Assembly (NCBI GenBank): GCA_021783135.1
Contig: JAJXUE010000001.1
Coordinates: forward strand, 111,055 to 175,054
Source of the DNA: Bacillota bacterium
Lineage (GTDB): Bacteria > Bacillota > Desulfitobacteriia > Desulfitobacteriales > JAJXUE01
DNA: 64,000 nucleotides
Reading direction: 5' to 3'
Each line of letters begins with the position of its first letter. Position 1 is the first letter of the stretch. Under the pieces are notes generated by a model that did no database searches, was not told the origin of the DNA, and worked only from the letters and a program-made list of their open reading frames with translations. Below are positions 1 to 64,000 of this stretch, one piece after another. Position numbers and translations under genes: made by a program.

Positions 1-1
1 T

Positions 2-526
2 TTTGGGCTGGGTGTGTCCGGGTTTTTGGGTTCAGTTATGGAAATTGAAGCGGAGGTATTTGTTGATCGTAAGGGCAAAGGTACTGTTCGCTTTAACGAT
101 ACCGCGGGCAGCATGGCAAAAGACTCGGTATTTAATGCAACTGCAGTGTTAAGGCGATTAATCGGCAAAGACTTGCAAGATTTTGATTTCCATATCAACA
201 TAGTTGGCGGCGGGCGGATTGATGGGCCGTCAGCAGGCCTCGCTATTTGTTTGGCGATTTACAGCTCTTTGCAAAAAGCGCCTGTGCGCCAGGATGTGGC
301 TGTTACCGGGGAAATCTCGATTAGCGGTAAAGTCAAACCCGTGGGCGGTATAGTCGAAAAAATTTACGGGGCAAAACAGGCTGGGGTGAGTACAGTGTTA
401 ATTCCAGCCGAGAATGTTAAAGATGTCCCGCCTAGCTTACAAGGAATTACGGTTGTAGCTGTTAATAGCATCGAAGAAGCTATGCAGTACGTTTTCGCTG
501 ATGGAGCAAGTACGCTTGTCGGCTAG
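2..526 (+). CDS. Lon-family serine protease, C-terminal proteolytic domain (5' end lies outside the window; LonC-like)
   Basis: The frame is open to the window edge. It has the Lon S16 dyad motifs DGPSAGLA (Ser) and GKVKPVGG (Lys). It sits directly upstream of dnaB. Confidence 0.75.
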   Translation, partial: FGLGVSGFLGSVMEIEAEVFVDRKGKGTVRFNDTAGSMAKDSVFNATAVLRRLIGKDLQDFDFHINIVGGGRIDGPSAGLAICLAIYSSLQKAPVRQDVAVTGEISISGKVKPVGGIVEKIYGAKQAGVSTVLIPAENVKDVPPSLQGITVVAVNSIEEAMQYVFADGASTLVG

Positions 527-540
527 TGGAGGAAAATTAC

Positions 541-1878
541 ATGGCTAATTTATTTGACAAAATACCTCCGCAGAACATAGAGGCAGAACTCTCCGTGCTT
601 GGGGCCATGCTGCTCGACCAGGAGGCTGTTAATACAGCTACCGAAGTTTTAAAGCCGGAAGATTTTTATCAGGATAGCCATAAGCATGTTTTTGAAGCAA
701 TCCTAGATCTAGGTGAAATGGGCCAGCCTGTTGATTTGGTGACTGTAGCCGAGGTTTTACGTACTAAGGGTAATCTGGAGAAGGTTGGAGGTATAGGCTT
801 TATTGCCTCTTTAACCGACACGGTACCTACGGCAACAGGGGTAGAACACTATGCCAAGATTGTCAGTGAGAAGTCCCTCTTACGTCAACTAATCAAGGCT
901 TCTTCACGCATTGCTGCGCGAGGCTATGAAACTTCTGATGGTGCTGCAGCGTTAATTGAGGAAGCAGAGCGCACGATTCTGGAGATTTCCCAGCGGCAAA
1001 CCAGAGGGGGATTTACCAGTATACGAACTGTCTTGATGGAAACGTTCGATAAAATAGATTATCTTTATCGCAATAAGGGTAATTTAACTGGAATTCCTAC
1101 ATTTTTTAGTGATTTAGATCGTATGACTTCGGGTTGGCAACCGGCTGATTTGGTGATTATTGCCGCTCGTCCTTCCATGGGCAAAACCTCTTTGGTCTTA
1201 AACATGGCCCAAAACGCTGCTGTCAGGCAGAAGGTGCCGATAGCGTTGTTTAGTTTGGAAATGTCGAAAGAGCAGTTGGTACAACGGATGCTTTGTGCTG
1301 AGGCTATGGTGGACCAGCAGAGGGTGCGCACAGGTAACTTATTGGAGACCGATTGGCCTAAATTGGCACTTGCCGTAGGACCGTTGTCCGAAGCCCCCAT
1401 CTTTATTGACGATACAGTCGGGATTTCAGTTAGCGAACTGCGAGCCAAGGCGCGGCGGTTAAAAGTCGAACATGATCTAAAGATGATTGTCATAGACTAT
1501 TTGCAGTTGATGACTGGAAGCAAGCGAACTGAGAGCAGACAGCAGGAGGTAGCGCAAATTTCACGTGGGTTAAAGCAAATAGCGCGTGAACTTAATGTTC
1601 CGGTAGTTGCGCTCTCCCAGTTAAACAGGGGAGTAGAACAGCGCCAAGATAAACGCCCGGTAATGTCAGACTTATTGGAGTCGGGCGCCATTGAGGCAGA
1701 TGCTGATGTGATTTCTTTTATTTATCGCGATGAGTATTATAATCCTGATTCCAGTAAAAAAGGCATTGCAGAGATAATAATTGCTAAACATAGAAACGGC
1801 CCGGTTGGTATGGTAGAGTTAGGTTTTCTTAAGGAGTTTACGAAGTTTGTTAATCTCGACCATAACCATATTGCATAA
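541..1878 (+). CDS. dnaB: Replicative DNA helicase DnaB
   Basis: ATG 541 lies 7 nt after GGAGGA. It has the N-terminal PPQNIEAELSVLGAML motif, the Walker A ARPSMGKTS, and IVIDYLQLM and ALSQLNR motifs. Confidence 0.95.
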   Translation: MANLFDKIPPQNIEAELSVLGAMLLDQEAVNTATEVLKPEDFYQDSHKHVFEAILDLGEMGQPVDLVTVAEVLRTKGNLEKVGGIGFIASLTDTVPTATGVEHYAKIVSEKSLLRQLIKASSRIAARGYETSDGAAALIEEAERTILEISQRQTRGGFTSIRTVLMETFDKIDYLYRNKGNLTGIPTFFSDLDRMTSGWQPADLVIIAARPSMGKTSLVLNMAQNAAVRQKVPIALFSLEMSKEQLVQRMLCAEAMVDQQRVRTGNLLETDWPKLALAVGPLSEAPIFIDDTVGISVSELRAKARRLKVEHDLKMIVIDYLQLMTGSKRTESRQQEVAQISRGLKQIARELNVPVVALSQLNRGVEQRQDKRPVMSDLLESGAIEADADVISFIYRDEYYNPDSSKKGIAEIIIAKHRNGPVGMVELGFLKEFTKFVNLDHNHIA

Positions 1879-1891
1879 AATAATCGCTATA

Positions 1892-1927
1892 AACCAGTCG
1901 GGGCTAGCAAAACTCCGGCTGGTTTTT
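1892..1927 (+). terminator. Intrinsic terminator after dnaB
   Basis: Stem AACCAGTCGG / CCGGCTGGTT (10 bp including one G-U pair) followed by TTT. Confidence 0.7.
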
Positions 1928-2014
1928 GCTAGGGTACGATACCCAGGAGCAGCATCAGGATACAAAAAAAGTCGAATATTAAGTTCGCAAGAGTTATAAA
2001 TATTCGTATTTTTC

Positions 2015-2043
2015 TTGACTCAAGGAACATCTTCGGGTAATAT
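2015..2043 (+). promoter_or_regulatory. Sigma-A-like promoter for the FAD-protein-purB-purA operon
   Basis: TTGACT, 17 nt spacer, TAATAT. It leaves a leader of about 185 nt before ATG 2233. Confidence 0.55.
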
Positions 2044-2232
2044 TAAGGTGTTTGTGATGTAAGTAAGTTTTTTTGCGTGAAATGCCCATCCGCATAGGGG
2101 GGATAATGAGTTTGTCCATATACTCAAAGAGAAACCATCTTTAAAGGTGCTTCTATTTGGGTTATTTTTATGTCTGAGCCTGCCAAACTTACTAGTGGTG
2201 CAGTAACGGTGTAGTGGAAAGGAGCCGAATAA

Positions 2233-3642
2233 ATGCAGGACCAATATGATTTGATTATTGTCGGAGCCGGGCCTGCCGGGATATTTACAGCTCTAGAGCT
2301 TACGGAACTTAACCCGGATATCCGTATTCTAATCCTCGATAAAGGCAGAACAATAGACCGCAGGGTCTGCCCCGCGCGTAAAACCGGTAAATGTGTTAAT
2401 TGCCAGCCTTGCGGTATTACGAGTGGGTGGTCTGGAGCAGGGGCTTTTTCAGATGGAAAGCTATCGCTTTCCCCTGCGGTGGGCGGCAGAATTACTGATT
2501 ATATGACCCAAGACGAGGCACAGGATTTAGTTAATTACGCTGATTCTGTGTATCTCAAATTTGGTGCTTCTTCGGTGGTACATGGGCTAAATAATAAGAA
2601 ATTTGATGACATCAGATATGAGGCATCAAAGCACCAGATTCAGGTTATTCATTGCCCGGTTAGGCACTTAGGTACCGAGCTTGCGTGGGAAGTATTGCGA
2701 AGAATGTATGAGGCGCTCATGGCGCAAGGGAATGTAACCTTCCGTGAGTTGTTGACAGTTAAAGACATCCTAGTTGAAGATAATACAGTTAAAGGTGTTC
2801 GCGCAGTTAGCCCGACTGGTAAGGAAGAAGAGCTACGGTCCTCAATAGTGGTAATTGCACCCGGACGTGCAGGTGCCGGATGGTTGGCAGAACAAACCAA
2901 GCTGTTGCATATAAAAACTGAAAACAATGAAGTGGATATTGGCGTTAGGGTGGAAGTACCCAACTCAATTTTAGATCACTTAACGCGGGAACTTTACGAG
3001 CCTAAGCTCATTTATTTCTCGGATACTTTTGACCTCAAAACGCGGAGCTTTTGTGTCAATCCGGGTGGAGTTGTGGCAGAGGAGCATTATGATGGCGGAC
3101 TGGCTGTAGTTAATGGCCATAGTTACTCTGACGACAGGCTCAAGACTGCTAATACCAATTTTGCTCTCTTAGTGTCAACTAAATTTACAGAGCCCTTTAA
3201 TCAGCCCATCGAATATGGCCGTTATATTGCACGCTTAGCTAATATGCTGACTGGTGGCGGAATAATGGTTCAAAGACTCGGAGACTTACTGCGTGGCAGA
3301 AGATCAGATGAAAGTAAAATGAGCAAGTCTACCACTGTGCCAACCTTGAAAACAGCAGTGCCAGGGGATTTGAGTTATGTGCTGCCGCAACGCTACTTGA
3401 CTTCGTTAGTAGAAACACTGCAAGCGTTTGACCACATTGCGCCTGGACTGTATTCTAAGCACACCTTGCTCTACGGTGTAGAGGTAAAGTTTTATTCTTC
3501 CAAGGTAATTGTGAGTAATAATTTTGAAACTAGCATCAAAAACTTATATACTATTGGCGATGGAGCAGGAATTACTCGAGGTCTAATCCAAGCTTCTGCC
3601 ACAGGGGTGGTGGTTGCCCGAGATATTGCTTCGCGCAAATAA
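2233..3642 (+). CDS. FAD-dependent oxidoreductase of unknown role (COG2509-like NAD(FAD)-utilising dehydrogenase)
   Basis: It has the N-terminal dinucleotide fold DLIIVGAGPAGIF and a C-terminal GDGAGITRG motif. GGAAAGGAG SD lies upstream. Confidence 0.7.
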   Translation: MQDQYDLIIVGAGPAGIFTALELTELNPDIRILILDKGRTIDRRVCPARKTGKCVNCQPCGITSGWSGAGAFSDGKLSLSPAVGGRITDYMTQDEAQDLVNYADSVYLKFGASSVVHGLNNKKFDDIRYEASKHQIQVIHCPVRHLGTELAWEVLRRMYEALMAQGNVTFRELLTVKDILVEDNTVKGVRAVSPTGKEEELRSSIVVIAPGRAGAGWLAEQTKLLHIKTENNEVDIGVRVEVPNSILDHLTRELYEPKLIYFSDTFDLKTRSFCVNPGGVVAEEHYDGGLAVVNGHSYSDDRLKTANTNFALLVSTKFTEPFNQPIEYGRYIARLANMLTGGGIMVQRLGDLLRGRRSDESKMSKSTTVPTLKTAVPGDLSYVLPQRYLTSLVETLQAFDHIAPGLYSKHTLLYGVEVKFYSSKVIVSNNFETSIKNLYTIGDGAGITRGLIQASATGVVVARDIASRK

Positions 3643-3668
3643 GGCTTGGCCCGAAGGAGGACGCATAA

Positions 3669-4964
3669 TTGATAAGTAGGTATACCCACCCAGCAATGGG
3701 TAAAATATTTAATGAAGCAAATGAGTTTCAGAAATGGTTAGATGTAGAAATTGCCGTATGTGAAGTCTTGGCCGAAGACGGTAAAATTCCCGGCGCTGCC
3801 CTGCAGCAGGTCATTGAAGGGGCAAAAGTCGACGTAGCTAGGATCCGTGCTATTGAAGCGGAGGTTCGGCACGACTTAATAGCGTTTTTGCAGAGTTTAG
3901 CGGAACAGGTGGGTGATAGCGCGAAGTATATTCATCTCGGCTTAACGTCGTCAGATGTCAAAGATACGGCCTTAAGCTTACAGCTGGTGGAAGCTGCCCA
4001 TATTGTAGAGCAAGATTTAATTGAGCTGCTCAAAGCTGTGGCCGTTCAAGCCAAGCAGCATAAGTTGACGATAATGGTGGGTAGGACGCATGGTATACAT
4101 GCCGAACCGACCACTTTTGGGCTTAAATTGGCGCTATGGTACGCTGAATTGGAACGTCACTTGGAGCGACTGCGTCAGGCAACGGTAAGCATTCGCGTGG
4201 GGAAAATTTCCGGTGCCGTAGGTACTTTTGCGAATATCGAGCCCCAAGTAGAAGCAAGGGTGTGTGCCCGATTAGGCTTGGATGCGGCTAAGGTAAGCAG
4301 TCAAATTTTACAACGCGACAGACATGCGCATTTTGTCAGCACCTTGGCTTTAATTGGGTCATCTTTAGATAAATTTGCCACAGAAGTACGCAATTTGCAG
4401 CGTACAGATATTTTGGAGCTGGAAGAAGCCTTTGCTAAGGGGCAGAAGGGATCCTCGGCAATGCCCCATAAGCGCAACCCGATAACTTGTGAACAGATTG
4501 CTGGTTTAGCACGGGTTTTAAGAGGGAACAGTTTAGCCGCCATGGAAAATGTAGCGCTTTGGCACGAACGGGACATGACTCATTCTTCGGTGGAGCGGAT
4601 TATACTGCCTGATAGCTGTATTCTGCTAGATCACATGTTACGCAAGTTTACCGGTGTTGTGGAAAATCTTCAAGTCTACCCTGCCAATATGGAGAAAAAT
4701 CTCCGTCGAACTTACGGCATAACTAATTCCCAAAGAGTTTTGTTGGCACTGGTCGAAAAGGGGATGAGCCGACAAGACGCGTACGGCATAGTACAAAAGA
4801 ACGCATTTGCCGCATGGGAGCAAGGATCGGATTTTTGCGAAGTTATCAAACAAGATCCCCAAGTTGCGATGCTATTAACCAGAGAAGAAGTAGATAATTT
4901 ATTTGATTACGAGTATCATTTAAAGCATGTAGAAGATGTTTTTGCCCGTTTAGGGTTAACCTAA
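3669..4964 (+). CDS. purB: Adenylosuccinate lyase
   Basis: The N-terminus MISRYTHPAM matches PurB N-termini. It has the fumarate-lyase signature GSSAMPHKRNP. GAAGGAGG SD lies upstream of the TTG start. Confidence 0.95.
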   Translation: MISRYTHPAMGKIFNEANEFQKWLDVEIAVCEVLAEDGKIPGAALQQVIEGAKVDVARIRAIEAEVRHDLIAFLQSLAEQVGDSAKYIHLGLTSSDVKDTALSLQLVEAAHIVEQDLIELLKAVAVQAKQHKLTIMVGRTHGIHAEPTTFGLKLALWYAELERHLERLRQATVSIRVGKISGAVGTFANIEPQVEARVCARLGLDAAKVSSQILQRDRHAHFVSTLALIGSSLDKFATEVRNLQRTDILELEEAFAKGQKGSSAMPHKRNPITCEQIAGLARVLRGNSLAAMENVALWHERDMTHSSVERIILPDSCILLDHMLRKFTGVVENLQVYPANMEKNLRRTYGITNSQRVLLALVEKGMSRQDAYGIVQKNAFAAWEQGSDFCEVIKQDPQVAMLLTREEVDNLFDYEYHLKHVEDVFARLGLT

Positions 4965-6260
<1,296 letters not shown>

Positions 6261-6261
6261 A

Positions 6262-7734
6262 ATGAACGTATCATTATCGCAGTTCATAGCAGCGGCCAAG
6301 CCAGGCTATTATGTACCAGTCCATCAACAATTTGCTGTCGGAAGGATTTCGCCTGTGGATATAATTGAGGCGCTTAATTTGACCGACGATAACCTTGTAC
6401 TTTTGGAAAGCGGGAAAGGCGACGCAAGTCTGGCTCAAAATACCTTTATTGCGTATGCGCCGCGCTATGTGTTTTGCAGCAAAGATAACCGTGTAACCGT
6501 CAATAAAGAACTTATACCTGGGGTTAATCCTTATCAGTATTTAGAGCAAATGATTGGCGCCCGCCCGGCAGTGCAAATTACGGGAGCACCTGAATTTTAC
6601 GGTGGCGCGGTTGGCTATGTTAGTTACGATATGGCACGCGTTTTTGAGCGACTACCAGATTTAAGCCACGATGATCTTCAAGTTCCGGATCTTTACTTTT
6701 TATTCTGTGAGCGGGTCATTGCAATCGATAACAAGACCGGCTTGGTTCAAGGAGTAGTTAACGTTCCGATTGATGGGAGTGAAGACCTGACTGAGCTCTA
6801 TGCAAATGCTATCCGGGAATTAGCGGAGACTGAAGCATTATTAGGTAAAGTGCAGCCGCAAGCAGAAATACCTGTGCAGGCCTTGGCCCTGGAACATCTC
6901 TTCCAGCCGGAAGTAAATATCACTAAGGCTGAATTTGAGGCCATGGTCCTAAGGGCGAAGGATTATATCATGGCGGGTGACGTCTTTCAGGTTAACTTAT
7001 CGCTTCGCTTGGCTAAAAAGCTAAGTGTCCAGCCGTGGGAAGTTTATAAGGTATTACGTCGGATTAACCCTTCCCCTTACGGTTGTTTTATCAATTTTGG
7101 CGACATTCAGGTAGTAGGTTCGTCCCCGGAGTTGCTGGTGCGTAATAAGGCCGGTCTAGCTGAAACGAGACCAATTGCCGGTACCAGGCGCAGGGGTAAG
7201 GATCAGCAGGAAGACAAGAAATTAGCGCACGAGTTAATTGCTAACGCCAAGGAACGAGCCGAACATATCATGTTGGTGGATCTGGAACGTAATGACTTGG
7301 GACGCGTATGTGAATATGGTACAGTTCAGGTTAACGAGTTAATGGTGATTGAAGCATACTCACATGTCATGCATATTGTCTCCAACGTGCAGGGGAAATT
7401 GGCTAAAGAAATGAGTAACTTTGATTTGTTAAAAGCCTGCTTTCCGGGAGGTACTATCACGGGTGCGCCAAAAGTACGCTGTATGGAAATAATTGAAGAG
7501 CTTGAACCTACCAGACGCGGTATTTATACAGGCTCTGTGGGTTATTTTGGGTTTGGCGGCGAAATGGAAATGAATATATGCATTCGTACGTTGTTGATTA
7601 AAGACAAGCAAGCCTATGTACAAGCAGGGGCAGGTATAGTGGCTGATTCCGTACCCGAGCGAGAGTACTATGAGTCGCTAAAAAAAGCGGAAGCACTGCT
7701 AAGGGCTATGGAACTAGCGGAACGAGGTAATTAA
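6262..7734 (+). CDS. pabB: Aminodeoxychorismate (or anthranilate) synthase component I
   Basis: Chorismate-binding family motifs PGGTITGAPK and GAGIVADSVPEREYYE. It is followed by a class-IV aminotransferase-like lyase. Start ATG 6262 was chosen over the overlapping 6226. Confidence 0.75.
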   Translation: MNVSLSQFIAAAKPGYYVPVHQQFAVGRISPVDIIEALNLTDDNLVLLESGKGDASLAQNTFIAYAPRYVFCSKDNRVTVNKELIPGVNPYQYLEQMIGARPAVQITGAPEFYGGAVGYVSYDMARVFERLPDLSHDDLQVPDLYFLFCERVIAIDNKTGLVQGVVNVPIDGSEDLTELYANAIRELAETEALLGKVQPQAEIPVQALALEHLFQPEVNITKAEFEAMVLRAKDYIMAGDVFQVNLSLRLAKKLSVQPWEVYKVLRRINPSPYGCFINFGDIQVVGSSPELLVRNKAGLAETRPIAGTRRRGKDQQEDKKLAHELIANAKERAEHIMLVDLERNDLGRVCEYGTVQVNELMVIEAYSHVMHIVSNVQGKLAKEMSNFDLLKACFPGGTITGAPKVRCMEIIEELEPTRRGIYTGSVGYFGFGGEMEMNICIRTLLIKDKQAYVQAGAGIVADSVPEREYYESLKKAEALLRAMELAERGN

Positions 7735-7735
7735 A

Positions 7736-8584
7736 GTGAGTTGGGTATGTGTTAATGGGGAATTTGTACTCGACACGGATGCTAAAGTTTCGGTGTGGGA
7801 CCACGGATACTTGTACGGGGATGGGTTGTTTGAAACAATGCGTGCATACGGCGGTAAGATATTTGCGCTCGACGCACACCTTAAACGTTTGAGACAAGGC
7901 GCGAAATGCTTACGCCTAGAGATAAACTATGCAGATAAGCAATTGCAATGCCTCTTGCAGGAGACTATATGGCGTAATGATTTGGCGTCAGCTTATATTA
8001 GGCTTACTTATTCGCGTGGTGCGGGGCCAATCGGTCTCGACCCAGACCTCTGTCCGACGGGAACCCTGGTAATCATGGCTAAGCCTTCCCAAGTAGCACC
8101 TGTTATTTACAGTGAAGGTATCAGCCTGGGGGTCTCTCCTATCCGACGCAATCACCCCGCGGCTTTGTCACCGGCAATTAAGTCGCTTAACTTCGGCAAC
8201 AATATTCTTGCTAAGATTTGGGCGAAAGAACATGGGTATGACGATGCGTTAATGCTTAACCAGGACGGCTGGCTTACCGAAACGACCGTCAGCAATTTGT
8301 TTTTTGTTAAAGGAGCGGCGGTATTTACCCCGGCACTGAACACGGGGATTTTGGCTGGAGTTACGCGGGAATGCATCATTAATAGTACTAAGGTAGAGCA
8401 AGGCATGTACGCGCTGAGTCAACTGCTGGACGCAGATGAAATATTTTTGACCAATTCGGGGAGTGAAGTTATCCCGGTGTGTGCGCTTGATGGTAGAATT
8501 GTGGGGAATGGTAAACCTGGTATGTTAACAAAACAGATTCACTCAGATTTCCAACAACTTGTTAGAGAGAAACTGCAGATATAG
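7736..8584 (+). CDS. pabC: Aminodeoxychorismate lyase / class IV aminotransferase fold
   Basis: The length (282 aa), the N-terminal DHGYLYGDGLFET motif and the position downstream of pabB. Confidence 0.65.
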   Translation: MSWVCVNGEFVLDTDAKVSVWDHGYLYGDGLFETMRAYGGKIFALDAHLKRLRQGAKCLRLEINYADKQLQCLLQETIWRNDLASAYIRLTYSRGAGPIGLDPDLCPTGTLVIMAKPSQVAPVIYSEGISLGVSPIRRNHPAALSPAIKSLNFGNNILAKIWAKEHGYDDALMLNQDGWLTETTVSNLFFVKGAAVFTPALNTGILAGVTRECIINSTKVEQGMYALSQLLDADEIFLTNSGSEVIPVCALDGRIVGNGKPGMLTKQIHSDFQQLVREKLQI

Positions 8585-8675
8585 CAACAATGTAAGTAAA
8601 TTCCCCGTAAAAGGATTAAGATATGGTTAAGAGTGGTACAGCATAATTTAACATATTTTAATCTAAATAAATATC

Positions 8676-8704
8676 TTGACATTATATTTAATATATCGTA
8701 AAAT
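8676..8704 (+). promoter_or_regulatory. Sigma-A-like promoter of the tRNA cluster
   Basis: TTGACA, 17 nt spacer, TAAAAT, located 25 nt upstream of tRNA-Lys. Confidence 0.65.
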
Positions 8705-8728
8705 TTTGTCTTGTGGCGAACAAAACAA

Positions 8729-8804
8729 GAGCCATTAGCTCAGTTGGTAGAGCACCTGACTTTTAATCAGGGTGTCGTTGGTTCGAGTCCAACATGGCTC
8801 ACCA
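8729..8804 (+). tRNA. tRNA-Lys (UUU)
   Basis: Acceptor GAGCCAT/ATGGCTC, anticodon loop CTTTTAA, T-arm GTTGG-TTCGAGT-CCAAC, encoded CCA. Confidence 0.92.
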
Positions 8805-8808
8805 TTAC

Positions 8809-8884
8809 GGCCCATTGGTCAAGCGGTCTAAGACACCGCCCTTTCACGGCGGTTACACGGGTTCGAATCCCGTATGGGTCACCA
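8809..8884 (+). tRNA. tRNA-Glu (UUC)
   Basis: Acceptor GGCCCAT/ATGGGTC, anticodon stem CCGCC/GGCGG with loop CTTTCAC, T-loop TTCGAAT, encoded CCA. Confidence 0.9.
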
Positions 8885-8892
8885 TTATTCCT

Positions 8893-8968
<76 letters not shown>

Positions 8969-9018
8969 CTTTTGTTTTCTGTCACAATGTCACGGTAAGC
9001 AAATATGTTTTAAAAAGG

Positions 9019-9048
9019 CTTCGATTTTTGTTAGAATCGAAGTTTTTT
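9019..9048 (+). terminator. Intrinsic terminator after the tRNA cluster
   Basis: Stem CTTCGATT / AATCGAAG followed by TTTTTT. Confidence 0.7.
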
Positions 9049-9072
9049 GTTTTAATAACAGTTTTAATAACA
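9049..9072 (+). repeat. Perfect tandem duplication of a 12-bp unit (GTTTTAATAACA x2)
   Basis: Read directly. It is intergenic, just after the terminator. Confidence 0.9.
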
Positions 9073-9165
9073 GTCTAGCTATAGAATAAAGGTTTTAGCT
9101 TTCCGTCGAAGAATGTAGTAATAAAACGAATTAAGTGATTGTTTCATGAAAGCGAGGGGTAAAAA

Positions 9166-9777
9166 ATGTTAGAGAATAACGAGTTGAGAAGAAAGGCCAG
9201 GAAGCAACTTCAGGGTAACTGGGGAAAGCCCATCTTGGCGTGCTTTTTGACGTTTGTAATTTTGGCAATTATTGCGGCGATTCCCGTTGCAGGGCATTTG
9301 GCGCAACTGTTGGTTGCCGGACCATTTATGATTGGCTTAATTATGTATTTTCTTCGGTTTCAACGTGGGCAGGCACCCACGGTAGAAGTAATCTTTGAGG
9401 GATTTACGAACTATATCGAAACACTTGGAATATACTGGTGGGTAGGATTGTGGGTAATGCTGTGGTCATTACTATTGGTCATTCCCGGGATTATCAAAAG
9501 CTTGAGCTACTCCATGGCCTATTACGTAGTTGCGGACAATCCTACGGTTGGAATTAGGAATGCATTAAATACAAGCAAGAAGATCACCTATGGCTACAAG
9601 GTTAAAATTTTCTTACTAAACTTAAGTTTTATAGGGTGGGGCATTTTATCCGTGCTTTCTTTAGGTATTGGCTTTCTGTGGCTCATTCCGTATATGCAAT
9701 TGACTTCCGTGAACTTGTATCTTGAATTAAAAGATGCGAGCATAGCTAATGGAATTTGCACTTCGCAAGAATTCTAA
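9166..9777 (+). CDS. DUF975-like integral membrane protein
   Basis: It has about 4-5 hydrophobic segments. The N-terminal NELRRKARKQLQGNWG motif is typical of DUF975 proteins. Confidence 0.6.
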   Translation: MLENNELRRKARKQLQGNWGKPILACFLTFVILAIIAAIPVAGHLAQLLVAGPFMIGLIMYFLRFQRGQAPTVEVIFEGFTNYIETLGIYWWVGLWVMLWSLLLVIPGIIKSLSYSMAYYVVADNPTVGIRNALNTSKKITYGYKVKIFLLNLSFIGWGILSVLSLGIGFLWLIPYMQLTSVNLYLELKDASIANGICTSQEF

Positions 9778-9810
9778 GGTGGTCAGATGCTACAATGGTA
9801 TTTTTACCAT

Positions 9811-9839
9811 TTGACTAAAGCCACCCAAAACGGTATAAT
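9811..9839 (+). promoter_or_regulatory. Sigma-A-like promoter of the solitary tRNA-Gly
   Basis: TTGACT, 17 nt spacer, TATAAT. Confidence 0.65.
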
Positions 9840-9896
9840 TTTCAATGCAGCATAAGTTTAGCTTAAATGAATTGTTTAAAAACCATTTACACTCCT

Positions 9897-9971
9897 GCGG
9901 AAGTGGCTCAGTGGTAGAGCATTGGCTTCCCAAGCCGAGGGTCGCGGGTTCGAATCCCGTCTTCCGCTCCA
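9897..9971 (+). tRNA. tRNA-Gly (CCC)
   Basis: Acceptor GCGGAAG/CTTCCGC, anticodon loop TTCCCAA, T-arm GCGGG-TTCGAAT-CCCGT, encoded CCA. Confidence 0.9.
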
Positions 9972-10059
9972 GCAAGTTTTTTCCTGTTTACGCGGGGATT
10001 GCCTATATACACACCAAACTTAAAGATTAGAGATTATAGAGATTAGAGATAAAGAAGAG

Positions 10060-10089
10060 AGAAGGTCGGATGCTGCCGGTCTTCTTTTT
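10060..10089 (+). terminator. Intrinsic terminator after tRNA-Gly
   Basis: Stem AGAAGGTCGG / CCGGTCTTCT (two G-U pairs) followed by TTTT. Confidence 0.6.
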
Positions 10090-10111
10090 GTGTTTTGCGC
10101 CGGCATAATTA

Positions 10112-10138
10112 TTGCCTAAATTGCCTATATTGCCTAAT
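10112..10138 (+). repeat. Three tandem 9-bp units TTGCCTA-AA / -TA / -AT
   Basis: Read directly. A fourth copy (TTGCCTATA) lies at 9999-10007. The array overlaps the nominal start of the HTH ORF. Confidence 0.9.
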
Positions 10139-10720
10139 TTGATTAAGGAAGGAATTGAAACTTTAAAAGAAATGATAGTCAACAGCGAGGGACAACTAAT
10201 CAACGGCCAAACCAACACAACCAATGAAACCAACACAACCAATGAAACCAACACAACCAATGAAACCAACACAACCAACACAACCAACACAACCAACACA
10301 ACCAACACAACCAACACAACCAACACAACCAACACAACCAACGCAACCAACGCAACCAACGCAACCAACGCAACCAATGAAACCAATGAAACCAATGAAA
10401 CCAATGAAACCAATGAACCTTCGTTAGCAGTGGGGAATGCTGTCTCATCTGAGAATTTTCCGGCGAGAAAATTTCAGGTTAACCTAAAAGGAGTCACCAA
10501 ATTTAGGCCTCCGGATCGAGTGCTGAACCGAATATTATACGGGCTGATGTTAGTTGAAGACATTAAAACCATTGAAATGGCGCGTTTATTGGGTGTTAGC
10601 CAACGGGCAGTTGAACGTTGGATTTCGGAAGGAATTGTACCGAAGCAACCCAGACAAGATATGTTATCCACCATCTTGAAGTGTCCTCCACACATATTAT
10701 TTAGTGAAGTTGATAAATAA
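10112..10720 (+). CDS. Hypothetical DNA-binding protein: N-terminal (Thr-Asn-X)23 low-complexity tract plus C-terminal helix-turn-helix
   Basis: The ORF is open from TTG 10112 but has no convincing SD, so the start is uncertain. The HTH is [24 protein letters not shown]. The true product could instead be only the C-terminal ~60-90 aa. Confidence 0.45.
10211..10417 (+). repeat. 23 x 9-bp perfect tandem array in blocks: (ACCAACACA-ACCAATGAA)x3, ACCAACACA x8, ACCAACGCA x4, ACCAATGAA x5
   Basis: Counted unit by unit from the sequence. There are three unit variants differing at 1-3 positions and no degenerate copies. Confidence 0.95.
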
Positions 10721-10827
10721 ATGTTGGTTTTTGTCTAAAATTATAAAACTACAAATTGACCGTGCGACTGATTATTGTTACTATGGAAGCAGGGAATGTG
10801 TATTTTGTAACAAGAGGTGTAGTGCGC

Positions 10828-11523
10828 ATGCGAAAAGTTATTATAGCTTTAATTGCGGTAGTATTAATTGGCTGCGTCGTTCTGGTAACCAAATTATCGC
10901 CTCAGCGCGATGCGAGTAATCGGGCTGCTCTAGCTGCAGTAGCTAGTATGCAATCACAGCAACAAGTGGCTCCGGTGGCAACACGAACTATGTCTAACCC
11001 TAAGCCAGTTCAACAACCAGTTCAACAACCTGCAGTTAAGCCGGTCGAATCCCCTAAGCAAAGCCAACCTGTGGCCAAACCGGTTGAAAAAGCAAAACCT
11101 CCGGTACCGAGTCCGGACACATGGAAGGTCACCGTGCAGGACATGGGGCAAACTTTAGTTGCTAATACCTTGCAATATCAAATTACCGCAGCTAGAGTAT
11201 CTATGGCTGATGGACCGATACAGCCTCAAAACGGAAATATGTTTTTGTTGTTTGACATGAATATAAGCAACACCGGATCCGGTGGAGTATCGCTTAGTCC
11301 GATAATGGTATTTAATTTAGTTGACGCTAATCAGACCACATACAGTCCTGATGTGCTCACTTCGAGTGAAGAGGCTTTAAATGTGTTGTTGGGGCCGCAA
11401 CGGTCGGTTTCCGGTCAAGTTCGTTTCGAGGTACCTAAAAGTGTAAAACAGTGGACATTGCAAATTGACTCTTCATTGGTGGGTGCTTCGGTATCAAATA
11501 TCCCGGTAACTATTAGTCAGTAA
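10828..11523 (+). CDS. Secreted or membrane-anchored DUF4352-like protein
   Basis: ATG 10828 gives MRKVIIALIAVVLIGCVV, which is a signal anchor or a lipobox-like LIGC. A P/Q/K-rich linker follows, then a C-terminal beta-rich domain resembling DUF4352. Confidence 0.6.
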   Translation: MRKVIIALIAVVLIGCVVLVTKLSPQRDASNRAALAAVASMQSQQQVAPVATRTMSNPKPVQQPVQQPAVKPVESPKQSQPVAKPVEKAKPPVPSPDTWKVTVQDMGQTLVANTLQYQITAARVSMADGPIQPQNGNMFLLFDMNISNTGSGGVSLSPIMVFNLVDANQTTYSPDVLTSSEEALNVLLGPQRSVSGQVRFEVPKSVKQWTLQIDSSLVGASVSNIPVTISQ

Positions 11524-11561
11524 CAACATTTAGTAATAGCAAGCTTAGTGGGACCGTAACC

Positions 11562-11590
11562 TTTACCCACTCTCAGTCATATGGTATAAT
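11562..11590 (+). promoter_or_regulatory. Promoter of the SCIFF precursor gene
   Basis: TTTACC, 17 nt spacer, extended -10 TGgTATAAT. Confidence 0.6.
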
Positions 11591-11621
11591 TTAGTCAGAA
11601 TTTTGCGTAGGAGGGTTTCCT

Positions 11622-11762
11622 TTGACAAAACATATTGTGACGATTACCAAGGCCAATCTTAAAGATACTTTGAAAACAGGCGGTTGCGGTGAATGCCAGA
11701 CTTCTTGCCAATCTGCCTGCAAAACGTCTTGCACGGTCGGTAATCAAGTTTGTGTTAAATAG
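11622..11762 (+). CDS. SCIFF (six cysteines in forty-five residues) ranthipeptide precursor, 46 aa
   Basis: It is absent from the ORF track. TTG start lies 6 nt after AGGAGGG. Translation is MTKHIVTITKANLKDTLKTGGCGECQTSCQSACKTSCTVGNQVCVK. The GGCGECQTSCQSACKTSCTVGNQ core is the family signature. Confidence 0.9.
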   Translation: MTKHIVTITKANLKDTLKTGGCGECQTSCQSACKTSCTVGNQVCVK

Positions 11763-11796
11763 GTCTAAGTTTTAGTCGCGTCAATCGAACAATAAG

Positions 11797-11822
11797 CCCA
11801 GCCCACAATTGGGCTGGGTTTT
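11797..11822 (+). terminator. Intrinsic terminator/attenuator between the SCIFF precursor and its maturase
   Basis: Stem CCCAGCCC, loop acaatt, stem GGGCTGGG, followed by TTTT. Confidence 0.7.
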
Positions 11823-11850
11823 AACTTTTATCTCGAGGAGGAAATTTTCT

Positions 11851-13269
11851 TTGGATTTGATCAACTACAACTTTGCGAGTAATCTGCACTGCTTTGAACA
11901 AGGCGGGATGAAGATTGTTTTAGACGTTAACAGCGGTTCGCTGCATTCTCTAGATGGGTGTGCTTGGGAAGTAATACAGCAACTGATTGCGTATAAGGGT
12001 TGTTGGGAGGAGGTTCAGGCCGACCTTGCGGCTAGATATTCTGCCGTGGAGTTAGCGGAAGTACTGGCTGAACTAACTCAGTTGGCGCAAGAAGGCAGTC
12101 TCTTTACGACTGATGTTACATATGTCAGGCCCGAGTTCCCCCGCGAGCCAGTGGTTAAAGCGATTTGCTTACATGTAGCGCATGACTGTAATTTAAGGTG
12201 TGAGTATTGTTTTGCCGGGACGGGTGATTTCGGTGGCGACCGTTCCCTTATGAGCCTAGAGGTGGGTAAACAAGCAATCCGGTTTGTTCTGGAGAAGTCG
12301 CGGCAGCGTAATCACTGTGAGGTAGATTTCTTTGGCGGGGAACCGCTGGTAAACCTTTCGGTGGTAAGGGAGCTTGTCGCTTATGGCCAAGTTGAGGCTG
12401 CCAAGCTAGGAAAAACAATCAAATTTACCCTCACTACCAATGCCGTACTTCTAAACCAGCAGGTGCGGGAGTTCCTGGCAACGAATGATATAAGTGTAGT
12501 GATGAGCCTTGACGGCAGACCTGAGGTCAACGATAAAATGCGTCCCTATGCCGACGGTTCTGGGAGCTATGCTACAATAGTTAAAAATATTCAGGCCTTT
12601 GCGGCTGAAAACAAGAATTCATCACAGTATGCGGTCGGCACTTACTATTATGTGCGAGGGACGTATACACATCATAATCTGGACTTTGATCTTGACGTCT
12701 TACATATGGCGGACTTGGGAATTAAGCAAATTTCTGTTGAACCAGTCGTGGCGTCGCCGCAAGATCAATATGCTTTTCGACCGGAAGATCTGCCTGTATT
12801 AATGCAAAGTTACGAGCGTTTAGCTGATGCATATCTGGAGCGGCAGGATAATTCAGACGGATTCGACTTTTTCCATTTTAATTTGGAACTCGGTAAAGGC
12901 CCTTGCCTTCCTAAACGTCTTTCGGGTTGTGGCGCCGGGCACGAATATTTGGCTGTAGCGCCGGATGGATCCCTTTTTCCTTGCCACCAGTTTGTCGGTA
13001 ACCCGGAATTTAAGGTGGGCGACGTTTTTAGTGGCGAGATTGATCTTGAAATGGCGGCTCGCTTCCGCGATGCGCACGTTTATAATAAACCGGAGTGCCG
13101 CAAATGCTGGGCTAGGTTTTTCTGCAGCGGAGGGTGCCATGCAGCGGCGTTTAATTTTAACGGTGACCTGCACCAACCGTATGAATTGGGCTGTAAATTG
13201 CAACGTAAGCGCTTAGAGAGCGCAATGTACATTAAGGCCAAGCAAGCATTAAGTCAAGCAATTAGTTAG
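11851..13269 (+). CDS. SCIFF radical-SAM/SPASM peptide maturase (thioether-forming)
   Basis: CNLRCEYCF radical-SAM cluster motif and HCFEQGGMKIVLDVNSGSLH N-terminus as in CteB/Tte1186-type enzymes. The C-terminal Cys-rich SPASM region is CGAG...FPCHQF...CRKCWARFFCSGGCHA. TTG 11851 lies 9 nt after GGAGGA. The track start 11809 lies inside the terminator hairpin. Confidence 0.88.
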   Translation: MDLINYNFASNLHCFEQGGMKIVLDVNSGSLHSLDGCAWEVIQQLIAYKGCWEEVQADLAARYSAVELAEVLAELTQLAQEGSLFTTDVTYVRPEFPREPVVKAICLHVAHDCNLRCEYCFAGTGDFGGDRSLMSLEVGKQAIRFVLEKSRQRNHCEVDFFGGEPLVNLSVVRELVAYGQVEAAKLGKTIKFTLTTNAVLLNQQVREFLATNDISVVMSLDGRPEVNDKMRPYADGSGSYATIVKNIQAFAAENKNSSQYAVGTYYYVRGTYTHHNLDFDLDVLHMADLGIKQISVEPVVASPQDQYAFRPEDLPVLMQSYERLADAYLERQDNSDGFDFFHFNLELGKGPCLPKRLSGCGAGHEYLAVAPDGSLFPCHQFVGNPEFKVGDVFSGEIDLEMAARFRDAHVYNKPECRKCWARFFCSGGCHAAAFNFNGDLHQPYELGCKLQRKRLESAMYIKAKQALSQAIS

Positions 13270-13284
13270 GAAGGATTTGATTGA

Positions 13285-15273
13285 GTGACTGAGCGCCGTA
13301 CAGTATGTCCTTTGAACTGTTTTGATTCCTGCAGTTTAATTGCCAGGGTGGACGCGGGCAAGCTTACCGCGGTCGGCGGTGACCCGGAACATCCTGTAAC
13401 CCAGGGTTTTATTTGTCCTAAGGGCAAGGCTTTGGCAGAAAGAGTCTATAGCCCGGATAGAGTTACCTTCCCATTATTTAAAAGTAAGGGGACATGGCAA
13501 CGCATTACTTGGCAGGATGCTTATGCCATCTGGGCGGAAAAGCTTGTCAAGGCTAGGGAGCAATACGGTTCTCTTTCAGTCCTGCATCACTTTGACTATG
13601 GTTCCAACGGACTGTTGCGCAGTCTTGATCGCCGCTTCTTTAATGTCTTTGGCGGGGTCACAGTTCCCACCGGCAGTTTGTGTTGGGGCAGCGGCATCGC
13701 AGCTCAATTGTATGATTTTGGCGGATATTACAGCCATAGTTGGAGAGACTTGTCTAACTCCCGTACAATTATTTTGTGGGGACGAGATCCGATTGTTACC
13801 AACTTGCATATGCTACCATTTTTACGCAAGGCTAAAGAGCAGGCGGCCCAGATTTATGTAATTAACCCAACTAAGGTCAAGTCGGTAGACTTGGCTGACC
13901 ACTATATAAGTGTTCGACCGGGTACGGACGGGGCTTTGGCATTAGGCTTAGCCTATATTATTTTAGAGGAACGTTTATTAGATTTAGGTTTTGTCCAAAA
14001 CTATGTACAGGGTTTTGCTGAATATGCTGCAATGGTGAAAGAGTTCCCCCCGGAAAAGGTAAGTGAAATCACGGGTGTACCCCTCCAAGTTATGCAGGAA
14101 TTGGCGCGGACCGTTGCCAGACAAAAGCCTACAGCAGTTATCTTTGGCTATGGCCCGCAACGCTATACGAACGGAGGGCAAACGATCCGAGCCATAAATG
14201 CGCTAATGGCTATTACAGGCAATATTGGCATATCCGGCGGGGGAGCAAATTATGCGCACCAATATAATCAAGGTTTGTTTAAAGACCTGACCCTACCTGA
14301 GTTAGCTCGGCATAAGCGGGAAATACCATTTGCGTCGCTTGGAAGACAGATACCGCAACTCGATCCGCCGCTTAAGGTTGCGGTTGTAACCAGGTCGAAC
14401 CCTGTATGTCAGCATCCTGATACTGCAGTTTTCAGCCGCTCATTTCAGAGTATTGACTTTAAGGTCACCATTGATTTTCACCTCAACGATACGGCGGCTG
14501 TCTCAGATTTGTTTTTACCTTGTACAACTATTTTTGAGGAAGAGGATTTGATTGCGACTTCATGGAGCGAATATCTTGGTTATGCTCCTAAATTGATAGA
14601 ACCTGTGGGCGAGTCCAAACCAGACCCGCTAATTTTCAGTGAGTTGGCCCAAGTGTTGGGAATGGGAGACTACTTTACGAAGACGAGCGCAGAATGGCTC
14701 GATGAAGCACTCGAACCGGCGGAAAAAAAGTTTGGTTTGACACTCGCTAGCTTGCGTGAAGGCTGGATCAGAAACCCGCAATTTAAAGATGTGGCTTGGC
14801 AAGAGCGTAGTTTTAACACTCCTTCCGGCAAAGTTGAATTGTTTTCGCAGCAGGCATTGGAGCAAGTCGGCGAGGGAACAGCACGCTTTGTCCCGGCGCT
14901 GGAGAGTGGTTCACAGGAGCTTGCGGGGTACCCGCTTTATTTTCTCACACCGCACCCATCCAACGCCTTGCACTCGCAATTTAATGCGGACGCGGATAAT
15001 TACCCATATTTAGATATTAACCCGGAGACGGCTGAGAGCTATTACCTGCGTGATAACGATTTGGTGGTAGTGGAATCACTGCGTGGGCAACTGCTTTGTC
15101 GAGCCAGACATAGTGGGCGTCAACGAGCTGATACCGTTCAGGTAACTGAAGGAAAATGGCTTAAATTCGGTGGCGGAGTTAATTTCCTTACCCCAGGATT
15201 TCGCACAGATATGGGTGATGGTGTTCCCTACTACGATTGTCGCTGCCAATTGCGCAAATATTTTCCCGGGTAA
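13285..15273 (+). CDS. Cytoplasmic molybdopterin (bis-MGD) oxidoreductase, DmsA-like catalytic subunit without partner subunits
   Basis: N-terminal C8-x3-C12-x3-C16-x27-C44 FeS motif. GYGPQRYTNGGQTIRAINALMAITGNIGISGGG matches the DMSO-reductase-family core. A C-terminal MopB_CT-like barrel is present. There is no Tat signal. Confidence 0.8.
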   Translation: MTERRTVCPLNCFDSCSLIARVDAGKLTAVGGDPEHPVTQGFICPKGKALAERVYSPDRVTFPLFKSKGTWQRITWQDAYAIWAEKLVKAREQYGSLSVLHHFDYGSNGLLRSLDRRFFNVFGGVTVPTGSLCWGSGIAAQLYDFGGYYSHSWRDLSNSRTIILWGRDPIVTNLHMLPFLRKAKEQAAQIYVINPTKVKSVDLADHYISVRPGTDGALALGLAYIILEERLLDLGFVQNYVQGFAEYAAMVKEFPPEKVSEITGVPLQVMQELARTVARQKPTAVIFGYGPQRYTNGGQTIRAINALMAITGNIGISGGGANYAHQYNQGLFKDLTLPELARHKREIPFASLGRQIPQLDPPLKVAVVTRSNPVCQHPDTAVFSRSFQSIDFKVTIDFHLNDTAAVSDLFLPCTTIFEEEDLIATSWSEYLGYAPKLIEPVGESKPDPLIFSELAQVLGMGDYFTKTSAEWLDEALEPAEKKFGLTLASLREGWIRNPQFKDVAWQERSFNTPSGKVELFSQQALEQVGEGTARFVPALESGSQELAGYPLYFLTPHPSNALHSQFNADADNYPYLDINPETAESYYLRDNDLVVVESLRGQLLCRARHSGRQRADTVQVTEGKWLKFGGGVNFLTPGFRTDMGDGVPYYDCRCQLRKYFPG

Positions 15274-15286
15274 GGGGGTAAGCATT

Positions 15287-16156
15287 TTGAGGCAAAAAAT
15301 ACTGGGGTTGAGCCTTTTTTTCTTGGTCGTCGCCATTCTTTCCGGTGCATTTTTCTATGGATATTATTACGGTAAACCGGGCAATGTTCAGGATCAAACT
15401 GTCGGTTCAGCTACTGATCCTCTGAATGTAATTAAAAATCTTGAGAAACAAGCGCAGGGTAACCCGAATAACCTCAGCATCACAGAGACCTTGGGTGATG
15501 ACTATTTTGATTTAGCCAGTAGTCTGAGAAATAACGGTGATACGCAGCAGTCGCAGCTGTATTTTGCCAAAGCTGCTGCAACCTACAGTAAGGTCATGGC
15601 TTCAGAACCTACCCGAGTAGATGTGCAAACTGACATGGCCACTGCTCTATATTACAGTAATCAGCCGGATCAGGCTGAAGCAGCTTACAAAAAGGCAATT
15701 CAGATTAATCCTAACTATTTAAATGCAAGGTTAAATTATGGCATCTTTTTGCTTTATGTACGGGGAGATACGACCGGCGCCAGAAAAGAGTTGTTTAAGG
15801 CGATGTCCCTGCAGCCTTCTAGCGATACTTTGACTAAAATAAGGTCAATTTTGGCCCAAACCGATGCAACCACTGTTTCCCCCAGTACCAGTGGTACTCC
15901 GGATTGGAGTAAGGATATTGAGCCTGTAATATTTCAGGCGTGTGCTGCCCAGTGTCATGGTCCGGGTGGAACAATGGCCCAGGCGCCATTGCAAGACTAT
16001 AATGCAGTAATGAAGTTTGTAACCCCCGGCGATATTAATAGTCCATTACTGCAGAGAATTAAAGACGGGCACGGTGTGAAGCTTGATGCGGCAACAATTG
16101 AGTTAATCCAGCGATGGGTTGCAGGCGGAGCTCCGGGACCCAAGTCAGGTTCCTAG
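15287..16156 (+). CDS. Membrane-anchored TPR-repeat protein with a C-terminal mono-haem cytochrome c domain
   Basis: TTG 15287 lies 8 nt after AAGGGGG. The N-terminal anchor is LGLSLFFLVVAILSGAFFYGYYY. A TPR-like AEAAYKKAIQINPNYLNARLNYG repeat is present, along with a CAAQCHG haem-binding site. The ...IQRWVAGGAPGP tail resembles the Planctomycete-type cytochrome c (PSCyt1) domain. Confidence 0.65.
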   Translation: MRQKILGLSLFFLVVAILSGAFFYGYYYGKPGNVQDQTVGSATDPLNVIKNLEKQAQGNPNNLSITETLGDDYFDLASSLRNNGDTQQSQLYFAKAAATYSKVMASEPTRVDVQTDMATALYYSNQPDQAEAAYKKAIQINPNYLNARLNYGIFLLYVRGDTTGARKELFKAMSLQPSSDTLTKIRSILAQTDATTVSPSTSGTPDWSKDIEPVIFQACAAQCHGPGGTMAQAPLQDYNAVMKFVTPGDINSPLLQRIKDGHGVKLDAATIELIQRWVAGGAPGPKSGS

Positions 16157-16171
16157 ACATTTTGGTCAATT

Positions 16172-16199
16172 TTGTGATTTGTCAAACATTTGTTATAAT
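16172..16199 (+). promoter_or_regulatory. Sigma-A-like promoter upstream of yycJ-like gene
   Basis: TTGTGA, 16 nt spacer, extended -10 TGtTATAAT. Confidence 0.55.
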
Positions 16200-16232
16200 T
16201 ACTGTGTCGTTCAGCGGCAGAGGAGAAAAGAA

Positions 16233-17018
16233 ATGAAACTGGCTACACTAGCAAGCGGCAGTTCAGGTAACTCATCCGTTGTAACCGGCGGACAAACCTC
16301 ACTGTTAATCGATGCAGGGCTTAGCGGCAAGGGAATTAGTACTAGACTGGAGTCCCTTGGAGTGGATGTAAAGAAATTAGCAGGAATTTTGGTTACGCAC
16401 GAACATCAGGATCACATCCAAGGCGTGGGAGTTCTGGCTCGTAGGCATAAATTACCGGTTTATGCGCTGGAACCATGTTTCGCCGCAATGGAAGTTGGAG
16501 TGTTGCCGGATGGTTGTTGTCATGTTTTAGAGCAAGGCGAGGCTTTGGAAATTGGCGAGTTAAAAGTTGAGCTTTTTAATACCTCGCACGACAGCATGGC
16601 GAGTACTGGTTTTGTTTGTTTTCATGCCGAGAGTAAAATCGGATATGCTACAGACACTGGTGAAGTGTCACCTATAATGATTCGTAAATTGCGCGGCAGT
16701 AACGCCATGATTTTCGAGTCCAACCACGATGAAGAAATGCTATGGCGTGGCAGGTATCCTTATCACTTAAAGCAAAGGATTGCTGCTTCAACAGGACATC
16801 TATCTAACACCGATGCCGGTAAGGCTCTTGCTGAAATAATTGACCACAAGACCAAACGTATTATATTGGCCCATTTAAGCGAGGAAAATAACTTGCCGGA
16901 TATTGCCCTACACACAGTGGGTAATATATTACACGAAGCGGGAGTGCCTGCTTTAGCACCGGAATTGAAAATTCGGACTGCGCCCCGCCATATGCCATTG
17001 GGGGTTGAGGACGTCTAA
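16233..17018 (+). CDS. yycJ: Metallo-beta-lactamase-fold hydrolase, YycJ/WalJ-like
   Basis: ATG 16233 follows AGGAGAAAAG. It has the THEHQDH motif. The yycJ-htrA-rlmH order matches Bacillus. Confidence 0.75.
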   Translation: MKLATLASGSSGNSSVVTGGQTSLLIDAGLSGKGISTRLESLGVDVKKLAGILVTHEHQDHIQGVGVLARRHKLPVYALEPCFAAMEVGVLPDGCCHVLEQGEALEIGELKVELFNTSHDSMASTGFVCFHAESKIGYATDTGEVSPIMIRKLRGSNAMIFESNHDEEMLWRGRYPYHLKQRIAASTGHLSNTDAGKALAEIIDHKTKRIILAHLSEENNLPDIALHTVGNILHEAGVPALAPELKIRTAPRHMPLGVEDV

Positions 17019-17038
17019 CAAGTAGCTGAAGGAGAGTA

Positions 17039-18184
17039 GTGGTAATGGATTATTTCGATGAATCGTATCGTAAACGACCTAAGTATTTTCCGTACATAGT
17101 AATTGCGCTTGTTAGTGCCATTTTTGGGAGCATGTTTTCCTTGGCCATAGCGTCAAAGGTATTTAATCCCCAAACGCAGAACTCACCGGCCGGGCAAAAT
17201 TTGACCGCGACGCTGCCTCAACCTAGCCGCGGGGGGGAACCAAGCAGTTATCAAGTTGTAAATATAGCTAAAGAAATAGGCCCAGCGATAGTTGGCATAG
17301 CAAATTTTCAACCGGCTGACGCTTATGGCGGCTCTGATTTGCAGGAAATAGGCAGTGGTTCAGGGATTATAATCGATGCAGTGAAGGGCTACATTTTAAC
17401 CAACAATCACGTGGTAACCGGGGCTAAAAAATTAGTGGTTTCACTGGCAGACGGGCGCAATTTAGATGCTAAGATGATTGGAGCAGATGCTAGGACTGAT
17501 TTAGCGATCCTGCAAATAAGTGATACCAAAAGGCTGACAGCAGCGGCTATTGGTGACTCGAATGCCCTGCAAGTTGGAGAACCTGTTGTGGCTATTGGCA
17601 ATCCGGGGGGGCAGGAATTTGCCAGATCTGTTACTGTAGGGGTGGTTAGCGCCTTGAACCGGGTATTACAGTTGTCAGGTGAGTCTAGTTTTAATTTGAT
17701 TCAGACCGATGCTGCCATCAATCCGGGTAACAGTGGAGGAGCGTTAGTTAACTGGCAAGGTCAGGTAATCGGGATTAATTCGGCTAAGAATCAGGAACCG
17801 GGTTTTGAAGGTATGGGTTTTGCTATTCCGATTTCCGATGCTTGGCCTGTTGTTAAACAGCTTATCGCAACCGGACATGCCAGTCATGCAGGTTTGCTGG
17901 TGACAATTGACAATCGTTATAATGAGGAGTATGCCCAGGCCAAGGGATGGCCCGCGGGAGCACTCGTGCAAGATGTCTCGCCAAATGGGCCGGCCGATAA
18001 GGCCGGGGTGCAATCGGGAGACATTATTACTGCTGTAAATGGCAAGGCTGTAGCAAACTACTATGACCTGACACACGAGCTCTTTAAATATAAGGCCGGC
18101 GACACTATAAAACTCGTGATTTCACGCAATGGTAAGCAAATAACGACCAGTGTTGTGTTAGCCGAATTGCCTGCCGGAGAATAA
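17039..18184 (+). CDS. htrA: HtrA/DegP-family serine protease with N-terminal anchor and C-terminal PDZ domain
   Basis: Catalytic triad context TNNHVV, DLAILQ and GNSGGAL. The PDZ-like region is GDIITAVNGKAV. Confidence 0.88.
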   Translation: MVMDYFDESYRKRPKYFPYIVIALVSAIFGSMFSLAIASKVFNPQTQNSPAGQNLTATLPQPSRGGEPSSYQVVNIAKEIGPAIVGIANFQPADAYGGSDLQEIGSGSGIIIDAVKGYILTNNHVVTGAKKLVVSLADGRNLDAKMIGADARTDLAILQISDTKRLTAAAIGDSNALQVGEPVVAIGNPGGQEFARSVTVGVVSALNRVLQLSGESSFNLIQTDAAINPGNSGGALVNWQGQVIGINSAKNQEPGFEGMGFAIPISDAWPVVKQLIATGHASHAGLLVTIDNRYNEEYAQAKGWPAGALVQDVSPNGPADKAGVQSGDIITAVNGKAVANYYDLTHELFKYKAGDTIKLVISRNGKQITTSVVLAELPAGE

Positions 18185-18194
18185 GGCTGGTGAT

Positions 18195-18677
18195 TTGATG
18201 CAAATCAAAGTTGTGGCGGTAGGCAAGCTGAAGGAAAGATTTTGGCAAGCCGGAGTGGATGAGTACTTAAAGCGGTTGAAAAGTTACGCCAAGGTGGAAA
18301 TAATTGAAGTAGAAGATGAAAAATGTCCGGAGGCATATTCAGTTGCGCAGGCTTTACAAGTCAAACAACGTGAAGGGCAACGAATCATTAAGGCTGTTGG
18401 GCTTGGGAGTTTTGTCATTGCGCTGCATTTAACAGGCAAGGAATTCACCTCGGAAGGGTTCGCAGCATATCTGGATGATTTAGCTCTCAACAGTAGGAGT
18501 CATGTGACCTTTATTATCGGCGGGTCCTTGGGGCTGGCGAATGAGGTTTTAGAGCGGGCCGATTTGCATTTGGTATTTTCCCGCTTTACCCTGCCGCATC
18601 AATTGATTCGGGTTGTGTTACTTGAACAGCTTTACCGCGCTTGTAAAATTAGTCGTAATGAACCATATCATAAATGA
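18195..18677 (+). CDS. rlmH: 23S rRNA (pseudouridine1915-N3)-methyltransferase RlmH
   Basis: SPOUT fold of about 160 aa. It has KIKVVAVGKLKE at the N-terminus, FIIGGSLG, and a LPHQLIRVVLLEQLYRA tail. Confidence 0.9.
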   Translation: MMQIKVVAVGKLKERFWQAGVDEYLKRLKSYAKVEIIEVEDEKCPEAYSVAQALQVKQREGQRIIKAVGLGSFVIALHLTGKEFTSEGFAAYLDDLALNSRSHVTFIIGGSLGLANEVLERADLHLVFSRFTLPHQLIRVVLLEQLYRACKISRNEPYHK

Positions 18678-18800
18678 AGCCATTTTTTTGAGCTGTGATT
18701 TTTGAGCTATAAAGAGGGAGAACCCATGCAGTGCTTGGGTTCTCCTAGTCTTTGAATTATATCCAGATAATATTTTACACATAGTATCAAGGGAGAGAAC

Positions 18801-19466
18801 GTGATGAATCCAGCCCAAACCGTAAGCCCGCGTATTCTTATAGTTACAGCTGTCCGTGCTGAACGTGAAGCTGTGTTGCGAGGGGTACAAGCTGACCCTA
18901 GGTTTGATGTCATCATAGGCGGCGTCGGAGCTGTAGCTGCTGCAGCTAATACAACAAGGGTCTTGGTATCTGGGCGCTATGATCTAGTTGTTTGTGCCGG
19001 TATTGGAGGAGGTTTTCTGGGCCGAGCCGAACTAGGGTCGCTGGTAGTTGCCAATAGTATCGTGTGTGCCGATTTAGGCGCAGATTCCTCGGACGGGTTT
19101 TATAGCCTTGAGGAGTTGGGTTTTGGGACAACCAAAGTTGCAGTTGATGCAAGACTGGTGGATAGTGTCGCCCTTGCCTTGAGGCAGGCCGAGCTTTGCG
19201 TAAACATTGGAGTGGTTCTAACCGTATCTACGGTTACCGGCACGCCTGCGGGTGCAGCGGGGTTGGCTGCCCGAGTGCAAGACGCTACTGCTGAAGCTAT
19301 GGAGGGGTATGGCGTTGCCTATGCTGCACATACATGCGGTATTCCTGTTTTAGAGCTGCGGGCCATCTCAAATGTGGTTGGTCCACGTGACCGTTCAGCC
19401 TGGCGTATCAAAGAGGCTCTGCAAGTACTTACAACGGCCTGTGTTATATTAACGGAGGTGTTATAA
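18801..19466 (+). CDS. mqnB: Futalosine hydrolase (PNP/MTAN-fold)
   Basis: ILIVTAVRAEREAV N-terminus and ELRAISNVVG near the C-terminus. It is adjacent to and 1-nt overlapped with an mqnD-like gene. Confidence 0.7.
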   Translation: MMNPAQTVSPRILIVTAVRAEREAVLRGVQADPRFDVIIGGVGAVAAAANTTRVLVSGRYDLVVCAGIGGGFLGRAELGSLVVANSIVCADLGADSSDGFYSLEELGFGTTKVAVDARLVDSVALALRQAELCVNIGVVLTVSTVTGTPAGAAGLAARVQDATAEAMEGYGVAYAAHTCGIPVLELRAISNVVGPRDRSAWRIKEALQVLTTACVILTEVL

Positions 19467-20308
19467 TGAAGATTGCTTTTTCACCATGTCCAAATGATAC
19501 GTTTGTTTTTCATGCGTGGGCACACGGCTTAATACCTGGTGCACCTAAACTTGACGTCACCTATGCCGATATTGATATCACCAATAGTTTGGCAGCCGGG
19601 GGCAATGGACCGGATGTAGTCAAAATTTCCTATGCCGCGCTGCCGTGGGTATTGTCGGAGTACGCCTTGTTGTCCTGTGGAGGTGCGCTAGGCCGGGGTT
19701 GCGGGCCCTTGGTTTTAATCCCTAAGGGTGACGGCACTCCACAAGCTGCCGCAGAACTTGCCGGGCGGCGCGTAGCGGTGCCCAGCGAGCGTTCAACCGC
19801 CTATTTGCTGTTTAGGTTATGGGTAGCGCAGAACGTGCCGGGCGGTGTGGGTGAAATTGTAGTTCTACCGTTTCATGAGATCATGCCAGCAGTACGTGAC
19901 GGGCAAATTGACGCTGGCCTGGTTATCCACGAGGCACGGTTTACCTATCCGGCCTACGGGTTAAACTGCTTAAAAGACCTCGGAAGCTGGTGGGAAGAGG
20001 ATACCAACTTACCTATCCCTTTAGGCGCTATTATTGCGCGGCGTTCGCTAAATCTTGACCAGATTTCGGGTTGGATTCGCGAGTCCGTCAAGTACGCCTG
20101 GACGCATCCTGAGGCATCCATGGAATATGTGTTAAGCCATGCCCAGGAGCTCTCACCTGAGGTAGCTAAAGCGCACATTAACCTGTATGTTAATGAATTT
20201 ACGGAGAATATTGGTGATGCCGGATATCAGGCGGTTGTAACCTTGCTGAGGCGTGCGTCCCAGGCGGGACTAGTACCGGAAATTGATTTTGCCACACTGT
20301 TCGCGTAA
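19466..20308 (+). CDS. mqnD: 1,4-dihydroxy-6-naphthoate synthase (VitK2 biosynthesis family)
   Basis: The N-terminal FSPCPNDTFVFHAW motif is characteristic of MqnD rather than MqnA (from memory). Confidence 0.7.
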   Translation: MKIAFSPCPNDTFVFHAWAHGLIPGAPKLDVTYADIDITNSLAAGGNGPDVVKISYAALPWVLSEYALLSCGGALGRGCGPLVLIPKGDGTPQAAAELAGRRVAVPSERSTAYLLFRLWVAQNVPGGVGEIVVLPFHEIMPAVRDGQIDAGLVIHEARFTYPAYGLNCLKDLGSWWEEDTNLPIPLGAIIARRSLNLDQISGWIRESVKYAWTHPEASMEYVLSHAQELSPEVAKAHINLYVNEFTENIGDAGYQAVVTLLRRASQAGLVPEIDFATLFA

Positions 20309-20376
20309 AGCATAGAACATATTTTTTGGGTTTATACAATAATTTATCAGAAAATCCTGGCAGAAGGGTGATCAGC

Positions 20377-21159
20377 ATGATTGTAGATATGCATGAAGTT
20401 TCCTTAATAAGAGATGGCTTATATTTGTTGGCAAATATTAATTGGCAAATCAACCCGGGTGAGAATTGGGTCGTTTTCGGCCTAAATGGTTCAGGGAAGA
20501 CTACCTTGTTAAAGCTGGTGACGTCCTATATACGGCCGTCAAAAGGCGAGATGAGTGTACTAGGCAAGCAGATTGGACGGTATGATGTGCGTGAACTGCG
20601 CAAATTAATCGGTTGGGTGAGTTCATCGCTGCAAGAACAGCTGCACGCATATGATACTATCTTAGATATAGTCTTAAGTGGTAAATTTGCTACGATTGGC
20701 TTGTATGATGTGCCCTCACAGGAAGATAAAAACAAAGCGCTGGCAATTCTACAGCAGTTGGGTTGTGAGAGTATGCTTGGGCGTACCTATGACACTTTGT
20801 CACAAGGCGAAAAACAGAAAATTCTTATCGGCAGGGCCCTGATGAATTCGCCGCAGTTGTTGATTTTGGACGAACCGTGCACGGGTCTTGATGTATTGGC
20901 GCGCGAGCAAATTCTTAAGGTAATTGACAAACTTAGCAAAGCTGAAAATGCTCCGACCTTGCTTTATGTCACGCATCATGTTGAGGAAATCCTCCCTGAG
21001 TTTAATCGGACCTTATTGCTGCAAAAAGGCAAGATTCACTCTATGGGAGTTACACGTGAAGTGATCGCGAGTGAAAACATGTCCGATTTCTTACAAACAC
21101 CCGTTTCCATCACGTGGCAAGTCAGCCGTCCTGCCATCTGCTTTGAGGTGCAAGACTAA
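20377..21159 (+). CDS. Orphan ABC-transporter ATP-binding protein (no adjacent permease)
   Basis: Walker A GLNGSGKTTL, signature LSQGEKQ, Walker B LLILDEP. ATG 20377 follows GAAGGGTGA. Confidence 0.8.
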   Translation: MIVDMHEVSLIRDGLYLLANINWQINPGENWVVFGLNGSGKTTLLKLVTSYIRPSKGEMSVLGKQIGRYDVRELRKLIGWVSSSLQEQLHAYDTILDIVLSGKFATIGLYDVPSQEDKNKALAILQQLGCESMLGRTYDTLSQGEKQKILIGRALMNSPQLLILDEPCTGLDVLAREQILKVIDKLSKAENAPTLLYVTHHVEEILPEFNRTLLLQKGKIHSMGVTREVIASENMSDFLQTPVSITWQVSRPAICFEVQD

Positions 21160-21210
21160 TACCTTAAGCCCTGCTGCTAAATAAATTCGAGGCGCTTATG
21201 CTGTAGGATT

Positions 21211-21256
21211 AGAAACGGATTGATTCTCGATATCAATCCGTTTCTGTTCGTGTTTT
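21211..21256 (+). terminator. Intrinsic terminator after the ABC ATPase gene
   Basis: Stem AGAAACGGATTGA / TCAATCCGTTTCT (13 bp) followed by a T-rich tail. Confidence 0.75.
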
Positions 21257-21354
21257 AGGTCTCTTTGTATTTCTACAATATACAAATGTCCATATTGAAT
21301 GTATATACTCTAATATGTTATTATAAAGTCATTGCAAAATAATTTAGCTCAATT

Positions 21355-22953
21355 TTGAGAGGAGTGATTACAATCAAAGTTTTAGTAATGGATGGAGTAT
21401 CAGAAGAGGGGTTAATTCCTCTGCGGCAGAACCCCCAAATTGAAGTGGTTATCGGTAGTAAGATGACTGAGGATGAGTTGGCCGGGGTCATTTCGGATTA
21501 TGAAGGTTTGATTGTTAGAAGTGCTACCAAGGTAACCGCCAAGATTTTGGAAAATGCAACCCGGCTTATCATAGTCGGACGTGCCGGCGTCGGTGTAGAT
21601 AACATTGATCTGGAAGCCGCAACTCGCAAAGGGGTATTGGTTGTCAATGCTCCGGAAGGCAATACGATTGCTGCAACAGAGCATTCTATTGCCATGATGC
21701 TCGCTATGGCACGCAGCATTCCCCAAGCCGCCGGGAAGATGAGAGAAGGCGTATGGGAGAAAAAAGGTTTCATGGGCGTTGAATTGCGCGGGAAGGTATT
21801 GGGCGTAATCGGCCTAGGTAGAATTGGTTCTGCCGTTACCTCACGGGCTCAGGCGTTAGAAATGACAGTATTGGCCTATGACCCTTTCATCACAGAAGAG
21901 AAGGCACAGAGTATGGCGGTAGAACTAGTCAGTCTGGAGGAAGTGTTCAAACGCGCTGACTTCATTACTGTGCATATGCCTAAAACTAAAGAAACCTATC
22001 ACCTGTTAAACAAAGAGGCTTTTGACCAAATGAAACAAGGTGTGCGCATTATCAACTGTGCCCGTGGTGGTATTGTCGATGAAGCAGCCCTTTATCAAGC
22101 TATGGTTGAAGGCAAGGTAGCAGGTGCTGCCTTGGACGTGTTTGAAACAGAGCCCACTACGGACAGTCCTTTGATAACATTACCTAATTTCATTGCTACA
22201 CCTCACTTAGGAGCTTCAACCGAAGAGGCCCAGCTCAATGTAGCTGTTGATGTTTCGGAGGAGATCGTTGCTGCCCTGACCGGTAAAGTAGTTAAAAATA
22301 CGGTAAATATACCCTCTATCAGCCCGCAAATCTTGGCTGCTGTACGGCCTTACCTTACATTATCTGAAAAGCTCGGGCGCTTTATAACATTCCTCATTGC
22401 CGGACGAGCTAAAAAGGTTGAGGTAATTTGTAGCGGTGACTTCAGTAAGGAAGAAGTAAGTCACATTGTTACGGCTTCGCTTAAGGGTTTGCTCGATCCA
22501 ATTTTGCAAGAAACAGTAAATTACGTTAATGCCGCTCATTTAGCTAAAAACCGTGGGATTCAGATCTTGCAATCAGTTGATGACGCCGATGAAGGATATT
22601 CCAATCTGATTACCATCAAGGTAATCACTGACAAGGGCGAGAATACGATTTCAGGTACGTTATTTGGCAACAACGACCCGCGCATCGTGGATGTGGACGG
22701 GTATAGGATAGACGTTGTTCCAACTAATTCTATGTTTTACGTACCGCATCAAGATAAACCCAGGGTAATAGGCGCGGTATGTACCATTCTCGGTACCCAC
22801 GATATCAATATTGCAACGATGTCTGTAGGGCGTAAAGAAGTTGGCGGCACTGCGATTATGTTAATGTCAGTTGACGGCGAAGTTCCGGCTGAAACCCTTC
22901 AGGGTATTGCCGGAGTTGCAGGTGTTAATGACGTAAAGTTGATCACACTTTAG
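21355..22953 (+). CDS. serA: D-3-phosphoglycerate dehydrogenase (long form with ASB and ACT domains)
   Basis: GLGRIGSAV NAD-binding motif and the PHLGASTEEAQ catalytic region. The C-terminal ACT-like domain includes VDGEVPAETL. The exact start is uncertain (TTG 21355 or GTG 21364). Confidence 0.9.
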   Translation: MRGVITIKVLVMDGVSEEGLIPLRQNPQIEVVIGSKMTEDELAGVISDYEGLIVRSATKVTAKILENATRLIIVGRAGVGVDNIDLEAATRKGVLVVNAPEGNTIAATEHSIAMMLAMARSIPQAAGKMREGVWEKKGFMGVELRGKVLGVIGLGRIGSAVTSRAQALEMTVLAYDPFITEEKAQSMAVELVSLEEVFKRADFITVHMPKTKETYHLLNKEAFDQMKQGVRIINCARGGIVDEAALYQAMVEGKVAGAALDVFETEPTTDSPLITLPNFIATPHLGASTEEAQLNVAVDVSEEIVAALTGKVVKNTVNIPSISPQILAAVRPYLTLSEKLGRFITFLIAGRAKKVEVICSGDFSKEEVSHIVTASLKGLLDPILQETVNYVNAAHLAKNRGIQILQSVDDADEGYSNLITIKVITDKGENTISGTLFGNNDPRIVDVDGYRIDVVPTNSMFYVPHQDKPRVIGAVCTILGTHDINIATMSVGRKEVGGTAIMLMSVDGEVPAETLQGIAGVAGVNDVKLITL

Positions 22954-22962
22954 GTTGAAGTT

Positions 22963-23007
22963 AAAAGGGTCTACTGTTTATATGCATGTAAACAGTAGAC
23001 CCTTTTT
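22963..23007. terminator. Bidirectional terminator between convergent serA and the hydrolase gene
   Basis: Perfect 18-bp stem AAAAGGGTCTACTGTTTA / TAAACAGTAGACCCTTTT with A/T runs on both sides. Confidence 0.85.
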
Positions 23008-23018
23008 CTGTTATGGGG

Positions 23019-23849
23019 TTAGCTAGAGGAGTGAGCCTTAAGCCAGGCAATGGCATAGGCAAAAACTTCTTCCTTGTCAGGTTCATTGTGAATTTCATGG
23101 TACATGCCATCCCAGATTTTAAGGGTACAGTTCGCTGCAGTCTGCGCGAAGGTTGTACTGGCTTGCCATGAAGTCACGGGATCCTCCTTACCATGCATCA
23201 GTAACAAGGGAAGTGTGAAGTCAGATGCATGTTTTAACGCCCACAGTCCGGCACTGTTGCAAGCACTGAACAGGCGTGCCGAGATCTGGTCATGGACGCG
23301 AGGATCTAGTTCGTAGGCTGCGACCACCTTTAGATCGTGGCTGAGTCCTTTAGCGTCCAGGCCTGTTGACTGTGTAAAAGAAGGGTAGAGTTTGGCCATC
23401 AGCCTTACTAATACGACCTTTACGGGCGACGGTGCAAAAGCTAACTTAAGCCATGGGCCGGTGGCAATGACCCCAGCCAGGGTTGGGTTGCGCCTTAGAG
23501 CATAGTTGAGGACTAAATTTCCTCCCATGCTGTGTCCGTAAAGAAACAAAGGTTGTTTAGGCGCAAGCAGGGCACCTTTGTTGAGTAAAAGTTCGAGGTC
23601 ATCCATTAAAACTGAATACGCTGGGATGTGGCCGCGTTTGCCGGAAGATTTACCGTGGCCGCGTAAATCAGAGCTAAGTACAACAAAGGATGCACGCGTT
23701 AAGGCAGACACCAAATCTGCATATCGGCCGCTGTGCTCTCCGATGCCATGCACAAGACATATTACCCCTTTTGGTTCGCCCTCCGGCTGCCATAGTTGGG
23801 TGAAAAGGCTTGCATCATTGCCCGTTAGCTGAAACTCACTGTGCCGCAA
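23019..23849 (-). CDS. Alpha/beta hydrolase (lysophospholipase / monoacylglycerol-lipase-like)
   Basis: HGIGEHSGRY oxyanion region, GHSMGG nucleophile elbow, and a C-terminal HE..NE histidine region. Confidence 0.75.
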   Translation of the reverse strand: MRHSEFQLTGNDASLFTQLWQPEGEPKGVICLVHGIGEHSGRYADLVSALTRASFVVLSSDLRGHGKSSGKRGHIPAYSVLMDDLELLLNKGALLAPKQPLFLYGHSMGGNLVLNYALRRNPTLAGVIATGPWLKLAFAPSPVKVVLVRLMAKLYPSFTQSTGLDAKGLSHDLKVVAAYELDPRVHDQISARLFSACNSAGLWALKHASDFTLPLLLMHGKEDPVTSWQASTTFAQTAANCTLKIWDGMYHEIHNEPDKEEVFAYAIAWLKAHSSS

Positions 23850-23902
23850 TTCACATCACCTCGTTTAATCACATGGTTGCATAGCTTTGAAGTCTGAAAG
23901 CA

Positions 23903-25615
23903 TTAAGGGTTAGCGCTATAACTCCCGATTAGAGGAGTAACCTCATTTGACCATAAATTCTGTTCACACGCAACATCGAGTATAGGCTTTTGAACCATTT
24001 CGGTCAGGTATTTTTCTTGTGACTGGGAGTTAACATGATTTGAAATTTGGGACAATGCATACTGGGAAAAATCACGTACGAGGCAATTAAAAATAAAATC
24101 CATTAGGTCGAGCGAAATATTGTAAATGCGACAGTTTTCAATAATCAGTTGGGCATAGACAATGAGGGTAAACATTTCGCCCAAAGCCAGCATATAGTCA
24201 ATGTTCTTGCGTTGGGTTGTATCTGGTGCCGCATTAAACAAAAACTCTCGGAACAGCTCCAACTGTTTTTTAAACACTGTCACGTTCGGCGACTCCATAC
24301 CGTCATATGCTTTACGATAATCGGGGAATTTTATCGTGGCAAGCTTGCCGGTTTTTTGCAGGAAAAGATAGGCATCGTCCGCAGGGTCATTGCGTTGGGC
24401 AATTTCCGGATAGTCAACTGGGTCGAAAAAATAGTTTTCCATGAATTTTATTACCAACGCAATATTGACGTGTGTTGTGCCCTCCAACCGTGGTATCATG
24501 CCGATATCGCGAATCGCACATTCAAAATAAGTATCTTGTTCAAAACCTTTAGCAGCAATAGCATCAAGGAGCATATCGATAACTTGCATGCCTTGGGTGG
24601 TCACCTTCATTTTTTGAATTGGGTTAAATAGAAGATAGCGTCGGTCTATGTCGGAAGAACTCCGAAAATAGTCAAGGCTACGCAAGGCGTAAAGTTTCAT
24701 CGCCACAGTACGCGCATAAGCTTCTGTGCAAATTTTTCTGATGTGGGGGAAATCTGTAACTTTTTTACCGTAAAGAGTGCGAGCATGGGCATGATCAATA
24801 GCTTCGTACAGTGCATGGGTGCAAATACCGATTGAAGCAAATCCTAACTGGAATTTACCAATATTGACCGTCGACAGGGATGAATCCCAGGCTAGAGCGC
24901 CGGTGGAAATGATATCGTCAGCGGTAATCGGGTAATTAATCAAATCGTATTCTCCCACAAAGGCGGGCCGAACACCGGAGGTCGATATTTTTTTTACCAA
25001 TTTGTAATGACGGTGTTTAGGTTCAACTACAAAAAACACGTAGTCATTGGTGTCGCTAAATTTGCCGAAGGTGCTTACCAAGGCAGCTTCGTTGGCATTG
25101 CCAATATAATATTTGCTTCCATCCGCTGAGTACGTATTATCGCCGGACGGAATTAATTTGACTTCATTTGCATAAAGATCTGCGCCGTGCGCTCGCTCTG
25201 ACAGGCCGAAGGCAAAGATAGCTCCGTCGTTAAGCAGGCTTGCAGTTTTGTGTTTAACATTCTCATTACTACCCATCCAAATGGGTCCTAGCCCCAGGAT
25301 AGTAACCTGGTAGCAGTATTGATAGGCTAGGGAATAGAAGGCTAAAACTTCGTTGTAAGCACAGATGCGGGATAAATCGAACCTAGCGTCCGCTTCCCCG
25401 TAGCCAGCCGGAGTAAGTAATGTGGCGAAGACTTTTTCTTGCTTGAGGAAGTGAATAAAATCTTCGTACCACCGACTTGCTTGATCATCCTCTTTAATAC
25501 TAATCAAGCCTTTGCGCTCGAAAAATTCAATCGTCTTCGTCATAATTTGCTCGGTTTTGGGGTCCTGGTGCATCGCGGTATACTTCTGGGGGTTAAGCAG
25601 TAAGGACATAAGCAA
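23903..25615 (-). CDS. Long (570 aa) acyl-CoA dehydrogenase family protein
   Basis: ACAD middle and C-terminal domain features (GLSERAHGADL, RTLYGKKVTDF) with an extended C-terminus. It lies immediately downstream of etfBA. Confidence 0.7.
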   Translation of the reverse strand: MLMSLLLNPQKYTAMHQDPKTEQIMTKTIEFFERKGLISIKEDDQASRWYEDFIHFLKQEKVFATLLTPAGYGEADARFDLSRICAYNEVLAFYSLAYQYCYQVTILGLGPIWMGSNENVKHKTASLLNDGAIFAFGLSERAHGADLYANEVKLIPSGDNTYSADGSKYYIGNANEAALVSTFGKFSDTNDYVFFVVEPKHRHYKLVKKISTSGVRPAFVGEYDLINYPITADDIISTGALAWDSSLSTVNIGKFQLGFASIGICTHALYEAIDHAHARTLYGKKVTDFPHIRKICTEAYARTVAMKLYALRSLDYFRSSSDIDRRYLLFNPIQKMKVTTQGMQVIDMLLDAIAAKGFEQDTYFECAIRDIGMIPRLEGTTHVNIALVIKFMENYFFDPVDYPEIAQRNDPADDAYLFLQKTGKLATIKFPDYRKAYDGMESPNVTVFKKQLELFREFLFNAAPDTTQRKNIDYMLALGEMFTLIVYAQLIIENCRIYNISLDLMDFIFNCLVRDFSQYALSQISNHVNSQSQEKYLTEMVQKPILDVACEQNLWSNEVTPLIGSYSANP

Positions 25616-25645
25616 GACCTCCTCGATATTTTATAATTATTCCCT

Positions 25646-26590
25646 CTAAGAATCCCGGATTGGCTGAGGAGTAAGGCTGTTTTGTAGCTTAACTAAGGTC
25701 TCCCAGCCATAAATGTAATGCATTTGCAAGTAGAGAATTCCCGGATTTGGTTTGTGGCGTACGAGGCGGTTTGCTCCAGCGAATACGCTAGCAGCAGGGA
25801 TGTGGGCAGCGGCTTGTTGAGCTATAAGTGCTTGGACAGCACGACAACGTGCCGCAGGGTTTGGGGCATAGTCACCGTGCGCTGGAAAATAAACTGTGGC
25901 TGATAATTGCTCCAAACGTTGTAGGCTCGCCTGAAAAGCAGGTAGACCACTAACAGCTTTATTTTGTTCTAGCCAGACACCAGGGTATGCTATTTCATTG
26001 GGAAGTAGCTGATCCCCGGTAAATAACATACCGAGCTCTGCTAAGTAAAAGGAGAAGTGACCGGGAGTGTGCCCGGGGGTTTCAATCGGCTGTAAGTGAT
26101 AATCTCCGGCTTGGAGTTGTTCGGCTGCGTTGATGTAAGCTACTGGTGGCGGACTTTCGGTGTAGCGGCGAAATGCAAGGTATACCTCTTGCATTAAGGG
26201 GTAACTTTCTGCCGGGAGTCCCCACTCGTTGTATATGGTGTTTTGCATGTTCTTCACATAGTCCGGCTGAGTGAATTCCTGCCACTCCTTATAATCGCGT
26301 GCGCTAATTAATACTCTAGCCCCTGTCTGGGCCAAAGCCACGGCAGCTCCCGCATGGTCTACATGCCAGTGAGACAAGATGACCTGCTCAAGTTTGGGTA
26401 CACCTACTTGTTCACACATGTCAAGGATAGCTTGGATACTCTGCCCGACATTGGTACCACAATCTAACAGGGTTGGAACTGCGCCGGTAAATAAAAACAG
26501 GTTAACGTGTTCCACACTTACAGGCACCGGAACCCGCAGTTGAAATATATTACGAGCAATTTCTTTTATTTCCGGCTTGCCTTCTTTCAT
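25646..26590 (-). CDS. Metallo-beta-lactamase-fold hydrolase
   Basis: SHWHVDHAGA (HxHxDH) and TPGHTPGH motifs. Confidence 0.75.
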   Translation of the reverse strand: MKEGKPEIKEIARNIFQLRVPVPVSVEHVNLFLFTGAVPTLLDCGTNVGQSIQAILDMCEQVGVPKLEQVILSHWHVDHAGAAVALAQTGARVLISARDYKEWQEFTQPDYVKNMQNTIYNEWGLPAESYPLMQEVYLAFRRYTESPPPVAYINAAEQLQAGDYHLQPIETPGHTPGHFSFYLAELGMLFTGDQLLPNEIAYPGVWLEQNKAVSGLPAFQASLQRLEQLSATVYFPAHGDYAPNPAARCRAVQALIAQQAAAHIPAASVFAGANRLVRHKPNPGILYLQMHYIYGWETLVKLQNSLTPQPIRDS

Positions 26591-26608
26591 GCACTTTCCC
26601 CTTTTCGG

Positions 26609-27595
26609 CTAAGCTAAACGTTGTTTGAACTCATGCGTGAGTAAAGGAACTATTTCAAATAGATCACCCACAATACCATAATCTGCTACAGCAAAGATAT
26701 TTGCTTCAGGATCCTTATTGATCGCCACAATAACCTTGGAGGAGCCCATACCTGCGAGGTGTTGAATTGCGCCAGAGATACCACAGGCAATATAGAGCGT
26801 GGGTGAAACAGTCTTGCCGGTTTGGCCGACCTGATATTTATACTCGCGATAGCCTGAGTCTACAGCTGCGCGCGAGGCTCCGACAGCGGCACCAAGCACA
26901 TCAGCTAATTCATCCACAACTCGAAAGTTTTCCGCTGACTTTATGCCGCGTCCAGCTGAAACAATAATGTTAGCGTCAGTTAGTTCCGGACGGCTGGATG
27001 CTGCTCGCACAACTTCACGGATAATTGCCCTAAGATCAGCCGGGTCAATGTTTACAGCAGTCTCAATTACTTTAGCACTGCGGTCTTGTGCCGGATCGGC
27101 AAGAGTAAAGGTGTTCGGACGGATAGTGGTGATAATAGGAGTAACCTCAGTATGAATATGGCTAAAGGCTTTACCGGCATAGATGGGTCGAGTAAATTTG
27201 ACAAAGTAATTATCATCCTGCTCCATCCCAACACAGTCCGAAACTAGTCCGACACCCAAACGCTGAGCGAGGCGAGGAGCCAGGTCTTTGCCGAGGACAG
27301 TGTGCCCAAGTAAGACCAGTTTAGGTTGGTGTTCTCTAATAACCTTGTTGAGCACCGATGTATATGCTCCGGTGCTGTAGTTTTCTAGAGCGGGAGCCTC
27401 AGCCAAAATCACTTGGTCGGCGCCATATGCAGCTACGACTGGGATTAACTCACCTACACCAGTGCCTAAAAGAACAGCGCTTACAACTTCGCCTGTGCGG
27501 TCTGCCAGCCGGCGGCCTTCTGAGAGTAGCTCGAGTGATACTTTGCGCAGTTGCCCATTTGTATGTTCCAGAATGACAAAAATATCGTTTGCCAT
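26609..27595 (-). CDS. etfA: Electron transfer flavoprotein alpha subunit
   Basis: C-terminal FAD-binding region [28 protein letters not shown]. Confidence 0.9.
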
Positions 27596-27625
27596 AAATT
27601 CTTCCTCCTTGCAATTTACCCGTTA

Positions 27626-28408
27626 TTAAATGACTTTGGCTTCTGCCAGTAATACTTGAACTAATTCAGCTGCGGTTTGCTCCGGTTCGCCGAAGATGCG
27701 CCGACCGGCTTGCCGTTGGGGTGGCAGGCTAAAGGAAGCTAGCTTCATTTTGGCTCCTGTCTGTCCGATGGCGGCAGGAGAAATGCCTAGATCGGCCAGA
27801 CTGAGTATTTTCAACTCTTTCTTTTTAGCTTTCATAATGCCGGCAACAGATGGATAACGGGGTTCGTTTAGTCCTTTTTGAGCGGTTAAAACTGCGGGTA
27901 GAGTAACTTCTATCACTTCATAACCACCGTCAATATCATGCGTAACTATTGCGACATTCTCGTTAATTTCCAGACTGAGGACACTTGATACTGAATCAAC
28001 ACCTAAAATTTCCGCTAAACGGATAGCTACTTGACTGGATTGTTCGTCAATTGCCACCCTGCCGGTTAAGATGATGTCATAGGGCAAAGTCTTAATTACT
28101 TCTGCCAGTACATTGGCGGTAACAAATTCGTCGCTGCCTTCTAAGGCAGATTCTTGTAAGGCTACAGCCTTATCTGCGCCCATGGCCAGGGCGCAGCGCA
28201 AAGCTTCGCTTACGTGTGAGCCGCCTAAGGCTACCACTGTGACCTCCCCGCCAAACTGTTCTTTCAGCTTGATTCCTTCCTCAATGGCAAATTCGTCGTA
28301 GGGATTAATTATTAGGCTTACTCCACTTGGATCAATTTTGCCCTCCGAGTCCAATACTATTTTCGCTTCTGTGTCGAAAGTTTGTCTCAACCAAACAACA
28401 ATATTCAC
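27626..28408 (-). CDS. etfB: Electron transfer flavoprotein beta subunit
   Basis: INPYDEFAIEEGIKLKE and DIILTGRVAIDEQSSQV motifs, paired with etfA. Confidence 0.9.
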   Translation of the reverse strand: MNIVVWLRQTFDTEAKIVLDSEGKIDPSGVSLIINPYDEFAIEEGIKLKEQFGGEVTVVALGGSHVSEALRCALAMGADKAVALQESALEGSDEFVTANVLAEVIKTLPYDIILTGRVAIDEQSSQVAIRLAEILGVDSVSSVLSLEINENVAIVTHDIDGGYEVIEVTLPAVLTAQKGLNEPRYPSVAGIMKAKKKELKILSLADLGISPAAIGQTGAKMKLASFSLPPQRQAGRRIFGEPEQTAAELVQVLLAEAKVI

Positions 28409-28444
28409 AGCGGTTCCTCCTTTGTAGTTAGAAGCAAGAGTTTG

Positions 28445-28484
28445 CTATACCTAAATGAATGAACGTTCACTCATTTAGGTATAG
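28445..28484. promoter_or_regulatory. 40-bp near-perfect palindrome (operator candidate, FadR-box-like) upstream of etfB
   Basis: CTATACCTAAATGAATGAAC | GTTCACTCATTTAGGTATAG, with 19 of 20 positions complementary. It lies 37 nt upstream of the etfB start on the minus strand. Confidence 0.6.
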
Positions 28485-28658
28485 CGTATCATATAAACCC
28501 AAGTACAGACAATAGGTTTATGTAAATTTTCTTATGCAAAATCCTACCTATATTTATAACTTTTAATTTGTGCTGGACAAGTCCCTGAGTGGCGTTGTTA
28601 AAAAAAGACAGTCGTCAAAATGACGACTGTCTAAGCATCGATTATGTTAAATATACTA

Positions 28659-28787
28659 CTATTCGCCACAGTGAGTTGCTGGGGATACGGCTCCTTTCAT
28701 TTTGCAATCCTCGCAAACCATTACGCCGTGATCATCATATAAATCGTCTTGGTCAACTTCAGTACCACATTTTGCACAAACCGCCAT
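28659..28787 (-). CDS. 42-aa CxxC...CxxC zinc-ribbon-like mini-protein
   Basis: It is absent from the ORF track. ATG is preceded by AAGGGATGA. Translation is MAVCAKCGTEVDQDDLYDDHGVMVCEDCKMKGAVSPATHCGE. It runs in the same direction as the etf operon. Confidence 0.5.
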   Translation of the reverse strand: MAVCAKCGTEVDQDDLYDDHGVMVCEDCKMKGAVSPATHCGE

Positions 28788-28932
28788 TTTAATCATCCCT
28801 TCATTTGTTCTCATCTGACAGGTAGCTGTTTTAAGTTGATACTTTCTAATAATAAATATAACATAATTTCTGCTGAAAAAAAATACTACTTGCTGACGAA
28901 AAAGGTAAATTTGGTAGCCTATTGGTAACCCA

Positions 28933-28941
28933 TGGTATAAT
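28933..28941 (+). promoter_or_regulatory. Extended -10 promoter element (TGgTATAAT) upstream of the aminopeptidase gene
   Basis: Read directly. No good -35 element is seen. Confidence 0.45.
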
Positions 28942-28948
28942 CGTGGAC

Positions 28949-28985
28949 GTAGGCAGTAGAATGTAGGCAGTAGAATGTAGGCAGG
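28949..28985 (+). repeat. 2.6 tandem copies of a 14-bp unit GTAGGCAGTAGAAT in the aminopeptidase leader
   Basis: Read directly. The units are at 28949-62 and 28963-76, with a partial unit from 28977. Confidence 0.9.
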
Positions 28986-29004
28986 TATGATAGGAGGAGC
29001 ATGT

Positions 29005-30232
29005 ATGGAAAAACTGCTTGAGAAGTATGCAAAACTAATTGTAAAGACAGGGATTAACCTACAAAAGGATCAGACCCTGGTCGTGACCGCGCCCATCGAA
29101 GGTGCGGAGTTTACGCGCATGATCGCCGAGGTAGCATATAAGTCAGGGGCACATGATGTTGTCATCAACTGGGTAGATGAATTGTTTACAAAGCTGCGGT
29201 ATACAGGCGCCTGAAGAGGTCTTTGACGAGTTCCCGCAGTGGCGAAGAGAATTCTATTTGTCCTATGCGCGTAAAGGTGCCGCATTTCTAACTATAGCTG
29301 CAGAGGATCCCGAACTGATGCAAGAAGTTCAACCTGCACGAATTGTCCAGGCACACAAAGCCAGTAGCACAGCTTTGCAAGAATATAGAGAAAATCTGAT
29401 GAGTAATAGAAATGTGTGGTGCATTGTATCGATACCAACCTTAGCGTGGGCTAAGCAAGTGTTCCCACTAGAATCAGATCCTAACGCTGTAAACAAATTA
29501 TGGGAAGCAATATTTAAAACAGTGCGAGTAGATCGGAATGATCCTGTTGCAGCCTGGGAAAGCCATAAACAGTGCCTCAAAGCAAGAATGGACTTTTTGA
29601 ATATGCAGAAGCTGAAACTTCTCCACTTTAAAAATTCTCTGGGCACGGATTTGACCATTGAGCTGCCTGACAATCACATTTGGCTGGGGGGATCAGACTA
29701 TACACCGGATGGGGTGGAATTTATCGCCAATATGCCGACGGAAGAGGTATATACAGTACCTAAAAAAACCGGTGTAAACGGTGTTGTAGTGAGTTCAATG
29801 CCTTTAATCTATAATGGTAACTCCATCGAAGAGTTTTCCCTGACATTTAGAGACGGAAAAATTGTAAAATATACCGCTAAGAAGGGTTATGAAACCTTAA
29901 AGAGTATCATCGAAACGGATGAAGGCTCCTCTTATCTGGGGGAAGTTGCCCTGGTCCCCTATGATTCGCCTATTTCTAACGCCAATATTTTATTTTATAA
30001 TACACTGTTTGACGAAAATGCAGCGTGCCACCTGGCAATAGGTAAGGCTTACCCCGTATGCCTAAAAAATGGTGAAAATATGAGTAAATCGGATTTGGCC
30101 CAATTGGGCGTGAACGATTCGTTCGTGCATGAGGACTTTATGATTGGTACCTTCGATCTTGCAGTGACCGGAATTACTCTGGCGGGTGAGTCGGTAGCTA
30201 TCTTTAAGCAAGGTAACTTTGTTCAAAGCTAG
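29005..30232 (+). pseudogene. M29 (AmpS/PepS-type) aminopeptidase interrupted by a +1 frameshift near 29206
   Basis: Frame 0 reads MEKLLEKYAKLIVKTGINLQ...VINWVDELFTKLRYTGA and stops at 29212. Homology continues in frame +1 as QAPEEVFDEFPQW... through to the C-terminus. Deleting one G of ACAGGCG restores RYTAPEEV, which aligns with PepS FLHAPME. Confidence 0.8.
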
Positions 30233-30390
30233 ATAACTAAGCCACATTTGCTAATTTCGGGTAAATATGAAGATAAATGATTAAATATGCACTTTTTCGA
30301 TTGTTGACGACTGCTTTTTCCAGGAGTAAACTTTTAATCACATGCAAAATTTGTATAATACATACATTTGGTTAAGAGGCGAAACTGTAC

Positions 30391-32427
30391 ATGGTGGCGT
30401 TAAATGAGTATTTGTTTTTTGGCTGTGAGGGGCTGCTTTTATTAGGCGGCCTATTGTCTTTTGTCCTCCAAACTAAAGCTAAGCTGAGCATGGTTATCGC
30501 CTTTGCTGCTGCCAGCATTGCTTGCTTAGGTGGGCTTGGGCTCGGTCTTAATGTATTGTTAGCCGGTAATAACCTGAATTTGACGTTGCCATGGTCACTT
30601 GCAAGCAGTGCTATAACTTTTACTGTGGGGCCGTTAGAGGCCTTTTTTATCACAGTTTCGGCTTTAGTGTGTTTTGCCGTATCGATATATTCAGTCGGTT
30701 ATGTCCAATCGTATATAGGCAAACATAATGTTGGTGTTTTGGGTCTATTATACTGTTTATTCATTTTCGCGATAATTGGTCTGATCGCCAGTGGGTCGGC
30801 GGTGTTATTTCTGTTTTTATGGGAATTAATGTCCATAGTGTCCTACTTATTGGTCGTATATCATCATAGGGACAGTCAGGTAAGGCAAGCAGGGTTTACT
30901 TATGTGGTAATGACTCATATTGGTACGATGTTCATTGTCTTAGCCTTCTTATTGATGTACGTGTATGCGGGCAGCTTTAGCTTTGCTGGGTATATTTTGG
31001 TTGGGAGAAGTATGCCGGCAGCAGTAAAAAACATTATATTTTTGCTGGTGGCAATTGGTTTTGGCACTAAAGCAGGCATCATTCCTTTACATGTCTGGCT
31101 GCCAAAGGCACATCCGGCTGCTCCCAGCAATGTTTCAGCCATTATGTCCGGCGTGATGATTAAAACCGCAATTTTTGGCTTAATAAAATTTATCTTTGTA
31201 ATTTTGGGTAATGGTCCGGCTTGGTGGGGAATCTTGCTGCTCGTCATCGGCAGCGCGTCTGCCCTCTTAGGAGTTCTGTATTCACTGATGGAAACCGATA
31301 TCAAACGGTTTTTAGCGTATTGTAGCGTGGAAAATATGGGCGTTATCCTACTCGGTATGGGAGCTGCCATGGTTTTAGCCCGCAATGGTTTTGTTGCATT
31401 AGCAGCAGTTGCCTTGATGGCAAGTATGTTCCATGTCTTAAACCATGCTATTTTTAAGGGGTTATTGTTTCTTGGCGCCGGTTCCGTTAATTTTGCAACC
31501 GGAACCAGGAATATTGAAAAAATGGGGGGACTGTTGCGACGCATGCCGTGGACAGGCCTTTTCTTTTTGGTTGCATCGGTCTCCATAGCAGCTCTACCTC
31601 CTTTTAATGGCTTTATTAGTGAGTGGTTAACCTTTCAGTCATTGCTAGCCTTAGGCGCTAGTGGAGGAAATCTTTTTCTGGAAGTTTTGGGCCCATTAGC
31701 TGGGGCTGGGCTGGCCTTAACGAGTGCATTGAGTGCCGCCGGTTTCGTAAGGGCCTTTGGGATTCAGTTTTTAGCCCTGCCCAGGAGTTCCGGTGCCAAG
31801 AATGCCAAGGAGGTCCCAATAAGTATGCGCATAGGGATGGGCATACTGGCGGCTCTGTGTCCGTTGCTGGGTGTCGTTCCCTTTATTATTATCAAGCTAC
31901 TCGCCCCTGTTACAGCAGTTTTGCTGGGTGTACACACAGCACCGGTGTTAGGGAATTATTTTCGCTTAAGCATACCTTCCGGTGTTGGGCAACACACAGC
32001 TTTGTCCGCTTTGTTAGTGCCGAGCTTGTTAGGAATGGCCGGATTGGTAGCTTATTTAGTCGTTAAGTATATCGGTAAGGGCGGTTCGGTCAGGTATGCT
32101 GAAACGTGGAATTGCGGAACAACTCTTACCCCGCGGATGGAATATACGGGGACAGCCTTTGCCAAGCCTTTGCGAATGATTTTCCGACAAATCTTTTTAC
32201 CTGAACGAGAAGTAAAGACAGAATATACGGTTGAACCGTATTTTAAGGCCGAAATGAGTTATGAAGGTAAAATTAAGCCGGTTTTTGAAGATGTTCTCTA
32301 CCGACCCGTAACACGGTTGTTCGTTGTTGTCGCGAATAAGATTCGCGTGCTCCAATCAGGCAGCATTCATTTATATTTGCTATATATGTTTGCCACTCTG
32401 GTTTTACTGCTCATTTTTGCGAGATAG
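30391..32427 (+). CDS. hyfB: Group-4 [NiFe]-hydrogenase membrane subunit, HyfB/NuoL-like antiporter module
   Basis: 678 aa, polytopic, with the HVWLPKAHPAAPSNVSA motif. Confidence 0.85.
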   Translation: MVALNEYLFFGCEGLLLLGGLLSFVLQTKAKLSMVIAFAAASIACLGGLGLGLNVLLAGNNLNLTLPWSLASSAITFTVGPLEAFFITVSALVCFAVSIYSVGYVQSYIGKHNVGVLGLLYCLFIFAIIGLIASGSAVLFLFLWELMSIVSYLLVVYHHRDSQVRQAGFTYVVMTHIGTMFIVLAFLLMYVYAGSFSFAGYILVGRSMPAAVKNIIFLLVAIGFGTKAGIIPLHVWLPKAHPAAPSNVSAIMSGVMIKTAIFGLIKFIFVILGNGPAWWGILLLVIGSASALLGVLYSLMETDIKRFLAYCSVENMGVILLGMGAAMVLARNGFVALAAVALMASMFHVLNHAIFKGLLFLGAGSVNFATGTRNIEKMGGLLRRMPWTGLFFLVASVSIAALPPFNGFISEWLTFQSLLALGASGGNLFLEVLGPLAGAGLALTSALSAAGFVRAFGIQFLALPRSSGAKNAKEVPISMRIGMGILAALCPLLGVVPFIIIKLLAPVTAVLLGVHTAPVLGNYFRLSIPSGVGQHTALSALLVPSLLGMAGLVAYLVVKYIGKGGSVRYAETWNCGTTLTPRMEYTGTAFAKPLRMIFRQIFLPEREVKTEYTVEPYFKAEMSYEGKIKPVFEDVLYRPVTRLFVVVANKIRVLQSGSIHLYLLYMFATLVLLLIFAR

Positions 32428-32436
32428 GAGGGGCCA

Positions 32437-33378
32437 ATGATTAGAGTGTTGCTAATTAATTTTGTTCAAGCCGCATTGCTGGTGGTTATTGCTCCACTAG
32501 TTGCCGGCATAATCAAAAAGACTAAAGCGAGGCTGCAAATGCGTCGGGGGCCTTCGTTTTTCCAGCCCTATCTCGACCTGTATAAATATGGCCAAAAGGA
32601 ATCAGTAGTGTCAGAACATACCTCGTGGATATTTAAGTCTGCCCCTTATATCTATTTTGCGGCACTTCTAGTGGCAGCCTTGCTTGTACCGGTTATCTCA
32701 AGCGTCGGAAAGCTGAATTTTAGCGGTGATATTATTTTATTCATCTATTTGCTGGCCCTGGGTCGTTTCTTTTTAGCTTTAGCAGGACTTGATGCGGGCA
32801 GCGCCTTTGGCGGGATGGCCAGCAGTCGTGAAATGGCCATAGCAGCTGTTGCGGAACCGGCGGCCCTGCTACCGCTGTTTACCTTGGCTATTGCTACCGG
32901 TACGACCAATTTAACTGCAATAGTGTTTAAAAATGCCATGAGCGGACTAGTCCTGTTAAAGCCGGCGTATTTGTTGTCTTTTATCGCATTATTTATCGTG
33001 ACCATAGCGGAAACGGGCCGGATACCGGTGGATAATCCCGACACGCATTTGGAGTTGACCATGATGCATGAAGGTATGCTGCTGGAGTATTCAGGCAAAC
33101 CGCTGGCAGTATTAACTATGGGCGCAGATTTAAAACAGCTCTTGCTATTCACCCTAATTGCTAATTTGTTTTTTCCGTGGGGAATAGCGATAGGTTTTGG
33201 TGTGGGTCAAATCGTTGTTGGGCTCGTTGCATACCTGCTTAAAGTCTGTGCAATTGGGATTATCATCGCTTGCATCGAATCTTTGTTTGCCAAGATGCGC
33301 TTGTTTAAAGTGCCTGATCTGTTGCTGGGTTCATTCTTCCTGGGTCTTTTAGGCCTTATCGCTAAATTCATTTTTTAG
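32437..33378 (+). CDS. hyfC: Hydrogenase membrane subunit HyfC/HycD (NuoH-like)
   Basis: 313 aa, polytopic, with an ETGRIPVDNPDTHLELTMMHEGM region typical of HycD/NuoH. Confidence 0.85.
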   Translation: MIRVLLINFVQAALLVVIAPLVAGIIKKTKARLQMRRGPSFFQPYLDLYKYGQKESVVSEHTSWIFKSAPYIYFAALLVAALLVPVISSVGKLNFSGDIILFIYLLALGRFFLALAGLDAGSAFGGMASSREMAIAAVAEPAALLPLFTLAIATGTTNLTAIVFKNAMSGLVLLKPAYLLSFIALFIVTIAETGRIPVDNPDTHLELTMMHEGMLLEYSGKPLAVLTMGADLKQLLLFTLIANLFFPWGIAIGFGVGQIVVGLVAYLLKVCAIGIIIACIESLFAKMRLFKVPDLLLGSFFLGLLGLIAKFIF

Positions 33379-33389
33379 GAGTTGATTGT

Positions 33390-34040
33390 ATGTCTAGCAG
33401 CGAGTTGAGCAATCTCTTGATAACACTTACGCTGGCCAGTTCTTTTTTAATTATTATTGGGCGTAGGCTGGATAGTGTGATTAAAGCAGCAGTAGTACAG
33501 GGGATTGTACTGGCCATATTCACTGCGGTTAGGGGTTGGTCTACCGGCATGCATGAAATGTACGTTGCGGCAGTGTTAACGTTACTGGTCAAAGCTGGCT
33601 TAATACCGTATATTCTTAATCGCGTAGCGCGGCTTGTCGATACCGGTTGGGGCATTAAATCATATGTAAACACAAAAATGTCCTTGGTAATTTGTGTGGC
33701 CTTGGTGATAGTGGCCTATTCGGTGACAGGGGACATGCTTGCGTCCGGTTCAGCCGTCTTTGCCCGCGCTTTACCGGCGGCACTAGCGATGATGTTGATC
33801 GGATTATTTATTATGACCACCCGTAAGAGAGCAATTACCCAGGTTGTCGGTTTGTTGGTAATAGAAAACGGGGTTTTTATGGCGGGTGTGGGTGCGACCA
33901 ACGGTATGCCTGCGGTTATCGAACTGGGTGTTTTCTTAGATGCCTTGGCCGGTGTTTTCATTATGGCAATTTTGGCTTTTAGAATTAAGCGCGCCTTTGC
34001 CACTATCAATACGGAAAATCTACGAAGTTTGCGGGGATGA
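33390..34040 (+). CDS. hyfE: Hydrogenase membrane subunit HyfE-like
   Basis: 216 aa, polytopic. The LVIENGVFMAG motif and ENLRSLRG C-terminus parallel E. coli HyfE. Confidence 0.75.
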   Translation: MSSSELSNLLITLTLASSFLIIIGRRLDSVIKAAVVQGIVLAIFTAVRGWSTGMHEMYVAAVLTLLVKAGLIPYILNRVARLVDTGWGIKSYVNTKMSLVICVALVIVAYSVTGDMLASGSAVFARALPAALAMMLIGLFIMTTRKRAITQVVGLLVIENGVFMAGVGATNGMPAVIELGVFLDALAGVFIMAILAFRIKRAFATINTENLRSLRG

Positions 34041-35509
34041 TAATGATGCCGTTTTTTTTGCTCGGCCTACCGCTTGTTACCGCATTCCTGTGCATATTTG
34101 CCACCAAGCAAAAAACCCTAAGTGTCATCAATGTGCTTGGCGGAATTGCCATAGGAGTGACTGCCGTTTTATTGGATTGGCATGTTTTCACAAAGGGCAC
34201 CTTGGTGGAGCTGGATAAGTTTATCTATATCGATGCCCTGGGTGCATACATTATTGGTCTGATAGCGTTTGTTGGACTGGCAGCGGGCTTATATTCGCTG
34301 GGTTATTTTGCACATGAGCTTGAAGCAGGTGAACTGGCGGAAGCACGTTTAAAATGGTATTACGTATTGTTCTATGTGTTTGTGTTTACAATGTTGGCAG
34401 TTGTAGTTGTCAATAATCTCGGTATAATGTGGGTAGCAATTGAGGCGACTACTCTGTCGTCTGCTTTGTTAGTTGGGTACTTTGATACCAAAGCTTCTTT
34501 GGAAGCAGCTTGGAAGTATATTATCATTTGTACGGTCGGCATTGTTTTTGCTCTTTTTGGGACACTTCTGCTCTATTTTGCTGCAGTGCATGTATTAGGC
34601 GAGGGGAGCAAGGCGCTTGACTGGAGCACTTTGCTGCAGGTGGCGAGCAAGCTTAATCCGAAGTTGGTGAAGTTGGCGTTTATCTTTATTCTAGTTGGGT
34701 ACGGTACCAAAGTTGGACTCGCGCCGATGCACACATGGCTTCCGGACGCCCATAGCCAAGCCCCGTCTCCTGTTAGTGCACTCCTTTCCGGTGTATTGCT
34801 TAACTGTGCGCTGTATGGAATCTTGCGGGTACATCTAGTTGTGACGCAGACAGTTGGTCCCGGTTTTACTAACGCGCTATTGATTATTTTCGGGATGTTT
34901 TCGGTGGCGATCGCACTCCCATTTATTCTGGCACAGCATGATATTAAGCGACTGCTTGCCTATTCGAGTATTGAGCACATGGGCATTATTACGGTAGCGG
35001 TTGGCATTGGCGGTAAATTGGCCTTGTACGGTGCACTTTTGCACATGTTAAACCATGCCATAACTAAATCAGCCCTGTTTTTTTCTGCCGGCAATGCCAC
35101 GCAGCATTATCGCACTAAAAAAATAGCTAAAATTAAAGGCTTGATCAAAGCGATGCCGGTAACCGGCCCGGCACTACTCTTGGGAGCTTTCGCTATAGCA
35201 GGAGTTCCACCGTTTAATATATTCATCAGTGAATTTACAATTTTTAGTGCCGGGTTTGCCCAGGGAAAGTATTTTGTTACAGGCTTGTTGCTGGTCTTAG
35301 TTACGCTGGTGTTTGCCGGCATAATGTACGCCGTTGCCAAAATGGCCTTTGGCTCACCCCCCGGTAGAGTTGCGGTGGGGGAAACAAACAAATGGTCAGC
35401 AGTGATGGTGGTAATTCCGCTTTGCCTAGCACTGCTGCTCGGCGTTTACACCCCACCGGTAATTGGCAATGTGATATATCAAGTAGCAACCATGATGGGA
35501 GGAAGATAG
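34037..35509 (+). CDS. hyfF: Hydrogenase membrane subunit HyfF/NuoN-like antiporter module
   Basis: 490 aa with the HTWLPDAHSQAPSPVSA motif. It overlaps hyfE by 4 nt. Confidence 0.85.
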   Translation: MIMMPFFLLGLPLVTAFLCIFATKQKTLSVINVLGGIAIGVTAVLLDWHVFTKGTLVELDKFIYIDALGAYIIGLIAFVGLAAGLYSLGYFAHELEAGELAEARLKWYYVLFYVFVFTMLAVVVVNNLGIMWVAIEATTLSSALLVGYFDTKASLEAAWKYIIICTVGIVFALFGTLLLYFAAVHVLGEGSKALDWSTLLQVASKLNPKLVKLAFIFILVGYGTKVGLAPMHTWLPDAHSQAPSPVSALLSGVLLNCALYGILRVHLVVTQTVGPGFTNALLIIFGMFSVAIALPFILAQHDIKRLLAYSSIEHMGIITVAVGIGGKLALYGALLHMLNHAITKSALFFSAGNATQHYRTKKIAKIKGLIKAMPVTGPALLLGAFAIAGVPPFNIFISEFTIFSAGFAQGKYFVTGLLLVLVTLVFAGIMYAVAKMAFGSPPGRVAVGETNKWSAVMVVIPLCLALLLGVYTPPVIGNVIYQVATMMGGR

Positions 35510-35510
35510 G

Positions 35511-37109
35511 ATGACGCCGCAAGCTTACGACTTGAAGTGGGAAAAATTGTTGGCAATGATTCGGACTTCAATCGGCGTTGCAGTTACACCTTTGCCGTCC
35601 TATCCCGGTGAACTGCACTTGGCAATAGGGCGAGAGAATATACCACAGCTAGCCGGCAAGTTTGTCCACGCTTGGAGTTTTGAATTGGTGCAGTTATTAG
35701 CTAATGACGAAAGGGTAATCGATGGTGACTTTAAACTGTATTATACCTTTGCCGGTAAGGAAGATCAGTTGGTCATAGTGCAAACTTCTATAGCCGAGGA
35801 CGATTTGACATTTCCGTCTATTAGTGCCAGTATTCCCGCAGCTGACTGGTATGAACGGGAAGTACGGGACTTGTTTGGAATCGAACCGGTAAATCACCCG
35901 TCAGCCGAACGTTTGGCGGTACATGCAGATTGGCCGGAAAAGGTCTATGCAATGCGGCGCGATTTTAACTTAGATACAGTGGTGCCTCGGCTGGACCAAC
36001 AGTTTTCTTTTAAGCAGGTTAAGGGCGAAGGGGTAATGGAAATTCCGGTTGGGCCGATCCACGCCGGGATAATCGAACCCGGACATTTTCGCTTTAGTGC
36101 AGTAGGCGACAAAGTCATTAACTTAGAAGCCAGGTTATTTTACGCGCACCGCGGCATGGAGAAGCTTTGCGAGGGAAAAACGCCTGAACAGGGATTGTTA
36201 GTGGCGGAAAGAATTTGCGGCGCGTGTTCCTGTGCGCATAGCACGGCATACTGTCAGGCGGTGGAAAAGATTTCTCACACCTCTTTGCCGCCGCGTGCGG
36301 AATTCATTCGAACAATTGCGCTTGAACTGGAACGTCTATACAATCACGTTGGGGACGTGGGTAATATTTGTGCCGGGGTGGGCTTTGCTTTTGGCACCAT
36401 GTACGGGGCCAGGCTGAAGGAAAATATTTTGCGCCTGAATGAGCTGGTGTTCGGGAGCAGGTTCCTGCGTGGTATTAACATTCCGGGTGGGGTAAGACGG
36501 GATATTGATGCAGTAAATGCCTGTCGTATCAATGAAGCCCTAGAGGAAACTGCTCGGGAATTTAATGAATTTACGGCAATTCTCTTAAGTACAGAGTCAT
36601 TTTTAGACCGTGTTAAAAAAACAGGGATTTTAAGCAAACAAATTGCCGCTGATCTCCATGCTGTTGGTCCGGCCGCTAGAGCTTCAGGCATTAACCGCGA
36701 CAGTAGGCGCGATCACCCATATGCAGCGTACCGATTGGTGTCCTTCCGAGTGCCTGTTTATAAGCAGGGAGATGTTCTAGACAGGGTTAACCTGCGTATC
36801 GATGAGAGCGCAGAATCAATTGGTATAATTAAGCAGGCACTGAGGCAGCTTCCGGCTGGGGAGTTAAGAACTCCGTTGAACGATTTAGCGCCCTTTAGCT
36901 ATGCGCTAGGGGTTACGGAATCGCCTCGTGGTGAAAATGTCCACTTTGTAATGAGTGGTTCTGATAATACCATATTGCGGCATATGGTCAGGTCAGCTTC
37001 CTACTGTAACTGGCAGGTGCTTCCGAGCACAGTGCCAGGCAATATAGTGCCTGACTTTCCTTTGATTAATAAAAGTTTTGAACTTTGCTATGCTTGCCTG
37101 GACAGATAG
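35511..37109 (+). CDS. hyfG: Group-4 [NiFe]-hydrogenase large subunit (fused NuoC-NuoD-like, HycE/HyfG type)
   Basis: N-terminal Ni-Fe ligand motif RICGACSCAH and C-terminal ligand motif ELCYACLDR. The ORF stops directly after that Arg. Confidence 0.88.
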   Translation: MTPQAYDLKWEKLLAMIRTSIGVAVTPLPSYPGELHLAIGRENIPQLAGKFVHAWSFELVQLLANDERVIDGDFKLYYTFAGKEDQLVIVQTSIAEDDLTFPSISASIPAADWYEREVRDLFGIEPVNHPSAERLAVHADWPEKVYAMRRDFNLDTVVPRLDQQFSFKQVKGEGVMEIPVGPIHAGIIEPGHFRFSAVGDKVINLEARLFYAHRGMEKLCEGKTPEQGLLVAERICGACSCAHSTAYCQAVEKISHTSLPPRAEFIRTIALELERLYNHVGDVGNICAGVGFAFGTMYGARLKENILRLNELVFGSRFLRGINIPGGVRRDIDAVNACRINEALEETAREFNEFTAILLSTESFLDRVKKTGILSKQIAADLHAVGPAARASGINRDSRRDHPYAAYRLVSFRVPVYKQGDVLDRVNLRIDESAESIGIIKQALRQLPAGELRTPLNDLAPFSYALGVTESPRGENVHFVMSGSDNTILRHMVRSASYCNWQVLPSTVPGNIVPDFPLINKSFELCYACLDR

Positions 37110-37122
37110 GAGGGGGTAAAGT

Positions 37123-37839
37123 ATGCTGAGAATTTTGCGGAAAAGTCTTAAAACCGGCATAGTAACTGAAGCTTACCCATTAGATGGGAATACTCCTGCT
37201 CCTGGTTTTCGGGGCTTGCCTGTGTGGCAGCGCGAAAACTGTGTAAAGTGCGGGAAATGTGCAGCGCAGTGTCCGACGCGAGCTATAGTGTGGTCGGGTC
37301 GGACAGACACATGGGAAATAGATTCTAAAAGTTGTATCTTCTGTGGATACTGTGAGGACGTTTGCGCATATCAAGCATTTAGGCAGGGGTCTGACTATGC
37401 ATTAGCAATTACCAACACTCAAGTCAATAAGATTTTTGGCCGTTCAGTCAACATTCGCCATCTTGATGCCGGCTCTTGTAACGGTTGTGAGTGGGAGATG
37501 GCAAGCCTCAACGGACCGGTCTATGACATCCAACGCCTGGGTTTTGATTTCGTCGCTTCACCCCGGCATGCTGATCTGTTGATGGTTACTGGTCCGGTTA
37601 CGCGCAATTTGGAGATTGCCGTAAAGAAAACTTATGCGGCAACACCAGCGCCCAAGCTTGTTGTGGCAGTGGGTGCCTGCGCTTGTAGTGGGGGAATTTG
37701 CGGTAGAAGTTATACCAGTGCAGGCGGAGTAGACAACATCTTGCCAGTGGACACTTTTATTCCGGGCTGCCCGCCTAGGCCACAAGCCTTGATTGCAGGT
37801 TTGCTCCAGGCGGTAAGTCGGCTACAAAAACCTAGCTAA
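37123..37839 (+). CDS. Fused 2x[4Fe-4S] ferredoxin (HycF/HyfH-like) and NuoB-like hydrogenase small subunit (HycG/HyfI-like)
   Basis: N-terminal half: CVKCGKCAAQCP and CIFCGYCEDVCA. C-terminal half: GSCNGCEWE, VGACACSGG and GCPPRP. Confidence 0.85.
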   Translation: MLRILRKSLKTGIVTEAYPLDGNTPAPGFRGLPVWQRENCVKCGKCAAQCPTRAIVWSGRTDTWEIDSKSCIFCGYCEDVCAYQAFRQGSDYALAITNTQVNKIFGRSVNIRHLDAGSCNGCEWEMASLNGPVYDIQRLGFDFVASPRHADLLMVTGPVTRNLEIAVKKTYAATPAPKLVVAVGACACSGGICGRSYTSAGGVDNILPVDTFIPGCPPRPQALIAGLLQAVSRLQKPS

Positions 37840-37852
37840 TATACCAGTTTAA

Positions 37853-37879
37853 TACCTCGCAGTGCGAGGTATTTTTTTT
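37853..37879 (+). terminator. Intrinsic terminator after the hydrogenase operon
   Basis: Stem TACCTCGC / GCGAGGTA followed by TTTTTTTT. Confidence 0.8.
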
Positions 37880-37944
37880 ACATAAATCCCTTCCGCCAAA
37901 GCCAAACTAAATTAAGCTAAGATTTCCGTTAGGAGGAAGGGAAA

Positions 37945-38634
37945 GTGACCAAAAAAAAGCTAAGTATGGGACTTGTTTTGGCAGTAGCCATTGTCATGCT
38001 TTTGGGGATATCGCTTCAGGCTGCTTTAGGAGACCGGGAACTAAGGCGAGGTTCCCGAGGGACTGACGTTCAAGTCATGCAGACAAAGTTAAAACAACTT
38101 GGTTACTACATGCCAGGAAAGATTGACGGTATTTTCGGGCGTGAAACAGAAAGTGCGGTAAGGTCTTTTCAACAGGGACACGGATTAAAAATAGACGGTA
38201 TTGCGGGTACTCAGACAATTGGGCTGCTCAATAAGTTAACCGGCTACAATACCAATGCAGGTGGCCAAGCAGTGGGCAGTTCCAGCAGTGATTTAAATCT
38301 ATTGGCGCATGTTGTCAACGGAGAGGCCAGAGGTGAACCGTTTGAAGGGCAAGTAGCTGTGGCAGCAGTGGTGTTAAACAGGTTGAAAAATCCCAATTAT
38401 CCTAAAACCGTTGCCGGCATTGTTTATCAACCAGGAGCATTTTCGTCTGTTAATGATGGCCAAATTAATCTCACGCCGTCAGCAAGTAGTATCAAAGCGG
38501 CCCATGATGCCTTGGCAGGTTGGGATCCTAGTCATGGAGCATTGTATTTTTTTGCACCGTCTAAGACCAGCAACCGCTTCATTTGGTCCAGGCCGGAACT
38601 AGTACAGATTGGGAATCAAATTTTTACCAAGTAG
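37945..38634 (+). CDS. sleB: Spore cortex-lytic enzyme SleB (PG-binding domain plus Hydrolase_2 domain)
   Basis: Signal peptide. The PG_binding_1 domain includes DGIFGRETESAVRSFQ. The catalytic domain is NGEARGEPFEGQVAVAAVVLNR...GAFS. It is followed by ypeB. Confidence 0.88.
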   Translation: MTKKKLSMGLVLAVAIVMLLGISLQAALGDRELRRGSRGTDVQVMQTKLKQLGYYMPGKIDGIFGRETESAVRSFQQGHGLKIDGIAGTQTIGLLNKLTGYNTNAGGQAVGSSSSDLNLLAHVVNGEARGEPFEGQVAVAAVVLNRLKNPNYPKTVAGIVYQPGAFSSVNDGQINLTPSASSIKAAHDALAGWDPSHGALYFFAPSKTSNRFIWSRPELVQIGNQIFTK

Positions 38635-38649
38635 GCAGGGGGGGTAATT

Positions 38650-40026
38650 GTGCGCAAGCATACGGCTTTAATTACGGCCTTAACCATAGCCTTGGTTGTT
38701 TCCTTAGTATGGGGCTATAATCAATACAGTATTGTAAGTCAGTTAACAAATAATCAAGAAAACCAATTCCAACAGTCATACGCAGAATTAACGAATCATA
38801 TGGACAATGTGGAAAATTATTTGGCAAAAGCTGAAGGGAGTACTTCTAAAGGCAACAATTTAGTTAATTATACCGGAGCGTGGCAGGAAGCTAACGCGGC
38901 ATTGTCTAATGTCAGTACTTTACCGGTCAAGGGTCAAAGTACAACTTATATTGCCAATTATCTCAATCAAACTTCTAACTTTTCCTACGCAATGTCCCAA
39001 AAAATTGCCGCAGGTCAAAATATGAGTGCCAAAGATCAGTCAGATCTTGTAACGGCAAAAGAAACGGCCCGTAAAACTGCAATGGAATTACACAAATTGC
39101 AACACCAACATGATGATGAAAATTTGAGTTGGACGGGTACGGCAACATCATTTTGGGCTAAGGCGACGAGTTGGATCGGAGGTAAGGCTGAAGCAGAAAC
39201 CATGGACGTCGGCAGAGCAACTTCAGTTACCCAAGGCTTACAGGTGCTGGATTCTCAGTTGCAAAAACTGCCGCCATTCAGCTTTCAAGGGCCATATAGT
39301 ACAGTGGTTACGCAGCAACCTAAAGCCTTACCCACTAATGATGTTAGTCAAGCTACAGCGCTAGCTAATGCCAACAAGTTCGCACAGTCGATAGGGGCCA
39401 AATATACCTTGCAGTATGTTGGTACTGCCAAAGGCAACATCGCCACATATCGCTTTGGAGGTAAGGGAGATGTAAATCTGATAATAAGCGTGAGCAAGCG
39501 GGGCGGAGTTCCGGTGGAATTTAATGAAGAAAGAACTATTGGTCCATGCACCCTCACTGTTGGCAGGGCTAAAGTTAAGGCGGAAAATTACCTGCATAAC
39601 CTCGGTTATGGGAATATGGTTGTGACGTCGTCCGAGGACTTCGGTTCATACATGAATTTTGCTTATGTAGCAATTGAGGATGGCGTGAAAATATATCCTG
39701 ACAAAATTACGCTCAGGATAGCCATGGATAACGGACAGCTATTGGGTTATAATGCAGAGGCCTATCTTATGTTTCACCATGACAGAACCCTTGGCAAGAC
39801 AAAATTGACAGTCGCCCAAGCACGTAAGGCGCTCAAAGCAAATTTTAAGGTCAAGGACACCTCACTGGTATTACTGGCTAAGGATAATTATGCGGAAATA
39901 TTGTGCTATGAGTTCCGCGGCATGGTGAATGATGAGGAGTTTCTTAGCTATATCAACGTATCTTCCGGTGCGGAAGAACAAATCTATCGTGTAATAAAGA
40001 CTCCGGTGGGAGAATATCTTAGATAG
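38650..40026 (+). CDS. ypeB: Germination protein YpeB
   Basis: N-terminal anchor, about 450 aa, with C-terminal PepSY-like repeats. It forms the conserved sleB-ypeB pair. Confidence 0.8.
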   Translation: MRKHTALITALTIALVVSLVWGYNQYSIVSQLTNNQENQFQQSYAELTNHMDNVENYLAKAEGSTSKGNNLVNYTGAWQEANAALSNVSTLPVKGQSTTYIANYLNQTSNFSYAMSQKIAAGQNMSAKDQSDLVTAKETARKTAMELHKLQHQHDDENLSWTGTATSFWAKATSWIGGKAEAETMDVGRATSVTQGLQVLDSQLQKLPPFSFQGPYSTVVTQQPKALPTNDVSQATALANANKFAQSIGAKYTLQYVGTAKGNIATYRFGGKGDVNLIISVSKRGGVPVEFNEERTIGPCTLTVGRAKVKAENYLHNLGYGNMVVTSSEDFGSYMNFAYVAIEDGVKIYPDKITLRIAMDNGQLLGYNAEAYLMFHHDRTLGKTKLTVAQARKALKANFKVKDTSLVLLAKDNYAEILCYEFRGMVNDEEFLSYINVSSGAEEQIYRVIKTPVGEYLR

Positions 40027-40034
40027 CAGTATCT

Positions 40035-40067
40035 AGAGCCTGTCTTTGGATGGCAGGCTCTTTTTTT
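40035..40067 (+). terminator. Intrinsic terminator after ypeB
   Basis: Stem AGAGCCTGTC / GGCAGGCTCT followed by TTTTTT. Confidence 0.8.
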
Positions 40068-40129
40068 ACGCAGGGAAAAAGGAATTTTTTGTTCAGTGGA
40101 GAATCGATAATAAAAGGAGGGGATTAGCG

Positions 40130-40234
40130 ATGAAATCTTCTTCACCGGTCGGCACATGGGGCCCGGCAAGGGCTGTAAAGCTTTATTTGTTGCCTTGGCA
40201 ATTACCTGTTTTCCGCTTGCGGCATTACAGATAA
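40130..40234 (+). CDS. Candidate 34-aa leader peptide / small ORF upstream of ywiB-argS
   Basis: ATG lies 7 nt after AAGGAGGGG. Translation is MKSSSPVGTWGPARAVKLYLLPWQLPVFRLRHYR. Three of the last six codons are Arg. I recognised no homology. Confidence 0.3.
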   Translation: MKSSSPVGTWGPARAVKLYLLPWQLPVFRLRHYR

Positions 40235-40252
40235 CAAAGCCAAGGCTTTTTT
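40192..40252 (+). terminator. Composite hairpin plus U6 (terminator/attenuator candidate) overlapping the 3' end of the small ORF
   Basis: Outer stem is GCCTTGGC (40192-99) / GCCAAGGC (40239-46). Inner helix is TTACCTG / CAGATAA. It is followed by TTTTTT at 40247-52. Confidence 0.5.
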
Positions 40253-40316
40253 AACGAACAATGACAAATCGTCCCTGAGTTATGAGGTTTATCCCGGGAG
40301 AGGAAGGTGGAGGCGG

Positions 40317-40739
40317 ATGAAGAAGGATGTCTGGGTTCAAGTCAAAGGCACTCAAATGAACGAAATTGGTGAAACTGATACTATTGAGTTGATGACAGAG
40401 GGACAGTTATTTATTAGGTCTCAATCGTATTACATTGTCTACAATGAATCAGCCATTTCCGGTCTGGAAGGCACTACCACAACTTTAAAAATTGAACCGA
40501 CTCGGGTTACCTTAAATCGGATGGGCCAAGCAGAACTTAAACAGACCTTCGAAGAAGGCGTGATGAGTGAGGGCTGCTATGTAACACCATACGGGACAAT
40601 GATTATGGGCGTAATCCCGTCTAAGGTAGAGGTTGACTTGACAGACGTTGGGGGAAGTATTAACCTAGAGTATGAGCTTCAGGTCGGTCGCGAGAAGATA
40701 AGCGACAACATTCTCTCAATCACAGTCAAGGAGGGCTAA
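40317..40739 (+). CDS. ywiB: DUF1934 (YwiB-like) beta-barrel protein
   Basis: 140 aa, immediately upstream of argS as in Bacillus. Confidence 0.7.
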   Translation: MKKDVWVQVKGTQMNEIGETDTIELMTEGQLFIRSQSYYIVYNESAISGLEGTTTTLKIEPTRVTLNRMGQAELKQTFEEGVMSEGCYVTPYGTMIMGVIPSKVEVDLTDVGGSINLEYELQVGREKISDNILSITVKEG

Positions 40740-40745
40740 TCCCCT

Positions 40746-42440
40746 GTGAGCATCTACGAACAGCTAAAACAGAAAGTTGCCGTGAGTTTAGCGGAGGCAG
40801 CCAAATCTGCCCAGCAAGCCGGCGTAATAAATTTCGCTGAACTGCCTAATTTCAGCATAGAAGTGCCGCGGGAAAAAGTCCATGGCGATCTGGCGTCAAA
40901 CTTAGCCATGCTTCTGGCGCGACAGGCTAAGATGTCCCCGCGTGCCGTTGCCGAAAAGATAATCTCTCACTTCGATAAAACCGGGACCTGGGTCAATGAA
41001 ATTGAAATTGCCGGTCCTGGCTTTATTAATTTCCGTTTAGATACGGCATGGATGGTCCAAGTTGTACCCGAGATTCTTACGGAAGGTGAAACATACGGTT
41101 CGTGCGACTTGGGAATCGGCAAGAGAGTCCAAGTTGAATTTGTCAGTGCTAATCCTACCGGCGTACTGCACATGGGCAACGCCCGCGGTGCAGCCTTGGG
41201 CGATTCTTTAGCCAACTTATTAAGTTGGGCAGGGTACGAAGTCCAACGTGAGTTTTACATCAATGATGCAGGCAATCAAATTGAAAACTTCGCAAAGTCT
41301 CTGGAAGCCCGCTACTTACAGCAGTTAGGGAAAAATGTCCCCTTTCCGGAAGATGGGTATCATGGACAGGATTTAACGGATACAATTAGCAAGCTAATCG
41401 ATAAGGTGGGCGACAAATATTTAAATACTGCACCGGAATTAAGACGGGAGATGCTGGTAAGGTATGGTCTACAAGAGAAACTAACTAGCATTAGACAGGA
41501 TTTGTCCGATTTTGGCGTGGAGTATGATCTGTGGTTTAGTGAGCAGACTTTGCATGATCAAGGTAAAGTTCAGGGAGCCTTAGAAGAACTTAAGGATAAA
41601 GGTTATATTTTTGAAAAAGAAGGAGCGCTGTGGCTGCGCAGTACTGCGTTCGGGGATGAAAAAGACGAAGTAGTCGTGCGCAGCAATGGAACCCCTACTT
41701 ATTTTGCCGCCGATATTGCCTATCACAAAGACAAATTTGCCCGCGGTTTTGACAAGGTTATAAATATCTGGGGAGCTGACCATCACGGTCATGTAGCCAG
41801 GATGAAGGGGGCTATGCAGGCCTTAGGGTATGACCCGGATAACCTGCAAATTGTGCTCATGCAATTAGTCCGTCTGATCCAAAACGGTGAAATTGTTAAA
41901 ATGTCTAAACGCTCGGGACAGTCTATTACTTTGCGTGAGTTAATTGAAGAAGTTGGGGTGGAGGCAGCCCGATTTTTCTTCGTAATGCGTGATCCTGACA
42001 GTACAGTGGAATTCGATTTGGATTTAGCTAAGACTGAATCTGCGGAAAACCCTGTTTACTATGTGCAGTATGCTCATGCCAGGTTATGCAGTATTTTGCG
42101 TAAGGCTTCGGAGGATGAACAAACTGCGGCCTGCGAGGCACTGCGTAATAACGTAGATTATAAGTTATTGTTGAACTCGGCCAGTGAACGTGATTTATTG
42201 CTGAAGCTAGGTGAATTTCCTGCAGAGCTTAGAATTGCGGCCCAATTACTTGAACCGTACAGGATTGCCAGGTTTGCTATAGATTTGGCGTCCTTATTCC
42301 ATTCGTTTTATAATGATCAGAGAGTATTGGCGGAGGAATTACCTTTGCGGGCGGCCAGGCTTAACCTAATTGAAGCCATCAAAGTCACGTTGCATAATAT
42401 TTTAAAAATTGTTGGGGTCTCAGCACCAGAACGTATGTAA
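40746..42440 (+). CDS. argS: Arginyl-tRNA synthetase
   Basis: Class I motifs SANPTGVLHMGNARG (HIGH-type) and KMSKRSG. The C-terminal anticodon-binding domain ends in ...ERM. Confidence 0.95.
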   Translation: MSIYEQLKQKVAVSLAEAAKSAQQAGVINFAELPNFSIEVPREKVHGDLASNLAMLLARQAKMSPRAVAEKIISHFDKTGTWVNEIEIAGPGFINFRLDTAWMVQVVPEILTEGETYGSCDLGIGKRVQVEFVSANPTGVLHMGNARGAALGDSLANLLSWAGYEVQREFYINDAGNQIENFAKSLEARYLQQLGKNVPFPEDGYHGQDLTDTISKLIDKVGDKYLNTAPELRREMLVRYGLQEKLTSIRQDLSDFGVEYDLWFSEQTLHDQGKVQGALEELKDKGYIFEKEGALWLRSTAFGDEKDEVVVRSNGTPTYFAADIAYHKDKFARGFDKVINIWGADHHGHVARMKGAMQALGYDPDNLQIVLMQLVRLIQNGEIVKMSKRSGQSITLRELIEEVGVEAARFFFVMRDPDSTVEFDLDLAKTESAENPVYYVQYAHARLCSILRKASEDEQTAACEALRNNVDYKLLLNSASERDLLLKLGEFPAELRIAAQLLEPYRIARFAIDLASLFHSFYNDQRVLAEELPLRAARLNLIEAIKVTLHNILKIVGVSAPERM

Positions 42441-42455
42441 ATAAAAATAAGCTGC

Positions 42456-42488
42456 AAAGCCGTCGCAATAATATCTGCGGCGGTTTTT
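42456..42488 (+). terminator. Intrinsic terminator after argS
   Basis: Stem AAAGCCGTCGCA / TGCGGCGGTTTT followed by a T-run. Confidence 0.7.
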
Positions 42489-42601
42489 ACGTTTTGTAGC
42501 AGTATGTGGAAAAAGTATTTCCAAAAGGGGAAAATATTTCTAATAAACAGCAGGAAAATAAAGCGGGTCAGTCGAATATATTTTGACAAAACTGGGGTAG
42601 T

Positions 42602-43015
42602 GTGAAGGGGAGTGAGAGCTTGTCCCAAAATACCATATTCCCCTTGGATAAAAAAATGTCTGAGGTGGACTTAGCGTACAATATTCTTAAGAGCAAGAAT
42701 GAGCCTATGTATTACCGTACATTGATCGACGAGGTATTTGTCATAAAACCTCCTCCGGGCGATCCTGTGTTAGCAATCGCAGGGGTACATACCCAAATCA
42801 ATCTTGATACGCGATCTATTTATCTGGGCCAGGGCCAATGGGGGTTAAAATGCTGGGTACCGGCTAAACCTCACAAGAAGATCCCTAGTATTACTTTGCT
42901 GAATCGAAGTGTTGTCTATGACGATCAAGACAAGGAGCATGATGACGCGGAGAAGGACACGAATTATTTTGTGGATGAGGAAGAACATGACAGCCAGGAT
43001 AATTGGGAAGAATAG
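42602..43015 (+). CDS. rpoE: RNA polymerase delta subunit
   Basis: N-terminal HARE-HTH-like domain (EVDLAYNILKSKNEPMYYRTLIDEV...WGLKCW) and an acidic C-terminal tail. The start is uncertain (GTG 42602 or ATG 42656). Confidence 0.8.
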   Translation: MKGSESLSQNTIFPLDKKMSEVDLAYNILKSKNEPMYYRTLIDEVFVIKPPPGDPVLAIAGVHTQINLDTRSIYLGQGQWGLKCWVPAKPHKKIPSITLLNRSVVYDDQDKEHDDAEKDTNYFVDEEEHDSQDNWEE

Positions 43016-43020
43016 CCCAC

Positions 43021-43050
43021 TTGACAGTATTAAGTGCAGGGTATTAAAAT
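43021..43050 (+). promoter_or_regulatory. Sigma-A-like promoter of pyrG
   Basis: TTGACA, 18 nt spacer, TAAAAT. Confidence 0.6.
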
Positions 43051-43073
43051 ATTATTGGTTCTAAAATAATTGT

Positions 43074-43098
43074 AGCTAGTGAACAACTAGCTTTTTTT
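43074..43098 (+). terminator. Leader terminator (attenuator candidate) in the pyrG 5' UTR
   Basis: Stem AGCTAGT, loop gaaca, stem ACTAGCT, followed by TTTTTT. It lies 70 nt upstream of the pyrG ATG. Confidence 0.55.
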
Positions 43099-43156
43099 AT
43101 GTTTCCATAACCACTTTAGGATAAATTGTAGACACTATGAAAGTTAATGACTTTAG

Positions 43157-44767
<1,611 letters not shown>

Positions 44768-44813
44768 AACAAAACTAATCATTTGGTATTTTTAAGTAAT
44801 TTTGGAAAATAAG

Positions 44814-44840
44814 GCAGGAATTTAAAACTTTGTCCCGAAT
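44814..44840 (+). promoter_or_regulatory. Sigma-H-like promoter candidate upstream of spo0F
   Basis: GCAGGAATT (RNAGGAWWW), 11 nt spacer, CCCGAAT (NNNGAAT). A 0A-box-like TGTCGTA lies at 44849-55. Confidence 0.4.
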
Positions 44841-44890
44841 ACAATAACTGTCGTAGGGATTGGTGACCTTTTTTGTGAGGAGGGGACAAG

Positions 44891-45256
44891 TTGGTAGAGA
44901 AAATTCTTGTGGTCGATGATCAGATGGGTGTACGGCGTCTCCTGTATGAAGCCTTCAAAGAAGAAGGGTATGAGGTGGAGATGGCGGCAAGTGGTCTTGA
45001 AGCGATTGAAACAGTGAAAAAATCCATACCGTCGATAATTTTGATGGATATGAAAATGCCGGGCATGAACGGATTAGAGGCTTTAAAAGAGATAAAGAAG
45101 TTAGATCAAGAAATTGCTGTGATTATGATGACCGCTTATGGTGAATTAGAAATTGTCGCTCAGGCGATGAAACTAGGTGTAAAAGAATATATCACCAAGC
45201 CCTTCGACCTTAATGAGCTTAAACAGTTAGTTAAACGTATTCTCGCAGTAATATAG
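44891..45256 (+). CDS. spo0F: Single-domain response regulator, Spo0F-like sporulation phosphorelay component
   Basis: EKILVVDDQMGVRRLL...LMDMKMPGMNGLE...MTAYGEL...KPFDLNEL closely parallels B. subtilis Spo0F. The pyrG-spo0F-fba synteny is conserved. Confidence 0.75.
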   Translation: MVEKILVVDDQMGVRRLLYEAFKEEGYEVEMAASGLEAIETVKKSIPSIILMDMKMPGMNGLEALKEIKKLDQEIAVIMMTAYGELEIVAQAMKLGVKEYITKPFDLNELKQLVKRILAVI

Positions 45257-45269
45257 ATTAAGTATAGTT

Positions 45270-45300
45270 AAGCCGTTTTGTTAAACAAAACGGCTTTTTG
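45270..45300 (+). terminator. Intrinsic terminator after spo0F
   Basis: Stem AAGCCGTTTTG / CAAAACGGCTT followed by TTT. Confidence 0.8.
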
Positions 45301-45435
45301 CTTTGTAGCTCGCGTGTTTTGGGGAGGAATCAGCACGGAGTTGGCGAAATATATATTTTTACTCAAGAATCACTGTAAGGTGTATGGGAAAGCTAGACAT
45401 TAGAGAAACGGAAAGAATTTAGGAGGTAATAGTCG

Positions 45436-46290
45436 ATGCCATTAGTAACAGTTGCACAGTTACTTGCGAAAGCGGAAGCCGGCGGGTATGCGGTCGGTGC
45501 GTTTAACTGTAATAACATGGAGATAGTTCAAGCCATTGTGGCTGCTGCAGAGGCCGAAAATGCGCCGGTGATAATTCAAGCTAGCCAAGGAGCAATTAAA
45601 TATGCCGGTTTGGATGTAATTGTTGCCTTAGTGCGGACCGCCGCAGCCAATTCACCTGTGCCTATTGCCTTACACCTGGATCATGGCACCAGTTTTGAAC
45701 AGTGCATCCAATGCATAACAGCGGGCTTTACTTCTGTTATGATTGACGGATCTAAATATCCTTTGGCAGAGAATATTGCCCTGACTAAGCAAGTTTTGGC
45801 AGCCGGTAGAGCCGTGGGAGCATCGGTCGAAGCCGAATTAGGTAAAATCGGCGGTACGGAAGATGATATCACTGTCAACGCCAAAGATGCCTTTTTTACG
45901 CATCCGCAAGAGGCAAAAGAGTTTGTGGAAGCTACCGGTGTTGGCTCGCTGGCTGTTGCTATTGGAACAGCACATGGTCAATATAAAGGAGTGCCTCAGC
46001 TAGATTTTGCGCGACTGGCCGAAATTAAGGCGCTGGTCAATATTCCAATTGTTTTGCATGGTTCATCCGGAGTCCCGGACGACCAAATTAAGGAGGCAAT
46101 TCGTTTAGGTGTACGCAAGGTTAACATTGATACGAACATTAGGGAGGCCTTCGTAGCAGCAGCACGGCAAGCGATTATGGCGAACCCGAATGAGATCGAC
46201 CCGCGTAAGGTGTTGGGACCGGCCCGTGAGGCAACGAAAGAGATTATTCGCGACAAGATTCGAGTATTTGGCAGTTCAGGACAGGCGTAA
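45436..46290 (+). CDS. fba: Class II fructose-1,6-bisphosphate aldolase
   Basis: The LHLDHG, VEAELG and HGSSG motifs of class II FBA. Confidence 0.93.
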   Translation: MPLVTVAQLLAKAEAGGYAVGAFNCNNMEIVQAIVAAAEAENAPVIIQASQGAIKYAGLDVIVALVRTAAANSPVPIALHLDHGTSFEQCIQCITAGFTSVMIDGSKYPLAENIALTKQVLAAGRAVGASVEAELGKIGGTEDDITVNAKDAFFTHPQEAKEFVEATGVGSLAVAIGTAHGQYKGVPQLDFARLAEIKALVNIPIVLHGSSGVPDDQIKEAIRLGVRKVNIDTNIREAFVAAARQAIMANPNEIDPRKVLGPAREATKEIIRDKIRVFGSSGQA

Positions 46291-46335
46291 GTTGCGAAAA
46301 CATCATTGTAAGCATTATTGAAAGGAGCCTATACT

Positions 46336-46986
46336 ATGCGACTGTTTATTGATACCGCAAACATAGAAGAAATTCGTAAAGCGAACGATTTAGGTATCGT
46401 TAGTGGGGTTACCACTAATCCTTCCTTGATAGCTAAAGAGGGCAGGGATTTTCGCCAGACTATCCAAGAGATTTGTACAATTGTTGACGGACCTATATCT
46501 GCCGAGGTAATAAGTATGCAGGCCGATGAAATGGTGGAGGAAGCTAAACCTTTAGCAGCAATTCACCCGAATATTGTGATTAAGATACCTATGCTGCCCG
46601 AAGGCTTAAAAGCAGTAAAGATACTTAGCAGTATGGGCATAAAAACTAACGTCACCCTAGTATTTTCAGCGGCGCAAGCACTGCTGGCAGCGCGAGCGGG
46701 GGCTACGTTTGTCAGTCCTTTTGTCGGCCGCTTGGATGATGTGGGCCAGGATGGGTTAGGTCTTATTGAGGAAATAGTCGCTATCTTTACTGCGCATAAT
46801 TTAGCCACTCAAATAATCGCAGCCAGTATCAGGCATCCGATCCATGTAATTGAAGCAGCGAAATTAGGGTGCGATATTGCTACTGTTCCTTACAAAGTTA
46901 TGCTGCAGATGATAGCACATCCCTTAACCACTGCAGGGGTGGAAAAGTTTCTTGCTGATTGGCAAACCGTACCGCAACCAAAATAA
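46336..46986 (+). CDS. tal: Transaldolase type 3B / fructose-6-phosphate aldolase family
   Basis: [16 protein letters not shown]-terminus and a VIKIP Schiff-base lysine context. ATG 46336 lies 9 nt after AAAGGAG. Confidence 0.9.
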
Positions 46987-47066
46987 TTTGTTTGAAAACT
47001 AATAAAGAGTATGGCACAATTAAGCAAAGAGACACAATAATGCGTGATCAGGGGAGGGAATCTGTT

Positions 47067-48047
47067 TTGGAAAGAGAGCTAGCCCTGGAGTTTTGCCGGG
47101 TTACTGAAGCAGCTGCGCTGGCTTCTGCCCGTTGGGTAGGCAAAGGCGATAAAGAGGCGGCGGATGATGCTGCTGTGGAAGCGATGCGTTCAGTGTTCGA
47201 CACTGTGAATATTGACGGGGTAGTTGTTATCGGTGAAGGAGAAATGGATGAGGCTCCTATGCTCTATATTGGCGAAAAAGTTGGACTGGGTGTCGGCTAT
47301 CCGCAAGTGGACGTTGCTGTTGATCCTCTCGAAGGTACCAATGTAGTAGCCAAAGGAGTGACTGGTGCGATTGCGGTTTTGGCAGTGGCCGAACGCGGTT
47401 GTCTGCTGCATGCGCCTGACATGTATATGGACAAATTGGCAGTTGGACCGCTGGCTGCAGGCTCAATCAATATTGATGCTACGGTTGCTGAGAATTTGAA
47501 GAATGTTGCTAAAGCCTTGCATAAAGGAATTGCTGATTTGACTGTAGTTATTCTGGATAGACCGCGGCACGCCGGTATTATTGAACAGGTGCGTGAGTGC
47601 GGTGCCCGGATTCGGTTGATTTCTGACGGCGATGTTTCCCCGGCTGTGGCGTGTGCCTTTCCCGAAACCGGTGTTGATATCATGATGGGAATTGGTGGTG
47701 CACCTGAAGGAGTTTTAGCTGCGGCAGCGCTGAAGTGCTTGGGCGGTGAAATGCAAGGCCGGTTGTGGCCGGAAAATGAAGTCGACATCGAACGGGCGCA
47801 TAAGCTAGGCATTGATGACGTGAATAAATTGTTGACTATGGAAGACTTGGTAAAGGGTGACGATGTTATCTTTGCTGCAACCGGCATTACGGAAAGCAGT
47901 TTGCTTGAGGGTGTCAGGTATACAGCCGAAGGAGCTTATACCCATACCTTGATTATGCGGGGCAAAACAGGTACAGTAAGATTTATTAAGGCCCAACATC
48001 GTTTTGATAAGAAGCCTGCTTATGCCATCAAAGGTGCTCGAGTATAA
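47067..48047 (+). CDS. glpX: Class II fructose-1,6-bisphosphatase GlpX
   Basis: TTG 47067 lies 8 nt after GGGGAGGG and gives [29 protein letters not shown], like B. subtilis GlpX. The alternative start is ATG 47040. Confidence 0.9.
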
Positions 48048-48081
48048 CTTGACGGAACATTTTTCAATATGTATACTATTG

Positions 48082-48116
48082 AAAAAACCTTCTTCCCGAC
48101 AGAAGAAGGTTTTTTC
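48082..48116 (+). terminator. Intrinsic terminator after glpX
   Basis: Stem AAAACCTTCTTC / GAAGAAGGTTTT followed by a T-run. Confidence 0.85.
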
Positions 48117-48136
48117 CGGTTACTTAGGGGGAAGGC

Positions 48137-48622
48137 ATGAAAAAATTCCGGCGAGCCATCCGTTATTATTTACTTAAATTTTTACGGTTGCAAGGTACGC
48201 CTGCGAAAGTGGCGTTTGGTTTTGCTCTAGGCGCCTGTGTGAACTTTTATCCAACATTCGGTGTGGGTGTAATCGTTGCAGGATTGTTGGCGAGCGCTTT
48301 TCGTGTCAGCATTGCTGCCGGGTTGCTCGGCGATTTGACCTTTAAATCTTTATTTCCGGTGTTTTTTTATTTTAATTTGGTCGTGGGAGATAGTTTGCTT
48401 GGTCAGCGGCATAGGCATATAATCTTTTCCCTAGAGAAGTTGATGTCCTTTAAACACCCGGATTTTGCTGTTTTAAGATTGTTTGGCAAGGCATTTTTGG
48501 TGGGGGCATTAGTGAATACACTCTTGTTCGGACTTCTCGCGGCAGGAGTGGTTTATTTGATTTTTGCAAAATACAGGCCGTATTTAGTTCGCTATGTCTT
48601 TCATCTGAAAAAAAAGGGATAG
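48137..48622 (+). CDS. DUF2062-like membrane protein
   Basis: 161 aa. It has a basic N-terminus, the GTPAKVAFGFALGACVNFYPTFG motif, and 3-4 TM segments. Confidence 0.6.
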   Translation: MKKFRRAIRYYLLKFLRLQGTPAKVAFGFALGACVNFYPTFGVGVIVAGLLASAFRVSIAAGLLGDLTFKSLFPVFFYFNLVVGDSLLGQRHRHIIFSLEKLMSFKHPDFAVLRLFGKAFLVGALVNTLLFGLLAAGVVYLIFAKYRPYLVRYVFHLKKKG

Positions 48623-48635
48623 AAATCGCTGCAGA

Positions 48636-48680
48636 TTGGTAATAATATGCGGGAATGGTCTTTTTAGGCCTTATTACCAA
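48636..48680 (+). other. Perfect 10-bp inverted repeat TTGGTAATAA...TTATTACCAA with a 25-nt loop
   Basis: Read directly. It is intergenic, between the DUF2062 gene and the LysM/M23 gene, and could be a terminator or regulatory stem. Confidence 0.4.
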
Positions 48681-48701
48681 ATGCAGAGGTGAGACCCGAC
48701 A

Positions 48702-49535
48702 ATGAACAAATTTGGCAGAGTTGTACTAGTAGCAGTACTGGCCGCGTTACTACCGGTGCTTCTATTTTGCTTAAATTCAGCAGCAGCTCAAATTACTGTT
48801 TCTCAACCCGATCCAGTGGACTATTTAGTTGCGGTGGGAGATGACTTGTGGACGATTGGAGCGCGCCTTGGCGTAAGTTCTTATGATATCGCCGTAAGCA
48901 ATCATTTGGAGTTGTCACAGCCGCTTCAGGTGGGCCAACATCTTGTACTGCCTGCGCCCATTTCAAGTCATATTGTCCTTGAGGGCGAAAGCTTGTGGTC
49001 CATAGCCAAACAAAACGGAATTTCCGTCTCGGCGCTAATTCAGGCTAACCAGGTTACCAATCCGGACCAACTAAATGTCGGCCAACGTTTGTATTTGCCT
49101 GATCAGCCTATAAACCGAAGCAAGGTTAGCTTGCTGCACACCGGTTTTGCCTTTCAATGGCCAATCATGGGAGAGATAACCTCTACATACGGTCAACGCC
49201 GCAATGATTTCCATACAGGTATTGATATCGCAGCAGATAAGGGCAAACCTATTGCCGCAGCGGCTGCAGGCACAGTAGTTTTTACAGGGTGGAGCAATGG
49301 TTATGGTCAAGCCGTCAAAATTGTGCATGGCGATGGATACGAAACGCTGTACGCGCATACGTCTAAAATACTGGTAAGCACCGGACAACAAGTAGGAAAG
49401 GGTCAGATTATTGCCGATGTGGGCAGTACGGGAAACTCTACCGGACCGCATTTACATTTTGAAGTACGGTTGAATGGGAAGGCGGAGAATCCGCTTTACT
49501 ACTTGCCAAGTTCTACCTTAGCATCAAATTACTAA
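48702..49535 (+). CDS. Secreted 2xLysM plus M23 (LytM-type) peptidoglycan endopeptidase
   Basis: Signal peptide. Two LysM repeats (YLVAVGDDLWTIG and HIVLEGESLWSIA). M23 motifs HTGIDIAA and GSTGNSTGPHLHFEV. Confidence 0.88.
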   Translation: MNKFGRVVLVAVLAALLPVLLFCLNSAAAQITVSQPDPVDYLVAVGDDLWTIGARLGVSSYDIAVSNHLELSQPLQVGQHLVLPAPISSHIVLEGESLWSIAKQNGISVSALIQANQVTNPDQLNVGQRLYLPDQPINRSKVSLLHTGFAFQWPIMGEITSTYGQRRNDFHTGIDIAADKGKPIAAAAAGTVVFTGWSNGYGQAVKIVHGDGYETLYAHTSKILVSTGQQVGKGQIIADVGSTGNSTGPHLHFEVRLNGKAENPLYYLPSSTLASNY

Positions 49536-49550
49536 ACCTGATAAAATTTG

Positions 49551-49580
49551 TTGACTCTACTTACATATCCGTGTTAGAAT
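49551..49580 (+). promoter_or_regulatory. Sigma-A-like promoter of rpmE
   Basis: TTGACT, 18 nt spacer, extended -10 TGtTAGAAT. Confidence 0.6.
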
Positions 49581-49622
49581 GTAAAAAGTTGACTGACCTT
49601 ACTGGAAAAGAAGGTGAATGCG

Positions 49623-49823
49623 TTGAAAGAAAAAATTCATCCTCAGTATGAGGAAACCCAAATCAGTTGTGTTTGCGGTGCAGTAATTCCCACTCGATCC
49701 ACTTCGAAGAACATTAAAGTTGAAGTGTGTTCGAATTGTCATCCCTTTTACACTGGCAAGCAGCGTTTTATTGATGCCGGTGGTCGGGTAGATTCCTTTA
49801 AGAAAAAATATGGCTTGAAATAA
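49623..49823 (+). CDS. rpmE: 50S ribosomal protein L31 (zinc-binding type A)
   Basis: TTG 49623 lies 6 nt after GAAGGTG and gives [13 protein letters not shown]...[10 protein letters not shown] supplies the four Cys. Confidence 0.93.
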
Positions 49824-49853
49824 CAACGGCCTGCGGTCGTTGCTTAGTTGAGG

Positions 49854-49880
49854 GGGCAGAGCGCAAGCTCTGCCCTTTTT
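49854..49880 (+). terminator. Intrinsic terminator after rpmE
   Basis: Stem GGGCAGAGC, loop gcaa, stem GCTCTGCCC, followed by TTTTT. Confidence 0.85.
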
Positions 49881-50027
49881 CGGCTATTGGCAAATGGAAT
49901 ACTTACACTACTTTAGGTCAAGAGATTTTTACTGCCGGCCCGGATCTGACAGGATACCAGGGGGTTAAAAGCGAAATAATGCAGTAGAGTGCCGTCGTCG
50001 TAGATTGGGACTGGGAAGGAGAAAAGA

Positions 50028-50903
50028 ATGAGTAAACCCGTAAGTTACGGGGGCCAGGCTCTCATTGAAGGAGTAATGATGCGAGCTCCGAAGGATATTG
50101 CGATGGCTGTAAGATTACCGGATGGTAATATTAATGTAGAACGTCAGCCGATTAAACCTTGGTCAGCTTATCCGGTGCTAAAGTTGCCCGTTATCAGGGG
50201 TTTTGTGGCCTTGCTTGACTCTCTGGTTGTCGGAATGAAAGCGCTTAGCTATTCGGCTGGCATGGCCGCAGAGGGTCAAGGGGAAGAAATCAAACCTTTT
50301 GAAATGCTGCTCACGATTGTTGTTTCTTTAGGTTTAGGCTTGCTGCTATTTGTCGCGCTGCCTACCGGTATGGCGAATTTGGTTAAAGCTTTTGTGCCTG
50401 GAGTTTTGTTGCAGAATATTTTAGAAGGGGTACTTCGGTTGGGCATATTCTTGCTCTATGTTGTGGCGATATCCCGCATGAAGGATATTCAAAGGGTATT
50501 CCAATACCATGGTGCCGAGCATATGGCAATATTTACGTACGAAGAGGGTTTAGATTTGACGGTCGATAACGCCCGGCAATTTACCACCCTGCATCCCCGT
50601 TGTGGAACTAGCTTTTTGTTAATCGTCATGGTTGTCAGCATTGTTGTGTTCGCTTTTTTGCCACTTGGGCCTTTGTGGCTAAGGTTAGTGTCAAGGCTTT
50701 TGGCCATGCCACTAGTTGCCGGCATCGCCTACGAGTTTCTCAAGTTGTCTGGTAACTATTGTAAGTCGCGTTGGTTTCGTTGGGCAATTGTGCCGGGGCT
50801 TTGGTTGCAAAAACTCACCACAAGTCAGCCGGATGACAGCCAATTAGAAGTAGCATTAGCAGCATTGAAGTCAATTGTTGAAAGTGGGCAAGAGTTGTCT
50901 TAA
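50028..50903 (+). CDS. DUF1385 (YqhQ-like) membrane protein
   Basis: YGGQALIEGVMMR N-terminus and a HGAEHM motif. It lies in the conserved position upstream of prfA in Clostridia. Confidence 0.7.
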   Translation: MSKPVSYGGQALIEGVMMRAPKDIAMAVRLPDGNINVERQPIKPWSAYPVLKLPVIRGFVALLDSLVVGMKALSYSAGMAAEGQGEEIKPFEMLLTIVVSLGLGLLLFVALPTGMANLVKAFVPGVLLQNILEGVLRLGIFLLYVVAISRMKDIQRVFQYHGAEHMAIFTYEEGLDLTVDNARQFTTLHPRCGTSFLLIVMVVSIVVFAFLPLGPLWLRLVSRLLAMPLVAGIAYEFLKLSGNYCKSRWFRWAIVPGLWLQKLTTSQPDDSQLEVALAALKSIVESGQELS

Positions 50904-50925
50904 TAATAAATACCTGAGGTGAAAC

Positions 50926-51993
50926 ATGTTAGAAAAACTTCAAGCCCTAGAAGAAAAATATGATAATTTAACCGATCTGCTCAGTGATCCTGCGGTTATT
51001 GCAGATCAGGGAGAATTTCAAAAATATGCCAAGACCCAATCCGGTTTGGTAGATATTGTAGAGAAATTTCGTGAATATAAGGAAATTTTAGCCAATATTG
51101 CGGAAACGGAGTTAATGCTCCAAGACAAACTTGAGCCTGACATGAAGGGGATGGTTTTGGCGGAGTTAGAAGAACTGAGAGCGCGGCAGCTAGAGCTGAA
51201 TGCTGAACTAGAGGTTTTGCTGTTGCCGAAAGACCCTAACGACGACAAAAACGTTATTGTGGAAATTCGCGGCGGTGCCGGCGGTGATGAAGCTGCACTT
51301 TTCGCTGCTGACTTATACAGAATGTATTCCCGCTATGCTGAAAGGCAGGGTTGGCGTACTGAGATGCTAGGTTCTAACCCTTCAGATTTAGGTGGGTTTA
51401 AAGAAATAATTTTTGCGGTTGAGGGTCAAGGGGCGTATAGTAAACTTAAGTTTGAAAGTGGAGTACATCGGGTACAGCGGATCCCTTCGACTGAGTCGGG
51501 CGGCCGTATTCATACTTCCACTGCAACAGTAGCAGTACTGCCGGAAGCTGAGGAAGTGGATGTTGAGATTAATCCTAACGACTTAAGAGTAGATATTTTT
51601 TGCTCGAGCGGACCTGGTGGACAGTCAGTTAACACCACTCAATCAGCCGTACGCATAACGCATATTCCTACAGGTATTGTAGTTTCCATGCAGGATGAAA
51701 AATCACAGCACAAAAATAAGGATAAAGCCTTAAAAGTTTTGCGAGCGCGCTTACAGGAAAAAGCCATGGAAGAACAAGCGGCAGAAGTAGGATCAACCCG
51801 CAAAAGTCAAGTGGGGACCGGTGACCGCAGTGAACGCATCAGAACCTATAATTTTCCGCAAGGACGCGTTACAGACCATAGAATCGGTCTAACTTTGCAC
51901 AAATTGGATATGATTTTATTGGGCGATTTGGAAGATGTTATCATAGCCTTAATCACCAGCGATCAGGCGGAACGGCTTAAAGCTACGGAGTAA
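50926..51993 (+). CDS. prfA: Peptide chain release factor 1
   Basis: PST codon-recognition tripeptide and [11 protein letters not shown] (GGQ) motif. Confidence 0.97.
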
Positions 51994-52012
51994 GAAAAGG
52001 TGTTGAAAATAA

Positions 52013-52879
52013 TTGCTTGCACAAGCCAAGCCAGCTACTTGCCGAGCCGCCCTAGAATGGGCGGCTCGTTATTTAAATGATCATAATGTCACCATGCCGC
52101 GGCTAGATGCCGACCTGCTTTTGGCTGCCGCTTTGCAAACAGAGCGGATTAATCTTTACTTAGAGCCGCTGCGTGAATTGGCCGAGGGTGATTGGGAAAT
52201 ATTTAAAGCATTGGTTGAGCGGCGTGGCGAACGTGAACCGCTCCAATATATATTGGGTAAGCAGGAATTTATGACACTTGAGCTCGCAGTAAGTCCTGAT
52301 GTACTTATACCTAGAGCGGATACGGAGGTGCTGGTTGAGGCTGCTCTCAATTGGGCCGCAAGCCAGTCAGGCAGGTTAAATTTATTAGATTTATGCACCG
52401 GTAGCGGCGCAATTGCCATAAGTCTGGCGCACTTTCTCCCTCAGGCAGACGTATGGGCCGGAGATGTGTCTGCGGCTGCGCTTGAAGTGGCCAGGCATAA
52501 TGCTGAGCGCTGCACAGTAAATATAAACTTTGCCCTGGGCGACTTGACGGACCCGTTTGCTGGTCAAAAGTTTCATTTGATTACCGCTAATCCGCCATAC
52601 ATTCCCAGTCGCGAAATTGCGACTTTGCAACCGGAGGTAGCCTTGCGGGAACCCCGGCTCGCGCTTGATGGCGGGGAGGATGGACTAGACTTTTACCGAC
52701 GCCTAGCGGTTGAATTGCCGGAAGTATTGCTGCCTGGAGCGTTGATTTTGCTGGAGATAGGCTGGGATCAGGGAGAGTCTGTGCCAAAGTTGTTTCACGT
52801 ATCGGGTTATGAGGACATACAACTGCTAAAGGATCTTGGTGGGCGTGACCGGGTGCTTGCCGCGGTCTGGAGAAGATAG
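52013..52879 (+). CDS. prmC: Release-factor glutamine N5-methyltransferase PrmC (HemK)
   Basis: DLCTGSGAIA SAM-binding motif and ANPPYIP catalytic motif. It lies downstream of prfA. Confidence 0.92.
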   Translation: MLAQAKPATCRAALEWAARYLNDHNVTMPRLDADLLLAAALQTERINLYLEPLRELAEGDWEIFKALVERRGEREPLQYILGKQEFMTLELAVSPDVLIPRADTEVLVEAALNWAASQSGRLNLLDLCTGSGAIAISLAHFLPQADVWAGDVSAAALEVARHNAERCTVNINFALGDLTDPFAGQKFHLITANPPYIPSREIATLQPEVALREPRLALDGGEDGLDFYRRLAVELPEVLLPGALILLEIGWDQGESVPKLFHVSGYEDIQLLKDLGGRDRVLAAVWRR

Positions 52880-52913
52880 ATTTACTGTGCGCAGGTAAGA
52901 GTTTAGGTGGGGG

Positions 52914-53990
52914 ATGCAGACTATGGACGACAAAGTTAAAACACATTATATCAAGGTTGATCCTTGGCAGCCTGCGGAGACAGATATTGCGCAATGCGGC
53001 GAAATTATTCGGGCAGGGGGCTTAGTCGCCTTTCCAACGGAAACAGTATATGGACTGGGGGCTAATGCACTTGACCGCGAGGCCTGTAGGCGCATCTTTC
53101 AGGCCAAAGGCAGACCCCAGGATAATCCTTTAATTGTCCATATTGCGGATGCGCAGGATGTGCAGATGTTGACAAGAAGTGGGTCGACTCTGGCTGCACT
53201 GTGTATTGACAGGTTTTGGCCGGGGCCGCTAACCCTCGTGCTGCCAAAAGCAGCCCAAATTCCCCTTGAGGTTACAGCCGGACTTGATACTGTTGCCATC
53301 CGCATGCCGGACCATCCCGTTGCGTTAGCCTTGATTAAGCAAGCCGGTGTGCCGATTGCGGCTCCGAGTGCCAATCTTTCCGGGCGACCCAGTCCAACCT
53401 TGGCTGAGCATGTTCGGGAAGATTTAGGCGGACGCATTGATGCGATAATAGATGGTGGAGCGTGCCGGATTGGGCTGGAATCTACCGTGCTTGATCTGAC
53501 TGAGGCTGTACCGATAATTTTGCGACCGGGCGGGGTCTCACGTGAAGCCCTCGAAGCTATTTTGGGTAAGGTAAATCTTGACCCTGGAATCACTGATGCA
53601 GGTATGAAGCCGCGTTCACCGGGAGTTAAATACCAGCACTATGCCCCGCGCGGTCAAGTAATCTTAGTCGAGGGTGAACGCAGACTCGTGCAAGTCAGGA
53701 TTGAGACCGAATTATGCAAGGCCAGGGAGCAAGGACTTAAGGTAGGAATTTTAAGTTCAGAAGAGTCGGCAGCTTGCTATAAACAACTTAAGCCGGATTA
53801 TCTGGCTGTACTGGGTGCAAAGCAAGAACCGGGACAGGTTGCGGCAAAGCTTTACCACACGCTGCGGAGTTGTGATCATAATAATATTGATCTCATTTTG
53901 GCGGAAACCTTTGCCACCTCAGGCATGGGAGCGGCCGTTATGAATCGCATGGAGAAGGCGGCCGGATACCATCGGATAGTGGAAATCTAA
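52914..53990 (+). CDS. tsaC: L-threonylcarbamoyladenylate synthase (long YwlC/Sua5 form)
   Basis: FPTETVYGLGANA, KGRPQDNPLIVH and APSANLSGRPS motifs, plus a Sua5 C-terminal domain. Confidence 0.92.
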   Translation: MQTMDDKVKTHYIKVDPWQPAETDIAQCGEIIRAGGLVAFPTETVYGLGANALDREACRRIFQAKGRPQDNPLIVHIADAQDVQMLTRSGSTLAALCIDRFWPGPLTLVLPKAAQIPLEVTAGLDTVAIRMPDHPVALALIKQAGVPIAAPSANLSGRPSPTLAEHVREDLGGRIDAIIDGGACRIGLESTVLDLTEAVPIILRPGGVSREALEAILGKVNLDPGITDAGMKPRSPGVKYQHYAPRGQVILVEGERRLVQVRIETELCKAREQGLKVGILSSEESAACYKQLKPDYLAVLGAKQEPGQVAAKLYHTLRSCDHNNIDLILAETFATSGMGAAVMNRMEKAAGYHRIVEI

Positions 53991-54030
53991 AATCATGCAC
54001 CAGGGCATATAGTGGTATAGTATTAGCCGG

Positions 54031-54627
54031 ATGGGAGGTATCCGTATGGACGGATTTACGCTTCTGGCCGTGGCTGTGGCTCTCGGGACGGATGCTTTTT
54101 CGCTAGCTGTTGGTATGGGTTTAAATACACATCGCCGCCGGGAAATTATAATTTTTCCTCTGCTTGTGGCTTTGCTGCATGTTTTCATGCCGCTAACCGG
54201 TATGCTGTTAGGGCACTTGCTTGGCGAAATGCTAGGACACCTAACCCGCATCTTAGGCGGGGTAATTTTGATGTTCATTGGGGTTAAAGGTAGTTATGCC
54301 GCGGTGCGAAGTTCTGCGGCTGTCAGCTATTCCTTCCGCGCTGCGAGTGAGGCTATCCGGCCTGTCTCATCCCCCAACGGTCGCTCCTTGAGGATTTTGC
54401 TTGGTCTGGCGGTCGGAGTGAGTTTTGACGCGTTAAGTGTGGGTTTAGGCTTAGGAACTATAGGCGGTAAGATTGTTGGTGCGGTGCTCATCATGGGATT
54501 TGTAGCCGGGATAATGACGTGGATGGGTTTATGTCTGGGTAAATATTTAGGCGCTCGCATCGGCCAGAAGGCGGAACTTCTGGGCGGCTTGATTCTGGTC
54601 TTAATAGGTCTTAAGATAATAGTATAA
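54031..54627 (+). CDS. mntP: Manganese efflux pump MntP (DUF204)
   Basis: AVALGTDAFSLAVGMG and FDALSVGLGLG paired motifs with 6 TM segments. The start may be ATG 54046. Confidence 0.85.
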   Translation: MGGIRMDGFTLLAVAVALGTDAFSLAVGMGLNTHRRREIIIFPLLVALLHVFMPLTGMLLGHLLGEMLGHLTRILGGVILMFIGVKGSYAAVRSSAAVSYSFRAASEAIRPVSSPNGRSLRILLGLAVGVSFDALSVGLGLGTIGGKIVGAVLIMGFVAGIMTWMGLCLGKYLGARIGQKAELLGGLILVLIGLKIIV

Positions 54628-54654
54628 GTTGCTCGACTGTTTTGAGGTGGGAAG

Positions 54655-55095
54655 ATGAAGAGTTTACTGTTTATTTGTACAGGCAATACTTGCCGCAGCA
54701 GCATGGCTGAAGTTTTAGCAAGACAAGCTGCAGATACCGCACACCTAGATGATTGGGAATTTGCTTCGGCGGGTATTTCCGCCGTATCCGGTGCCCCTGC
54801 GTCGGAACATTCAATCAGGATCATGGCCGAATATGGTCTCAACTTAGCTGGACATCGGGCGCGACTGCTCAATAATTCGTTGCTTGAGGCTGCTGATTTA
54901 ATCTTGACTATGACTGTGTATCAGCGCAATATTCTGGCTCCACTGGCACCAGGGCGTGTCTACAGCTTATTGGAGTTCGCCTATGGCATGATGGGGGATA
55001 TTGCTGATCCTTTTGGGGGAAGTGTTGATATTTATCGCCAAGCTGCGATGCAAATCCGTGAGGCAGTTAAAAATGTGGTTAAACTTCTTGCCTAA
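54655..55095 (+). CDS. ywlE: Low-molecular-weight protein arginine/tyrosine phosphatase YwlE
   Basis: CTGNTCRS P-loop and DPFGGSVDIYRQ motif. It closely parallels B. subtilis YwlE. Confidence 0.9.
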   Translation: MKSLLFICTGNTCRSSMAEVLARQAADTAHLDDWEFASAGISAVSGAPASEHSIRIMAEYGLNLAGHRARLLNNSLLEAADLILTMTVYQRNILAPLAPGRVYSLLEFAYGMMGDIADPFGGSVDIYRQAAMQIREAVKNVVKLLA

Positions 55096-55217
55096 AGTTG
55101 GTATAGAATATTCCGGAAAGCGTTAAGACTAATTTTGACGCTTTCTTACAATTTATGCAGGTACTTAGGATAATTTGTAGAACATTATTCAACAGTTTGG
55201 TTAAGTTTAAGGAGTGA

Positions 55218-55682
55218 ATGGGATTGAAGCTGGCCATAGGTTCGGATCATGGTGGGTATCGCCTCAAAGAAGAAATTAAAAGCGAACTAAAATTACGCGA
55301 CATTGAGTCAGTGGATTTTGGCACCGACAGTCTAGAGTCCGTTGATTATCCTGATTTTGCTTTAGCTGTGGCTGAAGCGGTGGCTGCAGGAAAGTTTGAT
55401 TTAGGTATTATTTGTTGCGGTACAGGCTTGGGTGTTGCGATTACTGCCAATAAAGTTCCTGGCGTACGAGCCGCAGTGTGCCATGAGCCTTACTCCGCTC
55501 GGATGGCCCGTGAGCACAATGATGCCAATGTTTTGACTCTGGGCGAACGAGTAACAGGACCAGGCTTGGCTTTAGAGGTAGTGAATGCATTCCTCACGAC
55601 ACCATTTGCTGCGGGAAGACACGCTAAAAGGGTGGCAAAGATTGGGGAGATTGAAGCTAAATATATGGGTGTAAAGTCATGA
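55218..55682 (+). CDS. rpiB: Ribose-5-phosphate isomerase B
   Basis: KLAIGSDHGG N-terminus and GIICCGTGLGVAITANK motif. The start could be TTG 55224. Confidence 0.93.
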   Translation: MGLKLAIGSDHGGYRLKEEIKSELKLRDIESVDFGTDSLESVDYPDFALAVAEAVAAGKFDLGIICCGTGLGVAITANKVPGVRAAVCHEPYSARMAREHNDANVLTLGERVTGPGLALEVVNAFLTTPFAAGRHAKRVAKIGEIEAKYMGVKS

Positions 55683-56242
55683 GCCAATATGGTGAGGATT
55701 TAGCTAAAGCAATGCGCGAGTTGTTCAGTGTTGCCGGTTTTAAGTCCGGCCAGATTATTGTGATTGGGTGCAGCACCAGTGAGGTATTGGGAAAACATAT
55801 TGGTAAAGGGTCAAGCAAGGAACTGGGGGAGGAACTTTTTTCGGTTATTAACAAGCTTTGCCTGGAACAAGATCTTAAGCCAGCCTTCCAGTGCTGTGAA
55901 CATCTAAATCGCGCGCTCGTAGTCAACAGAGGAACAGCGGACAAGTATTCTTTACCAGAAGTTAGCGTGGTACCGGTTCCGGGTGCCGGTGGTTCAATGG
56001 CAGCAGCGGCTTTTCAGGGTCTTGTCGATCCTGTTGTAGTAGAGAGTATTCAAGCCCATGGGGGAATAGACATTGGCGATACTTTTATCGGCATGCATTT
56101 GAGGCCGGTGGCAGTACCGGTGCGCCTGAGTCTAGACCGGATTGGCCAAGCCCATCTTACCGTAGCAAGAACGCGTCCGAAGTTAATCGGCGGGGAGAGA
56201 GCAGTCTATCAAGTTGCCGATGCTTCATTGACTTGCTTTTAA
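55679..56242 (+). CDS. ywlG: UPF0340 / YwlG-family protein (TIGR01440-like)
   Basis: GQIIVIGCSTSEV motif. Its size and position between rpiB and glyA match Bacillus. Confidence 0.75.
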   Translation: MSQYGEDLAKAMRELFSVAGFKSGQIIVIGCSTSEVLGKHIGKGSSKELGEELFSVINKLCLEQDLKPAFQCCEHLNRALVVNRGTADKYSLPEVSVVPVPGAGGSMAAAAFQGLVDPVVVESIQAHGGIDIGDTFIGMHLRPVAVPVRLSLDRIGQAHLTVARTRPKLIGGERAVYQVADASLTCF

Positions 56243-56288
56243 AGGACTTAGTTTTTAAGCATAGCTATAACTGACAGGGGGAAATTTC

Positions 56289-57545
56289 ATGGATTACATT
56301 AAACAACTTGTCGCGCCTGTAGACGCGGAAGTAGCTGAAGCTATTGCACTTGAAGAAAAACGTCAACAGCAAAAAATTGAATTAATTGCCTCAGAAAATT
56401 TCGTTAGCCGTGCGGTAATGGCGGCACAAGGGTCAGTGTTGACCAATAAGTATGCGGAGGGATACCCGGGCAAAAGGTATTATGGCGGGTGTGAATATGT
56501 CGACATTGTCGAAAATTTAGCGCGTGAACGGGTTAAAACTTTGTTTGGCGCAGAACACGCTAATGTTCAGCCGCATTCCGGTGCACAGGCCAATACAGCA
56601 GTCTATGTGGCGGTGCTAAAGCCCGGCGACACTGTTTTAGGCATGAACCTTGCCCATGGCGGACATTTGACTCATGGTAGCCCCGTGAACATTTCGGGTA
56701 TGTACTTTAAGTTCGTGCCCTATGGCGTGGATCCCCAAACAGAGACAATTGATTATGATGAGGTAAGGCGGCTCGCCTTAGAACATCGGCCTAAGCTATT
56801 AGTTGCAGGGGCAAGTGCTTACCCGAGAACTTTAGATTTTCCTAAACTGCGTGCAATAGCCGACGAAGCAGGGTGTATGCTAATGGTAGATATGGCTCAT
56901 ATAGCTGGGCTTATTGCGGCCGGAGCTCATCCCAGCCCGGTTCCTTATGCTGATTTCGTTACCTCAACAACCCATAAAACGTTGCGTGGTCCCCGCGGCG
57001 GCATCATCCTCTGTCGGGAAAAGGATGCCCAGAAGATTGATAAGGCTGTATTCCCGGGTATCCAGGGCGGCCCATTAATGCATGTTATTGCCGCTAAGGC
57101 TATTGCGTTTAAGGAAGCCTTAGAACCTTCCTTTGGTGAGTACCAACACAAAATAGTCGCTAACGCTCAAAAACTGGCAGAAAGCCTTACGGCGCGTGGT
57201 TTCCGACTTGTGTCCGGCGGTACAGACAACCATTTGCTGCTGGTCGATGTACGTAATAAGCAAATCACCGGCAAACTGGCAGAAATTAGCTTGGATGAGG
57301 CCGGTATTACCGTTAACAAAAACGCAATTCCGTTTGACCCGGAGAGTCCGTTTGTGACCAGTGGCATTCGCATCGGCACAGCTGCGGTTACCACGCGGGG
57401 AATGGATCAACAGGCCATGGTTGATATCGCCCGTGCGATAGACTGTGTATTGACCTATCACGGTGTAACTGATAAACTGCAGGAGGCTCGCGCAATTGTG
57501 CGTGACCTTTGCGCGAAATTTCCGCTTTACCCCAATTTAGGGTAG
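56289..57545 (+). CDS. glyA: Serine hydroxymethyltransferase
   Basis: LIASENFVS motif and the [17 protein letters not shown]-lysine motif. Confidence 0.97.
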
Positions 57546-57559
57546 GAGGGTGATGACAG

Positions 57560-58189
57560 TTGGGTAATGTCCATGTGTTTGACCATCCATTAATACAACA
57601 TAAAATTAGCTTGATACGCGACAAAACAACCGGATCTAAGGAGTTTCGCGAGCTTGTAGAAGAGGTCGCCATGTTAATGGCCTTTGAGGTAACGCGTGAC
57701 TTTCCTTTGCAAGAAGTAATAGTTGAAACTCCTGTAGCAGCGGCAAAGTGCAAAGTTCTCGCCGGCAAAAAGGTAGCGCTTGTGCCTATCCTTAGGGCAG
57801 GCTTGGGCATGGTAGATGGGGTATTAAAACTCATACCGGCGGCCAAAGTTGGTCATGTCGGTCTGTACCGGGATCCGGAAACGCTTAAACCGGTCGAGTA
57901 CTATTGCAAGTTACCCACCGATGTCAATGAGCGGGATTTAATCGTAATTGATCCGATGCTGGCGACGGGTGGCTCTGCTACGGCAGCTATTCAGTTTTTG
58001 AAACAGCGCGGGGTAAAAAATATTAAACTGATGTGCCTGATAGCTGCGCCTGAGGGAATTGCGGCGGTTCATGCTGTCCATCCTGAGGTCGAAATTTTTG
58101 CCGGCAATGTTGATGAAAAACTTAACGATCACGGCTATATCGTTCCGGGTTTGGGTGATGCGGGCGACCGCTTGTTTGGCACGAAATAA
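57560..58189 (+). CDS. upp: Uracil phosphoribosyltransferase
   Basis: [16 protein letters not shown]-terminus and the [13 protein letters not shown] motif. Confidence 0.96.
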
Positions 58190-58213
58190 CGGGTGGAAAC
58201 AGGGGTGCGCTAA

Positions 58214-59383
58214 GTGGCAAGATTACGCATAATGACCGTCTTTGGGACTAGGCCTGAGGCTATAAAAATGGCCCCTGTCATCAAGGAATTACAAAAGTGG
58301 CCGGAACTAATTGAGCCGCTTATCACGGTTACAGCCCAACACCGCGAAATGTTGGACCAGGTGCTCGTGCTATTTAACATTAAACCAGATTATGACCTAA
58401 ATATTATGCAACCAAACCAGACGTTGCACGACATTACCTCCCGTGTGCTGCTCGGCATAAGGGATGTAATTGCAGCGGCGAAGCCAGATATGATTTTGGT
58501 CCACGGTGACACTACTACTACTTTTGCAGCAGCTTTAGCCGGTTTTTATGCGCAGATACCGGTGGGACATGTTGAGGCCGGGTTGCGAACCGGTGATAAA
58601 TATTCGCCCTTTCCGGAAGAAATGAATCGCAAACTTACCGGAGCAGTGGCTGAACTGCATTTTGCACCTACCGCTACATCACGGGATAATCTACTGGCAG
58701 AGGGAGTGTCCCCGCAGAATATTTTTATTACCGGGAACACAGTTATCGATGCCTTGATGCATACCGTTCGCGGCAATTATGCATTCCAAGAGTCTTCGCT
58801 GCAAAGTATTGATTACGCGAACAGCAGGATTATTTTGGTAACCACCCATCGTCGCGAAAATTTAGGCGAACCGATGCGGCATATATACCTGGCACTTCGG
58901 CAAATAGTTGAGGAATATCGAGATGTACAGGTAGTATTTCCTATGCATAAAAACCCCGCAGTGCGCCAGACGGTAAATGACGTATTGGGAGGTTTGGAGC
59001 GAGTTCATTTAATTGAACCTTTGGAATATCAGCCGTTTGTTAACCTTATGGCGAAGTCATTTATCATTCTTACTGATTCCGGGGGGATCCAAGAGGAATC
59101 ACCCGCGCTAGGTAAGCCGGTGTTGGTTTTACGTGAAACGACCGAAAGACCGGAAGCGGTCACAGCAGGCACGGTAAAACTGGTGGGTACCTCGCAAAGT
59201 GCTGTATATACCGGCACCAAAATGTTGCTGGATAATCCGGAACTTTATCTTAAAATGGCTAACGCCGTAAACCCTTACGGCGATGGACAGGCTGCTGCGC
59301 GAACTGTACAAGCGATTCTCAGTCATTTTCAAGGCATAACTAAGCGTCCGGATGACTTTAAACCAGTCTTTAAACCAGTATAG
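58214..59383 (+). CDS. wecB: UDP-N-acetylglucosamine 2-epimerase (non-hydrolysing)
   Basis: VFGTRPEAIKMAPV, VHGDTTTT, HVEAGLRT and TDSGGIQEE motifs. Confidence 0.93.
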   Translation: MARLRIMTVFGTRPEAIKMAPVIKELQKWPELIEPLITVTAQHREMLDQVLVLFNIKPDYDLNIMQPNQTLHDITSRVLLGIRDVIAAAKPDMILVHGDTTTTFAAALAGFYAQIPVGHVEAGLRTGDKYSPFPEEMNRKLTGAVAELHFAPTATSRDNLLAEGVSPQNIFITGNTVIDALMHTVRGNYAFQESSLQSIDYANSRIILVTTHRRENLGEPMRHIYLALRQIVEEYRDVQVVFPMHKNPAVRQTVNDVLGGLERVHLIEPLEYQPFVNLMAKSFIILTDSGGIQEESPALGKPVLVLRETTERPEAVTAGTVKLVGTSQSAVYTGTKMLLDNPELYLKMANAVNPYGDGQAAARTVQAILSHFQGITKRPDDFKPVFKPV

Positions 59384-59554
59384 AAAATTCAGCAAATTAT
59401 GAAAAAGGGGATAATTGTTAGCAGGAAAATTGCAAAGCTTGTAGAATATTACATTGCTGTAACTTGATTGCTAAATTTGTTCAAGACTTGCGCTTGCAGC
59501 GTTGATTTGGTATTATTAACTCGAAAAATTTACATATTCAAGGAACTGAGGCAA

Positions 59555-59779
59555 TTGTTTAACAATAAGCTGTTACGTTATCTCGCCTTGGGCACGAGTA
59601 TGGCCAGTAGCTTTGTAGTTTCCGTATTGATGGGCTTATTCGCTGGTAATTTTCTTGATCAGAAGTACGGAACAGCCCCTTGGCTGTTACTTGTCGGCGT
59701 TTTTTCAGGAATAGGTTTGGGGGTAATATCTTCTGTGCATATTATTAAATTATTAGGACGTAACGACGATAGTGAATGA
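59555..59779 (+). CDS. AtpZ/AtpI-family small membrane protein preceding the atp operon
   Basis: TTG 59555 lies 9 nt after AAGGAA. The product is about 74 aa with two TM segments. The upstream part of the track ORF looks non-coding. Confidence 0.55.
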   Translation: MFNNKLLRYLALGTSMASSFVVSVLMGLFAGNFLDQKYGTAPWLLLVGVFSGIGLGVISSVHIIKLLGRNDDSE

Positions 59780-60137
59780 GTTAGCAAAGTTGATGCATAA
59801 GGGACGCAAGGTCAATGGAATTTTATTGGGTTTGACCGGCGTTGTTGCGGTGATGTTTGCTAACTCCTTATTTTGGCCAGGCGCCTTAGTAGGCTTGTTA
59901 GTAGGAGCAATAAATCTGGAAATACTATTTAGTCGAATGCGTAAGAGTGAAAATAACCCGCAAATGCTACAGCGGACAGGCTTAACTCAACGCTTCGGCA
60001 TGGCAACCTTGGGTATTTTGGTTGTTATCAAGTTTAAGTTAGGCCTAGCAGGGTTTTTTCTTGGCTTGATGCTGCCACACATAATAGTTAGTTTGCTTTA
60101 TGTGCTGCCAAATCCAAAGAAGGAAAGGGGTGAATAA
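59772..60137 (+). CDS. atpI: ATP synthase protein I
   Basis: 121 aa with 3-4 TM segments, directly upstream of atpB. Confidence 0.7.
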   Translation: MNELAKLMHKGRKVNGILLGLTGVVAVMFANSLFWPGALVGLLVGAINLEILFSRMRKSENNPQMLQRTGLTQRFGMATLGILVVIKFKLGLAGFFLGLMLPHIIVSLLYVLPNPKKERGE

Positions 60138-60142
60138 AGGAA

Positions 60143-60892
60143 TTGAACGAACAACCAATTTTATGGCACTTAGGTTCAACTACTTTTAATGGTAAGACCT
60201 TGACAATGACCTGGATTGTAATGGTGGTAATCCTAATCTTTTGCTTTTTTGCAACGCGTAAAGCAACCTCAGGTAAACCTACGGGAGCCCAAAATGTGCT
60301 TGAGTGGCTCTTCGATTTTATTCGATCCATGATTTCGGAAAGTGTGGACTGGAAAAAGGGTGGCTCACTATTTAGTTACTTGGTAACTTTGATAATGTTC
60401 CTCTTTTTTGCAAACATGCTTGGCTTAGTGCCCAATATCACATTCGGTATTTTTCATAATGTTCATTTTGCCCAACTCAATGAGATATTCTCGGGGCCGA
60501 CATTCAGTAGCCCTACGGCAGATGTTAATACCACCGGAGCTTTGGCGATATTAACTTTGATTTTGTTTAATGCCTATGGGTTTAAATTTCACAAAGTAAA
60601 GTATCTCAAGCATTTTATTGAACCATTTGCCTTTTTCTTGCCTATTAATATAGTTGAGCTTGTCGCTAAACCAATGACGTTGGCAATGCGTCTTTTCGGC
60701 AACATCTTTGCCGGGGAAGTATTGATTAAGCTAATCTTAAGCCTGCCGGGTTTAGCGCTAATTGCCGGGGGAGTAATTTTAAACCCCATTTGGTTAGGTT
60801 TCAGCGTATTCGTAGGAGTTATTCAGGCCTTTGTGTTTACTGCCTTGACCCTGGCTTATGTTAACCAGTCTATAGGCAGTGATGAACATTAG
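60143..60892 (+). CDS. atpB: F0F1 ATP synthase subunit a
   Basis: LAMRLFGNIFAGE motif containing the conserved Arg. Confidence 0.95.
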   Translation: MNEQPILWHLGSTTFNGKTLTMTWIVMVVILIFCFFATRKATSGKPTGAQNVLEWLFDFIRSMISESVDWKKGGSLFSYLVTLIMFLFFANMLGLVPNITFGIFHNVHFAQLNEIFSGPTFSSPTADVNTTGALAILTLILFNAYGFKFHKVKYLKHFIEPFAFFLPINIVELVAKPMTLAMRLFGNIFAGEVLIKLILSLPGLALIAGGVILNPIWLGFSVFVGVIQAFVFTALTLAYVNQSIGSDEH

Positions 60893-60943
60893 GGGAACAC
60901 TAACCCTTATTGCGAGCTCGTTGCTCGCTAAATCCGATATTAG

Positions 60944-61192
<249 letters not shown>

Positions 61193-61277
61193 CAATTTTA
61201 GGTGCAAATCGGGCGTTGGCGGGGGAAAACCCCGCTGCGCCTTGCTTTGTAACCACTTTTGAGAGGGGGGAATCCTC

Positions 61278-61778
61278 GTGGAAATCTTGCATATTGACGC
61301 TACTCTAATTGCCCAGATTGTGTCCTTTTTAATTCTTTTAGCGATATTAAGTAAGTTTGCGTACCGTCCATTACTCGGTGCGTTAGAGAAGCGTAGTCAA
61401 TATATAGAAGATAACATTAAAAGCGCTGAACAAGCGAAGGCTGAAGCGCAACAAATCAAGATAGACTTTGAAACTGAGCTGCGTCAGGCTAGGGTGGAAG
61501 CGCAGGCGATTATCGAGCGCGCGTCGAAAGCGGGCGAAGAGCGCGGCAAAGAAATTATTGCCGAATCATCGGCTGAAGCCGACAGATTGAAGAAAATAGC
61601 TCTGGCCGAGATCGAGCTGGAAAAGCAAAAAGCCATGTCCGAATTGCATGATCAGGTTGCAAATCTGGCCCTGCTGGTGGCCGGTAAGCTTGTGCAAAAC
61701 AACCTGAACATGGATCCAGCAGCACAAGGCGCGCTGGTAAATCAGTTCGTTAAAGAGGTAGGGGACTTGCCATGTTAA
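61278..61778 (+). CDS. atpF: F0F1 ATP synthase subunit b
   Basis: A single N-terminal TM segment followed by a long charged helix. Confidence 0.9.
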   Translation: MEILHIDATLIAQIVSFLILLAILSKFAYRPLLGALEKRSQYIEDNIKSAEQAKAEAQQIKIDFETELRQARVEAQAIIERASKAGEERGKEIIAESSAEADRLKKIALAEIELEKQKAMSELHDQVANLALLVAGKLVQNNLNMDPAAQGALVNQFVKEVGDLPC

Positions 61779-62305
61779 GCGAGGCTGTTGCACGTAAATA
61801 CGCCCAGGCTTTGTTTGATATAGCCGCAGAAGTTAATCTGGTTGACCGGTTTACGGATGAACTTAAACTGGTTGTCGACACTTTAGCTGAGCATCCGGAT
61901 TTTCAAAGGGTGCTAAATCATCCGCATATAACGCCTGAAGCCAAACAGAAATTGGTGGCAGAGGTTTTTGGGGGTGCTTTTTCGGCGCAAATGCAGAATT
62001 TTCTGAACCTAATTATCGATCGGCGTCGACAAGTCTACTTGAGGGACATTTATCATGTTTATAAGACGCTAGCTGACATTAGTCATAACCTCGTTGAAGT
62101 ACAGGTTAAAGGCGCTGTTGCCTTAGACCAAGCACAACAGGCAAGTTTAAGCGACAGTCTGGCGAAATTAACCGGTAAGTTAGTGCGACTGGTAGCCCAA
62201 GTGGACCCGTCCCTTATCGGGGGTGTGGTTGTCAAGATCGGCGACCGGGTTTATGATGGCAGCGTGGCCGGGCGCCTGGCCAAACTTAAGGAAGCCCTCG
62301 TGTAA
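61772..62305 (+). CDS. atpH: F0F1 ATP synthase subunit delta
   Basis: The ARKYAQALFDIA N-terminus typical of OSCP/delta, plus its operon position. Confidence 0.9.
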   Translation: MLSEAVARKYAQALFDIAAEVNLVDRFTDELKLVVDTLAEHPDFQRVLNHPHITPEAKQKLVAEVFGGAFSAQMQNFLNLIIDRRRQVYLRDIYHVYKTLADISHNLVEVQVKGAVALDQAQQASLSDSLAKLTGKLVRLVAQVDPSLIGGVVVKIGDRVYDGSVAGRLAKLKEALV

Positions 62306-62329
62306 TACAAGAAGGACAGGGGTGAATGA

Positions 62330-63844
<1,515 letters not shown>

Positions 63845-63877
63845 TGACTGCAAGAGAGGTTAAGGTGGTGAAAAAAT

Positions 63878-64000
63878 TTGGCCGGAGTTCGTGACATTCG
63901 GCGACGCATTCGAAGTGTAAAGAATACTCAACAAATCACCAAGGCCATGAAGATGGTTGCGGCAGCTAAGCTACGCAAGGCTCAAGAACGTGTTATAGCA
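63878..64000 (+). CDS. atpG: F0F1 ATP synthase subunit gamma (N-terminal 41 codons; continues beyond the window)
   Basis: It is absent from the ORF track. TTG 63878 follows GAGGTTAAGGTGGTG. Translation is [41 protein letters not shown]. Confidence 0.9.

Follow-up and report, generated by a model that had tools for sequence, protein, structure and literature searches.

The precursor and maturase genes of the SCIFF ranthipeptides form a curated pair that is well known in anaerobic Firmicutes, occurs in nearly all Clostridia and is found automatically by curated models; gene callers are known to miss the small precursor genes (PMC5300114). The structurally characterized maturase is CteB of Clostridium thermocellum (PDB 5WGG/5WHY), and the position of the cross-link in its partner CteA is disputed between Thr37 and Thr34 (PMC8326336). 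The first SCIFF to be characterized in vitro was Tte1186a/Tte1186 of Caldanaerobacter subterraneus, and a single Cys-Thr thioether was reported for Tte1186a despite its six Cys (PMC8326336). Clostridial SCIFFs have been reported to act in quorum sensing or regulation (Chen et al., 2020, cited by PMC8326336 and PMC8102284). Thioethers from Cys to side-chain carbons are also formed by QhpD, the quinohemoprotein amine dehydrogenase maturase (PMC8326336), the substrate of which is a protein subunit rather than a free peptide precursor. The clostridial SCIFF locus has the order ruvB-queA-tgt-yajC-scfA-scfB-secDF-recJ, and in the C. ljungdahlii locus a long hairpin lies between precursor and maturase. 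A comparable arrangement is found in the nisA-nisB (nisin) and sboA-albA (subtilosin) operons: a stem-loop stands behind a short precursor gene, and the modification genes beyond it are expressed by limited read-through, an arrangement that presumably keeps the ratio of precursor to enzyme high. Those operons, however, belong to clusters for antimicrobials that also encode transport and immunity, whereas the SCIFF locus has no such neighbours.

The locus described here lies in a 64,000-nucleotide stretch of genome (the window) from an uncultured member of the Bacillota related to Desulfosporosinus (Table 1). It differs from CteA/CteB in its host, in the TTG start of both genes and in its genomic context, and its likeness to Tte1186a/Tte1186 consists in the shared family models TIGR03973 and TIGR03974 only. 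We read the locus, with a probability of about 0.85, as a standard SCIFF ranthipeptide system of two genes, scfA and scfB. In this reading scfB is expressed by read-through, and the hairpin between the genes most likely terminates transcription in part, protects a 3' end, or does both.

Table 1. Features of the scfA-scfB locus, with positions counted along the window.
Feature	Position	Strand	Basis
Sigma-70-type promoter-like site, TTTACC-17 nt-TATAAT, TG-extended -10	11562..11590	+	Pattern scan, conservation
Precursor RBS, AGGAGG	11609..11614	+	Direct reading; 7 nt before TTG start
scfA, SCIFF six-cysteine ranthipeptide precursor	11622..11762	+	ORF, family models, public gene call
Stem-loop AAGCCCAGCCC-ACAA-GGGCTGGGTTT with T-rich tail TTTTAACTTTTAT	11794..11831	+	Pattern scan, folding, conservation
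Maturase RBS, GAGGAGG	11835..11841	+	Direct reading; 9 nt before TTG 11851
scfB, thioether-forming SCIFF maturase (radical SAM/SPASM), 472 aa	11851..13269	+	TIGR03974, CteB alignment
Putative N-terminal leader-peptide recognition (RRE/PqqD-like) region of ScfB	11884..12150	+	CteB N-terminal alignment
Radical-SAM cluster motif CxxxCxxC (CNLRCEYC)	12187..12210	+	Cys113, Cys117, Cys120 of 472-aa ScfB
SPASM domain, eight Cys for auxiliary [4Fe-4S] clusters	12928..13185	+	TIGR04085, Pfam SPASM

The original prediction had called a 46-aa, TTG-started SCIFF precursor at these coordinates, and the sequence that it quoted is exact. The six Cys of ScfA are residues 22, 25, 29, 33, 37 and 44, and the peptide thus fits the family pattern of about 45 residues with the spacing C-x2-C-x3-C-x3-C-x3-C-x6-C. 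Its core is the same as in most of 75 homologues, among which the near-invariant form is SCQSACKTSCTV(G/A)NQ, and its tail reads ...QVCVK, whereas Clostridia and Lachnospiraceae commonly have a tail of the ...CEN(K) type. ScfA scores 85 bits against TIGR03973 (cut-off 50) and 87.3 bits against PF13165 (cut-off 27), and ScfB reaches 582.8 bits against TIGR03974, 158 bits above the cut-off of 425. Since both proteins lie far above curated family cut-offs, the pair is not a product of chance; the two TIGR accessions given in the original prediction are both correct. The precursor is not unannotated, as had been supposed, since a gene for the identical peptide, with a match to the SCIFF Pfam model, has been called in GCA_028069455.1, and NCBI nr contains the peptide as well.

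The maturase gene follows scfA on the same strand after a gap of 88 nt, and in 75 of 81 loci the maturase gene has the precursor immediately 5' of it. The start of scfB is most likely TTG 11851, the form in which the protein appears in public gene calls and collections; the first in-frame TTG, at 11809, was rejected, being part of the hairpin and preceding the RBS. ScfB aligns with CteB (5WGG) from end to end (residues 9-465, E 1.5e-146) with all cluster Cys kept: the CxxxCxxC motif is common to the two proteins, and each of the eight SPASM Cys matches a Cys in CteB. Pfam Radical_SAM (PF04055) and Fer4_12 score 44.3 and 50 bits, respectively, and residues 360-445 score 71.7 bits against TIGR04085 (cut-off 27), with Pfam SPASM at 24 bits (cut-off 21.5). 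Both the CNLRCEYCF motif and the Cys-rich C-terminal tail on which a CteB/Tte1186-type enzyme had been predicted are present, and family model and alignment bear that assignment out. At the N-terminus, ScfB aligns with the first ~100 residues of CteB, which is reported to carry an RRE in this region (Grove et al., 2017), and Pfam PqqD gives a weak match on residues 22-81 (E 0.0076; 17 bits, under the cut-off of 23.4).

The same profile scores bear on a different reading, in which the enzyme is an anaerobic sulfatase maturase, a QhpD-type maturase or an orphan 'not_ScfB' protein and the small ORF is incidental. Homologous models do score, namely QhpD (TIGR03906, the next-best characterized homologue) at 261 bits, NF040492 'not_ScfB' at 497.5 bits and the anaerobic sulfatase maturase model TIGR03942 at 109.6 bits, but all three values are far under their cut-offs (453, 855, and 349.45), and NF010321, at 70 bits, is likewise under its cut-off of 441. 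Together with the margin over the TIGR03974 cut-off, the model-passing precursor just upstream and the recurrence of the pairing across loci, these scores effectively refute a grouping with other maturases, and no qhp genes are found here.

With the enzyme taken as a SCIFF maturase, its N-terminal region would bind the leader of the precursor. ScfB chemistry, driven by a 5'-deoxyadenosyl radical, would join a core Cys to a side-chain carbon of the same peptide in at least one thioether. The core CKTSCTV, which contains the donor Cys and acceptor Thr reported for CteA, is also present in ScfA (chemistry: PMC8326336). By homology with CteA/CteB, the predicted cross-link would run from the fourth Cys, Cys33, to Thr35 or Thr38 of this invariant segment.

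Expression signals around scfA are conserved at close evolutionary range. The promoter-like site has 10/12 hexamer matches and an upstream TG, and its -35 core, spacing, and TGnTATAAT are kept in the three nearest relatives (L002, L003, and L004), which also keep the TTG start of scfA; the precursor RBS is unchanged across the four-way alignment of these loci with the window. The scan returned 3 promoter-like sites against 3.3 in shuffles, that is, no excess, and the promoter call is therefore founded on position and conservation rather than on the scan. The promoter that had been predicted for the precursor thus has a conserved counterpart in the DNA, from which sigma-70-type transcription would drive the 46-aa precursor.

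Between the two genes, a clean terminator hairpin had been proposed. The hairpin is where it was placed, with 12 pairs, seven of them G-C, and a loop of 4 at 11794-11821 by terminator-like pattern scan, and it is the centroid structure at -21.5 kcal/mol. The U-tract (UUUUAACUUUU) is interrupted, with TTTT followed by AAC and a second TTTT, and three T of the first TTTT can pair with the 5' AA(G); the T-rich tail passes a loose scan criterion of at least 5 T in 8. The three closest relatives keep the hairpin, with a central stem pair that is A:T in the window, T:A in L004, and G:C in L002 and L003. The element is probably a partial intrinsic terminator or an RNA-stabilizing 3' hairpin.

Were the hairpin to terminate efficiently, scfB would have to be expressed independently of scfA from a promoter of its own. 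Such an arrangement is highly improbable: only the stability of the stem (-21 kcal/mol) speaks for it, and it would have to be accommodated in only 30 nt between hairpin and start, which are filled by the T-tract and the maturase RBS (GAGGAGGAA kept in L002 and L003, with GGGAGGAAA in its place in L004). The pattern scan found no promoter-like site on the + strand between 11600 and 11850, and the nearest hexamer pair found by eye, TTGGGC and TTTTAT, is spaced by only 11 nt. Because these 30 nt leave no room for a promoter, scfB would be transcribed by read-through through the hairpin, and the hairpin would hence most likely end some transcripts, protect a 3' end, or do both, leaving more precursor mRNA than enzyme mRNA. 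The excess of peptide transcripts over maturase transcripts envisaged in the original prediction would, on this sequence, be read from a hairpin with an interrupted U-tract. Read-through would probably extend to the downstream oxidoreductase and TPR genes; only 16 nt separate the scfB stop from the next start, and no terminator-like site of note occurs between scfB and about 16150.

The hairpin is a recurrent feature of the family. Precursor-maturase intervals were folded with RNAfold in 44-nt windows and compared with shuffles in 75 loci, taken as one genome per species. A local fold of -16 kcal/mol or lower is present in 66 of these loci (88%) against 6.7% of shuffles, and one of -20 kcal/mol or lower in 59% against 0.5%, the loci being phylogenetically related and the counts not fully independent. 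A survey confined to perfect stems of -8 kcal/mol or lower gives 71% against 6.8% of shuffles, a figure that under-counts hairpins since stems with a mismatch are missed. An apparent lack of the hairpin in Desulfosporosinus in that survey was dismissed after alignment folding, which revealed that these loci have, in the equivalent place, a 12-pair stem of unrelated sequence with one mismatch, followed by a T-rich tail. The stems of different lineages are not related in sequence, falling into about twenty types that are not alignable, so that formal covariation across lineages is not possible. The occurrence of a stem in 88% of loci against 6.7% of shuffles, with unrelated stem sequences, identifies the hairpin as a family-wide element and supports a role in attenuation or in RNA stability, in line with other operons for peptide maturation. 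A literature search on SCIFF with terminators or RNA-seq found no published description of a scfA-scfB hairpin.

The tails of these hairpins are less uniform than the stems. A T-rich tail follows the strong hairpin in 37 of 74 related loci; it lies directly 3' of the stem in the window, as it does in Desulfosporosinus loci and several other groups, and is wholly missing from, for example, L072/L073 (the latter from C. ljungdahlii), L062, and L037. With the U-tract in the window interrupted and a T-rich tail in only about half of the homologous hairpins, termination at the hairpin may be weak, or the hairpin may be no terminator at all. An account that follows this line is that the hairpin is an RNA-stability or processing element, the full-length scfAB transcript being cleaved or degraded from its 3' end with the stem protecting the scfA mRNA. 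The near universality of the stem itself, set against the inconstant tail, is in its favour, whereas the T-rich tails that do occur, among them that of the window, are such as intrinsic terminators need, and taken by itself this account is possible, if rather unlikely. Stability element and terminator would lead by different mechanisms to the same outcome, an excess of precursor mRNA, and the two are not mutually exclusive.

The scfAB pair is flanked by a DUF4352 gene and by a molybdopterin oxidoreductase-TPR-MBL-HtrA block, and no riboswitch or leader RNA was found near the locus in an Rfam scan of the whole window, which returned four tRNAs only. As had been predicted for the immediate neighbourhood, scfAB has no linked gene for an exporter, a protease or immunity, and none is conserved among the clustered flanking ORFs of 81 loci. 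The recurring neighbours in those loci are housekeeping genes only (SecDF, YajC, Tgt, QueA, RecJ, and RuvB), besides a small TIGR04086 membrane protein in 15 of the 81, and none of them occurs in the 64-kb window, in contrast to the clostridial gene order. The oxidoreductase adjoining scfB is of the cytoplasmic molybdopterin type, and the TPR protein carries CxxCH. In Desulfosporosinus, a molybdopterin oxidoreductase gene lies 80-200 nt from scfB. A conserved partnership of this oxidoreductase with scfAB was considered and set aside, as the gene is found in just 11 of 81 loci and is absent from L003 (74% identical). A bolder proposal joins two parts, that the nearly universal stem-loop is a regulated attenuator or RNA-processing site setting the precursor-to-maturase ratio throughout the family and, separately, that read-through here couples SCIFF maturation to the molybdopterin oxidoreductase and the TPR/CxxCH protein. 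It is speculative and improbable; if true, the coupling might suggest that the six-Cys peptide serves in redox or metal biology, not in signalling.

The scfA-scfB pair is real, was correctly interpreted and is already known, and as one more orthologue it matters little for the window. The role of SCIFF peptides, described in the original prediction as largely unresolved, is indeed only partly understood, but the two articles cited above do report a signalling or regulatory role in clostridia. That phenotype belongs to the clostridial system, whereas the locus here is known from sequence; its physiological role is probably likewise signalling or regulation rather than antibiosis, and the locus makes the question no more tractable than existing model organisms do. 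What the comparison across the family brings out is the stem-loop, which about 90% of 75 diverse loci keep while its sequence has been replaced many times, and which is a simple point at which to test how cells keep a substrate peptide in excess over its enzyme.

The scfA-scfB pair of the window belongs to a clostridial system that is known, curated and near-universal, and public databases already contain the pair. The six-cysteine, 46-aa precursor read in the original prediction matches the scfA reading frame exactly, and both family models recognise the peptide above their cut-offs: NCBIfam TIGR03973 ("six-cysteine ranthipeptide SCIFF"; cut-off 50) gives it 85 bits and Pfam PF13165 (cut-off 27) gives it 87.3 bits. 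The enzyme reaches 582.8 bits with the maturase model TIGR03974 ("thioether cross-link-forming SCIFF peptide maturase"; cut-off 425) and falls under the cut-offs of the NF040492 not_ScfB (497.5 vs. 855), QhpD (261 vs. 453) and PapB (256 vs. 340) models. It likewise falls under that of the anaerobic sulfatase maturases (TIGR03942; 110 vs. 349), the alternative grouping that had been raised for it. Two of the three refuting conditions named with the original prediction, a precursor that fails the SCIFF model and an enzyme that groups with the sulfatase maturases, were checked and neither holds; the reading of the pair as precursor and maturase is supported. Pfam models place Radical_SAM, Fer4_12 and SPASM domains in the enzyme, and its residues 9-465 align with the solved structures of Clostridium thermocellum CteB (5WGG/5WHY; E 1.5e-146), with which it shares the CxxxCxxC motif (Cys113/117/120) and all eight C-terminal cysteines. 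Its reading frame is open from 11809, where the first TTG falls within the hairpin, and the 472-aa form starting at the TTG in 11851 is the one found in public gene calls. The precursor had been described as unannotated, which is incorrect for the public record, because the exact peptide is a called gene with a precomputed SCIFF Pfam match on NCBI contig JAPTSW010000066.1 (GCA_028069455.1), where the same enzyme (472 aa) and oxidoreductase (662 aa) come after it, and because both proteins are found in NCBI nr. According to the family curators, the small size of SCIFF genes makes them easy to miss (PMC5300114).

Features of the scfA-scfB region and neighboring genes in window coordinates
Feature	Position	Strand	Details
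tRNA-Lys(UUU), tRNA-Glu(UUC), tRNA-Phe(GAA) cluster	8729-8968	+	
tRNA-Gly(CCC)	9897-9971	+	separate from cluster
Promoter-like site	11562-11590	+	TTTACC-17 nt-TATAAT, TG upstream; pattern scan
RBS of scfA	11609-11614	+	AGGAGG, 7 nt ahead of TTG
scfA	11622-11762	+	TTG start, 46 aa, six Cys; encodes MTKHIVTITKANLKDTLKTGGCGECQTSCQSACKTSCTVGNQVCVK; direct reading and ORF listing
Terminator-like hairpin	11794-11821	+	12 pairs, 7 G-C; pattern scan
RBS of scfB	11835-11841	+	GAGGAGG; direct reading
scfB start	11851	+	in-frame TTG, 9 nt past GAGGAGG; 472-aa product
Molybdopterin oxidoreductase	13285-15273	+	662 aa, N-terminal Fe4S4 domain; starts 16 nt past scfB stop
TPR-repeat protein	~15287-16156	+	start 15287 from public gene call in related locus L001
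MBL-fold hydrolase, HtrA-family protease, RlmH	16233-18677	+	
Futalosine hydrolase	18801-19466		after RlmH

A scan limited to a single genome from each species found relatives of the enzyme at 80 loci. Counting the window, the precursor lies immediately upstream of the maturase in 75 of 81 loci, and its core, SCQSACKTSCTV(G/A)NQ, is nearly invariant among these. The nearest enzymes (72-74% identity) come from three MAG contigs, two labelled Bacillota bacterium (L002, L003) and a 1.9-kb one labelled Candidatus Deferrimicrobium (L004), followed by those of Desulfosporosinus species (53-58%) and of Lachnospiraceae, Acetobacterium, Clostridium and others (46-51%). SCIFF loci on contigs with non-Firmicutes labels (L004; L033, Paludibacteraceae; L036, Solirubrobacterales; L049, Thermoguttaceae) are most likely mis-binned or contaminant rather than genuine occurrences outside the Bacillota; L049 equals the Roseburia amylophila locus L051 in precursor, spacing and intergenic result. 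In three gut Peptococcaceae MAGs (L023, L025, L026), enzymes with 629-649 bits on TIGR03974, well under the not_ScfB cut-off, lack a SCIFF-like ORF, both in the 450-700 nt upstream and elsewhere in the fetched locus; either the precursor is encoded elsewhere or these are true orphans that escape the exception model.

The stem-loop between scfA and scfB is a family feature, in which the structure is kept and the sequence turns over. In the folded intergenic RNA of the window the hairpin is the centroid structure (-21.5 kcal/mol), and at the centre of its stem the window has an A:T pair, L004 a T:A pair and both L002 and L003 a G:C pair, so that pairing has been retained despite changes on both sides. 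A perfect-stem finder detected a hairpin of -8 kcal/mol or lower in 71% of 75 intergenic regions, against 6.8% of dinucleotide shuffles; it overlooked the Desulfosporosinus group, whose alignment folds into a conserved stem of 12 pairs and a single mismatch (CAGAACCCA-CCC...GGG-TGGGTTCTG) and then a T-rich tail. In a second survey, using RNAfold on 44-nt windows of the 75 loci with shuffles as control, 66 loci (88%) reach -16 kcal/mol (6.7% of shuffles) and 44 (59%) reach -20 kcal/mol (0.5%). The stems detected by the perfect-stem finder comprise about 20 unrelated sequences. A T-rich tail follows only 37 of 74 strong hairpins, and that of the window is interrupted (TTTTAACTTTTAT). The main rival to termination, an RNA-stability or processing element, appears to us the less likely reading and is compatible with partial termination. 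A literature search found no description of a stem-loop between SCIFF precursor and maturase. Such an element fits the general design of peptide-maturation operons, and its family-wide conservation is the one modestly new point here.

The promoter scan alone yields 3 sites against 3.3 in shuffles, that is, no excess, and the promoter call hence rests on position and conservation: in the alignment with L002, L003 and L004, the -35 core, the 17-nt spacing and TGnTATAAT are all conserved, as are the RBS, the TTG start codon and the hairpin. The pattern scan detects no promoter-like site on the + strand between 11600 and 11850. Building on the observed gene identity, family membership and signal conservation, transcription would start about 7 nt past 11590 and the precursor would be translated from the TTG at 11622. 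Partial termination or protection at the hairpin would affect a fraction of transcripts, and the rest would read through to scfB, since nothing but a T-tract and the RBS occupies the 30 nt from the hairpin to scfB; we infer, as originally predicted, more peptide than maturase transcript. No credible terminator lies 3' of scfB, the next gene begins after a 16-nt gap and the next good promoter-like site downstream is at 16172-16199, so that the read-through transcript probably also spans the oxidoreductase and TPR genes. By homology with CteB and Tte1186 (Caldanaerobacter subterraneus), ScfB would bind the leader and join the fourth cysteine (Cys33) to the gamma-carbon of Thr35 or Thr38 through a thioether; the acceptor residue is disputed even for CteA, the C. 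thermocellum precursor (PMC8326336).

Clustering of all flanking ORFs in the 81 loci, with annotation of representative members, reveals the order ruvB-queA-tgt-yajC-(TIGR04086 membrane protein)-scfA-scfB-secDF-recJ in Lachnospiraceae, Acetobacterium and Clostridium; none of these flanking genes occurs anywhere in the 64-kb window. The small TIGR04086-family protein (83.8 bits, cut-off 30), which 15 loci of Lachnospiraceae and relatives (a subset of L040-L065) encode just 5' of scfA, ~0.8 kb ahead of scfB, is the only non-housekeeping gene recurring beside SCIFF. The window and Desulfosporosinus share the downstream block (molybdopterin oxidoreductase)-TPR protein-MBL-fold hydrolase-HtrA, and a DUF4352 protein and tRNA genes lie upstream of scfAB. 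The oxidoreductase falls under every NCBIfam equivalog cut-off (best, Fdh-alpha, 264 bits vs. 666) and, on inspection by eye, shows no signal peptide. We do not regard it as a functional partner of scfAB because it is optional, with just 11 of the 81 loci carrying it after scfB and the 74%-identical L003 missing it, and because it is more loosely spaced in Desulfosporosinus than in the window. The TPR protein, conserved 3' of scfB in 18 loci, carries CAAQCHG, a CxxCH haem-c-type motif, in its C-terminal part, an unusual combination. No exporter, peptide-dedicated protease or immunity gene is linked to scfAB, as had been noted for the adjacent genes and in agreement with family knowledge. The MBL-fold hydrolase/HtrA/RlmH order, which we take to be that of the Bacillus walJ(yycJ)-htrC(yycK)-rlmH region, suggests that the window belongs to a conserved origin-proximal block. 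Strong promoter-like sites (11/12 matches) precede the tRNA cluster (8676-8704) and tRNA-Gly (9811-9839). The ORF at 10112-10720 (+; 202 aa) contains a 9-nt tandem repeat, AACCAACRC (10210-10413, ~22.7 copies, 89% match), encoding a Thr/Asn/Glu-rich tract (TNE/TNT repeats). Its product has a helix-turn-helix-like C-terminus and no NCBIfam match. The repeat may mark a contingency locus or one of variable length.

The wide distribution of SCIFF speaks against an antibiotic role (PMC8326336), and a regulatory or quorum-sensing-like role has been reported in C. beijerinckii and C. ljungdahlii, as relayed by later papers (Chen et al. 2020, as cited in PMC8326336, PMC8102284). In Vulcanibacillus modesticaldus (L035:3700-4000), a SCIFF variant with isoleucine in place of the fifth cysteine (...SCQSACKTSITVGNTICYTKVENK) sits 5' of a maturase that passes TIGR03974, and this natural five-cysteine SCIFF could reveal which cysteines are dispensable.

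Follow-up and report, generated by a model that had tools for sequence, protein, structure and literature searches.

The gene for a MopB-superfamily oxidoreductase (mopB) that directly follows the SCIFF maturase gene scfB in the window (the whole 64,000-nucleotide stretch of Bacillota DNA analyzed here) is conserved in that place but probably not dedicated to SCIFF; it looks like an old insertion, often lost again, in a part of the chromosome that has stayed frozen. We find it reasonably likely that the full account combines an old synteny block, a captured MopB, vertical inheritance, repeated loss, and co-transcription without coupling. The scfA-scfB pair would head a synteny block that is old, lies near the origin, and rearranges slowly, with mopB as an accessory member; one branch of a widespread enzyme family would have been captured right behind scfB, and its later history would be one of vertical descent with many deletions. 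SCIFF would not need MopB, nor would MopB depend on SCIFF, and the TPR gene downstream would be an older neighbor of SCIFF whose putative heme domain is an addition peculiar to its family.

Nearly all clostridial-type anaerobes have SCIFF and ScfB, and an enzyme partner conserved alongside them would have offered a direct lead. MopB appears to owe its conservation to descent and to be dispensable. As a lead it is weak, and it should not be taken for a tailoring enzyme. As by-products, the analysis yields a widespread, uncharacterized family of stand-alone, cytoplasmic, putatively Cys-ligated MopB enzymes in Bacillota; natural MopB-positive and MopB-negative sister genomes, which make the coupling hypothesis cheaply testable; and a map of the older neighbors of scfAB (TPR anchor, M23 peptidase, TrxR-like reductase, and CcdA). 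A literature search for SCIFF together with molybdopterin found no such link. The sections on SCIFF in two published descriptions give the conserved core as precursor and rSAM/RRE gene only and do not name MopB or a TPR protein there (PMC8326336; PMC13673991), and the only role given in those of the former is "quorum sensing," for solventogenic clostridia (PMC8326336).

Organization of the scfAB-mopB locus

All four genes of the locus (scfA, scfB, mopB, and the TPR gene) were confirmed, on the same strand and close-packed. The gene scfA (11622..11762, plus strand) encodes a 46-aa SCIFF precursor peptide with six cysteines (C22, C25, C29, C33, C37, and C44), recognized by PF13165 (E 5.8e-25; 87.3 bits against a cut-off of 27) and TIGR03973 (85 bits against 50). 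The radical SAM/SPASM thioether maturase gene scfB lies 89 nt downstream (11851..13269, plus strand; ORF open from 11809); its product contains Radical_SAM, Fer4_12, and SPASM domains, scores 582.6 bits on TIGR03974 (cut-off 425), and exceeds the cut-offs of PF04055 and PF13186, and the "not_ScfB" exception model falls below its own (497 vs. 855). Judging from the sequence, the most likely start codon of scfB is TTG 11851, behind the ribosome-binding site GGAGGA; a start at 11809 is unlikely because that position falls within a hairpin. The pair resembles the SCIFF/ScfB ranthipeptide systems CteA/CteB and Tte1186a/Tte1186 in gene adjacency, the six-Cys peptide, a hairpin between the genes, and scores above curated cut-offs for both proteins.

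That intercistronic hairpin (11794..11831, plus strand; stem 11794-11821) has 12 pairs, 7 of them G-C, a predicted energy of -21.5 kcal/mol, and a T-rich tail. A hairpin of differing sequence occupies the same position in 25 of 25 relatives, at -11.9 to -27.4 kcal/mol in folds made without a shuffle control, and it can be read as a terminator or attenuator. The remaining terminator-like matches are weak, and the total over all such matches, 12, is close to the shuffle mean of 8.1 (sd 3.1). A sigma-70-type promoter-like site precedes scfA (11562..11590, plus strand; TTTACC-17-TATAAT with TG), and the aligned upstream regions of class relatives show a TGnTATAAT box in the same place in 12 of 15 cases; the next such site lies only at 16172..16199 (plus strand; TTGTGA-16-TATAAT with TG), upstream of an MBL-fold gene, where the earlier note had also placed a promoter. 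The same note's statement that no terminator precedes 16172 holds past 11831, where no strong one was found, but not for the stretch as a whole, given the strong terminator-like hairpin at 11794-11821.

The layout is otherwise operon-like, as had been proposed, with co-directional genes and gaps of only 15 nt between scfB and mopB (13269/13285) and 13 nt between mopB and the TPR gene (15273/15287). Among relatives, the scfB-mopB spacer has an estimated median of 48 nt, is shorter than 100 nt in 19 of 25 cases, and contains no convincing terminator. Most likely, transcripts that start at the scfA promoter and read through the attenuator hairpin would also cover mopB and the TPR gene, placing both under the same regulation as the maturase.

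Identity of the MopB protein

The mopB gene (13285..15273, plus strand, GTG start) encodes an oxidoreductase without partner subunits, assigned to its superfamily by PF04879 (55 bits), PF00384 (137.5 bits), and PF01568 (53 bits). Its length of 662 aa and its FeS motif, C8-x3-C12-x3-C16-x27-C44 (Cys codons 13306-13416), are as first described, and the motif is invariant in 63 of 63 aligned family members. A putative Mo/W ligand, Cys133 (codon 13681-13683), falls, in the alignment, opposite Sec140 of FdhH and the 7bkb_D Cys; it is kept in 59 of the 63 members and in all 32 free forms (those away from scfB), and is missing from the four most divergent linked forms (f4). There is no space for a Tat signal, as no start upstream of 13285 is available to the ORF and the first cluster Cys already comes at residue 8; nor were FeS or membrane subunit genes found nearby, and both points agree with the earlier note. 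From these features we infer a cytoplasmic location, and the family would consist of widespread stand-alone soluble enzymes with one [4Fe-4S] cluster and a Cys-ligated Mo/W-bis-pterin cofactor.

Curated families do not claim the protein: an NCBIfam scan of MopB reached no curated family cut-off, and the enzyme falls in no clade with an established substrate. The best sequence matches are formate dehydrogenases (FdhH 1aa6 and the FdhA of 7bkb; PDB E 4.6e-51 and 7.3e-48), with which MopB shares an N-terminal 4Fe-4S domain, a Cys at the Sec140/Cys position, a monomeric state, and similar size. However, MopB has Trp after the ligand where FdhH and 7bkb_D have His, its first FeS spacing is x3 rather than x2, and its locus is without formate-related neighbors; an assignment as formate dehydrogenase alpha was rejected on this Cys-Trp pair and on TIGR01591 (264 bits against a cut-off of 666).

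By structure, the AF2 model (pLDDT 91.9) matches the MopB fold at TM 0.8-0.87, and its top Foldseek hits are type III S-/N-oxide reductases (MtsZ 7l5i of H. influenzae, DorA 1h5n/1dmr of Rhodobacter, and TorA 1tmo), at E 1.3e-53 to about 1e-49, TMq 0.82-0.86, and 22-24% identity. The type III enzymes are periplasmic, have a Ser ligand, and lack an FeS domain; MopB, in contrast, has an FeS domain, Cys at the ligand position, and no signal peptide, and the BisC/DorA/TorA assignment was rejected on its FeS domain and on TIGR00509 (188 bits vs. 1017). With DmsA/YnfE, MopB shares the way its first three cluster cysteines are spaced (Cx3Cx3C), which is the DmsA spacing. The label "DmsA-like" that this spacing had suggested could not be upheld: the ligand position holds Cys, the best HMM matches are Fdh-type, TIGR02166 gives 228 bits against 778, and the Tat signal, DmsB, and DmsC are all missing. 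Assimilatory nitrate reductase NasC was likewise rejected (NF047855, 221 bits vs. 1100). Free-standing relatives at 30-38% identity occur in Bacilli (Bacillus, Neobacillus, Metabacillus, and Alicyclobacillus). Bacillus subtilis YyaE is an uncharacterized MopB protein of ~667 aa near the origin; nothing on its function appeared in the portions of the literature covered by our search.

The window genome (G000; 96.7% complete) contains MoaA and MoaC; MoeA_N was not found there, and no MobA match reached its cut-off. A genome without Moco synthesis was rejected on the presence of MoaA and MoaC. The MoaC gene runs into the end of a 9,769-nt contig (C67), which makes an assembly gap the simpler explanation for the missing genes.

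Distribution, linkage, and loss of mopB

ScfB is carried by 319 of the 401 genomes sampled. Within the window's class it occurs in 110 of 112 genomes, and MopB in only about 40. A threshold of E<=1e-150 defines class orthologs in 37 genomes besides that of the window; mopB directly follows scfB in all 35 in which both lie on one contig, the other two being split over contigs, and no ortholog away from scfB was found within the class. The neighborhood is thus conserved, the check that the earlier note had proposed, with MopB also following ScfB in 28 of the best 80 loci of the species collection, and the same gene order recurs in 19 of 19 fetched loci from three families. Same-strand adjacency with short spacers is kept across MopB divergence down to 36% identity. 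In the phylum sample outside the class, the family was found in 56 genomes, 7 of them ScfB-linked, 48 free, and one undeterminable; the linked cases amount to 7 among about 305 genomes with ScfB. The free copies are surrounded by unrelated housekeeping genes, including those for H+-PPase, M16 peptidases, PurA, and DAG kinase, and one lies between HtrA and RlmH (locus L070).

Losses are frequent. One genus has kept MopB in only 9 of 42 genomes, and at MopB-less loci of families f1-f3 the TPR gene directly follows scfB in 11 of 12 fetched cases. In the twelfth, from a sister genome (G003), only MopB residues 602-661 remain, and DNA alignment with a congener reveals one clean 1,816-bp deletion between flanks that are 85.6% identical. 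A rooted tree places the free forms basally and all 31 linked forms inside a derived clade of 35 (SH-aLRT 97); the tree search was quick, its outgroup is distant and long-branched, and support at several deep nodes is weak. Among the relatives found outside the class, the closest (55% identity) is a free MopB from a genome (G291) whose scfAB locus (L111) is without MopB.

These data bear on the functional tie to the thioether peptide that the earlier note had hypothesized for MopB or the cytochrome. In its strict form, MopB of the linked clade would serve in the SCIFF pathway, through redox chemistry of thioether or Cys sulfur or the handling of ScfB by-products, and would be kept for that reason. 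The strict adjacency within the class and in seven lineages outside it, the short, terminator-free spacers, and the single derived clade of linked forms, which could mark a new function, are all in its favor, as are the sulfoxide reductases MtsZ 7l5i and DorA 1h5n at the head of the Foldseek list (E about 1e-53 to 1e-50). However, that ranking is nearly flat among MopB folds (E 1e-53 to 1e-47, TM 0.82-0.87, identity 20-24%), most scfAB-bearing genomes of the class are without MopB, the deletion in G003 is clean, and free forms are both common and basal. The SCIFF core, C22-C44, is invariant in 22 relatives and does not differ between genomes with and without MopB; free and linked forms share their catalytic residues, and the f4 linked forms have lost the ligand Cys. 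The other genes of the block are functionally mixed and equally conserved in order. A complex prediction pairing the MopB and SCIFF alignments scored 0.00 in two runs, with controls not folded, and is given no weight on either side. We consider dedicated coupling unlikely on this balance, and the proposed tie of MopB or cytochrome to the peptide is not supported. Against the preferred reading of conserved but non-dedicated linkage, long-kept same-strand adjacency with short spacers is, as a pattern of gene order, what an operon under selection classically looks like, and identical core peptides are also compatible with an enzyme that acts on SCIFF optionally.

The surrounding synteny block

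Downstream of the TPR gene lie genes, all on the plus strand, for an MBL-fold hydrolase (16234-17018) and an HtrA-type protease (17039-18184), both identified by Pfam, and for an RlmH-type methyltransferase (18195-18677), identified by our own reading of the ORF. The MBL-HtrA-RlmH order (16234..18677) is conserved in relatives, and the block as a whole runs purA … scfA-scfB-[CcdA]-[MopB]-[M23/LysM peptidase]-[CoA-binding/TrxR-like reductase]-TPR-[…]-MBL-HtrA-RlmH, with CcdA/DsbD_TM and the CoA-binding/TrxR-like reductase also present at the linked locus in several lineages. Loci L102, L104, L107, L108, and L111 have the block without MopB. Taken by gene order, the whole block is an old synteny.

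A broader functional unit has also been considered, in which scfAB, CcdA, MopB, M23, the TrxR-like reductase, TPR, a MurA-like gene, and HtrA would form one envelope/thiol-redox supra-operon, with MopB as its redox module and SCIFF as a housekeeping factor rather than a secreted signal. CcdA, the TrxR-like reductase, the M23/LysM/G5 peptidase, Lgt, and the EPSP_synthase-family (MurA-like) gene do have envelope or thiol-redox functions, and this gene arrangement is seen again within the class and its second order (f4), as well as in other families of the phylum; CcdA and TrxR-like neighbors would, from their annotation, suit a Cys-rich peptide, which counts against our preferred reading. The wide distribution of SCIFF is said, in the passages on it in one source, to speak against an antimicrobial role (PMC8326336). 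Yet RlmH and PurA show that unrelated housekeeping genes are also held in order in this block, and outside the class, M23 occurs in only 5 and a downstream TPR gene in 4 of 19 usable scfB-centered loci, which were hand-picked from listed rows rather than drawn at random; other out-of-class lineages have SecDF or decarboxylase genes downstream of scfB instead. Such a unit therefore seems improbable to us. The compound claim that SCIFF heads an ancient supra-operon of this kind (CcdA, TrxR-like reductase, M23, TPR anchor, and HtrA), and that a captured cytoplasmic MopB acts on SCIFF thioether or Cys sulfur by oxidation or repair, would if true offer the first biochemical handle on the purpose of SCIFF, and its chances appear slimmer still. 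Adjacency by accident in this genome only, the alternative offered in the earlier note, has next to no probability and is refuted in its literal sense because MopB follows ScfB in every placeable genome of the class, and the fetched and species-collection loci repeat the order.

The TPR protein and its putative heme domain

The TPR gene (15287..16156, plus strand, TTG start) encodes a 289-aa membrane-anchored protein. The N-terminal anchor and TPR repeats noted at the outset were both recovered: TPR_19 (37.9 bits), TPR_2 (36.7), TPR_17 (36.7), and other TPR models match the protein, and an N-terminal signal anchor, basic residues followed by a hydrophobic stretch, is found in 41 of 41 members of the TPR cluster. 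A c-type-cytochrome-like C-terminal domain (about 15884-16153) was recognized by motif and by an Atlas structure match. Its single putative heme site, CAAQCH (15941-15958), is CX3CH rather than the canonical CxxCH, and two relatives in the family have CASCH.

The resemblance to Planctomycete-type cytochrome c (PSCyt1, PF07635) that had been suggested for this domain holds by predicted structure only: PSCyt1 is named in the aligned part of 9 of 10 rows of the Atlas search (TM by query 0.75-0.79, residues ~200-289), whereas Pfam gave no PSCyt1 match in the window protein or two relatives, even at E 10. The best Pfam matches there are PccH for the window protein (0.16) and Cytochrom_C for the two relatives (0.025), and the domain further differs in its CX3CH motif and in its fusion to a TPR anchor protein.

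The heme motif is confined to the family of the window, a distribution that does not support the cytochrome domain as part of the conserved unit. From the predicted topology the domain should lie outside the membrane, on its outer face, and MopB in the cytoplasm; it would therefore not be the electron partner of MopB, a role rejected on this topology and on the restriction of the domain to one family. Such a cytochrome had been called unusual for a Firmicute, a view at odds with the window genome itself, where multiheme cytochromes are common: at least 20 of its ORFs carry two or more CxxCH motifs, and it also encodes ResB.

Gene order and signals at the SCIFF locus

ORF listing and HMM scans confirm the four co-directional genes described in the earlier note, with gaps of 15 and 13 nt. 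These are the SCIFF precursor gene scfA (11622-11762; PF13165, E 5.8e-25; TIGR03973, 85 bits against a cut-off of 50), the radical SAM/SPASM maturase gene scfB (ending at 13269; TIGR03974, 582.6 bits against 425), the gene for the 662-aa molybdoenzyme MopB (13285-15273; PF04879, PF00384, PF01568), and that for a membrane-anchored TPR protein (15287-16156). The scfB start is probably TTG 11851, behind GGAGGA. The observation itself is thus real, with small corrections.

An extended -10 box marks a promoter-like site (11562-11590) 5' of scfA, and 12 of the 15 relatives aligned carry a TGnTATAAT box in the same place. The absence of a terminator, as first described, holds only downstream of 11794-11821, where a strong hairpin followed by T-rich sequence separates scfA from scfB. 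The remaining terminator-like matches are weak (12 in total, against a shuffle mean of 8.1, sd 3.1). A hairpin is predicted between the SCIFF and ScfB genes in all 25 relatives checked, with differing sequences and energies of -11.9 to -27.4 kcal/mol; the predicted structure is the usual precursor/maturase attenuator layout. Farther upstream are a tRNA-Gly(CCC) gene (9897-9971) and an ORF (10112-10720) with about 20 tandem 9-nt repeats (unit AACCAACAC; 10210-10413), which encode a low-complexity stretch rich in TN/ETN; behind this lies a helix-turn-helix match (MerR/HTH_17), a weak one at E about 1e-3.

Conservation and loss of MopB beside scfAB

A search of 40 relatives recovered unambiguous MopB orthologues from three families, at 41-68% identity. 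The order SCIFF-ScfB-MopB, with HtrA after, was found in all 19 fetched loci with enough flank, a twentieth being too short to score; the TPR gene comes next after MopB in 17 of the 19. Across the 112 genomes of the class Desulfitobacteriia, ScfB is present in 110, and MopB orthologues (E<=1e-150) in 37 plus the window's own genome. The neighbourhood census proposed in the earlier note shows MopB placement to be kept: manual comparison of coordinates places a same-strand MopB gene directly 3' of ScfB in 35 of 35 cases with both on one contig, two cases split over contigs being set aside. This conserved neighbourhood refutes the alternative of accidental linkage by its own stated test, and the linkage of scfAB with MopB, besides being conserved, is probably transcriptional. 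Of seven loci fetched from the second order of the class (f4), four have a divergent MopB, at 36-37% identity, right behind ScfB. A separate scan of a species collection found ScfB directly upstream of MopB in 28 of the 80 best loci (in four of the remaining 52, the flank on that side is <400 nt). Among the named taxa with this arrangement are Desulfitobacterium, Desulfosporosinus, Paradesulfitobacterium, Acididesulfobacillus, Peptococcaceae bacterium CEB3, Gracilibacteraceae MAGs, and Heliorestis acidaminivorans.

MopB is nonetheless dispensable beside scfAB. About two thirds of class genomes carry scfAB without it, and retention falls to 9 of 42 genomes in one genus. In 11 of 12 MopB-less loci from three families (f1-f3), the TPR gene comes immediately after ScfB; at the twelfth (L041, genome G003; 8165-8373), MopB residues 602-661 alone are left between scfB and the TPR gene. 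DNA alignment with the congener G004 (locus L013) identified a single 1,816-bp deletion, with flanks 85.6% identical, running from 15 nt past the scfB stop to 181 nt short of the mopB stop; about 91% of mopB is gone by clean deletion, leaving a 60-codon C-terminal remnant. The SCIFF core (C22-C44) is the same in genomes with and without MopB, and the entire peptide is identical between G004 and G003.

A second ScfB-like maturase is encoded at a separate locus in genomes G016 (L038, C1:382000-395500) and G094, with 42% identity to the window ScfB and a TIGR03974 score of about 606 bits. No SCIFF peptide was found near it by tblastn; it may be orphan or differently paired.

MopB outside the class and its phylogeny

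Outside the class, the MopB family is mostly free-standing. ScfB is present in 319 of 401 genomes sampled evenly across the phylum; the MopB family (E<=1e-125) was identified in 56 genomes outside the class. Of these, seven are ScfB-linked (five with an intervening CcdA/DsbD_TM gene); the fetched loci show 32 others to be free, coordinates alone place a further 16 as free, and one could not be assigned. Two of these phylum genomes (G126, G156) carry the family with no ScfB match. Gene maps and Pfam scans revealed no recurrent partner around free copies, whose neighbours include H+-pyrophosphatase, M16 peptidases, histidine phosphatases, DAG kinase, PurA, and a cell-wall hydrolase; free relatives at 30-40% identity extend to Bacilli and other phyla. 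The free copies of L070 (G334) and L072 (G461) are placed either in the HtrA-RlmH interval or a few kb past RlmH, on the same origin-proximal backbone without scfAB nearby. At L054, L056, L057, L059, and L066, loci outside the class where a CcdA/DsbD_TM thiol-disulfide transporter gene separates scfB from mopB, the 3' genes encode an M23/LysM/G5 peptidase, a CoA-binding protein, and a TrxR-like reductase; a copper ATPase, HMA chaperone, and CcmE are also often downstream.

In a tree of 63 family members (quick IQ-TREE LG+G4 search; two distant paralogues from the window's genome as outgroup; fragments L032 and L091 and the species-collection loci left out), free forms are basal and all 31 linked forms nest inside a single derived clade of 35 members (SH-aLRT 97). 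The other four members are free; two of them (G291, G130) have in common a new context, prephenate dehydratase-x-MopB-aminotransferase-cyclase-GT4. The simplest history would be a single capture of MopB behind scfB, followed by vertical descent with many deletions and one relocation, though this is not proven because deep nodes are poorly supported and outgroup branches are long. The four cluster cysteines are invariant (63/63), and Cys133 is retained in 59 of 63 members and in all 32 free forms; judged from these residues and the SCIFF core, the linked forms bear no sequence mark of a new function. In L039, L047, L051, and L052, SCIFF-linked loci of the second order (f4), the ligand-position Cys is replaced by S, G, A, and A, respectively, while the four FeS cysteines are kept; these proteins, on a long branch of the tree, may be cofactor-altered or non-catalytic.

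Frozen synteny and the meaning of the linkage

The whole scfAB region is a case of frozen synteny. Gene maps and Pfam scans give the order DnaB-…-PurA-…-scfA-scfB-[CcdA]-[MopB]-[M23/LysM/G5 peptidase]-[CoA-binding + pyridine-nucleotide-disulfide reductase]-TPR, continuing [Peptidase_MA-like]-[EPSP_synthase-family, MurA-like]-[methyltransferase]-MBL-HtrA-RlmH; the block also occurs without MopB outside the class (L102, L104, L107, L108, L111). Since functionally unrelated genes hold their order over equal evolutionary depth, the retained position of MopB is not special. On the evidence as a whole, we consider it reasonably likely that the association is historical and non-dedicated, and favour this over two rivals. 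A SCIFF-specific role for MopB, the functional tie raised in the earlier note, would account for the conserved adjacency; conservation is weak evidence for it, because MopB is often lost and free elsewhere, free forms are basal, linked forms lack a discernible sequence mark, the SCIFF core is indifferent to MopB, and the synteny is frozen. Such a role thus seems improbable. That the block is a functional supra-operon would likewise fit its kept order, and is about equally doubtful. Natural pairs with and without MopB make the bolder reading of a functional tie easily testable.

Full-text literature searches turned up no account of a SCIFF-MopB linkage. In passages of two papers, the conserved core comprises the precursor and rSAM/RRE gene only, and the only SCIFF role proposed there is quorum sensing (PMC8326336; PMC13673991).

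Identity of the molybdoenzyme

The FeS motif is as first described (C8-x3-C12-x3-C16-x27-C44). A Tat signal is excluded, as the ORF cannot start 5' of GTG 13285 and the cluster begins already at Cys8. MopB falls short of the cut-off of every NCBIfam model: the best-scoring is Fdh-alpha (264 against 666), followed by DmsA/YnfE (228 against 778), NasC (221 against 1100), and PhsA (198 against 694). The closest solved structures by sequence are formate dehydrogenases (7bkb_D, 4.6e-51; FdhH 1aa6, 7.3e-48), so the label "DmsA-like" is not supported. Cys133 aligns with the Sec/Cys ligand position of both, though the next residue is Trp in MopB and His there. The AF2 model, a confident one (pLDDT 91.9, pTM 0.92), resembles every MopB structure to much the same degree (TMq 0.8-0.87, 15-24% identity); the S-oxide reductases MtsZ and DorA rank first by a small margin only, and the evidence counts neither for nor against an S-oxide substrate. 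Based on the profile scores, the Cys133 alignment, the model, and the generic public names of homologues, we read MopB as a member of an uncharacterised clade, predicted to be a soluble, monomeric Mo/W enzyme with Cys ligation and one 4Fe-4S cluster. In the window's genome, MoaC (C67:9387-9767) runs off the end of a 9.8-kb contig, and MoeA_N, present in four relatives, was not found; these gaps probably reflect the assembly rather than loss of Moco synthesis.

The TPR/haem protein

All 41 members of the TPR-protein cluster have a hydrophobic segment after basic N-terminal residues, a pattern which predicts a signal anchor that would leave the TPR portion on the outer side of the membrane. The haem-motif domain at the C-terminus is confined to the window's family, being present in the window itself, in G004 and G003, and as a fragment in G001. 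Its proposed likeness to a PSCyt1-type cytochrome is retained in an Atlas structure search, which matches PSCyt1, but Pfam does not recognise the domain. The motif CAAQCH (15941-15958) is present, but its spacing is CX3CH, a one-residue insertion relative to the canonical CASCH of two family relatives. The haem domain was rejected as a direct partner of MopB because the two are predicted to lie on opposite sides of the membrane, MopB being cytoplasmic. Nor is a c-type cytochrome unusual here, as had been suggested for a Firmicute: the genome encodes a ResB gene and 20 ORFs of ≥80 aa in which CxxCH occurs at least twice, and as many as 14 times in one. These multihaem cytochrome c ORFs lie on contigs C17, C51, C62, C66, and others.
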